Of a stretch of DNA of 64,000 bases, positions 1 to 64,000 are shown piece by piece. The notes beneath the pieces are model-generated. The model searched no databases. It was given only the letters and a program-made list of their open reading frames with translations, and had not been told where the DNA came from. This stretch comes from Massalongia carnosa. Its lineage: Eukaryota. The DNA lies in the NCBI GenBank assembly GCA_965645245.1, contig OZ287074.1, forward strand, positions 1,860,001-1,924,000, in the 5' to 3' direction. Positions within the stretch are counted from its first letter, which is position 1; each line of letters begins with the position of its first letter. The translations under genes and the position numbers were made by a program.

Positions 1-1573
1 GTGTACCGAGTATACTTCGTACTCCGTAGAGTACTCGATAGGAGAAATACATAGTACACCGAGTGCAGCCAAATACCCTAACTATGTGGCTTCTCGCCTG
101 AAAGCCCAGCCAGGAACACGTGTCTTCCTGCAGTCTGTGCAGCCTTTCTGCCTGAACTCAACTTCTTCCGCGGATTCTTCCTTTCTTGATGAGCATTGAT
201 TCAACCGATCATGGTCGTACGTGGGTTCTTTGGCTCAGCCAATCACCATGTGTATCCGGTGTGCAGAGTACGGAATACTCATACTCCATGCGCCAGCGAC
301 TGTACAACCGCGTTGCACGAGTCTCATAGCAACTCTCGTCATCCCCCCGAGGCCATCGTTCATGAGGGATTTTCCATGCTTTGAACAAGCTTGTCTCCAG
401 TTTGGCGGAAACAACTGTTCTTCATGCTCATTCTCCAATCTCATGCTTCGTGCGTTGGAAACCAGAATGGATGGAAATTTAGCCGATCTGAGACATCTGC
501 GTTGTTTCTTGGACGAGTTGCGGTGGGCGCTAAACTTGTGGCACAACTCACATCTTGATTATTCTTACTCTGTACGGAGACTATTGAGTTCTGAGACATT
601 TCTAGCACAATTTTACCGAACAAGGCTCGAATCCCAACGAATGGCTCAGGCATGCATCATTTATTCAGATTTGTTTTTCAAATTTGCTGACTTCGCCCGT
701 TCACCGTCCTCGTTGAGGCAATTGCTGTTTCGCTCGCGTTGTGTTGGACTCTATGCTTGTTTTATGATTGTTCCCTCATGATTTTGCATTTTTCTTTGAT
801 TTTCTTTCTCTGGCAGATTCCAGCACAAGCGTTGTCCTGGTTCTTGGGAAGTTTCATCTCAAACCTTTTGCAATATGGCTGTGATAAAAGGAACACTAAA
901 AGGGGCATCGCTAGTCGTTGATGGCCGTGTATTACGAGTATATTCATTTTGTGAAGAAACACCCAAGCTCAGTATCTAACAATCCGAAGCCTTTAAGCTA
1001 CAGTTTTTGCACTTCTTCCGGCCTTCCGCATGGTCTCCAGCTTGTCTTGGGAACTGCACCCGTAACTCTTCTAACAATACCGTGGTTCGTGCAATGGACT
1101 CCTTCAGCGAGAACCTCTGGTCCCAGCGTTCATTACAGAGCTTCTCGGCGACACTAGCTATGCCGAGAGCAACCTTCTCGGCTCTTGAAGAGCAGCATAA
1201 TTGTGGTGGCTACACAGTTGCGCCTGGATATCAATGTATTTATCCAACGTTAGCTTGCAACCATTTCGATGAAGATTTGATGTTTCGAACACTTCTTCAT
1301 CCCGAATCAATCCGAATAGAATTTCATCATCTGGCTCCTATCCCAAACCGATCGCCTGACGGACGAGAAGTGGACTTTGCAGTCGCAATTGAGCGAAGAC
1401 GTCAAAAGTGACTGACGTCATGAGTTTCGTCATGACTATGGCGTTTGGGTGGATACAGAACGTCTCTTTTCCTTGTGCTCCTAATCTCTTTTACATCTCA
1501 ACTTCCCTCGCACTTGAATAATCTTCAACTCCGTTGACTTCATCTCATTAGATCTCAATACGATAATATCATA

Positions 1574-2790
1574 ATGGCGCATTTGATTACAGGAAATAAA
1601 TTCGACCCCAACAAGGACATCCCTGATCTTACCGGCAAGGCAAGGCCTCCGTCTTGTCCTATGCCTCCACTAAATTGACGCCTCTCTAGGTTTACATAGT
1701 GACAGGGGGCACGGCCGGCATAGGGTTCGGCATAGTAGCCCACATCTTGCAGCATAAGGCTTCCAAGATCATCATACTATCTCAAAAAGAAGAACATGCT
1801 AGCGAAGCTGTAGAAGAATTGAAGAAATATGGAGACACGACCAAAGTGCACTGGATTCAAACCAACTTCAATGACCTGAAACAGACCGATAGCGTTGCGA
1901 AGCAACTCAAAGACGAACGACAGATTGACGGCGTGGGTTTGAAACCGCGCATCCCTTAGAAATGCATCCTAACCCTATAAGCTTATTCTCAATGCCGGCG
2001 AAGGTGTAGGAAAATACAACGAATCGGTGGATGGTCTTGGTGCGTTTTTTTTCTTCCTACGCTTAACTTAAATTGCCGCTGACAACCCTCATTGAGAAAG
2101 ACACCCACTTCCAAACCAATTACCTCGCCCAATTCCACCTTGCCCTCATCCTCCTCCCCAACCTCCAATCCACCCCCAATTCACGCCTAGTCCTCCAGTC
2201 CTCCGACCTTCACCGATCTCCCCTTTCCTCCACCACCTTCACCTCCATCGCGGAAATCAACACCGATATCGGCCCCAACAGCCTCTACTCGCGCAGTAAG
2301 CTCGCGCAAATCCTCTTCGTACGCGCCCTCGTGCGCCGCTTCCACAACAACGAGCTTGGCTTTCAGTCTTCGAAGTTCGACGGGCCGTGGATTAACGCAA
2401 CGCATCCTGGAGGTGTGAGCACCGACCAGCAGGAGCAAGCCGTAGATGCATATGGCACGTTGGGAAAGATAGGCGTTACGGCTGTCCGGCCATTCTTGAA
2501 GGACCCCTTGGACTCGGGATGTCGGCCTGCGCTCTTCGCGGCTACCAGTCCGGATATCGTTGAGGAGAAGATTCAGGGGCAATATGTACGTTTAATTCCC
2601 CCCCCCCACCGGGGTGACACTTCCCAAATCCTCGTGCCACCTAACGGGAACCGACCAGATCATCCCCGACCGCAAAGTGAGCGAGCCGTCAAAACAGGCG
2701 CAGGATGACGAGCTGGGCGAGAACCTCTGGCGGCTGAGCGAGCAGATCCTTAGCGAGAAGTTGAGCTCGTTGCCTTATTCGCGCGCTTGA
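1574..2790 (+). CDS. Short-chain dehydrogenase/reductase (retinol dehydrogenase/WWOX-like), 5 exons
   Basis: Spliced reading gives MAHLITGNKFDPNKDIPDLTGK/VYIVTGGTAGIGFG (TGxxxGIG), LILNAG, YSRSK (YxxxK), HPGGV and a C-terminal ENLWRLSEQIL. Introns at about 1640-1689 (GC-AG), 1933-1981, 2040-2100 and 2587-2658. Confidence 0.9.
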
Positions 2791-3448
2791 TTCACTATTA
2801 TTTCCCGCCACTAGCTATCTCTACGGATAATTTTCTTTTTCCAGGTGGCTAATATAGCTGGAGGAGAAGGGATAGATCATAGGGGGGTTGTGGATAACTT
2901 CTTCAGACCAACCGGACAAACTTAGCGTGCTTCAATTGCTTCACTTGGTCTTTTTTTGATAAAGGTTCCGCGAAGAAAACACAACAGATATGGTACCATG
3001 ATACGAGCGCACTGCCGACCATGCTTCAATTTTTTCTTGACGATTGCCCAAATCCACACGATATCTATCGAATCGGATCTTGCTAGCACTCCATCGATCT
3101 CCTTCCCCCCCCCCCCCTTTTTCTGTTCCGAGACATCTAAAATCATCATCATCGGGAAAAACCACTCATCGATCTATTTTGATAAGTATTCTATATTTGG
3201 TGAGCGAGTGAGCATGATACCGTTGACAACCACATCCTATCGGAATGAAAAGGAAAAAAGAAACGAAACGAAACAAAATGGAATGGAATGAAACGCAATT
3301 GAGATAATTCTCAGAGATCTCTCTTCCTATCTATCTAAAGCTTTATCCATGCCTTCGTTCAATCCTTTATCTCTCTCTCTCTCTCTCTTTTTATCCCCCC
3401 TTTCCCTTTTCTTTCTTTTCTTCGACCGTTTTTGATTGGGGTATTTTA

Positions 3449-3690
3449 TGTATATATATATATATATATATATATCTTTATATATTTTAGATCAGATCCA
3501 GCGTCAATTTGTCTAAAAAACCAAAAGCCAAAAGCGAATCAAATCGACTCGGAGCGAGTCCCTAAAAGTTTTCCGAGGCTCAGGAAAAGGAGAAAGGGAG
3601 GAACTCGAAACTCGGAACTCGAAACTCGGAACTCGAAACTCCTCAACCTCTAGGGAAGAGACGAGACGAGACGAGACGAGACGAGATGGA
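3449..3690. repeat. Microsatellite cluster: (TA)n, 7-mer (G[A/G]AACTC)n, (GAGAC)n
   Basis: Tandem repeats are directly visible in the intergenic region between the convergent SDR and MCM6 genes. Confidence 0.85.
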
Positions 3691-4231
3691 TGGGGATGAG
3701 ATGAAGCGAGAGGGGAGAGAGATGGAGAGGAGTAGGAAAGGAATGTCGGGGGGGGGAGGATGGGTGTAAGAGTTGAAGGGGTAATGCTATCCATGCTGAA
3801 ATATGCTATGCAAATTTGACTCAGCCGTGCAGGCTGATGTTTCGACATCACATATGATGTCCACTATTTATCAACAGATCCATACCACATTCTCCCTCTT
3901 CCCTTGTGCTTACCTAGGTAGCTTGCATACATGCATGTATACATAGATACATCTATGCCCGTGTTACGAAATCCGCCAAGGGGGGGTATAAATACAAATT
4001 CCAATCCACGCCCATTTCATTCCATTCCGTAAAGTGTTCCAAACGCTCCTCCCGTTTCTTTCCACCCTAGCCAGCCAACCAAGCAAACAAACAAACATAC
4101 GTACCTACGTGCCTTGCCCATCCGCTTACAGCCCGTGCCGGCGACACCGGCCAGCGGTAATCAACGTCGAGGAGAAGAGCTGATTTTTACAAACGAACCC
4201 CCCGGAGCGTCCGTTCGTTTTATCCGTTCGT

Positions 4232-7325
<3,094 letters not shown>

Positions 7326-7422
7326 GTTGGTGTGATATGTAGTATGGCGCTAGGAATAATATCTGGTGATTATTACGGAGTACAGAAGTGTATGAATCAA
7401 GACGTTTATGAGGTGAAAATCC

Positions 7423-7447
7423 ACGCGTTTCGTGAGACGTGACGCGT
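7423..7447. promoter_or_regulatory. Two MluI cell-cycle boxes (MCB, ACGCGT) upstream of MCM6
   Basis: ACGCGT at 7423-7428 and 7442-7447, about 100-120 bp upstream of the MCM6 ATG. Confidence 0.65.
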
Positions 7448-10443
7448 AAAGTGCTTTTTGATTATGTAAGATATTAAACCCTACGTGTACTATCCGTTTC
7501 TCTTCTACATAGTCTAACAATTTTTCACTCTCGTTGTTCTTTGAAGCCGTGGCTGATTTTACCATCTGGTGACTATTTCAAGTTGCCAGGAAAACTGTAT
7601 GAATCAGTTGCAAACTCACCCTCATGCATTGGCTTCTATCTTATCTCGTACCTATTTGCACAATCGCTATTGATGCTATTCCTCATCTCCAAAACGATTT
7701 GCCAGCTGCAGGAATACTCCAACGCAAGAAGCTACAACTACCAAGTATAGCCTAGTCAAAGTTTCCCAAAGAGCAAGCATCCACAAAACGAAAACCATCC
7801 TTTTGCCGACAAAATTTCGTTCAGGAAATCCTTGGCCAGTACACCTATAGAATCAAGAGATTAGATTATGGTGTCCGGAAGTGGTCAGATCAACTTAGGA
7901 GACCCAAATAGCTTTGAGCCTTTGAGAAACTCGTACGGACGGTTTTGGCAGCGGAAGTATCCGATTCAACGTATTCTTCAATTAACGGCAAGACATTGTT
8001 TTCCACTCCGATTAACACAATTGACATGAGCCATCGAGTAATACTGAACCTCTTGGGGAAAATAACACTTGGTGCAATATAAGGGTAACCAACACCCGTT
8101 CCTTCGATCGATTCAATTCAGATGACTAACCTCAACCAACTCAGGCGGCAGCGATGCTAAAGATGGTGAAGAAGGCTCATAGATTCCCCCGGATCATCTC
8201 CTAGCACCAGTTCCAAAAAGACAGACAGAATGCAAGGAACTCAAGATTTCCCAACTCAGGCCACGGTTGCCACTATGGCCTATTCTATTGGTGGCCAGGT
8301 TGCAAACTCGAAGAACTCCATTGCTGTTACAAAAGGGTTTCTGGATTTTACCAGCCAGGCCAACTAATGAGACCTCCAGAACATCGTTATTACGACGATA
8401 AGAACCCTCGATTCAACCACTTCGAGTAAAATGCTGTTGTTCTAAGTGTACGCATTGGCTGAACAGTTGGTTTTGGTTTTCTTCTTTTAAAACTGTTGGA
8501 TTACTCTGGATACTTACAGTACTACAAACTCATTGTCAGCTCCCGTAATTAACCTTGTTGGTTCTGTCTAGTTTATTTGTTGTCATGGCTCCCCAACAAG
8601 GAGCCGGTAAGTGACTATGTTTTCTTCGATCACCTGGAAGCAAGATTCTTTGTATCTCGCAGATATTAACTATTTTGTAGATCATGGCGGAACAACAAGT
8701 CGTTGTAGTATCTCCGGTCATTAAAATAATGCGTCTCGAGTCCTGTTGGAGAATTCAGCTCTGTCTGACTCTTCCTAGCAATATCCATGATGGACTGGAT
8801 GAATCTTGCTTGATATAAAAAACACTTACGGTTTTGAACATAGATCTATCAGCCCGTCCGTTTCTCAAAAATAAATTCTCATTGATGACATCGATTTCTA
8901 TTGACTTTAATAACTTTCGACCTAATCTATGTTTGCTTCATAATCTTCGATATTTTGCTTGAGATTCTGATGCAAGCTGTACTTCAGGTACTGATGCTGC
9001 CTGTCAGTTTTGGTTGTAAAGCTGATTGATTTACTATTACATATGCTAAAAGAACAGTTGGTGAGTTACTTATCAACTTCACTTCTCCTTCTTAAGCAAG
9101 CAAAGCCATCTCAAACCCAGCCCACAATCGCACTCCAAGGATCAAGACAACCATCGTCTAAACAAGAAGGCAGCACTCGTGACTCAGCCCCTTTTCAAAG
9201 CCGGAGCTCCACCAAGACGGACATCTGAGTGGGTTCCCATTGAACGCTGGGCTCTAAGCGCCTGCTCTGACATGAACAACTGCCATGTGCCATCCCTTTA
9301 TCAACTGCTCTTTAAACTATGGAAAAAAAAACCAGGTTTGCCCCGCTAAAGCAGAGGCTCAGAAGATCCCTTGTGTACCGCCAAACCTTCAGGCCTGCAC
9401 GGCAGTGGTGGAGTTCATCCAAGATAAATATTGTTCTTGCCTTAGTCTATCTGCGTTGCGGTCTCGGTCTCGTAGCCACGAATTCTATCTACGTCTTAAT
9501 TGCCCTATTCTTATTCCTAGTCACAAGAATCTGACCTCAGCCGTTTCAAGACTTCCTTCCCCTGCCAAGGACCGACAATGTTTCCGACTTCTCGTGGGTA
9601 CCCGCAGAGGATTCCCCTGGCGGTGAGAGTAATAACAGCGAGGCTAACAGCAGACACACGCCACCACTCTTGCAATCTTCAATATCCTACTGTTCCTTGA
9701 TGTAAAGTGCTTGATTCGGTACGAAGTGATGATGGATGCAACAGGTTCGAAGCCGGGGCTAGCGACATTGTTCAAAAACCTAACGATTCACACATTTCCC
9801 ACGGAGGTACTATTTTCCACATCTCATACATACATAAATAACCTTTTACCAACCAATACAAAAAAGAATGGGATGGATCTAGGCATGGAGAAGGTACATA
9901 CGTAGTTGCTTACTCGCTTGTATACCCGCTTTCCCCTGCTTTTTTTTATCATGGCTGACCAACAGCGTACGTAAGCCAATTCAAATCAAGAAAAGAGAGG
10001 AGGGGGGGGAGGGATAGATTATGTATACTATATATTTCCCCCCCTTTTCCATCTTCCGAGTTTAGTCATCTAACTTGCTCTCTTCCTCCCTTCCCCCCCC
10101 CACTCCGGGTTCGTTTGGGTTTTGGACGAAAGGGAAGAAAAGGGAAAAGGAAAGTAGGATTAGAAGAGATATAGGGAGGAAGAAGAAGCAGTGACTTTCC
10201 CTAATCGACCAATCAACTGTTTTAATCGATCGCTCATTGAAAAAAAGCCCGGCTATAAAGCACAACGCTCTCGAAACTCTTACTGCCCCATCTTTCCACA
10301 ATTCGCCTACTTATTTGATCCTTTTTCATTCCTACCTAATCGAATCATCCGTACGTACATACAGCGCCCTCCACGTCTTCTACCTCCCCATCATTCATTC
10401 ATTCATACTTTCCCTCGTCCCCACACCCTCCCCCTTCCCCACT

Positions 10444-12668
10444 CTACACCCATTCCGCTTTCTCGCCCCCCTCCGCCTCAAGAGTTTCATAAAGCGCCTC
10501 CACCTCCCGCGCATACCTCTCCAACGTATCCCTCCGCGCCACCGTCCCCTTGGCCGTGCGCGCGAACGGTTTCTTGGGGCTGGCGATCAGCGTAAGTGCT
10601 TCGGACAGGCGCACGTAGGGCGAGCACAGCGCGTTGGCGCGCTCGATGGAGGGCCGCACGGTTGCGAGGAGGAGGGCGGCGGATGTCTTGGCTGCCGGTT
10701 CTGCGGATTCTGCGGTGGTGGCGGCTAGATCGGGGTCGTTGGAGTTTTCGTGTTCTTCGATGCTGTGGTCGTCGGCCAATTCCAGGATCAAAAACGGCTT
10801 TTTCCGCCCCTCCCCACCTATCAGCGCCCCCCTGACTCTCGGATCTTGCTCCACCACCGCCTCCAGCGCTACAGCATTCAAGTCCTTTCCGTGACTGAAC
10901 ACCACCAAGTCGTCCGTACGGCCGCGATACTCCCATAAGCCGTTGCGGTGCGGATGGGGCGCCCAGAGGTCCTTGGTCGGGAACTCGGTCAGGGCCGGGT
11001 AGACGCAGAAAACCTGCTGCCAGCGGGCGTACTCGGGCTGGCGGCGGAAGACGAGTTCGCAGAGGCCATCCCGGGTGTGGGGCGTGAAGGCGACGCCCAT
11101 GGCGGGGCGGAAGGAGTAGTACTTCCAATCGTCGGTGGCGGGATCGTCGTCGGGCCGGACGTGCACGAAGTAAGCGCCGGCTTCGGTGCTGCCGATGGCG
11201 GGCATCAATTTTACATGCGGCGCGATTAGATGGCCGACGGCGGTGGCGAGGGGCGCGCCGGCGAAATAGACGTATTGGAGCTGCCGGACCTGCGCAAGGG
11301 AGGAGGGCGTGGCGCACAGGTCGCCGAGGAGGGACGGTGGGAGGATAACGCCCGCTGGGGAGCCATACCGGAGGATCTGCGAGACGACCGAGGCGCTGGC
11401 GGGGAGAGAGGAGGGGCCGAGGACGACGGTCGTGGAGAGGAAGACGGTCATTTGGAGGGTCACCGTCATGCCGACGAACTTTTCGCTTAGGGGTCAGCTG
11501 GTGCTTAGGTGGGCATGATCCAAGAGATATGTTACTCACGTGCAGAGCCGGCAGAGGGGTGTACCAGCGTTTGTTGGCGAAATGATCCAGTATGGTTTCG
11601 CCGTCCACGTGATCGGGCATGATGCGCGCGGCGTCGAGGGAGGTCATCATGAGGTTGGTATAGGTGATTGGTTTCGGGAGCCCTAGATTCTTGATGAACC
11701 AAATCTCTTTTCTGCCTTTTCTGTCCCCCCCTTGAGAGGAAACAATGGATCCAAATGAAAGAAGCCCCGCACACAGTCGGCAGCCGCACGCTTGGAAGGA
11801 AACACTCACCAGTCGTGCCCGAAGTATGAAACACAATCCAGGGATCCCCCTTCCCTTCTTCCCAACTCTTCCCATACCCATACCGCCTCCCCGCCCCCTC
11901 TCCCGAAAACCACTCCCCCATCTCCGGCACCACCACCCGGCGAATCCCCGGCCGGTCTCGAAGCAGGGTCTCGATTGTCGCCGTCGGTATGGACGCAGGG
12001 TGCAGGTACGCCGTGCATTCCGTGACGTCGAGCACGTGGAGCTGGGCCTCGGCGGTCGCGAAGGCGGACGGGAGAAGGATCTACAGGAGGGGGGAAGGGG
12101 GGAGAAAAGGGGGTTGGTTACGGGTCTTGTGGGTTCTGGGAAGTTTCGAGGGGGGGAAGGAGAAGGAGACGGACGGACGGACCTTCCAGCCCACTTTCAC
12201 GGCCGCGACGGCCAGCACCGCCTCTCGCAAATCTTTCAGCCCACCGCCACAATAGGCAAATGTCTCAAACTGTCCCCCATCGTCCTCGTCCTCTTTCCCA
12301 TCCGTTCTGTCGCGTCGTCTATCTTCGTGCCCGTTCCTCTCTTTTCCCCCCTCTAGGCTACCACCACCATCTTTCCATCTTCCTCCGCTCCTCCCAAGCG
12401 TCCCCTCCAACCACCAGCTCGCCCGATCGATCGCGCCCGCCAACTGCCCGTACCCGATGTCTCGGTATCCCTTCGACAGATCCTGCTCGTCGACCGGTAC
12501 CGACGCCCAGGGTTTGTCGGGGGTGTGCGTGGCGTGGTGGTCGATTAGGGAGGGCAGCAGGCGGGCACCGTAGCTGGTGGGGTGGGTGATGGGATGGGCG
12601 GTGTGGGGTAGTTGGGGCGAGGACATAGTGGGGGTGGGGGTGGGGGTGGGGGTGGGGGTGGGAGTCAT
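10444..12668 (-). CDS. Adenylate-forming (AMP-binding) enzyme of the NRPS-like type; A domain only, 4 exons
   Basis: YGARLLPSLID, HTSGTTG/LPKPI (A3 P-loop split by an intron), GSTEAG, TKDLW, YRGRTDD and RTAKGTV (A10 Lys). The ORF stops soon after EALYE with no T or R domain. The start could be 12668 or 12626. Confidence 0.85.
12628..12662 (-). repeat. (ACCCCC)n hexamer repeat, encoding TP repeats if the upstream ATG is used
   Basis: gtgggg tandem array on the + strand. Confidence 0.8.
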
Positions 12669-13858
12669 GGTAGTGGGAGGAGATATCGCGGCGGTGGAGT
12701 TGGTGTGGGTTTAGCTTTGAGAGGAGGAGGAGTGGGGGGGATTTTGGAGTGGAAGTGGAAATGGAAGTAGGGTAGAGAAGTGTAAACGAGAAAAAGAAAG
12801 CAGGACGGCGAACCGAGAAAGTAGAAAAGACTAACAAAACAACCGATGGGAGATCGCGAGCAACCCGCTTGAAGCTCGGTTGCGAAACCCAAACCCGAGG
12901 GAACACAAAAAGCAATCAAAACGACCGAACTAACGGACGGAGAGAAAGAATCCTTCGAAACTAGTTTAGGAATAAGGTAAACCAAGTCCGTACTCCGTAT
13001 AGTTTCATATGTCCAGAATATCTTCTTCGTCACTCCTCCTCAATCTTAATGTAATTCCCCCTCCCTTTCTTTCCCGGGAATAGTTTCCCCCCCAATCACG
13101 CAGTAACTAGGATCTATCTATTCATTGATTCATCGTTCGTTGGTTGGTTCGGTAAGGACCAGTCGTCAGAGTCCCCTTTCCTTTCCCATTCCCCCCTCCA
13201 TTTCTTAATCAATCAATCACCACCTCCCTTCTCCTCCCGTACCCACCCAGCACACCTCAAAGGAATAATAAAAATTAAACAGATATAGAAAAAAGGGAGA
13301 AAAGGGGGAAAAGCAAAAACCTGAAATCTCATCCGAAGAATTGCGTGGCAAAGAACCAAAAAAAAAAAAAAAAGGAAAACGGTGCAGTAGTTTAGTTTCG
13401 TAAGGTAGGTTAGCTGGTTCTTCTATTTTGTTCCAGCCAGCGAGCCAGCCGACCCGTGCTTACATCCATGCACGTGCGTGATGTCTTTTGATATGATATG
13501 CATTGCATTGCATTGCAGGTAGTATATGTGTGTGTGCGTATGTATGTATTGTATGCAAGGCAGGTAGTCGGCAGGCCGCAAGCAGGCTAGTTTGACCACG
13601 GACGAACAAGGCTAACTACTTAGGGATATCACCAATGATTAGCTTACCTAATTAAATACATACATACGAAACAGGCTGGCTGGGATTATGTAACTAGCTC
13701 CGTTAGACATCCCAGCAACGTATTGGGGTTATGTTAGTGGGATACATATGCTTCGGGAAGTTCTAACCTGGTTGGTTTTTTTTCTTCTTTGCTTTCGTGT
13801 ATAGTGCGACACATACGCCATCATAATCATATCAAACCGCGTGGGTCGGGACAGATCA

Positions 13859-15148
13859 TCATTCCCCATCGCTAACGCCCTTCCCGTGCGTCCCTTCGGG
13901 CCCAATCTCCTCCGCCTGCCTACCCCTTTCTACATCCCCCAAACCCCTCCCTAGCTGCGTAAGAACACCCGGATGGTACAGTCTCGACTCCTCGTCGTCG
14001 GGCGTCTTCAGCTTCGCGAACCCGGAATACGATGCCGGTGGCACGTCGTCGAGCGGTATGCTGTGCTTGCCGCTACGGCTTGAGTAGCCCGAGAAGCGCG
14101 ACAGCAACGATTGTGGCACGATTTTGGAGCAGATGGGCCGAAGGGCGGGCAGGCAGGCGGCGGCGAGGTACATGCCAGGCTCGATCACGGACCAGGAGAC
14201 GAGCGATACCGACGCCCCTGGCGAAAACGGACGAATCAGCAATGGTGCCGTGGAAGCGCATGGAGGGGAATGAGTGCACATACAGGTATTGTCCTTCAAT
14301 GCTTCGGTTCCGCAGAAGACGACCAGTCGGATACAGGATGACACAATACCACTGGTCGCGCCCATTCCGTCAGTACGGCGAGTTTCGAGCAAGCGTCGGG
14401 GAAAGACTCACACGCTCCCCGTCAGAAAGACAAAGGTGAGGCCGAGTTTGCGCGTCCTCGATGCGTTAAGCTGCCATACCATAGGCATTGGGAGAACCAG
14501 CATCCCTGCGTCCGTCACGATGTTCGGCACGTTCACGAATTTGTAGTACATTTGGACGTCAAAGCAATGTCCATGGATTTTCTTGTTCCACTGATATTCG
14601 ACGGGGCTACACTGAAAGGTGGAGGCCAGAATGAAGGCGAGCCAGTTGGAGAGGACCATGCCGATCAAGACATAAGTCGCCATGCGATATGGTTTCTTCA
14701 CAAATATTCGCAGATAAAGGCACAGAATCGACAACTTTGGCAAGGCGACTGCGGCAAGATAGATCCATTCCAAGGCATAGATGCATTTCGCCCAGGTGGC
14801 GAGTTTGGAAGGAGAATGCATGAGCACAGCTGGTAAGTGATACCCAACCCGCGCAACTCGGACCATGACTGTAGGAGCGTGAGTACACCTTGAAGATTCG
14901 GATTGTCCCGACTCACCGATGCCATGGATGCACATTCCAAGGTTTGCCACAAGCGCCGGAGGGATCAGGTAGTCATCCCAGCCTAGAACTGAGCTGGTCT
15001 CTCGTCGAGCTAAGAATCGAAGCGTGGTAAACAAAAATGCAGCGATCATAAAGGAAATGGAAACCGCTATCAGCCGATCCCCGCTGTACTCGGCCAGATA
15101 TGCTGGGGAGTAGCTCGCAGGCGGTACTGGATTTGATTTCGTTGCCAT
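13859..15148 (-). CDS. Pth11-like (fungal rhodopsin-domain) integral membrane protein without CFEM
   Basis: LRFLAR..LGWDDYLI, KLSILCLYLRIF, FQCSPV..W, NIVTDAGMLVLPMP, RKLGL..F, WSVIEPG..AACLP. Several hydrophobic segments; spliced. Confidence 0.88.
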
Positions 15149-18100
15149 TGAACCTCAGAAAATGAATGGCGGACGGAGATAGGATGACAAGTAGCGCGAG
15201 AAGAATACATGAGAAGAGAAAGGGGAGTTTGCGACGAATTGTGTAAGTGATGCAGTATCGCAAGCACGGTCCACAGGGCTGGGTGTGCAATGGTGAAATT
15301 TGTTTTTGCTGCTGCTGCGAGACTTTTTGGACCGGATGGCAGACGGTGATGATGCAAGGTTATGGTAGCCTCCAATCAGCTGTTGGAGGCACCGTTGGCA
15401 AATGACAGAGCTGCAAGGAATAGGGCTAACCTCGGTGGTTGCAAAACGTCCAGCGGGGTCAGGAGAATGCAGGAACCGTGATAATCAGTGATACTAGAAA
15501 CGTGAATTAGAGACGTGAACAAAGTTCCCTTCCGTTGATGCATCTCATGCCATCCGAACTGGATCGATTCCCATTATGCATCGAAGTGGGGATGGGCTGT
15601 CAAAATTAAGGGCAGTCAATCCTGTAGCGAACAGATTGCGCGTGCATGATTTGATAAACGAGAAACGCAGCTTTGGAATGTAGCATGAAGAAAAAGAAAG
15701 AAAGGAAGGGAAAAGAAAAGCAAGCGCAGCGGCGCAATTGACCAAAGGGAGCGGAAGAACCCTACAGAGTACTATGTACAACCCATTCGGGGCGATGGCT
15801 GATGACGAGGTTAGGGCGGCAGATCGGCCAGGGGCGGGAGGAAGGCAAGGGATACGGGGTGGCCCGGATAGGCGTTGGGGATTTTCGTAGCGTGCGAAGA
15901 CTGCATGAATCATCCTTCAATCTTCGCAGCTCAAGCCATCCCTAACTCTATACCGCCGGCGGCCATTACGAATCGCTGGCAATATGTCTCAGCACCCAGC
16001 TCTTCCCTCGCTAACACATGCTCGTGGTCTTTAATCATATTCGCGATCGCGCATCATCATTCTACCAAATGTGCGACACCGAAACAAATATAAAGTATCG
16101 CCGCACTTGGGCCAACATAGAAGCAGTTTCTCATATTCTCGTGAATGTGTTGACTCGGGGAGCACAAAGCCATCTCATCTTACAAAGGATATTCCAAAAT
16201 CATCAAGCGTTCACAGCAGAGCAAGTTGAGTTTGATACGTGGCTCGAGTTGACGTCCCTTGTGAAAGCCTTAAACCATGAGAAGCGCTTTTACTGTCATG
16301 TCGTAATAGCCCGAAAGCCTTTCCAGAGCATTCCGAGTAGTTTGATCTACTAGATTCTAGGCTCGCATCGCATCGTAAGAGGACGCACCTCCAGCTAATG
16401 AATCACCCTAGATCTCCACGTATCAGGACACAAAAAACATAATACCTCGTCGTGCTCGTCGTGCTCGTATGTGACGCATGTTACAGGCAGCGGTAAATTC
16501 AATGGTTTGCGTTCGCAAATGAATATTGTTGGTATTCTCCATGCGATATGGTTGGATTCAACATCTATGGTCTCCTCCTGCAACATGCTTCTTACACTTC
16601 CGGAGTTGTTCGCCAAGTGTGGGCATCTCTACCGAAGATAATGGAAGCGCTGTCAGCTTGGATTTAATCTAGATCGGAAAAGGACTTAGCTCTCGGTTGA
16701 AGAGCTATTCCGTGTATTTTACGGCACTGACAGAGCCTCAAAGATCTGACTGTAGCTCAGGGCTGACCACCAACGAGGCTTCGTTCGAAGTCTTAAACAA
16801 CAAACTTCCAATGGCATACTGACCTGAGCTGGCTCGCTACATCTAGAATAGCTGACCGTGTAGTTTTAGGTGATTTAGTAGGAAAGTTGCTATACCCTAG
16901 TTGCCTTTAACTGTCGCGCACATCAAGGCCGCTATGAGTTGTTAAGGCGTGAACTCGGCTACTCTGAAACTCTTCGCAATTAGCATTTGGTCAAGACGCT
17001 CATCTGATATTTTAAGCCTTGGGTTCTTACGGACTCCGTCCTCATGGGCAAGCTGTAATTCGCATAGTGAGTTAACACACAAAGAGGACTAACGAACCCA
17101 AGTAAGAAATCCATCAAGGCTCTTGTTGGTATCATTTCAAGTTTATGCGCTTCTTGCTAAATAGACTTGCGGAAAACCGCAACACTAGGAAGAGAATACG
17201 TTATAGAGCACAGGCCCTCAATTAACTGCATAAATGGCGTTGAAATTCGCGATTTTAAGGCTAAGTTAAGCTCTCTCATCTTGCTAAAGGGGAAGGATGG
17301 TTTTGCCAGGACACTTTTTGCTGATGCTCTATGACGAGGAACTGTCTAAGGAATGGCTTCCTAAGAGTCTCATCCATAAAGCGGACCTCAGCACAGAGCC
17401 AGTATTTTGTAAGATGTGCAGACCGTCTGTTGTCCCTGTTATGTTTCCAGCAGAGCGAGTATAAATGAAATATGCTGCTTTTGAGGGAACTAGGGTTTGA
17501 TCATGAATCCTCACCTTTCAGTTCACAAATACACGTCCATGTCAGCATTCCGCGGGATTTTTATGTGGCTGAGATCTGGTCTTCTTATAAAAGCATCAAA
17601 CTGGCTTGAAATAGTCAGATTGAGCACTGACATTTTTCTCGTATTGAGATATCAAAAAACCTTGGAGAAACATAGCTGAATTCTACGCATGCCGATGTCC
17701 ATACTATCAGCAAAGCAAAAATTTACCTTGGGGAATCATGTCTCGTACTTACTCGGCCCATGCCTATGATGGTGGTCCGTCCATGCTTCGTATCAAGAGC
17801 AGTAAATGTTTCCCGCTTCACAAAGAGTAACTGTGCGTGTGCTATATTCTCACAAAATTGACCTTACAATAGCAAACTCAGACACAGAAAAGGCTTCTTG
17901 CCGTCACTAGTAGTTGCATCAGCTTCAAAATTTGGCACATAGGCTGAAGCAAGTGTCACAATCCAGGGCACCAATTAGCTATGCGAAATCGAAGCAACTT
18001 TTCTCCAGATGGGAAAGGAGTAATCGAGAAGAAGCCGGCCAGAAATCCTCTGTCTGGCCTTGGTTCATACCTACCAAACCTTCTATTGCTGAGCAGCCTT

Positions 18101-20494
18101 TGGAATGCTATCTTATCGTAAGGTATGGGTGGCCCCGGACGGATGAATGAGTAGATGATACCTCGATAAACATCGTTGTACTTGTGGCGAATAGAGGGTT
18201 GATAGAACTGAAAGTTAGGTGATGGGTCTCTCTCCTAGATTGCTAAACTATGCGCACTTGAGAGATTTGAGAAGTACCAAGTCTTGGCTTAACACAGAAA
18301 ACAAGTTATCCAATTCTTCAATTATGACCATTACAGCAGGGGTTGATGACTTACCTGTGCCATAATCATCCGTCAGCAAGAAGCCTAGATACGAGGAGGC
18401 TCTAGAGCAGCAAATTCTAGAAGTAACTAGACGAAGCCCATTTCACTTAGAAGAGGCAATACTGACAAGAAGTATTGAGAATAGTATCCTCCGTGAGCGG
18501 ACCGACATAGGGGGGGAAACGATAACGCCTACAGCATTTATTAAAATCCAGAAGAACGAAGGCAAAAATTTCAATGACGAGAGTTTTTGACAAAGGTATT
18601 CCAAGCAGCAGTCTTCAGATCTACACAACTGGATGCCTCAAGCATATAGAGGTAAAATTTTTGCCTTGCCGCCCAAGAAAAAAATTAACCCTTCTTGCCA
18701 CAGAGCAAGATAAAAAAGCAACGATTATGGATGATAGTTCGCCCGCCGTTGTAGAGCTGGACTAACCCGAAAGTTCTATGCAGCCTTGTTACCAGCGGGT
18801 GGGATCAATATCCCAATGGCAGTCGATCTCGGCAAAACTTTGGGGTTTTAGCTGTTGCAACAAACGATCGTAATTGGTATCCAGCATACGCATATGATGG
18901 ATTGGCCTCAAAGTTAGATCTAACAGCGCTTCAAGGTGGTAGTGGTGGTTGTTGTTGTTGTATGAATACTCTGTACCCCGATAGGAGATGAGTTACCTGG
19001 GGAAACAAAAGGCCTCAGTCGAGTATTAAATCCTACCATGGCTGAATAAACTAGTCGTTACAGGCATCAAGAAGCACTCCAAAGACGCCAAGGGAGTTAA
19101 GGTGTGGCTGTACTCTGTACCGATCCGCAAGATGGGCCGTTACCAGATGGGTGAACAGTCGAAACGGATTGAACAAACACCCGAGGGATAGGTCCAAAGA
19201 GTCGGTATCAAATCCCTCCTGTACAATGAAGCAATGAAACCAAGGCCAGCAGCTGTACTCTACAGAGCATCACGAGTCAAGAGCCCATCTATCAAACAAG
19301 CCGGTAAGAGTACAAGCAAAGCCTACAACATGAATCCCATAATCTTGGTTCTGCGGGCGAGATTGTGGCTTTTCTGATCGATTTGGTTTCTCTGGCTGAT
19401 GGGAATCATGCAGCCGCCAAAAAGCATCTATGCATCAGGTTCGTGGGGGTGAAAGTAAAAGCTTGAGACAGTCAGGTTCAATGAATGACCCAGGACCCAA
19501 CCCAAGTATCGAGTTAGGCTATTCCATCATGCCGATTAGTTCCAATTGTTCGTTTTCCAGCGTATGCTCGCTTGAGTCGCGGATTCCTTTAGAGGTACGA
19601 ATCTTGTGATGAGCCGCTCTTCAGTAGCCGAACGACAATGAAAGGAGCGATACCTAGTAATCTGCTTGGTTAATGAATCAGCACCTGCATATCCATCATC
19701 GCTTGCAAAAGCCTAAAATTTTATGCGCGCGGATTGGACAGCGCCATTGCTCCGAGGAAATTTGCATGCGGCGTGAGTTGGTCAAGACAGCACTTTGTAC
19801 CGAGCTCTCAACTTTATAACTCACCTTCGCCAGCTCCGAACACTTCTCACCAACACCGTGCATGATAAGCAGACTAGCAAGAAACGTATCTAGCACCTGA
19901 GCTCGCGCCTGGGGTGTCATAGGCTCAGGATAGCGGAAAGCGTATTCTGTTCTGTGTCCCTAGTGGACCAGAAGAATGTACTCTATACGGAGTGCTCTTT
20001 ACAGAGTATATCGCCATGCGTTCGTTAAACCACGCGTATGTAAGCGACGATATATCCGATTCCCCACCATCTTCGGGATTGATTGTCTGTGGATCAGCAT
20101 GATGATGAGGGCAACAAGGATTCCTTGGGCTGGGCTACCTGCAGGTTTCGGGATGGATGACATGTGATAGAAGATGGAGGGTGTGAAAGGCCACGTGTGT
20201 AGGAAATGCACAAGCTCTAACTCCCCAACCATGATGTCGCTTCGTGGATGCTGCATATTTGTTACTTTGGTCAATGATCAGCGTGTTGTGCCTAGGTAGG
20301 GAAAGCACCTTGATCATTCTCGATTTAGTCGGAATTAGGGTTTCATCTCCTCCGTACTCTGTACTCCGTACTCTGTACTTCGTACAATGTACTCGGTACA
20401 ATGTACTCGGTATTTCTTCTCCTCTGGTCATCTTGCTATGTCTTTATTTTAAACCCCAAGCTTTGGGAAACCACACCAACCTCTCTCTCCAAAA

Positions 20495-22526
20495 ATGGCC
20501 ATTTTCACCCAAGAGCTTTCGTTCACTGTTGTGGGCTTGTCGTTCATCGCCTACCTCCTGGCTAAGGTCATATATCGGCTGTATCTCAGTCCTCTGGCCA
20601 AGATTCCTGGTCCCAGGTGGGCAGCGGCAACGGTGTTCTACGAAGCCTATTACAGCATCGTTAAAGACGGCCAGTTTTTGTTCAAAATCCGTGACCTCCA
20701 CGAGGAATATGGTCCCATCATCCGGATTGGCCCCAAAGAGCTCCACATCAACGACCCGGAAGCCTATGATCAAATATACTCCAATAACGGTCGTTGGAAT
20801 AAAGATCCAAGGTATGTGAAGCAGTTTGACAATACAGATTCCTCCTTCGGCACCGTGCCCCATGAACTCCATCGCCTTCGCCGCCGTGCTTTCCAAGGGT
20901 TCTTCTCCAAACAGAAGATTGCGTCCCTAGAGCCAATGATCCAGTCGATGGTGGAAAAACTCTGCGTAAGGTTGGAGGAATACCGAGTCAGTGGGAAGCT
21001 CCTGCCGATCAGGCACGCCTTTGAGTGCCTGACGAGTGATGTGATTATGGAATATGCCTTGGCAGTTAATGATGGGAACATCGACAAGCCAGAATTCAAC
21101 CCGGAGCTTCACGAAAGCATCAAGACCATGGGTGAGCTTGGACATTACATCAAACTCATCCCGGGGGCGCAAAGAATCTTCCCAATCATACCACCCTGGC
21201 TGCTTGTAGGCCTTGTCCCAGCGATGAAGCCAATGGTTGAGCTTCAAGAGGTGATTAACTCGCTTCCTTGCTTCGCATTAGGATACCAATTAACCAGCTT
21301 AATACTCTCAGCATTGCAAAAATCTGGCTAAGAGCATTTCCAACTCCGGTTCCGCTGATAAACCCAAAACCTATCCAACCGTCTGTCACGAAATTTACCA
21401 TGCAGACGAGCTCCCTGACTCCGAGAAAACATTCCGCCGCTTGCATCACGAAATCGAAACCTTTGTCATCGCCGGCACCGAAACCTCCGCACATGCTCTC
21501 GCCTGTATCACGTTTCATGTGCTTGACAATTCTCACGTTCTCTTTCGCTTACAACAAGAACTGCAAACTCTTCGGAATTCATCTCCGCAACCAAAACTTC
21601 GAGAATTGGAGCAGCTACCATATCTCACTAGTGTTTTGCTGGAAGGATTGAGACTTTCATATGGAGTCGCCACGCGCCTACCAAGGATTGCGCCGGATAG
21701 GGTAATTAAATATGGAGGGTTTGATATTCCTCCTGGGGTACGCACGCTGAAGTGGCTTTTGAGAAAATTCACAGCTTAGAACGTTCTCTTTGTTATCATC
21801 TTCCCTGCAAACATTAATTGTTTCTAATAAATTGAAAATCCTCTGCTGATAAACGAAATTCATTTGACAGACGCCTATATCTATGTCCTCGATGCTCATT
21901 CACCACAACGAATCAGTGTTCCCTAATCCCCTCCGCTTCGACCCCTTACGTTGGTTTGGGGATAAGAAACGACAACGGCTGGAGCCATTTTTAGTCAATT
22001 TTTCTAAAGGAACGAGGAACTGTGCCGGCATCAAGTATGTGTAATTTTCTTTCCGCTTTCCTACAAGTGTTTGCCTGTCACCAAGAAAGGGTTCAGACGC
22101 AAGTTTACCATGGGAGTGGCTTTATTCCTGTTCACAATTCACGATACCGCATACAAATTTTCAAGTTAATAATATGCTCTGATCCTGTCGAGATGTTGTC
22201 CCTTTCATTCATATTTAAGATGGGTACAGCCCGCTAAAATCAACCAATCAAGTCTCGCATGGGCCGAACTCTACCTCACTACCGCCGCCATTTTCTCCCG
22301 CTTCAATCTCCAACTCTCCGGAACAACAAGGGAAGACGTTACCCTTTACCGGTGAGCCTCGCGACATCCGCCGTTAACACCTATATTATCTAGCCTCTCT
22401 TCACCTCCGCTTCATCTTACCTCTACTGTTCTGTGTAGAGCTCCATACACTAATCAGCCTTGCAGAGAGAATTTCACCCCGCGAGCAAAAGCCGACTCCA
22501 AAGGCGTGCGTGTTTTAGTCGTCTAA
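20495..22526 (+). CDS. Cytochrome P450 monooxygenase (trichodiene oxygenase-like type), 5 exons
   Basis: N-terminal TM anchor, PLAKIPGP, YGPIIRIGPKELHI, I-helix AGTETS, EGLR (ExxR), FDPLRW and heme motif FSKGTRNCAG. The final exon ends GVRVLVV* at 22526. Confidence 0.93.
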
Positions 22527-22769
22527 TGTAGGACGCATCCTGAATTAGCATAAGGCTTGATCAAAAGATCTAGCTCTTGGTTGGAAAGCCAAACTAATGG
22601 GCACATGCAATAGCTATAAGGTTTTGTAGATACAAATGTGACTCCTATATTCATATACCATGTTTCCTATCCTTCTTCGTTGCCTAAATTGTTTGTCCCT
22701 CCCCGTTTACCATATTGCCTTGCAAATCCATGTTCGTGAAAGTTCTAAACACTATGTGCTAACCCCCAG

Positions 22770-23717
22770 TCACCTCTTCACAAATGCACTCTCCTTTTCG
22801 AGCCACTCCCCAAATCTTAATAACCCGGCGTGCTCCCTCCGCAACCCCTCCACATCAGCCCCGAACCCCTCTTCGCGAAACCAACGGAACATGAGCCCCA
22901 AATCTTTCATCGCCCACAAGCCCGCTCGCGCGAGAAATCCGTACGTGGTCGGTATGTCGGTGCCGACCTTATCGCGAAATATTTGCTCGGCTTGCGTGTA
23001 GGTAATCTCGTCGCTCGCGAGACTTAGGGCGCGGTTCGTGTACGCTTCGGGCGAGAGGAACGCCTGGGCGGCGACGACGCCGATGTCCGCGCAGGAGATC
23101 AGCTGCAGCGGCGCATGGGCACCGAGGGATTGTTTCCACGCCGTGGAAAAGAGTTTGCCCGGGAGATCGGGGGTAAAGTTATCCATGAAGGCCACAGGGC
23201 GGAGGATGGTCCACGACATCTCGCCGCCATGTTTCTCTGCTTGCTCCCGCAGGTGATGTTCGATGTTGTGCTTGGTGATGAAATGCGGGACGTTGGTCGG
23301 CGTGGCGAACGACTTCTCCCCCCCCGCGCCTCGTTCCACGGAGCTGAACACGAACCGCCGCACCCCCGCCGCGATAGCTGCGTCCACCAGCCCTTTTCCC
23401 TGGCGCTCCTCGCCGCCGCCCATGGGCGTCGTCACGCCGAAAACCCCCCACACGGGATGGAGCGTCGCTTGGGCCGCGGCGGCGAAAATCCCCGGGGAGT
23501 CGTCTAGGTCGCCTTGCACTAGCTGGACGTTGTTGGGAAGTTTCCGGGCGAGCGAGGCGGCGGAAGGGGAGCTCATATTGCGGGTTAGGGCTAGGATGGT
23601 GAGGGGGGTGGTGGATTTTAATGTCGATGTCGATATCGAGGCGAGTAGGGCGTCGATGGTGGCGCGGCCTTGTTTGCCAGTTGCGCCGGTGACGAGGATC
23701 GTTTTGGGGATGGACAT
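22770..23717 (-). CDS. NmrA-like NAD(P)-binding protein
   Basis: ILVTGATGKQG, ALTRN, VQGDLDD, FVFSSVERG, VPHFITKH, WTILRPVAFMDN. Intronless; start taken at MSIPK. Confidence 0.92.
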   Translation of the reverse strand: MSIPKTILVTGATGKQGRATIDALLASISTSTLKSTTPLTILALTRNMSSPSAASLARKLPNNVQLVQGDLDDSPGIFAAAAQATLHPVWGVFGVTTPMGGGEERQGKGLVDAAIAAGVRRFVFSSVERGAGGEKSFATPTNVPHFITKHNIEHHLREQAEKHGGEMSWTILRPVAFMDNFTPDLPGKLFSTAWKQSLGAHAPLQLISCADIGVVAAQAFLSPEAYTNRALSLASDEITYTQAEQIFRDKVGTDIPTTYGFLARAGLWAMKDLGLMFRWFREEGFGADVEGLRREHAGLLRFGEWLEKESAFVKR

Positions 23718-24589
23718 TTTTGTTTTGTTTTTGGTTTTGGATGCGTGAGTAGAATGTATCAATCACTCACGATGGGGAACTTGAAATCGAGGGGTCTAAA
23801 CAACGGAATGCGAAGTAAATATGCAATGGAAACCATGCGCGCGTGAACCCCATTTATATACTTTTCATCTAATCGTTAACTTACCTAAGTTAGTTTCATC
23901 CCCAGAAGAAATCCAGAAATCCGTATGAATAATTGCTTGCTTGAATTGACTATCAAACCCGGTGGTTTGGATAGCTAGGTTTAAGATCGGTAACGCTCGG
24001 GATCGAGATAACCGAAGGATCCGAAGCCGGCAAAGAGGGGAAGGATCTGGATCCGTGTTCCGAGTTGGGGATCGCGGTTCCCGGCCCAGGAAGGGAAGAA
24101 GGGGGATAGGTAATCAATCTGATATATACCCAGGTTTCTTTTCTTCGCCGACTATTGTTGGAGACTGGTTGCGTTTTTCAGCTGGCTACAGTATGTACAA
24201 GTAACTCCAGGACATTGCCAAATAATTACGACTTTTACCCTATGAAACTGATCGACCTGAGTATTTCTTAAATCTACATGACACTATTTATTTCTCTAAG
24301 GATTATGGAATTACGCATGGAAGCTCTCTCTAAACCTCATCAAGGTTTTCCACACAAGAGTGTTGAACGGGAGAGTTAATCCTTACCCGAAGCCTCATTC
24401 CGCGTGCCCCATCCCTCACTTTGAATTGCGGCCTTATGTACTCTGTACTCGTATTCGTTTAGCCTCACGTTATGTGGTTAATTATTAGGCAACAACTACG
24501 AGTAACTAAACCTCATCGAGGGTTTTCACAAGAGTGTTGAACGGGAGACTTCTAATTTCTTTGAATTCCCGGTCTTACGGAACTAGTTA

Positions 24590-27289
24590 ATCGTTGGCTA
24601 GTCGCTCGCTTAATCCTCTCTCCAAGAAGCATTCGCTTCTAGTCGGGGAAATAGGCTCGCAACGTTAAACCACCACTAAAGCACCACCGCATCATTTGAA
24701 TTACTATCACATTTACTATCACATTATTATATTATTATCACATTGTGGGTCCACCTACCTGCACCTGGCGTAATACGATGACTACGTCTTGGTGCTTGGT
24801 TTGGTGGATGATGAATGGATTCTATCTGGGAAGGGCTACTACCTATAGTGGGCGAACACGTGATAAGCACGTGCCCGCTTGTTCTAGCCCTTCCGATCCA
24901 TTCCATTCTAGCCTTATCTGGCTAGGTCCCTTCCTTCTAGAATCCCCCTAGAATCCCCTTCTGGAATCCCCCTTTTGGTACCTACACACATCATAAATCA
25001 TTGCTATCTATATCTACAGTGGATTCTGTATCCTTACAAACACGTATTAGTGATGCTAAAACATTCTTGTTGGAAAATCCTGACGAACGAACTGCATGCG
25101 CAGCTCAGATATTCAAAATTCGGCCTACAACGTTGTACAGCTCTATTGCGACTGATAAGAAATCTTCTTTTTCTGATATGAAATCTTCTTCTAACAAGAA
25201 ATCTTCTTCCAGTGCAAAAAGTGCAAGAGGTGGACAAAACAAGATACTTGAGGAGCATCAAGTAAAAGCGATTCATCACTTTATTCGATCCTTACTTGCA
25301 CAGGGTATTCAACCATCGCACGAAGTTGTATTCAATGCAATTGTCAGTTTAAAACGCGGGCAAAATCCTGAGTCGAGTGGACCTACTCTACGCTGGTTCA
25401 GAACATGGTGGAAAAAGAATAACCTACACAAGATCAAGACTAAGCCATTAGCAATGATACGATTCACCGCTGCACAAGAGAAGGATATACAGGCATGGTT
25501 TGTAGATTATTAGACAAGCTTTAAAGACGTTACAGATCAAAACAAAGAAGAATATTGTCAATTTCGATGATGCAGGCTTTCGTGTTGGGTGTATGAAAGG
25601 GCATCAAATTCTGGCATTCACAGACGTATTAGAAGTTAGATTCTATATTCTTATTCATTTATTCAGCAAGTTAAATATATGTTTTAGTTCTATGCGATAA
25701 GTCCTGAAAATCGTAAATCTCTCACGATATTTGAATGCATCAATGCAGCGGGCGACTATCCTCCACCACCTTTAATTCTTATACAAGGACATGAAATCAT
25801 GATGGACTGGTTTTCAAAAGAGCTGCCAAAGCGAACTCGAATTATACCTTCAAAAAACGGATTTACCTCTGACAAGATAGCACAGGTGTCTCTTCAGCAT
25901 TATATTGATCATTCAGACTCTGGACCAGAAGCAGACTGGAAAATAATGCTCATGGATAATCATGGCAGTCATTGTACTCCTGAGTTCATAGCTCTTGCTA
26001 ATATAAATCACATTCGTCCTTATCCACTTATACCGCATCTTACACACTGTATGTAGCCGCTTGATGTTGGAGTGTTTCAACCTTATAAACACTGGCATGA
26101 TATGACAATTCAAGATGCTCTACTGGAATTCAATGTTGAGTATACATTACAGCGATTTCTTGCGGATCTTACTAAGATACGTGATAATACTTTCAAGAAG
26201 TGTACTATTCGAAGTGCTTTTGAGAAATCAGGAATGTGGCCTGTTAATGCTAAAAACTGCATCTCACTGCTTAAAACTTTCAAGCCGCCTGATGCTCAAG
26301 AAAAGCTACACAAAAAGAAAAAGAGCCTACTCTTCCAATCTTGCCTCATATTCAGCCAACATCCTCAATGGATGTTGAAATAGGACTTCAAACATGGCAG
26401 AAGAAAATTCAACAAGGAATGTTGTGGAGTGATCCGGCTCGCTCAGAGCAATTTGAGTCGTTTGTTAATGATACAAAAACCGTTTGTACACAAGCTACGT
26501 TTAATGATATTCAGTTATCTATATATCAGAAAAGAAGAGAAGATGACTTAAAACAGAAATCTACCTCTCGTAAGCGATTACGAACCTTAGGTTCAGGATT
26601 AGGGCTTACTAAAGAGAATGCTGAGGAGATGATTGCAGCAAAGGAAAAACAAGCTAAAGAAACAGAAGCAAAGAAGCAGCATCAGACATGGATGAAGATT
26701 TGGCGTATGGAAAGAGACGCCAAATATGCCGAAGGAGTGATTGCTCGAAAGCAAGAAAGAAATCGTTTACGACAAATTTAAGAGCTTTCAAAAAAATATC
26801 TTGCTATTTCCTCCGAGCATCTTATTCCTATTCCCGATCCCGAAGCAATTTGGAAGGCAACAGATGTTACTTGACAAGAAGAAGAGAGAAAGAAAGCGAA
26901 AAAGACTAAATCTCAAGTATATAATGAAGATGAAGATGAAGATGAAGATGAGGCGGAGACAACATTCATCACAGATGTTACAGGTGATTCTTCTTTGCAA
27001 AGAGATTTTCTGCCGTTTGATGAAGACGATACTGATGGAGGCAACGAGTCTGACAATGATGTACAAGAACAATTAGGATATTACTAGGTTTCAGCTCTTT
27101 ATAAAGCGGCAATAGTAATTTAACGATGTGATAAGAATATAATAATGTGATAGTAAATGTGATAGTAATTTAAATGATGCGGTGGTGCTTTAGTGATATG
27201 GTGCTGGTTTAACGTTGCTTTCCTACGAAGTTTGCTTTTCCCGACTAGAAGCGAATGCTTAGAGGATTAAGCGAGCGACTAGCCGACGT
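24590..27289 (+). mobile_element. pogo/Fot1-family DNA transposon with long TIRs, decayed
   Basis: Inverted termini of about 155-165 bp (24590-24745 vs 27124-27289). The right end is ...GCCGACGT followed by TA. Transposase remnants lie inside. Confidence 0.9.
25001..27086 (+). pseudogene. pogo/Fot1 DDE transposase pseudogene
   Basis: HTH and CENP-B-like N-terminus, VNFDDAGF, LMDNHGSH and THCM*PLDVGVF, with in-frame stops and frameshifts and an acidic tail. Confidence 0.88.
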
Positions 27290-27735
27290 TACAGTACAGT
27301 CCTTATAACTAGATATGTATCGGCAAAAAGAACAAGACCTAGTGAGGTGTTATTTTACAGCTGGGTTTTAGGGGGAATGGATGATGAAATCTTGACTTTT
27401 TGAATGTTAAACCCGTTGGGCTAAATTGATTGTGGAATTTGACTAGTAATCTATCTATTTGATGATTCGATGAATCATCAAAAGAACTAAGGCATTTGTT
27501 GAGGATTTTACGAGACGTTTTATTGTGATGTCAAATATAGTTACATATGTCGCAGCACGTGCCGTTATATGTGAACCATAGAATACGGTGTAATCCGTAC
27601 GGTACTCCGTATAACTAGCCTCCGTAGATCCATTTGCAACCACCCTTGCCCTGGCATTTAGTTTCGCCTAGCAGGCAGGAAACGACGCAGAAAACAGATC
27701 GCCCTTCCTCCCGCACTCAAGACACCCCCTAACTT

Positions 27736-30700
27736 TCACATAAATGACAAACCCTTCGTCACATCATCCACAGCAGCCCGCACGTCTCCACCGGCCTGAA
27801 TCAAAGCGTCTTCGGCAGCTCGACGAGTTAGCTGAAACCCCATCAGCAACGCAATATGTTCTTCATCGAACACCACACGGTTGAAGAAAACCGATTTAGC
27901 AACCTCGAGGCTTCCAGCCGCATCCACTAAATGCGCATAGGCTTCTTCATGAGTAAGTCCAAGTCTCACCATAGATAGCATATCTGTTTCGGGAAACGAC
28001 TGCGAGTCCGCTTCGGGGACCGACGCTGAGGCTGCGTGGGGAAACGAAACCGAGGCCCCTTCGAAGTCTTGTACGCGTTTGACCTCCACGGCTCGTAGCT
28101 TGGTCATGATATCCTCGAGCTGCAGCGAGTCCATGGCAGCGGCATTCATGTGAACCACGTGCACCGTCGGGTCCGTCGGGTCCTGGCTCACCGAGTAGCC
28201 GTGCAGGTTCAGAAAAGCCTGGATAGTGCCCGAATCCATGCAGCCTGCAAGCGCCAGATTGATCATCTCGAGCCCGGCACTCCGGAACGCCCTCCAGGGG
28301 GTTGTGCCAGGGACACGGCCCGCATAGGGGTTAATGGGGATGCCAAGCATCTTGGCCCAGGCGTTGAAGATAAGGTAGAAACCGCAGGTGTTTCCCCCTT
28401 GTTGCGAGGGAGTTGTGATCACTTCATGTACGAACTCGGGCCACACGGTGGCTGGATTGCCATGTGAGTCGACACCCATCCAGCCGGTGTGTCGAACGAG
28501 TCCATTTGCAGCTTCGTGGATGTCTTCGAGCGGTACAGTTCCGGGCCGGCTGTCAAAGATAGATATTTTGACCTTGTCGTTTTCCAACGATATTCGTTCA
28601 GCGACAGCTAGCAGATGATGGCCTATTGGATCATGCCTTCTTGTTCTTCCTTTTGGTCTGGGGGGGGGTCTCATTGATCCCGGGGGTGACTTTACTTTGT
28701 TAACATCTTTCGTTGTTGCATTATCAGGCGTGTCCGGCATCTCCATGTTGAAGAGCAGTGGCATGATCAATGGATGTGGCCTCAAGACAGCAGTCAGACC
28801 TTCGATTTTTGTAGCCTCGGTTCTATTTGCTCGAAATGTGTCGCAAGTGCCAAATGCATACTGAAATCCCGCCGCACGTAGTCCTTCCCAAATAGAAGCT
28901 ACACCAAGCACTACTAAATCGTCCTCCATATCGAGAGGCGACCGGATTTGCGTGATGGGGTTATTTGTCAACCGATGCCTGAGATTTCGATTGCGGTCTA
29001 ATCCTTTACGAAATCTCATCTGCCATGCAGCTGCGGTATTTGTTCCACGTGGTAGTCGTGGGCGACCCACAGGGCATGGCCCAGCTTGGAAGTCTTCTTG
29101 TCGATGCATGTCTGCCACCGTACCAGCCAAAACTGCTCCGTTCATCAAGACAGTCTGGATGTTACGTAGTCCGTGCTCCTTGTTTGGAGAGGTCGTTGCC
29201 TCCTCCGTCCTAACGGCCCCCCAATCCTGTGGTTGAACATATTCGTAACATTGGAAAAATGCCCTGATCGTCCGGCTATCGAGTTTCCCAGCAAGTCCTA
29301 GATTGATCAGCCTCAATGCTTCTGCATAGAATCTAGGACTAATCGTAATGTCCGGCTGGGTCTTTAATGGGAGGTTAGTCATTGTGGCCCAAGCGTTTAG
29401 AACGGTGTGGATTCCAGATGTATCATTATGCTGTTGGGGTGGAACTAGCCATTCCTCATCTCCAAAGACTGGCCAAGTATCTCGAAGCCATCCCGAGTTT
29501 CGGATTAGGTTTCGAGCAGTTCTGCGGACAATCCCCTTCTTTACCACATCTTTACCACTGTCGAAGAAATCAATGCTGACAGTCTCGTTGTCACTATTGA
29601 AATGAGCGACTGCAAGGATTACATGATTAAGGGGGCCCCGGAGGTTCAAATCCGAAAGATCTGGGTCGTCTTCATTGTCGTGTTGAAATTGGGTAAAGGT
29701 TTTTGGACGGGGCAAGACATTTGGCAGTGTTTCGATTTCCACCGCGTTTGATGACTCGTCGAAAAATAACGGCATGATAAACGAAGGCGATGTTCCTACA
29801 CAAGCCAGATTATGTAGGCGCTGGTGTCGCGCAAGATTGTATAGCCTTGAATCGCCGAAGGTGCCTCCTGAACCTTGGATGATCAAGCCAAGCCACAAGG
29901 ACGCTATAGCGGCGACAATATCATCGACTCCCAACCCTGTATAGCCATTGAGTTGAAGCTCACGCTGGGGAGATTCTCCTCCATCGACTCTCCTGCTGTA
30001 CCTTGCAATACAAAATTTTAACCGTCGACGATACTCCTGACACCAAAATGAAGAGCTAGTGAGTCGTTTTTCTGAGGCCCGTCCCCTCGCACCTTCCCCG
30101 GTTAACGTTGATGTCAAAATCCCATTCTGAGCCGGATTGCCCTGAACTCCAGTGCGCGGAGGTCCAGATTTAGTGAGCGCCTGACTAGGGCCACTTAATG
30201 AACCGCCAGATCTAGTTCCACCTGATAGACCTTTAGAGGAAATTCAAATGCAAAACCAAAAGCGACAGATGTAGAAAGAAGCGTACTTGCGTCAAGTCTA
30301 GGTTTCTTCGCTTTTCGCTCGTTATCGCTTATATTTTCAAACTGGGCATGAAAAATTGAGCTCTGCTGGCCTCCGTCCTGAGCAGTTAAGATTAACAACA
30401 GAGTGAGAAAAACAGGTGAGTTATTACCTTCCTTTGCGCGTTCGGAACGAAGCCTTTCGCCGCTGCGGATGTGCCCCACCAGAAAAGGAAAAACCTCTCA
30501 AACTCAATGACGGCAAAATCTGGTAAAGGTCCAGCAAGTGTTCCTTCGCCAAATGGAACGCCATTGACAACAAGACGCTCCTTGGCCTGATTCACAATGA
30601 AATGGTTGTATTTGCATAGCTCGGGCTCCTGAAACCCATTCTTTTGTCTGAGTCGACGAATATCTAGGAACAATGTAGGGGTGTAGGACGTCTTTTTTTT

Positions 30701-31354
30701 AAGATTTTTCGACTCGGCTTGGGATTTCAGTTTCGGAGTGACACTAAGGATGTTAGGTCAATCTATAAAACGATTGCTTAAGACGTACAAGTTTATCTGC
30801 AAACGATCTGCAGCCCAACCATAGTTGAGATCCTTTGTAAACCTTGAAACGGGACGTTGACTATTTCCAGAGTCGCAGCTCCACGTATCACCATCTGGTT
30901 CGGTTGCAAGATACTGCCACCAACATAAGAATCCTGAGGTTTGTCCTGGTTTATGAAAATCAGCTCGATCACTGATCTCCTCCCATAATGTAGCTCCTTG
31001 AGCGACCACTTCCTGAAGAAGAGAACGGAGCTCTTGATTAGGAAGATCGTTAACAGTGCTCTGCCAATCCCCAAAGTCAGGTGTCAACGGGGACGGTATA
31101 GACGCTTCCTGATGGATCAGGCGAATTTTCAAGTTTGCTGACAAAGGTGTAATATCAAACTCTGTGGGCGTTTTACGTGTTATAGCATCCGGCTCATCTC
31201 TAGTTGTAATACCAGGCACGGCATGAGGTTGAAGCCCACGCCCGACCGGCGAATTGGCGTTCAAGGAGTTCTCGTCCACCGTTTTTGGCGGAACAACCTT
31301 TACTATTCTGCCATGCGGGCTTCCCGGCATTTTTGGAGCCTTTCTCGGTGGCAT
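27736..31354 (-). CDS. Multi-domain protein: FHA-like region, two Ulp1/C48-like peptidase repeats and two C-terminal UBA-like domains; 4 exons, about 1,100 aa
   Basis: Exons join in frame: 31354-30789, 30743-30428, 30377-~30293 and ~30230-27736. The repeated H..(I/F)FDS..QQ...[S/C]G....NAWA motif occurs twice. The C-terminus carries UBA-like LLMGFQLTRRAAEDALIQAGGDVRAAVD. Confidence 0.72.
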
Positions 31355-31740
31355 TTTTACTCCAAGGTTCGATTCGAATATTAAAGGTAGATTGAAGCTG
31401 AGCACGATTTTCGCTCCAAAGACTTGCAGCGCAAATTGTCGGCGTGAAAGAGCATGCTCTATTCCAGTTTTCTTCCGAAAAGGTCAGCCTTTCAGACAGC
31501 CATATTTGTTTCCAGCTCCAGCATGAATGCCGGAAACGAGGTTCCCTTGATGCCTCTTTATAGCGCAAAGCGATGTCTGAATTGAAAACAAGAGTTTGCT
31601 CGATGCGTACGTTACCGAGCATGAAATAGATAATATGGCGCCTCATGACCGGAATAAGGGACGAACTGTTCCGGATCGAGAGTCAAGGAATGCGTAGAGT
31701 TTCAACAGCACGTGACCAAGGAATAGGTTTTTGATAATGT

Positions 31741-32532
31741 TCACCCAGCATACTGATCCACAGTAGAAAAAAGTCTAGAGTTGTCGACTTTGCACTCCGT
31801 CAAGTCATCTCCACATCCAAGGGCTATCCTGATCTCGGTCGGAGTGACATCCGCACACATGTTAGTGATGATATCAATAGCAAAGGCACAAAGTGAAGTA
31901 TCCGCAATCTTAACATCCTCGCACAGATCGGGATCGCTTAGGTCTAACGATTGCTGCATTTGCGGATGAATTGAACTCAACTCGTTAGGTTGGAGAGGAG
32001 ATATGGCTGAAATGATCAATGGCGATATGCCAGTTCCCTCATCCAGGTTTTTCGATGTAGAGGACGAATAAGAAGTGCAGTTCATGGGCGAAGTCTCAAT
32101 CTCTTGAATCGCTAACCTAGAGTCTTGCCGTAGGTTTGGTGATGTCTGCCCAGAATTATCTACCACTTTCCCCAAATCGCATAATCTTCGGCGTTCAAGC
32201 TTCTGTTGTAGCAATACAGCCTCTGGGCTCATGTTGCCATGTTGGTCGTGTGACCCGGCCCGCTCGTCATTCCCTCGAGAAGACAGCAAGGCCCGAAGTC
32301 GTTTGTTCTCTTCAAGCACACTCCTGGCCGCTGCTTGGATTTCCAAAGATGCCTGGACGCCAAGTCTTTCGCAACCCCTCATCTTTGACTCCAGCTCTTG
32401 TAAATACTCTTTCTGCTTAGCGCGTGAACGCCGTTGGTTATCACGGACTCGACTCGCGCCCCTATTGGCCTGTTCCATGCATGTTAGATGAATCTTCTTG
32501 TTGGTAGTGGGTTGACTTGCTTGGGGACACAT
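31741..32532 (-). CDS. bZIP transcription factor-like protein
   Basis: Basic region RVRDNQRRSRAKQKEYLQELE, coiled coil AARSVLEENKRLRALL, and a C-terminal C..A..II...LGC...C.VDN..LF motif typical of this fungal family. Confidence 0.82.
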   Translation of the reverse strand: MCPQASQPTTNKKIHLTCMEQANRGASRVRDNQRRSRAKQKEYLQELESKMRGCERLGVQASLEIQAAARSVLEENKRLRALLSSRGNDERAGSHDQHGNMSPEAVLLQQKLERRRLCDLGKVVDNSGQTSPNLRQDSRLAIQEIETSPMNCTSYSSSTSKNLDEGTGISPLIISAISPLQPNELSSIHPQMQQSLDLSDPDLCEDVKIADTSLCAFAIDIITNMCADVTPTEIRIALGCGDDLTECKVDNSRLFSTVDQYAG

Positions 32533-32997
32533 AGTTTCATGTAACTTGTTTGCAATGATGTTACAATTTCAATCGGTAAGATGATGAGATTGGAACACCA
32601 CTGTATGTTTTACTCGTCATAATTTAGAGTACTTCTACTCCTGTGTAATTGCTATTATGGGGAGGTGTTGGTCTCTATTGAGTGTATCTGATCTTTGGTG
32701 ATGGTAGTGATATGATTAATGTTAGGGTTTGAGATTTTACAGGGTCTCTGTCAAATCATCGGGTGAAATATGAGCCTTAAACCGAAATGTACATAAAATG
32801 TCTTCACAACGATCATAGATAACAACACGAAAAAACAAGATACCCATCAGAGTCTTGCAGTTCCCGACGACAAGGTTTTATAGTGTTTGTAAACTTAATC
32901 ACGAACTTATACCGCAAGCCATAACCGTCTGCACCGTCTTTTGCCATGAGGTGTCCATAGGTACATTACTTAGCTATGTCTTCTGAATAAACCCAAA

Positions 32998-35739
32998 TCA
33001 TACAATACGAGTTGGCGGCGCAAAGCACTCTCCCCCATTCAGCCCATAATTGTTGGCTCTCAAACCAGAGTATGCAAAATCGTTAAAGACACCATTAGCC
33101 ATCAAGGCTGCTTCCTGCTCTGTCACATACCAGTTGTCAAAAAAATTGGTCTGGTCCTTGAGCCACCAGTCCTGGCTCTCTTCGACTAGTGACTCCACAC
33201 CACCGAAAAGCATAGAGGGAGAAGTTTCTGCTTGCGCAACGGCGCCTTGACAAGTACGGGCTCCGTTCCAAAGATCTTGTTGGGCCTGTGGCAATATGAG
33301 CCGTGGCTGTCCTGATAATTGCTCAAAATCCGTTGCTAGTTGAGGAGACGATGGAATTGCTTCATCGTGGCGACGAAGCTCTGCCTTGAGAACAGGACTG
33401 GCCTTTTGGGAAGTACCGTTTGAGGGATCACCGCTGTGGACAGCAAGAGAAAGGCTAGGGTTATTCGTTGCTGGATCTAAATGGTTCTGTCCTTCAGCCA
33501 TGGTCGATTTCGTGTTAGATTTAGGTGATCCAGATTCCTGCCTGTTGAGGCCGAATTTTGTCTTCGTTCGCAAAAGTACCTTCGTTGCCTCCTCTGGCAG
33601 CAGGACTTTCCACCGGCGAGCAACAGTGTCTAGGATGCTAAGCGTCCTTCTCGCACATAGCCAGCCTTCGGCGATCTCTTCTAGGTGTTTTAAACCATGT
33701 ACTATGTCTCGAGCCGCATTCTTTTCAGGCAAATTCAGCAAGTGTATGGTGCATGCAGAATGGGCAATGTAAACTGCAATGTTGCAAATCTGCTTCAGAC
33801 CATACGTTCGCTTGTACAAACGAAGTAGCTTCGAGATCATGGCAGCAGCATGGGTACAGAATTTTCGAGGAGATGTGGTGGGTGGCAGGGGCGAGTTTCC
33901 TTGTTTATATTTCAGAAAGGGCCGAAATAGATGAATGAACAATAACTGAAAGAACATGCTACATCAGTTAGCATCATTAGTTTAGTGCTCATTCATCAAC
34001 CTACTGCATAACTAGCACATTCGGCAGCTGGCCTTCCTTTGGCTCCATCTCCTTTGGCAAGTTTTTGCGCCATGCTTCTAGCCTTGTATGTAGCGCACCT
34101 AGTTTCTTCAATTCTGCCTTTCTACCCATTGGCTTTTCTAAATGGGTGGGATTATAGAAGTATAACAGCAGGTCGCCACTGATCTCACAGAGCACGGATA
34201 TCTGCAATGCAACGGCGCGAGTGCGGGATGGCTGAGAATGAGCATAGCTGAGACCTATGTCCATGTAGGGTGCCCAAGTGTCGGCATCTTCCATTGGGAA
34301 GACGTCGAATTTGGCGACGGCAATGTTGGAAAGAGGCAACTGAGGCTGACGTCCGAGATAGTTCGACCAACATCTACTGCAATCAGCATGGCTACCATAG
34401 TGCGTAACTCTGCTGCATACTTGTCGAATAGGAAACAGCCCCAAATCGTGATGCGGCGCGCATCTGCTTCTTGCTCGCCTCGTGTCAAGGAACCCGAGTC
34501 GACGTTAAGTCCAAGATCTTCCGCCATTCGAAAACTCATACCGCTATAAACCCACCCCTTGGCCTCTCGGCCACATCCTGCTTCGCGTACCGACATCAAT
34601 GCAAGTGCCTGCACCGTGGCCAATCTTGGGTTCTCGTGTTCATCATTCTCCAATATTAACCGCTTGGCTTCCTTAAAAAAATGATCACCTGCCGTGGCAG
34701 AGTCCCGCGAGTCTGCTCTTGATGCAGGCCAGGATGTAAAATGGCAACCTAAAGCTAACATGGCATTCACTAGCAAAGACGTGCAATACTCTGTTTTTTG
34801 CCTACTGTCTTGGATTGGCTTTCCAGACAGAAAGTCGCGATAAAAAAGGCTTTTAGATAACGTGGTAAAGTAGGTGTAGTGCCAGGTAAAGTACATATTG
34901 ATTAGATGGATCACCAGTTCAGGATCCGGCGTTACTTTTGTCCACGAAACTATAGCATCTTCTTGTTTTTGGTATTGCTTTGCATCCTCCACCCATGTCG
35001 TGATATCTTCTCCCTCAGATCCAGATCCTAGGAAAAGCAAATTGGAGGTCCCACCAATGAAACTTACCGACCCATTTTCTAGACGCAGCTCTCCCATCTT
35101 CCCTGATAGCTCCGTCTCGAACATCGGAGTTCCTGAGAGGATATCATTATCATTCAGGGGAGATTCACCATCTTCCAAGTCCTCGCTCCGGGTAATGGTC
35201 TTTGAGTGGATCGATTCCGCGACATCGTCCAAACTCTCGCATGTCCGAATCTGGCGGATCAACTCGGGCACTTCCTGTTCTGGAAAGTCTAGAATAGCAT
35301 GAATCAATGTTTGTAGGGTTGAGTTGCGGATTCTGAGGTTATCAATGTCCTTTTTATACACCCCTTTTCGGCGGTGATCTGAATTCGGGTCATATATACA
35401 TTCCGTACCGTAGACCGATGAGCAAGCAGCACAGCTAGGTGTGTTGCCATCACACTATTAATTAAGACTCCTATTAGCTAGATCGTGGTCAATATCTTGG
35501 AGAATGTTTTTCTAACGAGCAGGTATGGGCTCTAGCACATTCAATCCACCTACCTTGGATTTCCTTCGCCGACATGATATGCAGGCAGTGCTCACGCATC
35601 TTCTTTTAGCTGCGGAGGAAGATCCATTGCTTTTTTGGCGCGATTTCGATTTTGGTTTGGGAAGAGACTCGGCTGAGCTGATGGCATCATCATTCGTCGG
35701 TGCGGTGGCAGGTGGTTCTTTGAACGTCGCCTCGGCCAT
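32998..35739 (-). CDS. nirA: Zn(II)2Cys6 nitrate assimilation regulator NirA/NIT-4
   Basis: KRRCVSTACISCRRRKSK/CDGNTPSCAACSSVYGTECIYDPNSDHRRKGVYKKD matches the NirA zinc cluster as I recall it. The fungal TF domain includes MYFTWHY, REAGCGREAKGWVYSGMSFRMA and CWSNYLGRQPQLP. Confidence 0.9.
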
Positions 35740-36496
35740 TGGCTGTAGAGGCGCTGGGTCTCAATCTAGGCTATCTATTGGCTTTTGGCTCCTCGGAGAT
35801 GCTTACTCGGAAGTAGCAGTGTTAACGACCACCAATGCTCAAGGTACTAGGCTAGCCCGGTTTGCAGCGGAAATGAGAGCGAGAGGTACTGTTTGAACCC
35901 TAATAATGGCCAGCATCGAAATAGCCGGATGATAGAGGTGCAGTTGGGTGCTGCTGGACAGGGTTTCGATAAGTGAATGAGACATGAAGATAAGTAATCG
36001 AATATGGTCTAGACTCTGGATGGCGCCGGTACAGGACCATCCCCTTACGGGCATCACAAGAAATCACGTGCTTATTATTCGGTGCAGTTATGATAGACCT
36101 CACCTAAAATGATAACAAGCAAATCAAATTTTGCTAAATTGCCCGACACCTAACAAATTCATTTATCACTTATTTAGAGATGAATATAAATATTCAGTAA
36201 AGTGATTGATAAAGAAATCAGTCGAGTAGTCAGCCGAAGTTCATCTGAAAACTACTTCAATTACATCATTTGCAATTCTCTGATTACTTCACTGATCATT
36301 TCATTGACTACTCCATCTACATGTGTTAAACGGATCATGTTTATAATAAGGCAAATACTTTTATGTCACACTTTTGGCGTCCGCTAGCCAGAGATGTCAT
36401 ACACGAACTTTTCTGTTATTATTTACCCTATCATTTCATCACACGAATCACGTATAAGTAGCATCACCTTATAGTTAACGTAACCCACCACTACTT

Positions 36497-37112
36497 GATT
36501 GATTGATTTATTCTTATTCCGATATGACACCGGCCGAAGGCCGGCCCATGCGGGCTGTCTATGTTTATCATACAAGGAAAACCCTTCTTGGGAATAAAAA
36601 CCCCGTAGACTACGCACTACCTCCGGAGCCTCGCTGGCAACAGGCTGCTCTCTGTGATCGTTTTTCTTTAGAATCCTTGACGAAAATGAGAAGTTATATC
36701 TCGTATAACATTTGCGATGCTAGTGAGAACTGTGTTAACAAGTTTGCTTTTATTATCCATGCAGTTAGCTTTTTCAGCATTTTCGACGAACGCGTAATCG
36801 TCCGGTAGTCGTGGGTGCCCAATTGTCTGAGCAGCTCATATCTGCCTTCGATTAGTCTGCAGTGTAATATGATGTGTTTGGCAGTCTGTTTCTGCCAGCC
36901 ACACGAGCAAGCTGGAGTCATAGCTCCCGGAACCCGACGATTGAACAGGAAGTTTGCCAAACCTATTTTCTCAGTGCGGATTTGCGTGGTTAGCGCGCTT
37001 TCCGCCTTCATCAAGTTGTCATGAATCTTCAATCTAGTTCTGTTGAGTGGTCCGAGCTGTGCCTCTGTTGGGTAGGGAACGCGGTCCTGATACGCCTTCC
37101 ACCTGGTCTCCC
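36497..37112 (-). mobile_element. 5'-truncated LINE (Tad1-like) insertion, 616 bp
   Basis: ORF2 C-terminus KAESALTTQIRTEKIGL..CSCGWQKQTAKHIILHC (CCHC knuckle), 3' UTR, (TCAA)n tail, and a 15-bp TSD AACCCACCACTACTT at 36482-36496 and 37113-37127. Confidence 0.9.
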
Positions 37113-37893
37113 AACCCACCACTACTTTAAACACCAGAATTGCTTCATTTACCTTGCTGTCGCCAGCTGCAACGTTGTCGATATGAATAACTTCATGAAT
37201 CTAACTAAAGGCGCCTCTTATTCAGCCATTAATCTAACCCCGGACCGAAGGAATTGCTTCAATTGGTCGCCCAGAGCCTAAACCAACCACCCTTTTTGAT
37301 CCGACTTCCCCATGTCTTCCGAGTCTCCCCAGGCGAAAAATCTCTTCGTGATAGCTTCATGATCGACAGTATTAATTATAGTGAGATGACGAGTGTGATT
37401 TTGAATGAAAGTAGTTCGATTAGCTACAAACAAGATCAAAATCAAAGGGGTTGGAATTATCAGAGGCCCAGTACAAATCATCAGAGGCCCAAATGAACAT
37501 AAAAGCTCTTTTTTCATCGGATGTTTCTCTCAATCTTCGTTGTCTTTTGTATGTAAAATAGTCGTATAATTGTCGAATTTCAGGACAATCTTCCATCTTT
37601 TTCCTGCCTCTTCAAAGACCTTTCGACATGGATAGTTCAATTGAACAATTCCCATCCGGCGCGCGCCCTTCCATCTCTTCCAATCAGGAGAACGTATAGG
37701 TTCCATGCTCTGATCTTGTCGAGGTCTCCGAGACTCCCGATACCAGTCATCATCCATTGTTTTATTCTTCCCCCCTTTCCCGCAACGATCAATCAATCCG
37801 GTTTTTCAGGCCGTCGCCATCCGACGACAGTTCGAAGAGCTTGTCGAAGAACCTTTTGTAGATGGCATATCTGGAAAGGAGTGGAGATAGCGA

Positions 37894-40643
37894 GTGCATC
37901 GACAATTGAACACGGAGCTCGAGGCCGCTTTGAAGGATAATGACCCCGACAAGGAGCTTGATCTACTGCGTCAACTGGCATATTGTCAGGTCTTAGAACG
38001 GGAGGGCTATTGGACAGGTCTCGCACGCGTACCGGACATGACCATGGACCATGTGCGCAAAGAAATTCGCGGAGAAGTGAAAGAACAGTTGGAGGCTTTT
38101 TATGCATCATCGCCCTCTCCACCTCGCATGAACTCGGTATGTTCTTCCCTGTCTTCCTCGCCCATGTCATCGCCTTTGGCCAGGCGGGTGATTGCGCCGC
38201 TTTCCAGAGGAGATCGTGTAGGTTTAGCTGTCATAGCTGCAAAGAGCAAAAGAAAAACAGCGAACGAAGTCGCTCTTATTTACGGGGTCAACAGGGGAAC
38301 TGTGGCCCGTCGAATGAAAGGAAGTCGAAATGCCGCGGAGTATGGTCTGACTCGTCGCCTTTTGGATGACAGCGAGGAGCAATCCATTCTTAATTACATT
38401 GATTCGAGCACTGCTTTGGGTTTTCCCGCTCGCTTTGATATGGTTCGTGAAAAGGCCATGAAGTTGTTGAGACTTCGCGTTGAATCTCCTGCACCTTTGG
38501 GAATTAATTGGACGAAGCGCTTTCTTGATCGATATCCGGACTATCGTTCTCGATTTCCTCGTCACTTGGATCAGGAACGACACTGGAACACTTATCGCAA
38601 AGTCTTCGAGGATTGGTTCGCTTGTTCGAAGAACAATGGACAAGTATGGATTTCGACAGGTGATGTTTATAACATGGATGAAAAGGGACATCTGATGGGA
38701 GTTGCGGGAAATATTCGGTAAGTGATCATATTTTCAGCTAAGTCACTTTCGGTTAGAAAATATCTGAGACTAGATGTTTTACGGTTAATAAGCATGAGCG
38801 GGGCTACATTTCAGATCATCAATTGGTTGAAAATTTAACCTTGATTTGAAGTTTTAAGCCTCATCGTTTAAGGTTTGATGTTTACGCTAAAATTATTATT
38901 ATTTTGTAGAAAGGTCAGCGTGCGACGATGCGACAAAAACGCCTTTTCCGTTCATTCTGGAGACAGGAAATGGAGCACCTGCATAGAGTTCTTTTCTACT
39001 CGAGGATGCGTGTTCAAGCCCATGATTATCTTCGAAGGTAAACGAATAGTAAAAGCCTGGAAAGGGGAATTTCCGAGGCAACCTTTGCCGTTAGCAAGAA
39101 TGGCTGGACTGACAACAGTCATGGATTGACCTGGGTGAGAGAGTGTTTCAATCCTCAGACAGTTCATTTGGGAGGCCGACGACTTCTTCTGATTGAAGGG
39201 CATGCGTCTCATGTCTCTGTTGATTTTATCGAGTACTGCTGGTCAGTGGATATAGTTCCGCTCTGTCTTCCACCTCATACTACTCATTTTCTACAGCCTT
39301 TGGACGTAGGATGTTTCGGACCTCTGGACAAAGCATACAAAAAACAGCTGGAGGAGCGAAATAAATTCGGAGATGTGTACGTGAATAAAATGGATTATCT
39401 GAAGTTTCTAAAGAGGGCAAGGGAAACGGTCATGACTTCCGATGTAATCATGTCAGCTTGGGCTGCAACTGGTGAGTAAAAGTAACATTCTTTTCTTAAT
39501 GTTTTGCTAACAAGTTCAGGTATTTATCCTTTTGACCCGCAGCGAGTAATTGAGAAATTACCTCAATTTCTTCAATCGGTTCCTTCGGCCCCTTCGAGTT
39601 CAATCGTATTTCCCTTGACCTCCACCTCCACCTCCACCTCCATCAACAGTTCATTTTCGAACAATTCTTTCGATAGAACTCCTTCTAACAAGCGCGATTA
39701 CTCTGCTATGTTGAATTCATTGGAAATGTTCATACCCAAATCATATCAAGACCGGCTTCGGCGTCTCAAAAGAGCAACCGCTATCGCCTTCGCAGATCGA
39801 ACACTTCTTCAAGACTCTACTCAGTCATTATTCAAAGCGAATCTGGCCAAGGAGGAGAGAAAGAAAAAGAGAAAAGAGGCAGGGGAAAGGGCTACTTATG
39901 GTAGCGCTTTCGGACGTGTTCTCACCGAGGCTCAGGCCGAGGCTTATCGCATAGAAGAGGAGGAGAAAGCAGAGGTCACTCGTCTGAGAAAGGAGGCCGT
40001 TGAGACTAGAAAGGTGAACGCTGCTGAAAAGAAGAAGGAGGCTGAAAGAAAGAAAGATGAGAGGATCAAACGCTTGGCCGCTCAGGCTGAGAAGAAAGAG
40101 AAAGAGGATGAACTGAAGGCTGAACGTAAGCGTGAACGAGTGGCAAAGGCCNNNNNNNNNNNNNNNNNNNNNNNNNNNNNNNNNNNNNNNNNNNNNNNNN
40201 NNNNNNNNNNNNNNNNNNNNNNNNNNNNNNNNNNNNNNNNNNNNNNNNNNNNNNNNNNNNNNNNNNNNNNNNNNNNNNNNNNNNNNNNNNNNNNNNNNNN
40301 NNNNNNNNNNNNNNNNNNNNNNNNNNNNNNNNNNNNNNNNNNNNNNNNNNNTGAACTCCGAATCAATGGTGATGATGAGGAGAAGAGTGCCAAAAGGCCA
40401 CCTATTTATGCCCTTTCTCTCCCTTGTTTGTCCAACTATTTTGGACATCATCCTCCTTTGTCCTTCGGCCTTCGTTGGCTGTTCGCGGCTTGCCTCCACT
40501 CGGTCCTTCGGCTATCCACGGCCTTCAGCCTTCGTCGGCTGTTTCGCAGCCTGCCTCCACTCGGTCCCGGCATTACCTTTCGCCTTAGCCGAATTACTTT
40601 TACCTCTCAAAGTCAGATGGAGTTTACCTGGGATTCCACCTAA
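37894..40643 (+). pseudogene. pogo/Fot1 transposase pseudogene, spliced and frameshifted
   Basis: HTH VALIYGVNRGTVARR, LGINWTKRFLDR, YNMDEKG, LLIEGHASH (E where the catalytic D of DGH is expected), LPPHTTHFLQPLDVGCF, GIYPFDP and a charged coiled-coil tail running into the gap. Confidence 0.85.
40152..40351. other. Assembly gap (200 N)
   Basis: Run of N characters. Confidence 1.
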
Positions 40644-41346
40644 ACACAATTGAGTTTTGTATGGGATTCGCCTACCCCGCAAGCTCGTTCTTTGGAAGCA
40701 TCTCCGAGTCTTTACGGGTCGAGTTTGAACGCGCCTTATTTTATCAGGCCGGTGGTGAGGGAGGGAAGTCCTGATTTATGAAGACATAAATCTTGAGAGT
40801 TGAAGTTCGACGACGAGGTTTTTCGGATGGTAATGGAAGGGGGGTGGGGGATGTAATTACTCTCGGGTGATGATCAGACTGTTTTCGAGCGACGAGGCTA
40901 TTCAGATTAATTTAATCCATCATTATTGTTGCTGTCATTGATGATGACGATAAGGGTATTTTACATATTCTGGTGTTTAAAGTAGTGGTGGGTGACGAAC
41001 TAGTGGTGGGTTAACAGTAATGAATGAAGGCTTCGTTATTTCATTGTCATCGTCGTCTTCAAAATTAAGCTAAATTGATTTCGTGAAAAACGAACAAAGC
41101 CTTATCTCTGTCTATAGCGATCTAACTGACTGAATCTAGTTAGCCTGTTATCATATCAGGAGAGGGTCTATAATGGTGTTTTTCCTACTCCCCGTCAAAG
41201 GTAAGGACGGTTTGAGTTCGGATTTTTGACCATGCTTCAAATTCTACAAGGCTACCTTACATAGGTGTACATATCTTTGAGACCTAAGGCTGCGAGAATA
41301 TTTGGAGAACCCACCCCCCCACCTCCCATCTATATTGCTTGATAAG

Positions 41347-44300
41347 ATGGACGCATCGGAAGATCGAGATCTCAAATTGCAGCGAGCTTCAGCGGATCTT
41401 TTGGCCGAATTTGGTTCCTCATTGACCAGGTTTTTGTGGAAGTCACCACCAGAGGGGGATCAGCAGGGAAACCCGGTTCTCAAAGTCCGCAGCTATGTGA
41501 AAGAATGTAAAACAAACTCTCTGATCAAACTAGTAGGTTGGATTTCTGATCTCATCAACATCCATGACAAGGTGGTAATGGTTGTCTCTTTTCTAGCTGG
41601 AGCCTTTTCAGGAATGGCCACAACTGCTAGATTCACATCTTGCAAAATTTCTTCCTCCTCTAACTTCTGCCTTCATCCAATATCTATGCAAGCACCGCGA
41701 TATCTATTGTGCACCCCGTCGAAGAGGTTCTACTGCCATCATACCTTCATCCAGAGGCATCTGTAAAATTCTCTACACCTTGTGTAAGATCCGAGGAGAA
41801 AAGATCATCTGTCGATTTCTAAACAACGAGCCTAAGTTTCTGGATCCGATGTTGAATGCCTTCCACGTATGGAATCAAGCTGGTGGGGTTGCAATAGACC
41901 AGCCTACGACTACTCCTGGACCAATGGTCTGGGAAGAACGCTACCTTATGCTCCTCTGGTTGTCTCATCTCATGCTTACACCATTCGACCTTCTATCGAT
42001 ATCTTCAATAGAGCAGGAAGGAGAACCGGCGATCGATCCAACACATGTAAACTTGTCGCCAAAACTTCCCCCAATTGCAAAAAGGATAACCCAAATGTGT
42101 GTTTGCCACCTCAGTTTTGCCGGTAAGCAACGGGAAGCAGCGAGGGGTCTACTTGTCCGGCTTGCGTTGCGGCCCGATATGCGCGACGCTGGTCTTCTTG
42201 ATTCTCTCATTCATTGGGCATTCTCATCTTTGTCATACGAGCCAGTTGATGGCGTTCCTAGACCTATTTATACTTATATTGGCATTCTTTCATTTCTTTG
42301 TGGTGTTATCACTTCGGCTGACAACGCTGTGGCTTTTCCCTTTCTCATTTCAATATTCGAAAAGATGCAAACTTTGAGTGCACAAGCTACGCCTGTTACT
42401 CGTTTAATATTCTCGTCTGCGCTCGCCCGCAAACTTATCATTAAAATCTTACGTTCCATAACACTGCAGGCGCTCCAGGCCGATCTCTTAGCTTCTCCGC
42501 CTCAACCAGCAAGTTTAATTGACATTATCCTCGAAGATGTTATCGATCAGCTACTAACACTGGTAGCTGATAGCGACACCCTCGTCAGGTACGCAGCAAG
42601 CAAGGCATTAAGCGTTATCGTAGTCAAGCTTGAACCTGTCTTAGCGGCTGAAATTGTTGAGGCTGTTACTGGAAACTTAGAGGAAAACATCCTTTGGGAA
42701 GAGGTGACGATTGGCGCAACAATACCTGTAGATGATGCTCAAAACTTTAAACCCACTGGCATGAAGCGTAATCTGACAGCTGTCGACCCACTACAATGGC
42801 ACGGTTTGATTTTGACTTTATCTCATTTAATCTATCGTCGTTCTCCTCCAATTGAACAGCTTCCAAAGATTCTCAATGCGCTCATATTAGCACTCGACTT
42901 TGAGCAAAGATCGTCCACAGGAACCTCCATCGGCACAAGTGTTCGCGATGCTGCTTGTTTTGGCATTTGGGCACTGGCAAGGCGATATACAACCAAAGAA
43001 TTATTAGGATTTGATCCCTCGGCGATTCGAGCTATTCATAGCAAACGTTATGCAAACTCTCTCTTACAGCTGATAAGCAACGAGATTGTAGTAGCTGCTA
43101 CATTGGACCCCTCAGGCAATATTCGCCGAGGGGCATCAGCTGCTCTGCAAGAGCTAATAGGCCGTCACCCGGATATTATTAAAGAGGGAATTCCACTGGT
43201 TCAGCTTGTAGATTATCATGCTGTTGCTCTGCGATCTAAGGCAATGCTTGATGTTGCCATAGGCGCTTCCAAACTCGACGAGTCGTACCGTGATTCCATA
43301 ACAGTCGGTTTGCTAGGCTGGAGAGGCTTGGGATCTCCAGATGCTCAGTCACGCCGATTTGCAGCGACAGCTGTTGGGATATTAGCTACATCCGCTTCGC
43401 GAGCTAACATGGAAACTATTTTTGCTAAGGTACAAAATAAACTTGGAAGCCTTCATCCACGTCAAATTGAAGAACAACATGGTCTCCTTCTCTCCTTAGC
43501 TGCTATTGTAAATGAAGCTCGCCAGAATGGATCTACCAAAAATGGAGCTGGACTCTGCTCCCTGTACAATAAGGCTGGAACATGGAATATATTCTGTTCT
43601 ATATGCCCTTTATCTGACAGAGACTTTACTTCGCCCACGTTGCGGCCGGACTTAACGGCAGAGGCTGCCTGTACCTTCATCTCCGCACTTGCGTTGACGG
43701 CTCCTAGCAACACCTCGAACTTCTTGGATGAAGTCCTAAAGCCGTCTGAAGCAAATATAACATCGTTTCTAAAAATTTTAAAGCTTTCGTTAACGCGCAC
43801 GGAAGAATATACTCTTAGTGTGTCCTCGAAGGCGGCGGACGACCTGTTCAAGATTCTGGGGCTTAAACAAAGATGCATGCTGGTCCAAGACTGGGTGGCA
43901 TCTCTTACCGCTGATAATTCTGGCTCAATGCATAGTTCTGCCAAATCTTTAGGGTGCATTGCTGCTCTTGGGGCTGTTTACCATTACTTTTCATTGCCCA
44001 ATGCTGACTCTCAACCAAACTTGGATCAAACCATTGCGGAGGCATTACTGACTCAAATTGAAACCAACAGCGAGATTGAATCAAGAGTAGCTGCGATCAA
44101 GAGCTTGTCATTAGGGGTTTTCCCTCATACAAGTAAGCAATTAGTATATACTAGAAATACTCTCAACCCAAGCTGAGGGATATAGCGTTGTGTGTAAGGA
44201 CTGCAACCATCTTGAAATCATGTCTGGAAGATTATACAGTTGATCAGCGTGGTGATATTGGATCACTTGTGCGACTCGAAGCAATCGATGCTGTTGGTTC

Positions 44301-45261
44301 AGCCCTTCAGCATGACCACCTACAGGACTGTAAAGTTAGGCAACTGATTCTTGGGAGAATATGTGGCCTTGCCGTTGAAAGACTTGATAAAGTCCGCTTC
44401 CGGGCTTGGAATTGCCTACGAGAGAATTGGCGCATTCTTGTAGATATTGAAATACTTTTTAGGTATGCTTACAATGGCATTCCACAACGCTGCTTAATGT
44501 GGTTTTAGCGATACGTTACCGGATGTGAGTTCTACCTCTACGACCATCCACTTTGAGCAAATGTTATCATTGTGTTCTTTCAGTTGGCTACGGCAGTCTC
44601 TTCTGGAAGGCTACGTCAGCGCTGCGGGCGCTGGGTCCGATTCTCTTCTTCGATCGTCCAGATTAGCATTGGCATTGTACGCGGAGCGTCTCTCCACTGC
44701 TAACTTGATGGTGTTTTTGGATTGCCTTAGCTGTATCATTAGGCAAAACATGTTAAATGATCGTGTCCTTGTTCCCACACTGGTGGTTTTCGGGTTTCTG
44801 TTTGATGCCGGAGTCTTTACAAAGCTTCGAGAAATCAAACCCTGGCAAGTCTATTCGCCCTTACAATGCAAGGGTTCCCTACTAACATCTTTTTAGCTGG
44901 CACACTATCGTTACACTCGTGCAGAGAAGCCACTATAAATCTAGTAATATACACAAACTGGAAGCTGCTGTGAAAATATACACCGGCCTGGCAAGGGTGG
45001 ATGTTGTACGAAATGGGGTGCTAAGGAAACTCTGCGGCATGCTCTTGCATCCCTTTCCTGTAGTATGTTGCTTTGCATGGGTTGCTGATGATGCAAGGGT
45101 AATGGCTTACAACCTCCGTCTAGATTCGAAATGCCACGGCCGTTGCCCTATTTGTGGTCACAGGTATTGATGAACTGAGAAGAGTTGGTTGGTCGAAACC
45201 TCCAAGGGAGCTGAAGAAAGTAGTCCATGACATCCGGAGACAGCTTCCAAGAGAAGAGTGA
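41347..45261 (+). CDS. TBCD: Tubulin-specific chaperone D (beta-tubulin folding cofactor D)
   Basis: MDASEDRD start, LEPFQEWPQLLD, CKIRGEKII.RFL, WEERYLMLLWLS, WHGLIL, VRDAACFGIWALARRY, NIRRGASAALQELIGRH, DYTVDQRGDIGSLVR and LLHPFP. Multi-exon; ends QLPREE*. Confidence 0.93.
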
Positions 45262-45563
45262 CTGTGCCACGTGAATCCTAGTTAGTCTTAAAAGTCAGCT
45301 GTTGAAGCAGAGAGTGCTTCCTCGTGCATGGAAAGATACAGGTAGTCGCGAGGGACATTAAGTCGGGGCAACTGCATCTGGCATAAAAGCTTTACGCCGG
45401 ATATGTAGGATCTCTAGCATTTATAACAATCATTCAATTCTATCCCGTCACCAGTCCCAATGCAACATTTGGTCCACAGCTTAAGGTCTCCGATGTAAGA
45501 CGCCCTAAGCCATACTTGTGAGTAGAACAGGTAGAGCATGGTCATGAGATGTAGCCGCATGCT

Positions 45564-45629
45564 GCCTCATGGTTCCTCATTGCTCCTCATTGTTCCTCAT
45601 TGTTCCTCATAGCTCAGAAACTATGAGGA
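45564..45629. repeat. 10-mer tandem repeat (TTG[T/C]TCCTCA)n ending in a 9-bp inverted repeat
   Basis: About five CCTCAT-containing units, then TCCTCATAG..CTATGAGGA. Confidence 0.65.
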
Positions 45630-46061
45630 GAAAAGGGGAGTCAAGAAAATAGGAGACGAATGGTGTCCTGGACAAAAGCGGTTAGCCGCGGAGCTTCACC
45701 GCTTCTTCGTATTTGACGTGAGTTTGCTTGCTTGACTTGCACACTTGTACCTGTACACTCTACTGACACGATTGATGCTTGATGATCGATGATTGCCTTC
45801 TGTTTAATGACTTTTTCCTTCCTGCACTCTCATCGCCCAACCTCGCTTCCTTCTCAGAGTTTGTAGTGGAACACCAGCTTTCGAGCGTCGAGCGTCGAGC
45901 GTCGAGCGTCGAGTTAACTAGCTTCTCACCCAACGGTTTCTTACCCGACCCGTCACGGAGCCTATGTCATGGCGGCAATAACAATTATCATGCGGGCGTC
46001 ATCTTCATGGCTGCCCGGCTGCTAATGCCAACCTCCCCCCCTCCCCAAAAATCTATTCAAT

Positions 46062-49000
46062 ATGTTTATGGAGCTTCCGGTCTCTGGCCTTCACCGACTG
46101 TTTCACACGACACCTTCTCTGCTCTCTCTTTCGGCGAAAGCACCAACGTCGCTCGAATCCGTCACCGAGGACGCCCATACCTATGATCTCCTCTATCCGG
46201 AGCCTAGTACGCTCCGGCAGACCCAGCATCACGCCTATCCTCTCAAAAATGGCGACCCCTCATTGGCTGCGTTAGCGGCAACAAGTCATGATGATTGTGG
46301 AGGGTTGGACATTCAAAATCCACAGGGTGTAAGAATCATTATAGCGCAAGACGGGAATGTGCTGGCTCAGCAGCCACGGGTTTTGTATGACTCACAACCT
46401 TATTTACCATCACCTTTGGTACGACAAGCGCATACACCTAGAGTGCCAGAAGACGGGAACCAGCCGGGGGATTTACAGAGAATTGGGGGACGAAGGCGCA
46501 TTACCAGCATGCATGAGGCGCAAACCGTTGCAAACCTAGGACATGAACGACGTTCTTCTTTGGCGCAAAGCCTGCGATCTAGCCCAACGTCCCCAATATC
46601 TCCTGGTTCTCCCGAATTGGAATTTCGAAGCGCATTCAGCAATCCCAAGCTCCAAAGGTCTGGCCTTAGGTATATAGCTAGCGGAGGCGAAAGCATTCAG
46701 AGTCGGGTCATTCGAGAAAGGCTTGAGGAAACTGAGGCGCTTCTAGGTTGCATGTTTGGGTCTACGGGCTTGCCAATGGTGTGCAGCACAAAGCTTCATA
46801 TTAAACCTGCTGGATCATCTGGAGTTGCGACAGATGAAGCGAGGAGTCCTGTTGTACTGGATATAATAACATCTCGCGCTATTCCGAGGAAGCGGACGCC
46901 GCTGACCAGATCCACAACGCTGGATGAACTCCACAGCTTTCCCACATCAGGAGCTCCGGAAACACCCGATCAGACTACATCACGCTCAAATCAGACAACT
47001 GTGATTGTAACAAGGATTTTCAACATAGACCTTGCAACTCCGTTGCCGCGTACAAACCACAGCGCACTAGTACGTTTGGATTCAGAGTTGACCGTTCGGG
47101 TGGAGGACTATCAGACTGAAGAGAAACCAACAGTTGCCGCTGAAAGTGAAAAAACAAAGCAGCTAAAGCCCCCAACATACGCGATAGCCATTATCCTGCA
47201 ATTGCCGGCTGATCGGCATCGATCCTTTATGCCTCCGGTACATGGAACTCCCACGTCAGGTAATAACCAGGACCGGCTGTTTCAATCTCCAAAGAAAATA
47301 GGAAACTGGTCATGGGAAGAGTTACCGCCCAACGAGATCCTCAAAGAAAGTGATCGTGACGTCGAGAATGTGATAGAGCATTGGAATATGCTCAATCGGG
47401 TCGCATCCTCTTTGGAAGTTGTCGCGAAAAGCAAGATACGAGAGCTTCTTGGGAACGAGGAAGCCGCTTCTGCCCGACTACCTGTCCAAATTCCGATCAA
47501 GGCCGACATGTATGCAAATGTCAAACCGAAGCAGCAAAAGCAAACATCACAGCGGACGGTACAGCTTGCATCTAGAGCTCTACAGCAGTGTGATCTAGTT
47601 CAGAAGGAGGTCGAAATGGCTAGGAAAAGAGTCGCCTTAGCTTTGAAGATTCGTAAAGCAATCGCTGGCCAAGGGAGGTGGGGCGTGTGGAGAGAGGAAG
47701 CGCGGTGGATTGAAAGATGGGCTGGAAGGAGGGAGCAAAACTTCTTCTTCTTCAACCTACTCACTGCGTTTCTCGGGACTCACACTGAATGGCTCGATAT
47801 GCTGGGTCCAAGCTGGTCCAGGCGTCGAAGTACAAAACAAGTTCACCAGTCTCGTCGAGAGGTGAGCATCATACAGCATCGTACTGTTATAGTTTCTACA
47901 GAAAAGATGGCTGCGAGGAGGTTGATCTTTCTATTATCGGCGTTTCTGCCAAGTACCTACGTTGGCCCCATTCAAGAGGAGATAAGCCGACCTCGTTCGT
48001 CTTGGTCGAATGCTGGCTATTCCGATTCACCTCCGTCCGCAGTGAGCGGTCTTCGTCATCGGTCTTTACGTCGAACTATTAACACGCGACAGAGAGGAAG
48101 TCGCTTGGCAAGCGGCGTCAAACCTCATGCCAGAGGCGTTAGCTTTTCAGGGCCAGACTTGCCATTTTTCCAAGGTCTCAACGGTCACGTTGAACAAGGG
48201 GTTCAACAGCATACTAGGCGCGCATCGGACGCCAGGTCTATCAGGAGTCTGCCCTTACCTATCTCCTCGAGCGAGTTAACGCGGAAGAGTAGCTCTACAA
48301 CCACGGGTTCAGCGGTTCATGATACCGCTGTACCAGTGCCTCACTTTACCAGCTTTTCTCCAGACTTGTTACTGGGTACCTCCGCCGAGGCCAGGCCAGG
48401 CAGCCGTGGCAGCTTTGCTTCCTTGTCGCTAAAACATACCTTGACTCGTTCGGAAGGAACAGACCATAGTAACACTAGCGCAGAGTCCTATTCCCCAAGA
48501 GGCTGGGGTAGCATGATCAGTAGTTTCTGGAGCGCCCGGCGGGGATCATCAACAGATGAAAGTGACGTTCTTTCGTCTCCAGACGGACTAGGAATATCCG
48601 GGATACCGAGAGATAGGCGGGGTTCTCGTCGTGTGGGCAAACTAGCTCAGATGGTGGAGGAAGTGGACAAGCACCCGGAGAGCCAAGCCATTGTACAAAA
48701 CATATCCAAACCAGCGCAAGGGCCGACGAGTGTTCCTATACTCCAAGACCAATTAAACATTCTGCCTGAACACTCCACGCCTGCGAAAAACATTCCGGAA
48801 AGACCGAGAAATGATCAATTCCCAATGAAGCTATCTATTGACGAGAACGATGGTGTTGTGGACATCGATCTGCCTATGCCGAATTCTTACTCGTCCTCCT
48901 TTGCATCCTCTATGAGCTCCCCCAAAGCCACCCATACCGGTGCCAGCAGTCTCAACGATGGCTCGCTGTACGGACGCAACTCCAGCCACGAAGCTTTTGC

Positions 49001-49655
49001 ATCCTCATCAGAACCTCCACCGGATGTTGCTGGCTGGTTGAAAGGCTATCATCAAGATTTTGCTCTCCAAGCGGTACGACCGTACAAAGAGTTAAAAGAG
49101 GACATTAAGCGCTCAATGCGTATGGAGCCAGCCCAAACACTCTCTCAACCCACCCGAGACTCCACCCCTACCCCTTGGACCGAGGTGTGTACTACCTTGG
49201 TTGCCGACGCCCAAAACTTTTCCGTAACCCGCCTATCTCTACGCCGGCGCCCAGCACCCGTCTCAGCAGATTCCCAATCTTCCCTAGATAATGCCCCTCG
49301 AATTGAAGAAGATTTCCAATCCGAACCCATCATGGACCTTGACCCAACCCTTATCGATGCCGTCGAGCGCGTTTTGGCGCAAAGCACGCATTCATCCCGC
49401 ACCCATTCGCGCTCCCATTCGCGCACCACATCTCCTTCACGCCACCATGATGAGGCCCCCGCGCTTGAAGTGCCGAGGAGCGAGTGCAGGAAACTTGTGT
49501 TGGGGGCATTGGAGCAGGTTGCTCGGAGCGTTGGGGAGGAGCAGATGGGGAGGGAAAGAGTAGTAGGAAGGGATGTTAGAGGGCCGCCGGGTGCGGGGAG
49601 CGTAGATAGTACGTTGAGAGAGGGTGTTAGGCGGTGGTTGAATGTGGGAGGTTGA
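46062..49655 (+). CDS. Folliculin-interacting protein (FNIP/Lst4)-like protein
   Basis: 1197-aa ORF with FNIP N-terminal-like motifs VRIIIAQD and LLGCMFGS...STKLH, plus FFFNLLTAFLG and RTVIVS..KMAARRLIFLLSAFL. The true start may differ. Confidence 0.8.
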   Translation: MFMELPVSGLHRLFHTTPSLLSLSAKAPTSLESVTEDAHTYDLLYPEPSTLRQTQHHAYPLKNGDPSLAALAATSHDDCGGLDIQNPQGVRIIIAQDGNVLAQQPRVLYDSQPYLPSPLVRQAHTPRVPEDGNQPGDLQRIGGRRRITSMHEAQTVANLGHERRSSLAQSLRSSPTSPISPGSPELEFRSAFSNPKLQRSGLRYIASGGESIQSRVIRERLEETEALLGCMFGSTGLPMVCSTKLHIKPAGSSGVATDEARSPVVLDIITSRAIPRKRTPLTRSTTLDELHSFPTSGAPETPDQTTSRSNQTTVIVTRIFNIDLATPLPRTNHSALVRLDSELTVRVEDYQTEEKPTVAAESEKTKQLKPPTYAIAIILQLPADRHRSFMPPVHGTPTSGNNQDRLFQSPKKIGNWSWEELPPNEILKESDRDVENVIEHWNMLNRVASSLEVVAKSKIRELLGNEEAASARLPVQIPIKADMYANVKPKQQKQTSQRTVQLASRALQQCDLVQKEVEMARKRVALALKIRKAIAGQGRWGVWREEARWIERWAGRREQNFFFFNLLTAFLGTHTEWLDMLGPSWSRRRSTKQVHQSRREVSIIQHRTVIVSTEKMAARRLIFLLSAFLPSTYVGPIQEEISRPRSSWSNAGYSDSPPSAVSGLRHRSLRRTINTRQRGSRLASGVKPHARGVSFSGPDLPFFQGLNGHVEQGVQQHTRRASDARSIRSLPLPISSSELTRKSSSTTTGSAVHDTAVPVPHFTSFSPDLLLGTSAEARPGSRGSFASLSLKHTLTRSEGTDHSNTSAESYSPRGWGSMISSFWSARRGSSTDESDVLSSPDGLGISGIPRDRRGSRRVGKLAQMVEEVDKHPESQAIVQNISKPAQGPTSVPILQDQLNILPEHSTPAKNIPERPRNDQFPMKLSIDENDGVVDIDLPMPNSYSSSFASSMSSPKATHTGASSLNDGSLYGRNSSHEAFASSSEPPPDVAGWLKGYHQDFALQAVRPYKELKEDIKRSMRMEPAQTLSQPTRDSTPTPWTEVCTTLVADAQNFSVTRLSLRRRPAPVSADSQSSLDNAPRIEEDFQSEPIMDLDPTLIDAVERVLAQSTHSSRTHSRSHSRTTSPSRHHDEAPALEVPRSECRKLVLGALEQVARSVGEEQMGRERVVGRDVRGPPGAGSVDSTLREGVRRWLNVGG

Positions 49656-51216
49656 GGTGCGTTTCCGGGATATAAGGATGAAGGAATATGGAGACGGTAT
49701 TGCTTAGTTCCAGGCTGTTTCGATGAAGGAGGATCAGATGGCGTGGCGCTTGCTACTCTCATCTTCTCTCATCGCCCTTTGCTGCGTTTTAGCGCGGCGC
49801 TTTGGAACGGATCGGACGGCCATGATACCCAATTTTTTTCTCTCCTTATTTTTGCTTTGACTTTAGCCTCTTTCCTAATGGAGGATATGGCTGATGGTGC
49901 GTGGAAGCGTAGGTGGTAATTCAAGGGATGGGGAAAGGGGTAGTAATGGCGTGTGGATGGGGAGTGATGTTTTTCATCTTAGTTTAGTCTATTCATTCCC
50001 ACTTCTAGCTCCAAGGGCGTGTAACCTAGCTAGCTACCTCTACTTTACCCGTCATCTCTCTCCTGCCTATTTACCACAAACTACCCACCTATTTACCTAA
50101 GTAGCCAGCAACAGCAGAGAGATCTAGCCAGCCAGCCAGCCAGCCAGCTTTAGTGAACAAGCGAGACGGAAAATTTGTAAAGCTCATCTATCTCAAACTT
50201 TATTCCTTTCCTTCATCCAATACGTGTGGATAACGGCTGTGGATGAATGGATGGATGGATGGATGGATGGATGGATGATAGGTGGGTTAGTGGGTGGGTG
50301 AACAGGAGGGGGTGTTGGACGGGCTTTTCGGGCGCGAATACTGGGGGATTTTGAGGCGACGGGATGGGGAGATGGACGGGGGAATGCTGAAGTGTGGAGG
50401 AAGAGAGGAAAGGGAAGGGGATTTATTGTGACCTGATTTATTAGCTCGATTTGTTCGCTGAGCTTGTTGGTTCGTTCTCCTAGTCTACCTGATTCTAATT
50501 CTTTTTTTCTTCTTTTCTTTCTTTCTTTCTTCCTTCATCTTCTGCGCCTTTTCTCTTTCTTGCGTCCGTGCCTGTATATTTGCTTATCATCCTGAATTCC
50601 TAACTTCTCAAGAAATACTCAAGAGAAAATAAGAAGAACGCTTGAATCTTTATATTCTTCTTTGTCTTCAATTTCGGTTTTTATCAATAGCATCCTCATG
50701 AGATTTGAGTAATTTATGACGAGATGATGAGAAGAGGAAGAAGAGGAAGAAGAAAAGGATTAGGGGGAGAGGAAGGAGAGGTGTGAGGATGACAGTTTGA
50801 GGGTTTGAGCTGCACTGGAGAGAATGGGATGAAATAGGATGGGATGGGATGGGATTCAAGTAGAAGAATAGGGAATTAGATATCCAAATTGGGGGGTTAA
50901 AAAGAAGAAAATAATTAAAATTACTATTAAAGTCTCAATCAACAGATTTTCACAAAGTATATATACTGCGAGAAAGGAAACAGCTCACAGACTGATCGAT
51001 CGATTAACTCATCAATTACCCGATCTCAACAGCTACTTGGAAATTAGCCAGCTAGAGATTTATTTAGGTGCTTTATTAAATCACAATTTAGTATCGAGAT
51101 TTCGATCCTGAGACTAATATCCATATACCTACCCTTCCCACGCGGGTTGGGAAAAAAAACCGGACACCAAAATCGTCCCCGCATTCCCTCATCAAATTTA
51201 CTACTGAGTATAAGTA

Positions 51217-51425
51217 CAGAGATGATTTAACTCATTATACATGCGATTGAACCTCGTTAATAATCAGTCGTTTTTCCTTCATCTGCCATTACTGCTCGAG
51301 GACGATCAGGCATTTGAATCACCTTTTCGTTGATATATTTCTGTGAAACCTGATTCCAGCCCTCGAAAATCAACTCCTTAGTAGTAACATCGTCCTGATG
51401 AGGATATTTACGAATTATGCTGTTT
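51217..51425 (-). mobile_element. Tc1/mariner-like transposon 3' relic
   Basis: Minus-strand EGWNQVSQKYINEKVIQMPDRPRAVMADEGKTTDY* resembles the Tc1 C-terminal W...IN...MP.R..AV....G..T.Y. A TA|CAG-type end lies at 51215-51219. Confidence 0.65.
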
Positions 51426-52939
51426 CGATGGCTGCCAGCAGTTCTCGATAGGAGACAAATTAGGAGAATATGCATAGTTGAAGTAGTGTTTCATGCGACT
51501 CCAAAATCGGGTGTGTTTGAATGTCGTGTAGTCATGTTTGTGTGATTGTAAAAATGTTGGTTTGATTTCTCATTAGACTCACTCATGACATTCCACTCGT
51601 TTGACTGACCCACTCACTCACCCACTCACTCATCCACCCACTCATACAATCCACTCACTCCTTAAATTCCGCTTACCCACCCAATTACCCAATCAACCCA
51701 ATCACAAAATAAACGACAGAAAGAAGCAAAAATGTAAGCGGATAAAAGGAGATTTCCTGGAGCGGAAATACTCCAAGTTATGAGAAGAGCGGAGAATGGG
51801 GAGGAGAGCTTGGAAGGCGGATTATCGGATTTCCGGATTTCTTTGTGGCGAATGGGGTAAGAGAGTGAGAGGTTAAGTACAACGGCCCCTGTTTCGAATG
51901 TCTTTAAAACACTGGCTTTATGATACTTGAGATTGTGATGGAGATGGGGATTGAAAATGAGAATGAGAATAAGCCTAAGTAAGACTAATTCTGTAAAAAA
52001 AAAAGCAGCAGCAGATTCGAAGAAAATACGTAATGGCCAAGGGAAAAGAAAGGAGGAAGTGAAAAAAAGAACCCCCCATCCCACCCCTTTTTTTTCTCCT
52101 CACGATCATCCGTCATGCACCAAGCATTTTGTCACTTCCTATCCCTCTCTCCAAATCCATTTTCACGACCTAAAAAGGACACAAGTTAGAAGAGGAAGGG
52201 GGAAAAACTTGAAGAAAAAAAAACATCCCTCGAAAAATTCCGCAAGTTTCAACATCTCTTTCGCGTAGAGAAAACCGGAGGGGGGGGGGGGGGTTGAATA
52301 CTATAATATCGTTGCTTTTAATTACTTCTTTATATCTTTTCTCTTCAATCGATTGGTCAATTCGTAGTTGATTGTCGACGTCAGAGGTAGGTAGTAGGTA
52401 TTGGGGGGCTTCGATTAGAATTTATTGGATTTGGTTAGACCGGAGTTTGGATTAGGGGAGGTGGAGGAGGGGGAAAGCTAATGACTGATTGGGCATTAAG
52501 GTGGGGAATGGGGTTGGATGGATTGTGATGATAGTCAATCGGTTAACCGACTACTTTCACTAAACTGTATTTTCACAAAGGGAAGTGTGCGATTTGTTTT
52601 AGAAAGGGGGGGAACAGAAAGAGAAAAAAAGACCTTTTGCAAGGTTCTTGGGACGGAAGGAAAGAGAAAAAAAAGTGCGTGCAAATATCAGCCTAGCTTC
52701 ACTGCTGCTAAGACTTCCGAGTATCAGAGGAATTCAGGCTCCATTACCTCCAAAGACCATGATTAGAATGTTTGCACTGTTTTTGTTGGTTCATATTGGA
52801 TAATTTGGGTCTTGTACCCTGAGTGAATTCGTACCGAGAGGTTGAGGGTAAGTTACTCTATGTACAAGAGAATAAAGCTGCATTCCATCATGCCCTTCCA
52901 CCGGATATTCTTGGGGTTGGGGAATATGTTGGACCTTTG

Positions 52940-53838
52940 CTATGAAGTAAACAACGAAGTGTCCGACTCATCTACTGACTCGTCGGGCGCGGTTGTTCCC
53001 CCAAACGTACTAGCCTGGAGGTTGCTTTGCGGACGAGTCAAAGGCCCGATCGGGGGGTTTGGGGAATCCCCAAAGGGTGTACTCATCGTTCCGCCTGGGG
53101 GGGGTTGAGAGCCGAGTCCTTCGCCGATAAGGTCTGATCCGGTCGAAGGCGCAATAGGGTCTTGAGAAATATCTTGAGGAAGATCAAGGTTATAAGTATC
53201 GGCCACGACTTTGTCGCCTAGGTTTTGCGATGAATGTTTTTCAGGTTTGGCGGCACCCGCCGGCCACTTGTTATCGTACACCCAGCACTGTATATAATCT
53301 CTTTCACCGCAAAGGTTTTGATTCCCATACTCTCTATTTCTCGTCAGCTAGCGCATACAGGACAGATCAAATTCCTACTTCACAAAGCGCCCAGGACCAT
53401 CATCGGATGCGGGTTGCAAAGTGTTCCTGCAGAAGCTTTCGCTAAATAACCCAGCGCATGCGAATTTAAAGCAGCACGTCGGGGTGTTGTCGTAGTTGAG
53501 GAAAACGAAAGTCGCTAATATCATTCAAACGGTCAGCATTAACCCAGGCTCAGTCACCACGACAGCTAATAAGGAGATATACGCGGTCCACAGCCTCCTA
53601 TCATAGAAAGGTAGTGAGGGCAGTTGTCTTTGTTTTCTAAGCACTGGCCTTTTCCAAAAGGGAACTTTTCCTGTCAGTGGTTGCCTAACGATCTTGGTAT
53701 GGCCAGTGGACCCACATTTGGTATTTCACATTGGGACAAGGTCTTATCCGAGGGAAATGGAAGATCCGGTCGGGCTAAAGCCATGGCATGGATCGAGGGG
53801 ACAAAGAGAAAAATAGAGCTGACAAGAAAATGCTTCAT
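52940..53838 (-). CDS. Small secreted cysteine-rich protein with a Ser/Pro/Asp-rich tail; 4 exons, about 250 aa
   Basis: Signal-like MKHFLVSSIFLFVPSIHAMALA. Three GT-AG introns restore one frame through QCEIPN/FPFGKGQCLENKDNC..GGCGP/PTFVF..TCCFKFAC..SFC../KEYGNQNLC..IQCWVYDNKW into ORF 52940-53281. Confidence 0.7.
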
Positions 53839-56089
53839 CTTCGACAGGAATTTTACGTGCGAAGATCTTGCGTTCGAGGGAAGGGGGAGAATGGAGCAAG
53901 AGAAGAAGCAATCCTACCTACAAGTTTGCTTGTATTTGTATAATCGCTGGGGCTCGTTGTATATCAACACAGCACACGGGATGGATTCTATGAACGCAAA
54001 ACGCCGGTTGGGCTGAATTTGTTTTCTCCGGAAAACGCTGAATGTTTCACATAGCCGTTGGGTCCGACCCGTCCACTTAGCTTAAACTCGAAGCACATGT
54101 TTTAGGGAGTACCCCATGCAGAGAACAAGTCTAAACCCGATTAACATTAGTTTTGAGAGTTGCTTTCTGAAAGCGATTTTCTCGCGATAGAGAGGACGCC
54201 GTCAACTTCCACCTAGCCGATGGGCACAGATTGAAAATCCGAAAAAAAAATGGACTGTTCCGATTCTTGGATCAAGGACAAGACGGACATGGCACGAGCT
54301 GTGAAACATCATGAACCCGTGCCGCCAAGATCAAGTACCGTCCGAAACAGTTTGTTTTCAACCCGCCTGAAGTATCCAACGGAAGACAAAATTCTCGAGC
54401 CGAGAGTTTTCGTGGAAATAATGTACTTAATATACTCTCACGGTCAAGTTCCGGTATCCAGGTTGTCGAGCATAACTATTTAGGATAAGTTAGGTTAGTA
54501 AAAGGCGCTATGCCAGGATGCGATGTCCCTCACTCTCATAACGGAGTCGTTGATGAAATGGGAACAGAAGAGAGAGAAAACCAAACCGGGCTATCGAAAG
54601 ATCACATGAAATTAAACAAGAATCCAAACGCGAACTCGCTTGACTTTATTAAAGTGCCATATGTACAGAGAGTATTAATAACGAATAACTCATCCCTGAG
54701 ATATTCAAGGATCTTATTTGTACGCTGAGAAATGATTCTGCGAAGTTACACAGCTTATACGTAAAGTCTTGCTTTTTTTTAAACCCCCCCCCTGGAGGTA
54801 TTGACAGCTAAGATCTTTTCTTGATCAAACCATTGAGAGGCAAATCCACTCATCAATCAAGCATAATCGAAAAATCATACGATTCTAAAAACACCACCCA
54901 TCTAAATCTCCATCTACTTCTCCGGAAAAAGGACCTGCTTTTTCTCGAGTAGCTGAGTAGAATCTTTGACACATCTATTAAGAAAGAAAGAAAGGAAGAA
55001 AGAAAACCCGTTCATATATGCCTCTCAAGATAAATAGATATTGGAGGGCCATACACGATACCTCCTCAAGAGAAACCTAATGACGTCGATTTATCGAAAG
55101 TGTGCTTTCGAGATTTGAACGCGTATTTTAGTATCCTCGTATGTAGACATAAGGGGTTTGCTTGCGGCCCCCTTATATATCCGTACTCTCGTTTGTAACC
55201 CTCTTTCAGTTTGATGGCATTGTGCTCGCTTGACGACTTGCTCCATCCCTACCAAAACTCCTTCTCCCCTCCCCACCCCTACCATTGGCCAAAAACCATT
55301 AAGTCATCATACTGCCAATGCCCACAGCCACCCACTCCCCCACCAATCCACAAGCAATAGCACAACCACACGAGTCAAAGAGCTTGACCCGCAAGGGGCT
55401 AGTATTTCCTTCTAAGCCTCGGTCTCGCGGTACTACCTACATACCTACTGTATCCCGTAATCAATTAAGGCTTCAGGGGTGTTACTTCTTGTTCGAGCGA
55501 AGGTGAAGATAATAATAATAATAATAATAGTAGTAGTAGTAGTGGTACCCCTGAGGGGGGCTTTAATGAACCGGTTATGTATGATACGGGACGAGAAGAT
55601 ACGTTTCCGGGATATTGACGGGATGTGTCTGTCGTGGTTAGTTGTGCAAGCGTGAACTACGCCGCCAAAACACAAGCAGGCAGATGGATAGATTGCTCGC
55701 TCGCCTGCCTGGCGGGATCTAGCCAAGCTCTCGGTGATAAGGTAGTTTGCAATTGTCACGGTGTATTGGTGAGTTTATGGGCACATTGGATCATCTACAT
55801 CAATGGGTGAATAGTCAAAAAGAATACTCGAGCGGGAGAGCTGGAAACAGAGTGATTGAAGGAGGTGTAGGCGGGAGAAGATGGTTGATGTAGGCCAATA
55901 ATCGCTGGTGAAGTTATATCAAACTCGGAGGGACTGGGAGCCAACAACTCCTTTCCGAACGAGAGAGGACGTGTCCAATTTTGGAAGATCGAAAACAGAA
56001 TAGAGGGAAACCCTTGCATTTCAGCTGCATAGCTAATGAATAGTCCTGTAAGCGCGTAAATCCTGTTATCTATATCAACCACTCCTACC

Positions 56090-58889
56090 TCAAGCCTGCC
56101 CTACGTCTGTAAGCCCCGTGCCTTCTCCCCGGCCATCACCATTGCGATCGGTCGTGGCTTCTGGATGTAGGGTGACGTCGTCGGCGTATTGAGGCAGCTG
56201 GTCGTGGGCGGTCGGGACGGTAGCTTCGTTACTGATAATGGAGATTTTAAGAGAAGGAATTCGGCCTCGGGGGTATTCGCTGCCGTCGCCCTGGTGGTGC
56301 GAAATTAGTAAATATGGGTTTAATTAAGTTAGAGTGAAGGATCAACACATCGCTTCCCGGATCAACGATGAGGATCTAAATTCGAGAAAATATAGGAAAT
56401 AGTGAAGGGGAAGGAAGAAAGCCAGAGCGGTATCGAAAATGCTAGCTCACCAGTGTAACACGCCAATGCAGGTGTGTCTGCAAAAATGGGATCACAGCCT
56501 CTGGAGTCAACCCATCCAACTGCCCGGCCAGATAACGCTCTGCGAGTGCCAACGTCAAGGGAACCTGGCCTGTAACTTGCAATCGACGATCACGATCATT
56601 CTTGCACTTGCCACAGCCCGTGTCCTCAACATCCCCGAGCACGTTGAAAGAGCCCACTTTATTTTCGGTCGAGAGCCATGAGGCTGGGTCGTCACGGTCA
56701 AATTCGCCAAGAAAGACGTGCACGGTGAACGTGCCTTCGAGGAAATGTTTTTCCACCTTGAGATTAGTGATCCACTCAAGGTATTTCCCGTTATGTGCGA
56801 GGTCAGTGATGTCGCGTTCTGTCCTGGATTAGTTCGTGCAGTTTGGATACATTACCGTGACAGCTTACTTTTGTGAGGATCATCGTGCTTAGGCTCAGCT
56901 TTAGGATTGGCTTGATGCGAAGCTGCGGCTTTAGGGTTATCTACAGGCTTGCCCTCCACCTTGGGCTTATCTTCCGGCGTGTGTTGAGCTTTGGAATCCC
57001 CATGCTTGGACTCATCCCCTACCAGTGGTTTTTGGTCCCCTCCGAATACCTGCTTCACAGATTCCGTGGCTTTGGTTGCCAAACTAGAAATAGACTCTGC
57101 TGCCGCTGACGCAGTCGGTACAGCTGGCGCTTTTGATGCCAAATTGACACTCGCTTTCAGGGGAATGTTCAGTCTTGCCTTGTTGGTTAAATGTCCCGGG
57201 CTACTTTCAGCGATGATGGTGCCTAGAGAGCTGCCTCCATAAAGCTGCCTGAATACGGTTCGAACATTGGATTGGTATTGCTGTGGCGTGGAGAACTTCC
57301 ACTCCTGGGTTTCGGGATAGGCGTAGCCAAACGCCCCCGTCTTTCTCACCCCGTCAGAGGTCCAGAAACTATCTGAAGTCTCCCAGAAAGGCGTAAGGGC
57401 CGTTTGGATGTTTTCCTCGGTCCCAGCTTGGGTAGTGACTGTATCTTCACTGGCTGGTTGCGGTACCACATAGCTGGTTGGATTCAAAGCCTGCCAAATT
57501 GCAAAGAAGCGATCGATGTTCCTGGGTACGGGTTAGCGAATTGTTATAGTATGCGTAGCTTGACAGTTTCTAAGGCTTCGAGTAGGTATGCAGCTATAGA
57601 ATCATTTAGAGAGCAGCTTACGTGTGATGAAGCCAAAAGACCGGGTCAAACGCAGCATACGGAACCAAACCCATGTGGCCAGGACTATCTCTCCTGGTAC
57701 TACCGGCTCCACCAACGTCTACGTGGATGGTATCATGAACGTCTTCCAAGCTACCGTAAATGCCGGGGTTGCCCTGATTCCATTGCTTGTTGCTGAATGG
57801 TCCATAGCTGCTGTATGATGAGATAAGATTAAACACCTTTTCTCTCAGATTGCTACTCCGGTCATTGTTTAGAAGCTCAATAGCTGTGGAGATCTTTTCG
57901 TTCTGAGAGGTCGTTGTACCGTTCTTGGGCCATCGGACTGTTTCACTCCAGGACCGAATCTGCGACCCAGTCAATCACTGCTATAAAATCTGGACAGGGC
58001 TCTCAAAAGGCAAGACTGCCCAAGGTTGGAGATGCGGTGCAGGGCCCTTACCTGAGGATCCACAAAATCTCCAGGAGTGGGATTGAGTGGATGAAACTTG
58101 AAGCTGTACAACGGATTGTCTATGGGTGTTGGCTTCCCCCGGGAGGTTGGCGTCACGACGTTCAACGTCTTAGTTGCGAGAGAAGCTGGGAAAACGGTCG
58201 TTCCCGCCGGAAGAACAGCAGCCCAATCCCAATATGGCATTCGAAAATCTTTGGCAGCGGCTACATAACGGGCGCGTCCCTCTGCCTCGGGGTATTCCGT
58301 AGCCTTTTTCTGAACAATCCTGTAAAGCACTTCCTAGGAACCGAGCCAAATCAGCATTCAATCCATTAGGTGTATATGCACAAACCAGCAGTAAAGTGAT
58401 CCGCCACGGCGTGCTGCTTAGGGTTGACCACTTACTTCAAACAAGGCTAGATAGGGACGGTGCCATGTGGGAAACAGAATGGATGCATGGGTGCAGTACC
58501 CAGCCGCCTGGTCCCCAACCACCCCGTTCCAAGGGACGTAGGGACGTCCATGTATACCTGCAAGCCTCAATTCAGCCTCTGGTTCAACATCTCCATGGCC
58601 GCACTTGTCTACGGGGAGAAATAGTTACCAGCAATCTGATAGTATGACAAGGGGTCTTTCTCTGGGGCTTCCTGGAATACCTTCAGTCCTAAGACATACA
58701 GAGTCCATAGATCTGGAAAATCCTTCTCGAGTGATCGGATCTCCCGCCGAATGGGAACAGGGCCTACGATATGTCAACACTGTTTTGAGCAAGTTTGAGC
58801 GCTTTAGGAAGCGTTGCTGATAGGCGTAACCCACCGTCTGGTCCCGAGCTGGGGGGAACGCCGGTGGTTACAATTGGAGCATCAGACAT
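56090..58889 (-). CDS. Tyrosinase (pro-tyrosinase with C-terminal shielding domain), multi-exon
   Basis: [37 protein letters not shown] (CuA), [27 protein letters not shown] (CuB), FGYAYPE and a C-terminal CGKC (CxxC). No signal peptide. Confidence 0.94.
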
Positions 58890-59811
58890 ATCGACAGTCT
58901 CACTCTTGCGCTGTGTTGTGGATAAGCTTTATTACTTAGGTTCAACTAGATCTTTGGATTTTGGACTTCCGTAATCTAAGCAAAGCCGAAGCTATAGATA
59001 CAACTGGACTGCTGGAGATCAGAGGTATTTGTAGACGTGGGGCATCTTAGGCAGCCCGTATCACGCTCTTTTGATAGGGGGGCTGAGCGAAGACATGGCG
59101 TCAGCTGGAGACGAATGATAGCTATCAACAGTAAGTGATTCATATCCATTTATGATCATAATAGGTTCGATTCCTGTTAGCGCTGGCCCAATGGTGGGGT
59201 GGCAGTTTCGTTTTCTCAGTAGAGCTTACTTTTCAGTTCTAGACCTTTCTGTGCGTGGATGGTAGCACGCAGGTAAAAGCCACATGTCCCACTGCGCGAG
59301 AGTCGTACCAAAAACCATACCTCCGCCAAGTACATGTACACCAGTCAACCTAGACCCCTCACTCACCCCGCACTTCCCCAGCTCTTTTTGGCTCCATTCA
59401 GCGTTTTGTGGCTTTTTAGCATCACCGAAGGCCGAAGGAGGAAAGAACCAATCAAGGGCTGACGTTCGTGCTGGACATGCTCACTTCCATCATTCAAGGT
59501 GCAGATGATTGGCATGCTCTGGATCCGTTCATTCGCTGCACGTGTGTGAGGCTGTGGGTGGGTTGTTGGACTGGAGTTCTCAACCTAGGATTAGGCACAT
59601 GAAAGCTGCATAAAGCTTTGACGAATCCAGACGGAACGGGAGTGCCCTGCATGTCAGACAAAGTTACAGAGGACTAGTATCAGCTGAGGGAAAATCAGGC
59701 CATGCCGAAGCCACACAAATGCCTTCTACTCGTACCTATCTTGTCCTCACGGAACCTCGCATACTTCTCGACGCAGTGATTGGTGACTGCGGAAGTTCGA
59801 CAGCTTGAGGC

Positions 59812-62242
59812 TAGGGCTAGGATATGTATTAAACATGTTTATTGACTAACCCGATCGGGAAGTGTTTAATACGTGTCAGTTGGCCCAACTGACAGACACA
59901 GGGATTAGCTACAGAGGGGGAGGGGGGGGCGGAAGAAGCGGGAAGATAGAAAGTGGGGAAAAGATACTTTATTTTGTTAGCAATTTGCGTACACTTTTAT
60001 GTATCCCCTACTCTACTAGCTAGGTGTTTATCCAAGCTCTCGTCGCATCACCAAATATCGTTTGACTCGCCGGTCTTTTCGATGATGACATGGACGTATC
60101 AGATAAAGAGATCTCTTCTTGCAGTAGTCTATCCTCCATCTCACAAAGATCCGTCTCATTGATGTCGATGCCAGCAAACTGAAGCTTGCTTTTGAAATCT
60201 GTTGGCCGATTAAGAGTACGCTCATTCATGTAAATAAACATGAGTTTATCGACATTGATGGAATGTAGAGAGTTCCGACTTTTGGTCATGATCAAATTCA
60301 TGACCGACCAATTTCTTTCTGCCAGCACCGAATTAGCAGGCAGCATTATTACCTTTCTAGCTATATTGCTGAGATCAAAAGCAAAGCTTCTGGAAAAGTT
60401 CCAAAACAGCTCCGAATCCGTTTGATATGTCCAGCATTCGGAGGCAGGATAAAAACCGTCTTCTTGATTTCGAAAAGAAAGCCATTGCTTCATTGCCGAC
60501 TTTGCTTCTTCAACGTTCAGATATTCAGCAAAGAATCTATGCATGATAGAGAAAAATGCCTGCGACGTGGATACTCCAATCACCTGAATGTTATGATTCT
60601 GAGGAACCAACAGAGCTGCTACCACATGAAGTTCAGTTATTTGACTGAGATATCGATCTTCCCAAACTATCTCTGCAATGTGATGCAAATCCATCTCAGA
60701 ATCTTCATCCTCTTTGGCCATTGTATATAGGTGAGATCGAAGCCTGTTCCAATTGGCAGTCACCGCGTACAGTTTATGCCCCTCAGCCTCGGATATGTAT
60801 TGTGCTTTATGTATGGGATCAAGAATTTTCTGTACGATGGCCAGCTTTTTCCAAAACGAGAAGTCGTTGACGAATGTTCCTAAAGGATGACTTCTGCCCT
60901 GATCAATGCCCGGAGCATTTTGCTGAAAATAATACAAAATTGCCTGCTTGCTTTTTAGCACCGAGTTCAAAAGGCCTACAGTCGTACCCCATCTGGTCAA
61001 AACGTTGAGAATCAGTGATTGACGTTGATTGTATGCCTTTGAAAGTTATAAATTAGCAATGACGTTTTGATGCCGCATTGAAATTTCATTCCTACTTACC
61101 TTCATCTGAAAATTCCATAGAATGGCCAATTCTTTATTCGATCCACGAAAAGCTATCACTATCGACTGAGCTTTTTGCATGATGTCTGCAAAAAAAGGAA
61201 GCTTCAAAATTTCTCCCAAAAGAAGCTGTAAACCGTGACTGTCGCAAGGAACGAAAAAGACGTGTCTCATCTCAGGAAACTTTCGAATTTCAGACCACAT
61301 GGCCTTCATAGTAGAGCAAGTATCTGTTCCTATACAATTGACTCTCCAGAGCTGATTATTGGTCGCTTCTCTACAGCCTTTTATCATCCACTCAGCTTGA
61401 ACAGCTGCAGTCATCGTCTCAGCGATGCCAGCCATTGCTTTTAAATGAAAGCCCCCCCCTCGAGAGGTAGCTGATGAAGGGACATGACAACAGAGATTAA
61501 TAACCCGCTCCTTCTTAATGTTGGCCGTTTCGTCGGTAAAGAAGTTGAGATAACTGCAGGCATCTAACTGCTGATTTACTTTCAGTTTAACCGTCTCATA
61601 GGCGTCGTCCAATAATTTCCCGCCAACGAGCTTATGATGTGGAGGTTTATATCCAGGATGCAGTGCTTGATGATGCGCAATCATATAGGGATTTTCGAAG
61701 TGGTTAAACGGAAGATTGGTCATAAAGACGGACATTGCAGCAGCGCGATGAGCATGCGCAACTTGGGCTTGATTTAAGGGACGAATCAAAGGGGTGATGG
61801 GCAATTGAATCAAAGATTTGCTGCTCCTAGAAGACGTCTCTTGCTGTCTTCTTTCTTGCACTTCTTGAAAGGCATTGCATGTCTGCAAATGCTGCTGACC
61901 CCTGGTAGCAACTTTGGCAGACTGATATCCGCAATGCGTACAACGATGCTGAGGGTATTTCATGCCTTCAATGATGACATCAACGAAATTCTCATCTACC
62001 AATGCATTTTTCGGTCGACCGCCAGAATGTCCAGATTGTCGAGACATGATCAATGTATGTATAGAGATAATAGGAAGGTACCTCAAATTAGGTAGAAATG
62101 TCTAGTAATTTCAGGTATTGGTCTATGAGAAAGATAAATTTGACATGCTTAAGTAATATTATACCAAAAAGACAGGGTCCAAGTCTGCACGTGACGTATA
62201 ATACGTGTCAGTGGCCCAACTGAGGTATTTTTCCTAGCCCTA
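59812..62242 (-). mobile_element. hAT-superfamily DNA transposon, apparently complete
   Basis: 11-bp TIR TAGGGCTAGGA (59812-59822) / TCCTAGCCCTA (62232-62242), with an 8-bp TSD CTTGAGGC at 59804-59811 and 62243-62250. Confidence 0.95.
60020..62047 (-). CDS. hAT transposase, 654 aa, 2 exons
   Basis: BED finger CTHC..HLQTC, FFTDET, GTDTC, CDSH (CxxH), TRWGT and dimerization region PANSVLAERNWS..RNSL. The intron at 61037-61099 (GTAAGT..AAG) joins the exons in frame. Confidence 0.9.
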
Positions 62243-62816
62243 CTTGAGGCTGACAGCTTGAGGCTGACGTGAGCCTATCAGCCCTAATGTGGTTAGTTAT
62301 GTGGAGCTAGGAAGGCTTCTAACCACAACTTGCATGCACTTCCTATTCGGTAGCGGGAATGGCCCGTGAAGTTAATATGTACTCATGTGGCCCAGAAGTC
62401 TGTCGTTTCCTTTTTGGATTAGCGTGCTACAAGAAGGTTTGACCAATAGAATCACTTCATTATTCCCCGCATTTCCCACCTAAATGATCAAATCGAAGCC
62501 ATCATCATTACTACAACTTTTGTTTTTGTGTGTCAGTATCATAGTCCTTCTGTTTCTTATATCATACTCACTTACTAGAATGCTCGAACAACTTTCCGAC
62601 CTCTCATCGCCGCCCTCAATGCGACGATCAAGTCGTATTTTCACTTCGTCCAAGCGACAGCGTCCCCGAGATAGAAATTACAATGATGAATCAAGCGATG
62701 TTTTTGAGCTGACATAAAAAGAATCAGAAATAAGGATCTGTTTCAGCAGAAATTGAAGAACGTGTGACGAAGCGAGATAGTGAATAGATTTCTACCATTG
62801 CGTCACCTGTCCTCCC

Positions 62817-63598
62817 AACCACCAAAGGCACACCCACCATGGTTCGAAGTCTACCCGGCGTGGCACCGCGAAGCTACCGTTGCGGCAACGGCCCGACACA
62901 AGCAGATGCAAACAATCAAAGCACGACAAATGAAGGTCTGGAACGACTCGTGGTGCGCATATCAAAATCGCGTCATCGAACCCTCCATAGCACAATCAGT
63001 CCCACTGAGCAAAAAACGGCTGAAAATACACACGCAGCTAAAAAAGGCAGAAAGCGCTCTAACAACCCAAATCCGCACTGGCAAGATCGGGTTAGCTGAC
63101 TTCCTCTACAAGCGACGGGTGCCCTCCGTCACCTCACCGGCCTGCTCATGTGGCTGGCACAGACAAACTCCAGAACATGTAATCATGTTCTGCAGACTTA
63201 TTGACAATAGAGAACAGATGTTTCGCGCCGCCGGCACGAGCGACTATCAGCAGCTGACCAAATCATCAAAAACTCTGAAGATACTAACTGCTTGGCTAAT
63301 GAAAACAGGCTTATTGAATCAATTCTCACTAGCATCAACATTATTGTAAAATCAACAATAGTTGAACCTTTCTTTCTTTCTTCTCTTTTCACAAGGCATT
63401 ACAGTTCCCACACGTCTTTTGCACTGCGTCTCCCGCCCGACGTCGACACGTAGTCACATCGGACGGGTATCAAGGGACATGGTTTTTACACCTGTGAAAG
63501 GTTTTCCATGTAACATAACTTAGATAGCTTTGCCAGCATGGGCCGGCCTACGGCCGGTGTCATATCGGAGTATGAATACATCATCATCATCATCATCA
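62817..63598 (+). mobile_element. 5'-truncated LINE (Tad1-like) insertion
   Basis: ORF2 C-terminus KAESALTTQIRTGKIGL..CSCGWHRQTPEHVIMFC, 3' UTR, (CAT)n tail, and a 14-bp TSD TCACCTGTCCTCCC at 62803-62816 and 63599-63612. Confidence 0.9.
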
Positions 63599-63752
63599 TC
63601 ACCTGTCCTCCCGACCAAAAGGCACAATACTTAGTCTATGAAATTATAGATTCACGTGTCGGTATAATAGCATGATTGTCATTGAAGGTGATTATCTATG
63701 TGGGCTATTTGTCTGCTTTATATAGCAGTCACAAAACAGTCACATCTAGGAG

Positions 63753-63839
63753 CCTAAACGGTCAGACCTTGTCCCCCCATATCTGCTTGTTTAGGCACCC
63801 TAACGGTCAGACCTTGGCTCCCATATCTGCTTGTTTAGG
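63753..63839. repeat. Two-copy direct repeat, units of about 42-46 bp
   Basis: CCTAA(A)CGGTCAGACCTTG..CCCATATCTGCTTGTTTAGG occurs twice. Confidence 0.8.
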
Positions 63840-64000
63840 TACTTTGCCAGGCACTTCCCGGGGCTCATGATGGATGCCCATATTGATGGTGGCCTCATCA
63901 TCTAACATCTAACATAGTCCGCAGACGAAGATCTATTCTACTATAACTGGGACTCTTGCTATGTTCGCTGTAACTTAGGTCCTGCCGTCCGCAACACGCA

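Follow-up and report, generated by a model that had tools for sequence, protein, structure and literature searches.

One gene on the minus strand runs from an ATG at 31354 to a stop at 27736 of the window, by which we mean the whole 64,000-nucleotide stretch of Massalongia carnosa DNA that was analysed. Removal of three GT-AG introns gives a single frame of 1,155 aa, and sequence and structural models place in it, in this order, an FHA-fold domain, clan-CE repeat 1, clan-CE repeat 2 and two UBA-like units. The features of the locus are the following.

24592..27288, plus strand: degraded DNA transposon of the DDE_1 type, bounded by terminal inverted repeats, a neighbour outside the gene
24592-24746 and 27123-27288: inverted repeats of the transposon
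27748..27870, minus strand: UBA-like unit 2, aa 1112-1152, with sub-threshold Pfam UBA_HYPK and UBA-fold matches
27874..27996, minus strand: UBA-like unit 1, aa 1070-1110, modelled as three helices
28090..29025, minus strand: clan-CE repeat 2, intact, aa 727-1038
His862 28618-20, Asp884 28552-54, Gln934 28402-04, Cys940 28384-86, minus strand: repeat 2 residues, with His863 at its gatekeeper position
29098..30045, minus strand: clan-CE repeat 1, putative pseudo-protease, aa 387-702
His527 29623-25, Asp548 29560-62, Gln590 29434-36, Ser596 29416-18, minus strand: repeat 1 residues
30231..30286, minus strand: intron 3, 56 nt, with an alternative acceptor 9 nt on (65 nt, to 30222) that leaves the frame unchanged
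30287..30377, minus strand: exon 3, aa 295-324, including KKPR, a basic NLS-like motif, at 30297-30308
30378..30427, minus strand: intron 2, 50 nt
30428..30743, minus strand: exon 2, aa 189-294, which supplies the C-terminal half of the FHA-like domain, conserved and with a GPLPxF motif
30744..30788, minus strand: intron 1, 45 nt, GT-AG, with a branch site and an in-frame stop inside
30789..31354, minus strand: exon 1, aa 1-188, where a low-complexity N-terminus leads into the first half of the FHA-like domain
31741..32568, minus strand: bZIP-like ORF, upstream neighbour, labelled from its sequence and without a Pfam match; kept upstream of homologs

The preliminary description had spliced four exons into one frame of about 1,100 aa, and this gene model stood, with junctions and co-splicing that we infer from the sequence and from colinear homologs. 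The NCBI gene model P0170 of Toensbergia leucococca is colinear with the window protein from aa 68 through both repeats, exon 1 aligns with two homologs across intron 1, starting at aa 107 for P0034 and at aa 68 for P0170, and in 37 of the 157 fetched proteins the N-terminal part was matched in the same open frame as the protease domain. Contigs from four public runs showed no differing letters where they covered the gene (at most three samples, two studies); runs X1 and X2 may be the source itself, and X4, from the second study, covers the Ser codon without the Cys codon. The motifs quoted earlier for the two repeats were all found at their places on the minus strand, and the Ser (TCT, 29416-29418) and Cys (TGC, 28384-28386) codons both read as described. 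The internal duplication was confirmed as well, since over 262 columns the two repeats share 31% identity (E 1e-28) and their alignment scores 101 bits versus a maximum of 29.6 across 1,000 shuffles.

The transposon next to the gene had raised the suggestion that the protease is Ulp1-like cargo borne by a mobile element. The DDE transposon ends only 448 bp from the stop codon, and Ulp1 is reported in papers on Ginger and Mutator elements. However, the gene lies outside the terminal inverted repeats and, in the copy number check proposed with the suggestion, proved to be single-copy, with one match in the 52-Mb genome versus 97 for the transposon. A synteny set of 39 loci from metagenomes, which form 12 groups at 90% identity and of which some have short flanks, held no match to the transposase, while an upstream bZIP-like gene recurred in eight groups and a Zn2Cys6 gene in four. 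Synteny is complete in four groups, all of two-repeat genes, in which the nucleophile position of repeat 1 holds Ser, Gly, Cys and Ser, respectively. Because the gene is single-copy, lies outside the terminal repeats and has kept its neighbours in other fungi, we consider the cargo reading refuted at this locus, with next to no chance of being right.

Related proteins were collected with phmmer, which gave 365 representatives (50% identity clusters) at E <= 0.001 and 94 at <= 1e-30; the best 150 of the 365 and seven more formed the family set analysed. Among these 157 proteins, the window model included, 94 carry one CE domain, 56 two and seven more than two, counts that are minima because most sequences are gene-caller frames and maybe exon fragments. 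Names were carried by seven of the 20 clusters examined (Byssothecium, Amniculicola, Lignoscripta, Usnochroma, Caloplaca, Toensbergia and Xylographa). Byssothecium and Amniculicola, which hold the most distant proteins with five to seven repeats, we take to be Dothideomycetes and the other named members Lecanoromycetes. All 14 of the 24 profile matches with NCBI names belong to lichen genera. Pattern scans confirmed none of 48 matches in prokaryote genomes and none of 74 in viral contigs, and a search of viral structures gave no match at E <= 0.001; judged by its named members, the family is found mainly in lichen-forming fungi. These members are all annotated as hypothetical or uncharacterized, and P0077 carries the UniRef label 'ubiquitin-like protease family profile domain-containing'. 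The literature searched held no description of the family or its layout, and an entry in a supplement is possible. The family is an unnamed family-level variant of the known clan CE that was missed by Pfam, and its enzymatic activity is predicted from sequence and models.

The clan-CE fold proposed for both repeats was borne out by structural comparison and by residue order. In an AlphaFold2 model of exon 4 (77-row alignment, pLDDT 87.7) the best 23 VIA rows were all CE-clan enzymes, namely NEDP1 and NopD (Z 12.8), SENP3 (12.6), SENP1 and Ulp1 (12.5) and others. These rows fall mostly on repeat 2, and three (Z 6.9-8.4), plus RavZ (7.5), fall on repeat 1. Foldseek rows for the same model were all CE-clan, yet none reached E <= 0.001; the model of the homolog P0096 had a CE-clan match at E 7e-4. 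A candidate ATG8 reading via RavZ, which Foldseek placed at ranks 2-5, was rejected at an rmsd of about 20 A and the VIA Z of 7.5. By ESM Atlas features repeat 2 is close to PF02902 clusters (0.92-0.93). The window protein itself had no PF02902 match in Pfam, and its comparison with Pfam, NCBIfam and PDB sequences returned nothing but one sub-threshold UBA; PF02902 was found above the cut-off in one of 38 homologs (the seven-repeat P0077) and below it in another, and matched weakly in two of 50 alignment members. Repeat 2 keeps the His-Asp-Gln-Cys order (H862, D884, Q934, C940). Catalytic residues are intact in 164 of the 227 covered domains of the family set, with counts of 86 of 93 for single domains and 49 of 55 for last repeats, and the oxyanion Gln is present in 98% of the 164.

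With Ulp1/SENP and NEDP1/DEN1 (MEROPS C48, PF02902) the window protein shares the modelled CE fold (Z 12.5-12.8, rmsd 3.2-3.9 A, 169-200 residues), the residue order, the eukaryotic host and probably the nucleus. It differs from them in being 12-14% identical, in having neither a PF02902 match nor His-Trp, and in a domain of about 300 aa with extra C-terminal helices that is duplicated and carries FHA and UBA appendages. The bacterial CE deubiquitinases XopD, NopD, ChlaDUB1, SseL, OtDUB and SnCE1 also share the fold (Z 8.6-12.8) and demonstrate that CE enzymes are able to act on ubiquitin; however, these are secreted effectors, whereas the window gene is an intron-containing host gene whose product has no signal peptide.

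The position after the catalytic His sets the family apart from C48 enzymes. It is Phe, Tyr or Trp in 52 of the 164 intact domains and otherwise Leu (42), Ile (31), His (26), Thr (9) or another residue (4); repeat 2 of the window reads His-His, and the three canonical Pfam-C48 loci of the same genome all read His-Trp. The His-[Phe/Tyr/Trp] gatekeeper of C48 and canonical deubiquitinases is therefore not kept by the family and is absent from the window protein, which, judged by its residues, would work like a CE protease and yet lacks a defining mark of C48-type deconjugases. The aromatic gatekeeper is described as guarding Gly75 and as present in >90% of members in families that cleave after Gly-Gly, with ZUFSP as an exception (PMC7391069), and it has been used as a screening filter (bioRxiv 10.64898/2025.12.04.692294). 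Other deubiquitinases reported to work without it are VTD, next to ZUFSP (PMC9741609), and SnJos1/2 (PMC10643670). ZUP1/ZUFSP and VTD share with the window family this missing aromatic; ZUP1 is described as relying on non-catalytic ubiquitin-binding domains (PMC8776766), and VTD is reported to be lineage-restricted in fungi, in likeness to the window family. Both are papain-type enzymes with Cys before His and not clan CE, so that the analogy is one of working and not of membership.

The Ser in place of Cys in repeat 1 had been described as an asymmetry between the repeats. Among the 51 two-repeat proteins in which every triad column is covered (five further ones are uncovered), 33 are dead-then-intact, 13 have both repeats intact, four are reversed and one has neither; the asymmetry is thus common in the family but not fixed. 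At least one triad is intact in 50 of the 51, an avoidance of double-dead proteins with a Fisher p of 0.04 in a statistic that ignores kinship and to which we give no weight. First repeats have Cys (18), Ser (24) or another residue (10) at the nucleophile position (n=52), versus Cys in 49 of 55 last repeats. A tree was built from 42 two-repeat proteins chosen by hand, after 14 of the 56 had been omitted as short, near-duplicate or distant, and in it all first repeats stand apart from all last repeats (support 96/94), which argues for one old duplication. A wider FastTree places separate later duplications in some left-out or longer proteins (P0150, P0060, P0032 and the presumed Dothideomycete arrays). 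Changes between Cys and non-Cys number at least six in first repeats and one in last repeats, a single loss of Cys was rejected (AU p 3e-43), and some of the changes may be reversions.

That a first repeat can be without Cys and still conserved was upheld by the family comparison. Repeats 1 and 2 are similarly conserved (0.40 vs 0.42 identity, p 0.19, in 21 hand-picked closer homologs), and repeat 1-specific Arg, His and Tyr columns are kept with or without Cys. As far as sequences tell, repeat 1 looks like a pseudoenzyme that has a binding role and not like a decaying domain, because it is conserved like repeat 2 and keeps columns of its own. CE domains with a Cys-to-Ser change are still able to bind their substrate, as in the structures of SENP1 C603S and SENP2 C548S reported with SUMO. 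Repeat 1 might instead be alive as a Ser-His-Asp hydrolase, since Ser replaces Cys in 42 of 63 non-intact domains; His and Asp/Asn are both retained in 33 of the 42, and Gln as well in 21, as in repeat 1 of the window. Cys to Ser is, however, a single base change, close homologs with Ser have lost His (P0002, P0018, P0009) or carry Phe, Ala or Gly, and only 41% of Cys-less first repeats have Gln, and we hold a living serine hydrolase to be very unlikely.

The C-terminus had been read as UBA-like, and the three-helix fold found support in the model, whose last 45 residues match UBA-type bundles (Z 6-7.7), among them NAC, HypK and EF-Ts domains. Unit 2 matches Pfam UBA_HYPK at E 5e-5, below the cut-off, and unit 1 aligns with the UBA units of the family in a profile that was seeded from unit 1. 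Of the 117 proteins that have a tail, 53 carry UBA-like units behind the protease and the other 64 have no detected UBA; the reversed tails gave none. FHA-like and UBA units occur together in 19 proteins of the family set, and P0006, P0023, P0026 and P0038 have a Pfam UBA above the cut-off. The canonical UBA loop is Met-Gly-Phe/Tyr. It is partly kept, with Gly in 35 of 62 family units, Leu-Gly-Leu in unit 1 and a Met-Gly-Phe two columns off register in unit 2. Because of the UBA tails we infer a tie to ubiquitin. NLS-like motifs occur in 32 of 41 proteins versus 13.2 expected, and no signal peptide was found in the window protein, so that it is probably located in the nucleus.

For the N-terminal domain the single-repeat homolog P0096 was folded in place of the window protein (pLDDT 87.0). 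Every listed structural match of its residues 51-185 was an FHA-containing chain, with the GarA complex at Z 6.9 (rmsd 2.7 A, 85 residues) and Mek1, Rad53, KAPP and EmbR at Z 6.2-6.4; over residues 52-183 the beta-sandwich is shared with GarA, Rad53, Mek1 and KIF1A at Z 6.1-6.9 (rmsd 2.6-3.8 A, 84-104 residues), values that are modest (<8) but all of one kind. A family profile without the window row matches aa 204-294 of the window protein (exon 2) at E 1.2e-22, and for the half in exon 1 only P0034 and P0170, which are closer homologs, could be aligned. For the window protein an FHA fold is predicted from the folded homolog and the profile match. Pfam FHA matched in none of the 50 alignment members, an ESM Atlas search with exon 2 gave no usable match, and none of 33 candidates was a short stand-alone FHA-like fragment. 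FHA domains bind phosphothreonine through Gly-Arg, Ser-x-x-His and Asn-Gly. These residues are seen in the FHA loci of the same genome and are absent from the family alignment; a profile alignment to eight of the genome's own FHA domains was weak (E 0.008, reversed control 0.3), with the His column on Ala/Leu and Asn-Gly-Thr on variable residues. Thus, of the earlier FHA claim the fold stood, and recruitment by phosphorylation through a canonical FHA domain is unsupported because the binding residues are lacking.

Our best explanation is that of a resident, probably nuclear cysteine protease of clan CE in the ubiquitin system, most likely a deubiquitinase, to which sequence and models would give slightly less than an even chance; possibly, it cuts elsewhere than after Gly-Gly. 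In this reading the UBA units would capture ubiquitin chains and repeat 2 would do the cutting. Repeat 1 would be a non-catalytic binding or scaffolding module that either offers a modifier one more place to bind or braces repeat 2, constrained like repeat 2 yet free to lose its nucleophile, and the FHA fold might dock a partner without canonical phosphothreonine reading. Since the gatekeeper is not conserved, specificity would come from the UBA units and the pseudo-domain and not from a Gly-Gly tunnel, as in ZUP1. Against a deubiquitinase stand the four of five Simkania CE proteins reported without such activity (PMC10643670). The nearest folds being SUMO/NEDD8 proteases, the minority of intact domains with an aromatic gatekeeper, the NAC, HypK and EF-Ts domains among the UBA-fold matches, the partly kept loop and the 64 tails with no detected UBA speak against it as well.

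Ubiquitin-guided cutting of substrates is exemplified by Ddi1 and SPRTN. The window protein might similarly be an endoprotease or 'clippase' whose UBAs find ubiquitylated proteins and whose repeat 2 cuts at a non-Gly-Gly site, which may lie in the tail of ubiquitin, behind Arg74, or within the substrate. Leu, Ile, His or Thr at the gatekeeper of 108 of the 164 intact domains should, following PMC7391069, admit larger P2 side chains, and the 53 tails with UBA-like units would also fit this reading. Clipping after Arg74 is reported for bacterial Josephins, but many known clippases keep the aromatic (bioRxiv 2024.07.24.604956), so that its loss does not predict clipping, and we regard a clippase as doubtful. 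A fourth SUMO/NEDD8 deconjugase, in which UBAs add affinity for hybrid chains or NEDD8, would agree with NEDP1, SENPs and Ulp1 as best structural neighbours, with the NUB1 UBA domains among the weak sequence matches and with the SUMO/NEDD8 activity of the eukaryotic CE enzymes so far described in that preprint. However, His-Trp is a feature of the SUMO/NEDD8 enzymes and of the genome's three canonical loci, and at such low identity the Z-scores of NEDP1, SENP and NopD are tied, which makes this reading rather improbable. The CE clan is also described as holding acetyltransferases with the same residues, and HopZ1a, AvrA and PopP2 were among the fold matches; yet their Z of 6.4-7.1 is far under the 12.5-12.8 of the proteases, and a YopJ-type acetyltransferase, which would leave the UBA tails unexplained, is scarcely credible.

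Returning to the deubiquitinase reading, we tentatively propose, at rather less than an even chance, that the window protein is the first representative of a hitherto undescribed family of eukaryotic clan-CE enzymes that act on ubiquitin without a Gly-Gly gatekeeper. Chains would be selected in it by the UBA tails together with a twin domain that has been disabled many times over, while the active domain would take ubiquitin off, or clip it, at a bond other than the standard one. Eukaryotic CE-clan enzymes are described as SUMO/NEDD8 proteases and CE deubiquitinases as bacterial (bioRxiv 2024.07.24.604956), and a CE enzyme that is encoded by the host and linked to UBA domains would enlarge the set of ubiquitin tools in eukaryotes. 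The family is invisible to Pfam and to gatekeeper-based screens, and would show what such screens miss. If the proposal is true, it would add a new lineage-restricted class of deubiquitinase or clippase that lichen-forming fungi have in common and conserve, as well as a series of natural conversions from enzyme to pseudoenzyme, in which both-active, first-dead and last-dead versions of one architecture, such as P0010, the window gene and P0043, respectively, would make the origin of a pseudoenzyme directly testable.

The arrangement of intact and dead repeats seen in the window protease, with Ser at the nucleophile position of the first clan-CE (Ulp1-fold) repeat and Cys in the second, varies among its homologs. 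In one subclade (P0043, P0045, P0068, P0072 and P0075), this asymmetry is reversed, with Cys found in the first repeat and Ser/Thr in the last. Distant family members carry five to seven CE repeats each, in which intact and dead sites are mixed (P0077, P0092 and P0115, the first two from named Dothideomycetes). In P0047, an OGFr_N domain is inserted between the two CE repeats (E 1.5e-21), and P0062 and P0078 show a weak OGFr_N match at the N-terminus, ahead of the FHA-like domain.

The degraded DDE_1 transposon beside the protease gene contains an insert of ~245 bp (window 24742-24987), which is absent from sister copies of the element. This insert has nine further matches in the genome (95-99%) and is a separate small repeat. 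Immediately left of the transposon lies a short direct repeat (24330-24377 and 24506-24551, 81-96%).

Several single-repeat homolog copies at metagenome loci L021-L024, L027 and L032 are broken by in-frame stops or frame changes, which may be introns, assembly errors or pseudogenes. Directly upstream of the window protease gene, a bZIP-like ORF without a Pfam match was observed (31741-32568, reverse strand). Among the metagenome loci, such an ORF is located immediately 5' of the protease family in eight of the 12 locus groups, and single-repeat members are likewise adjoined by it. A functional link between the bZIP-like ORF and the protease family is possible.
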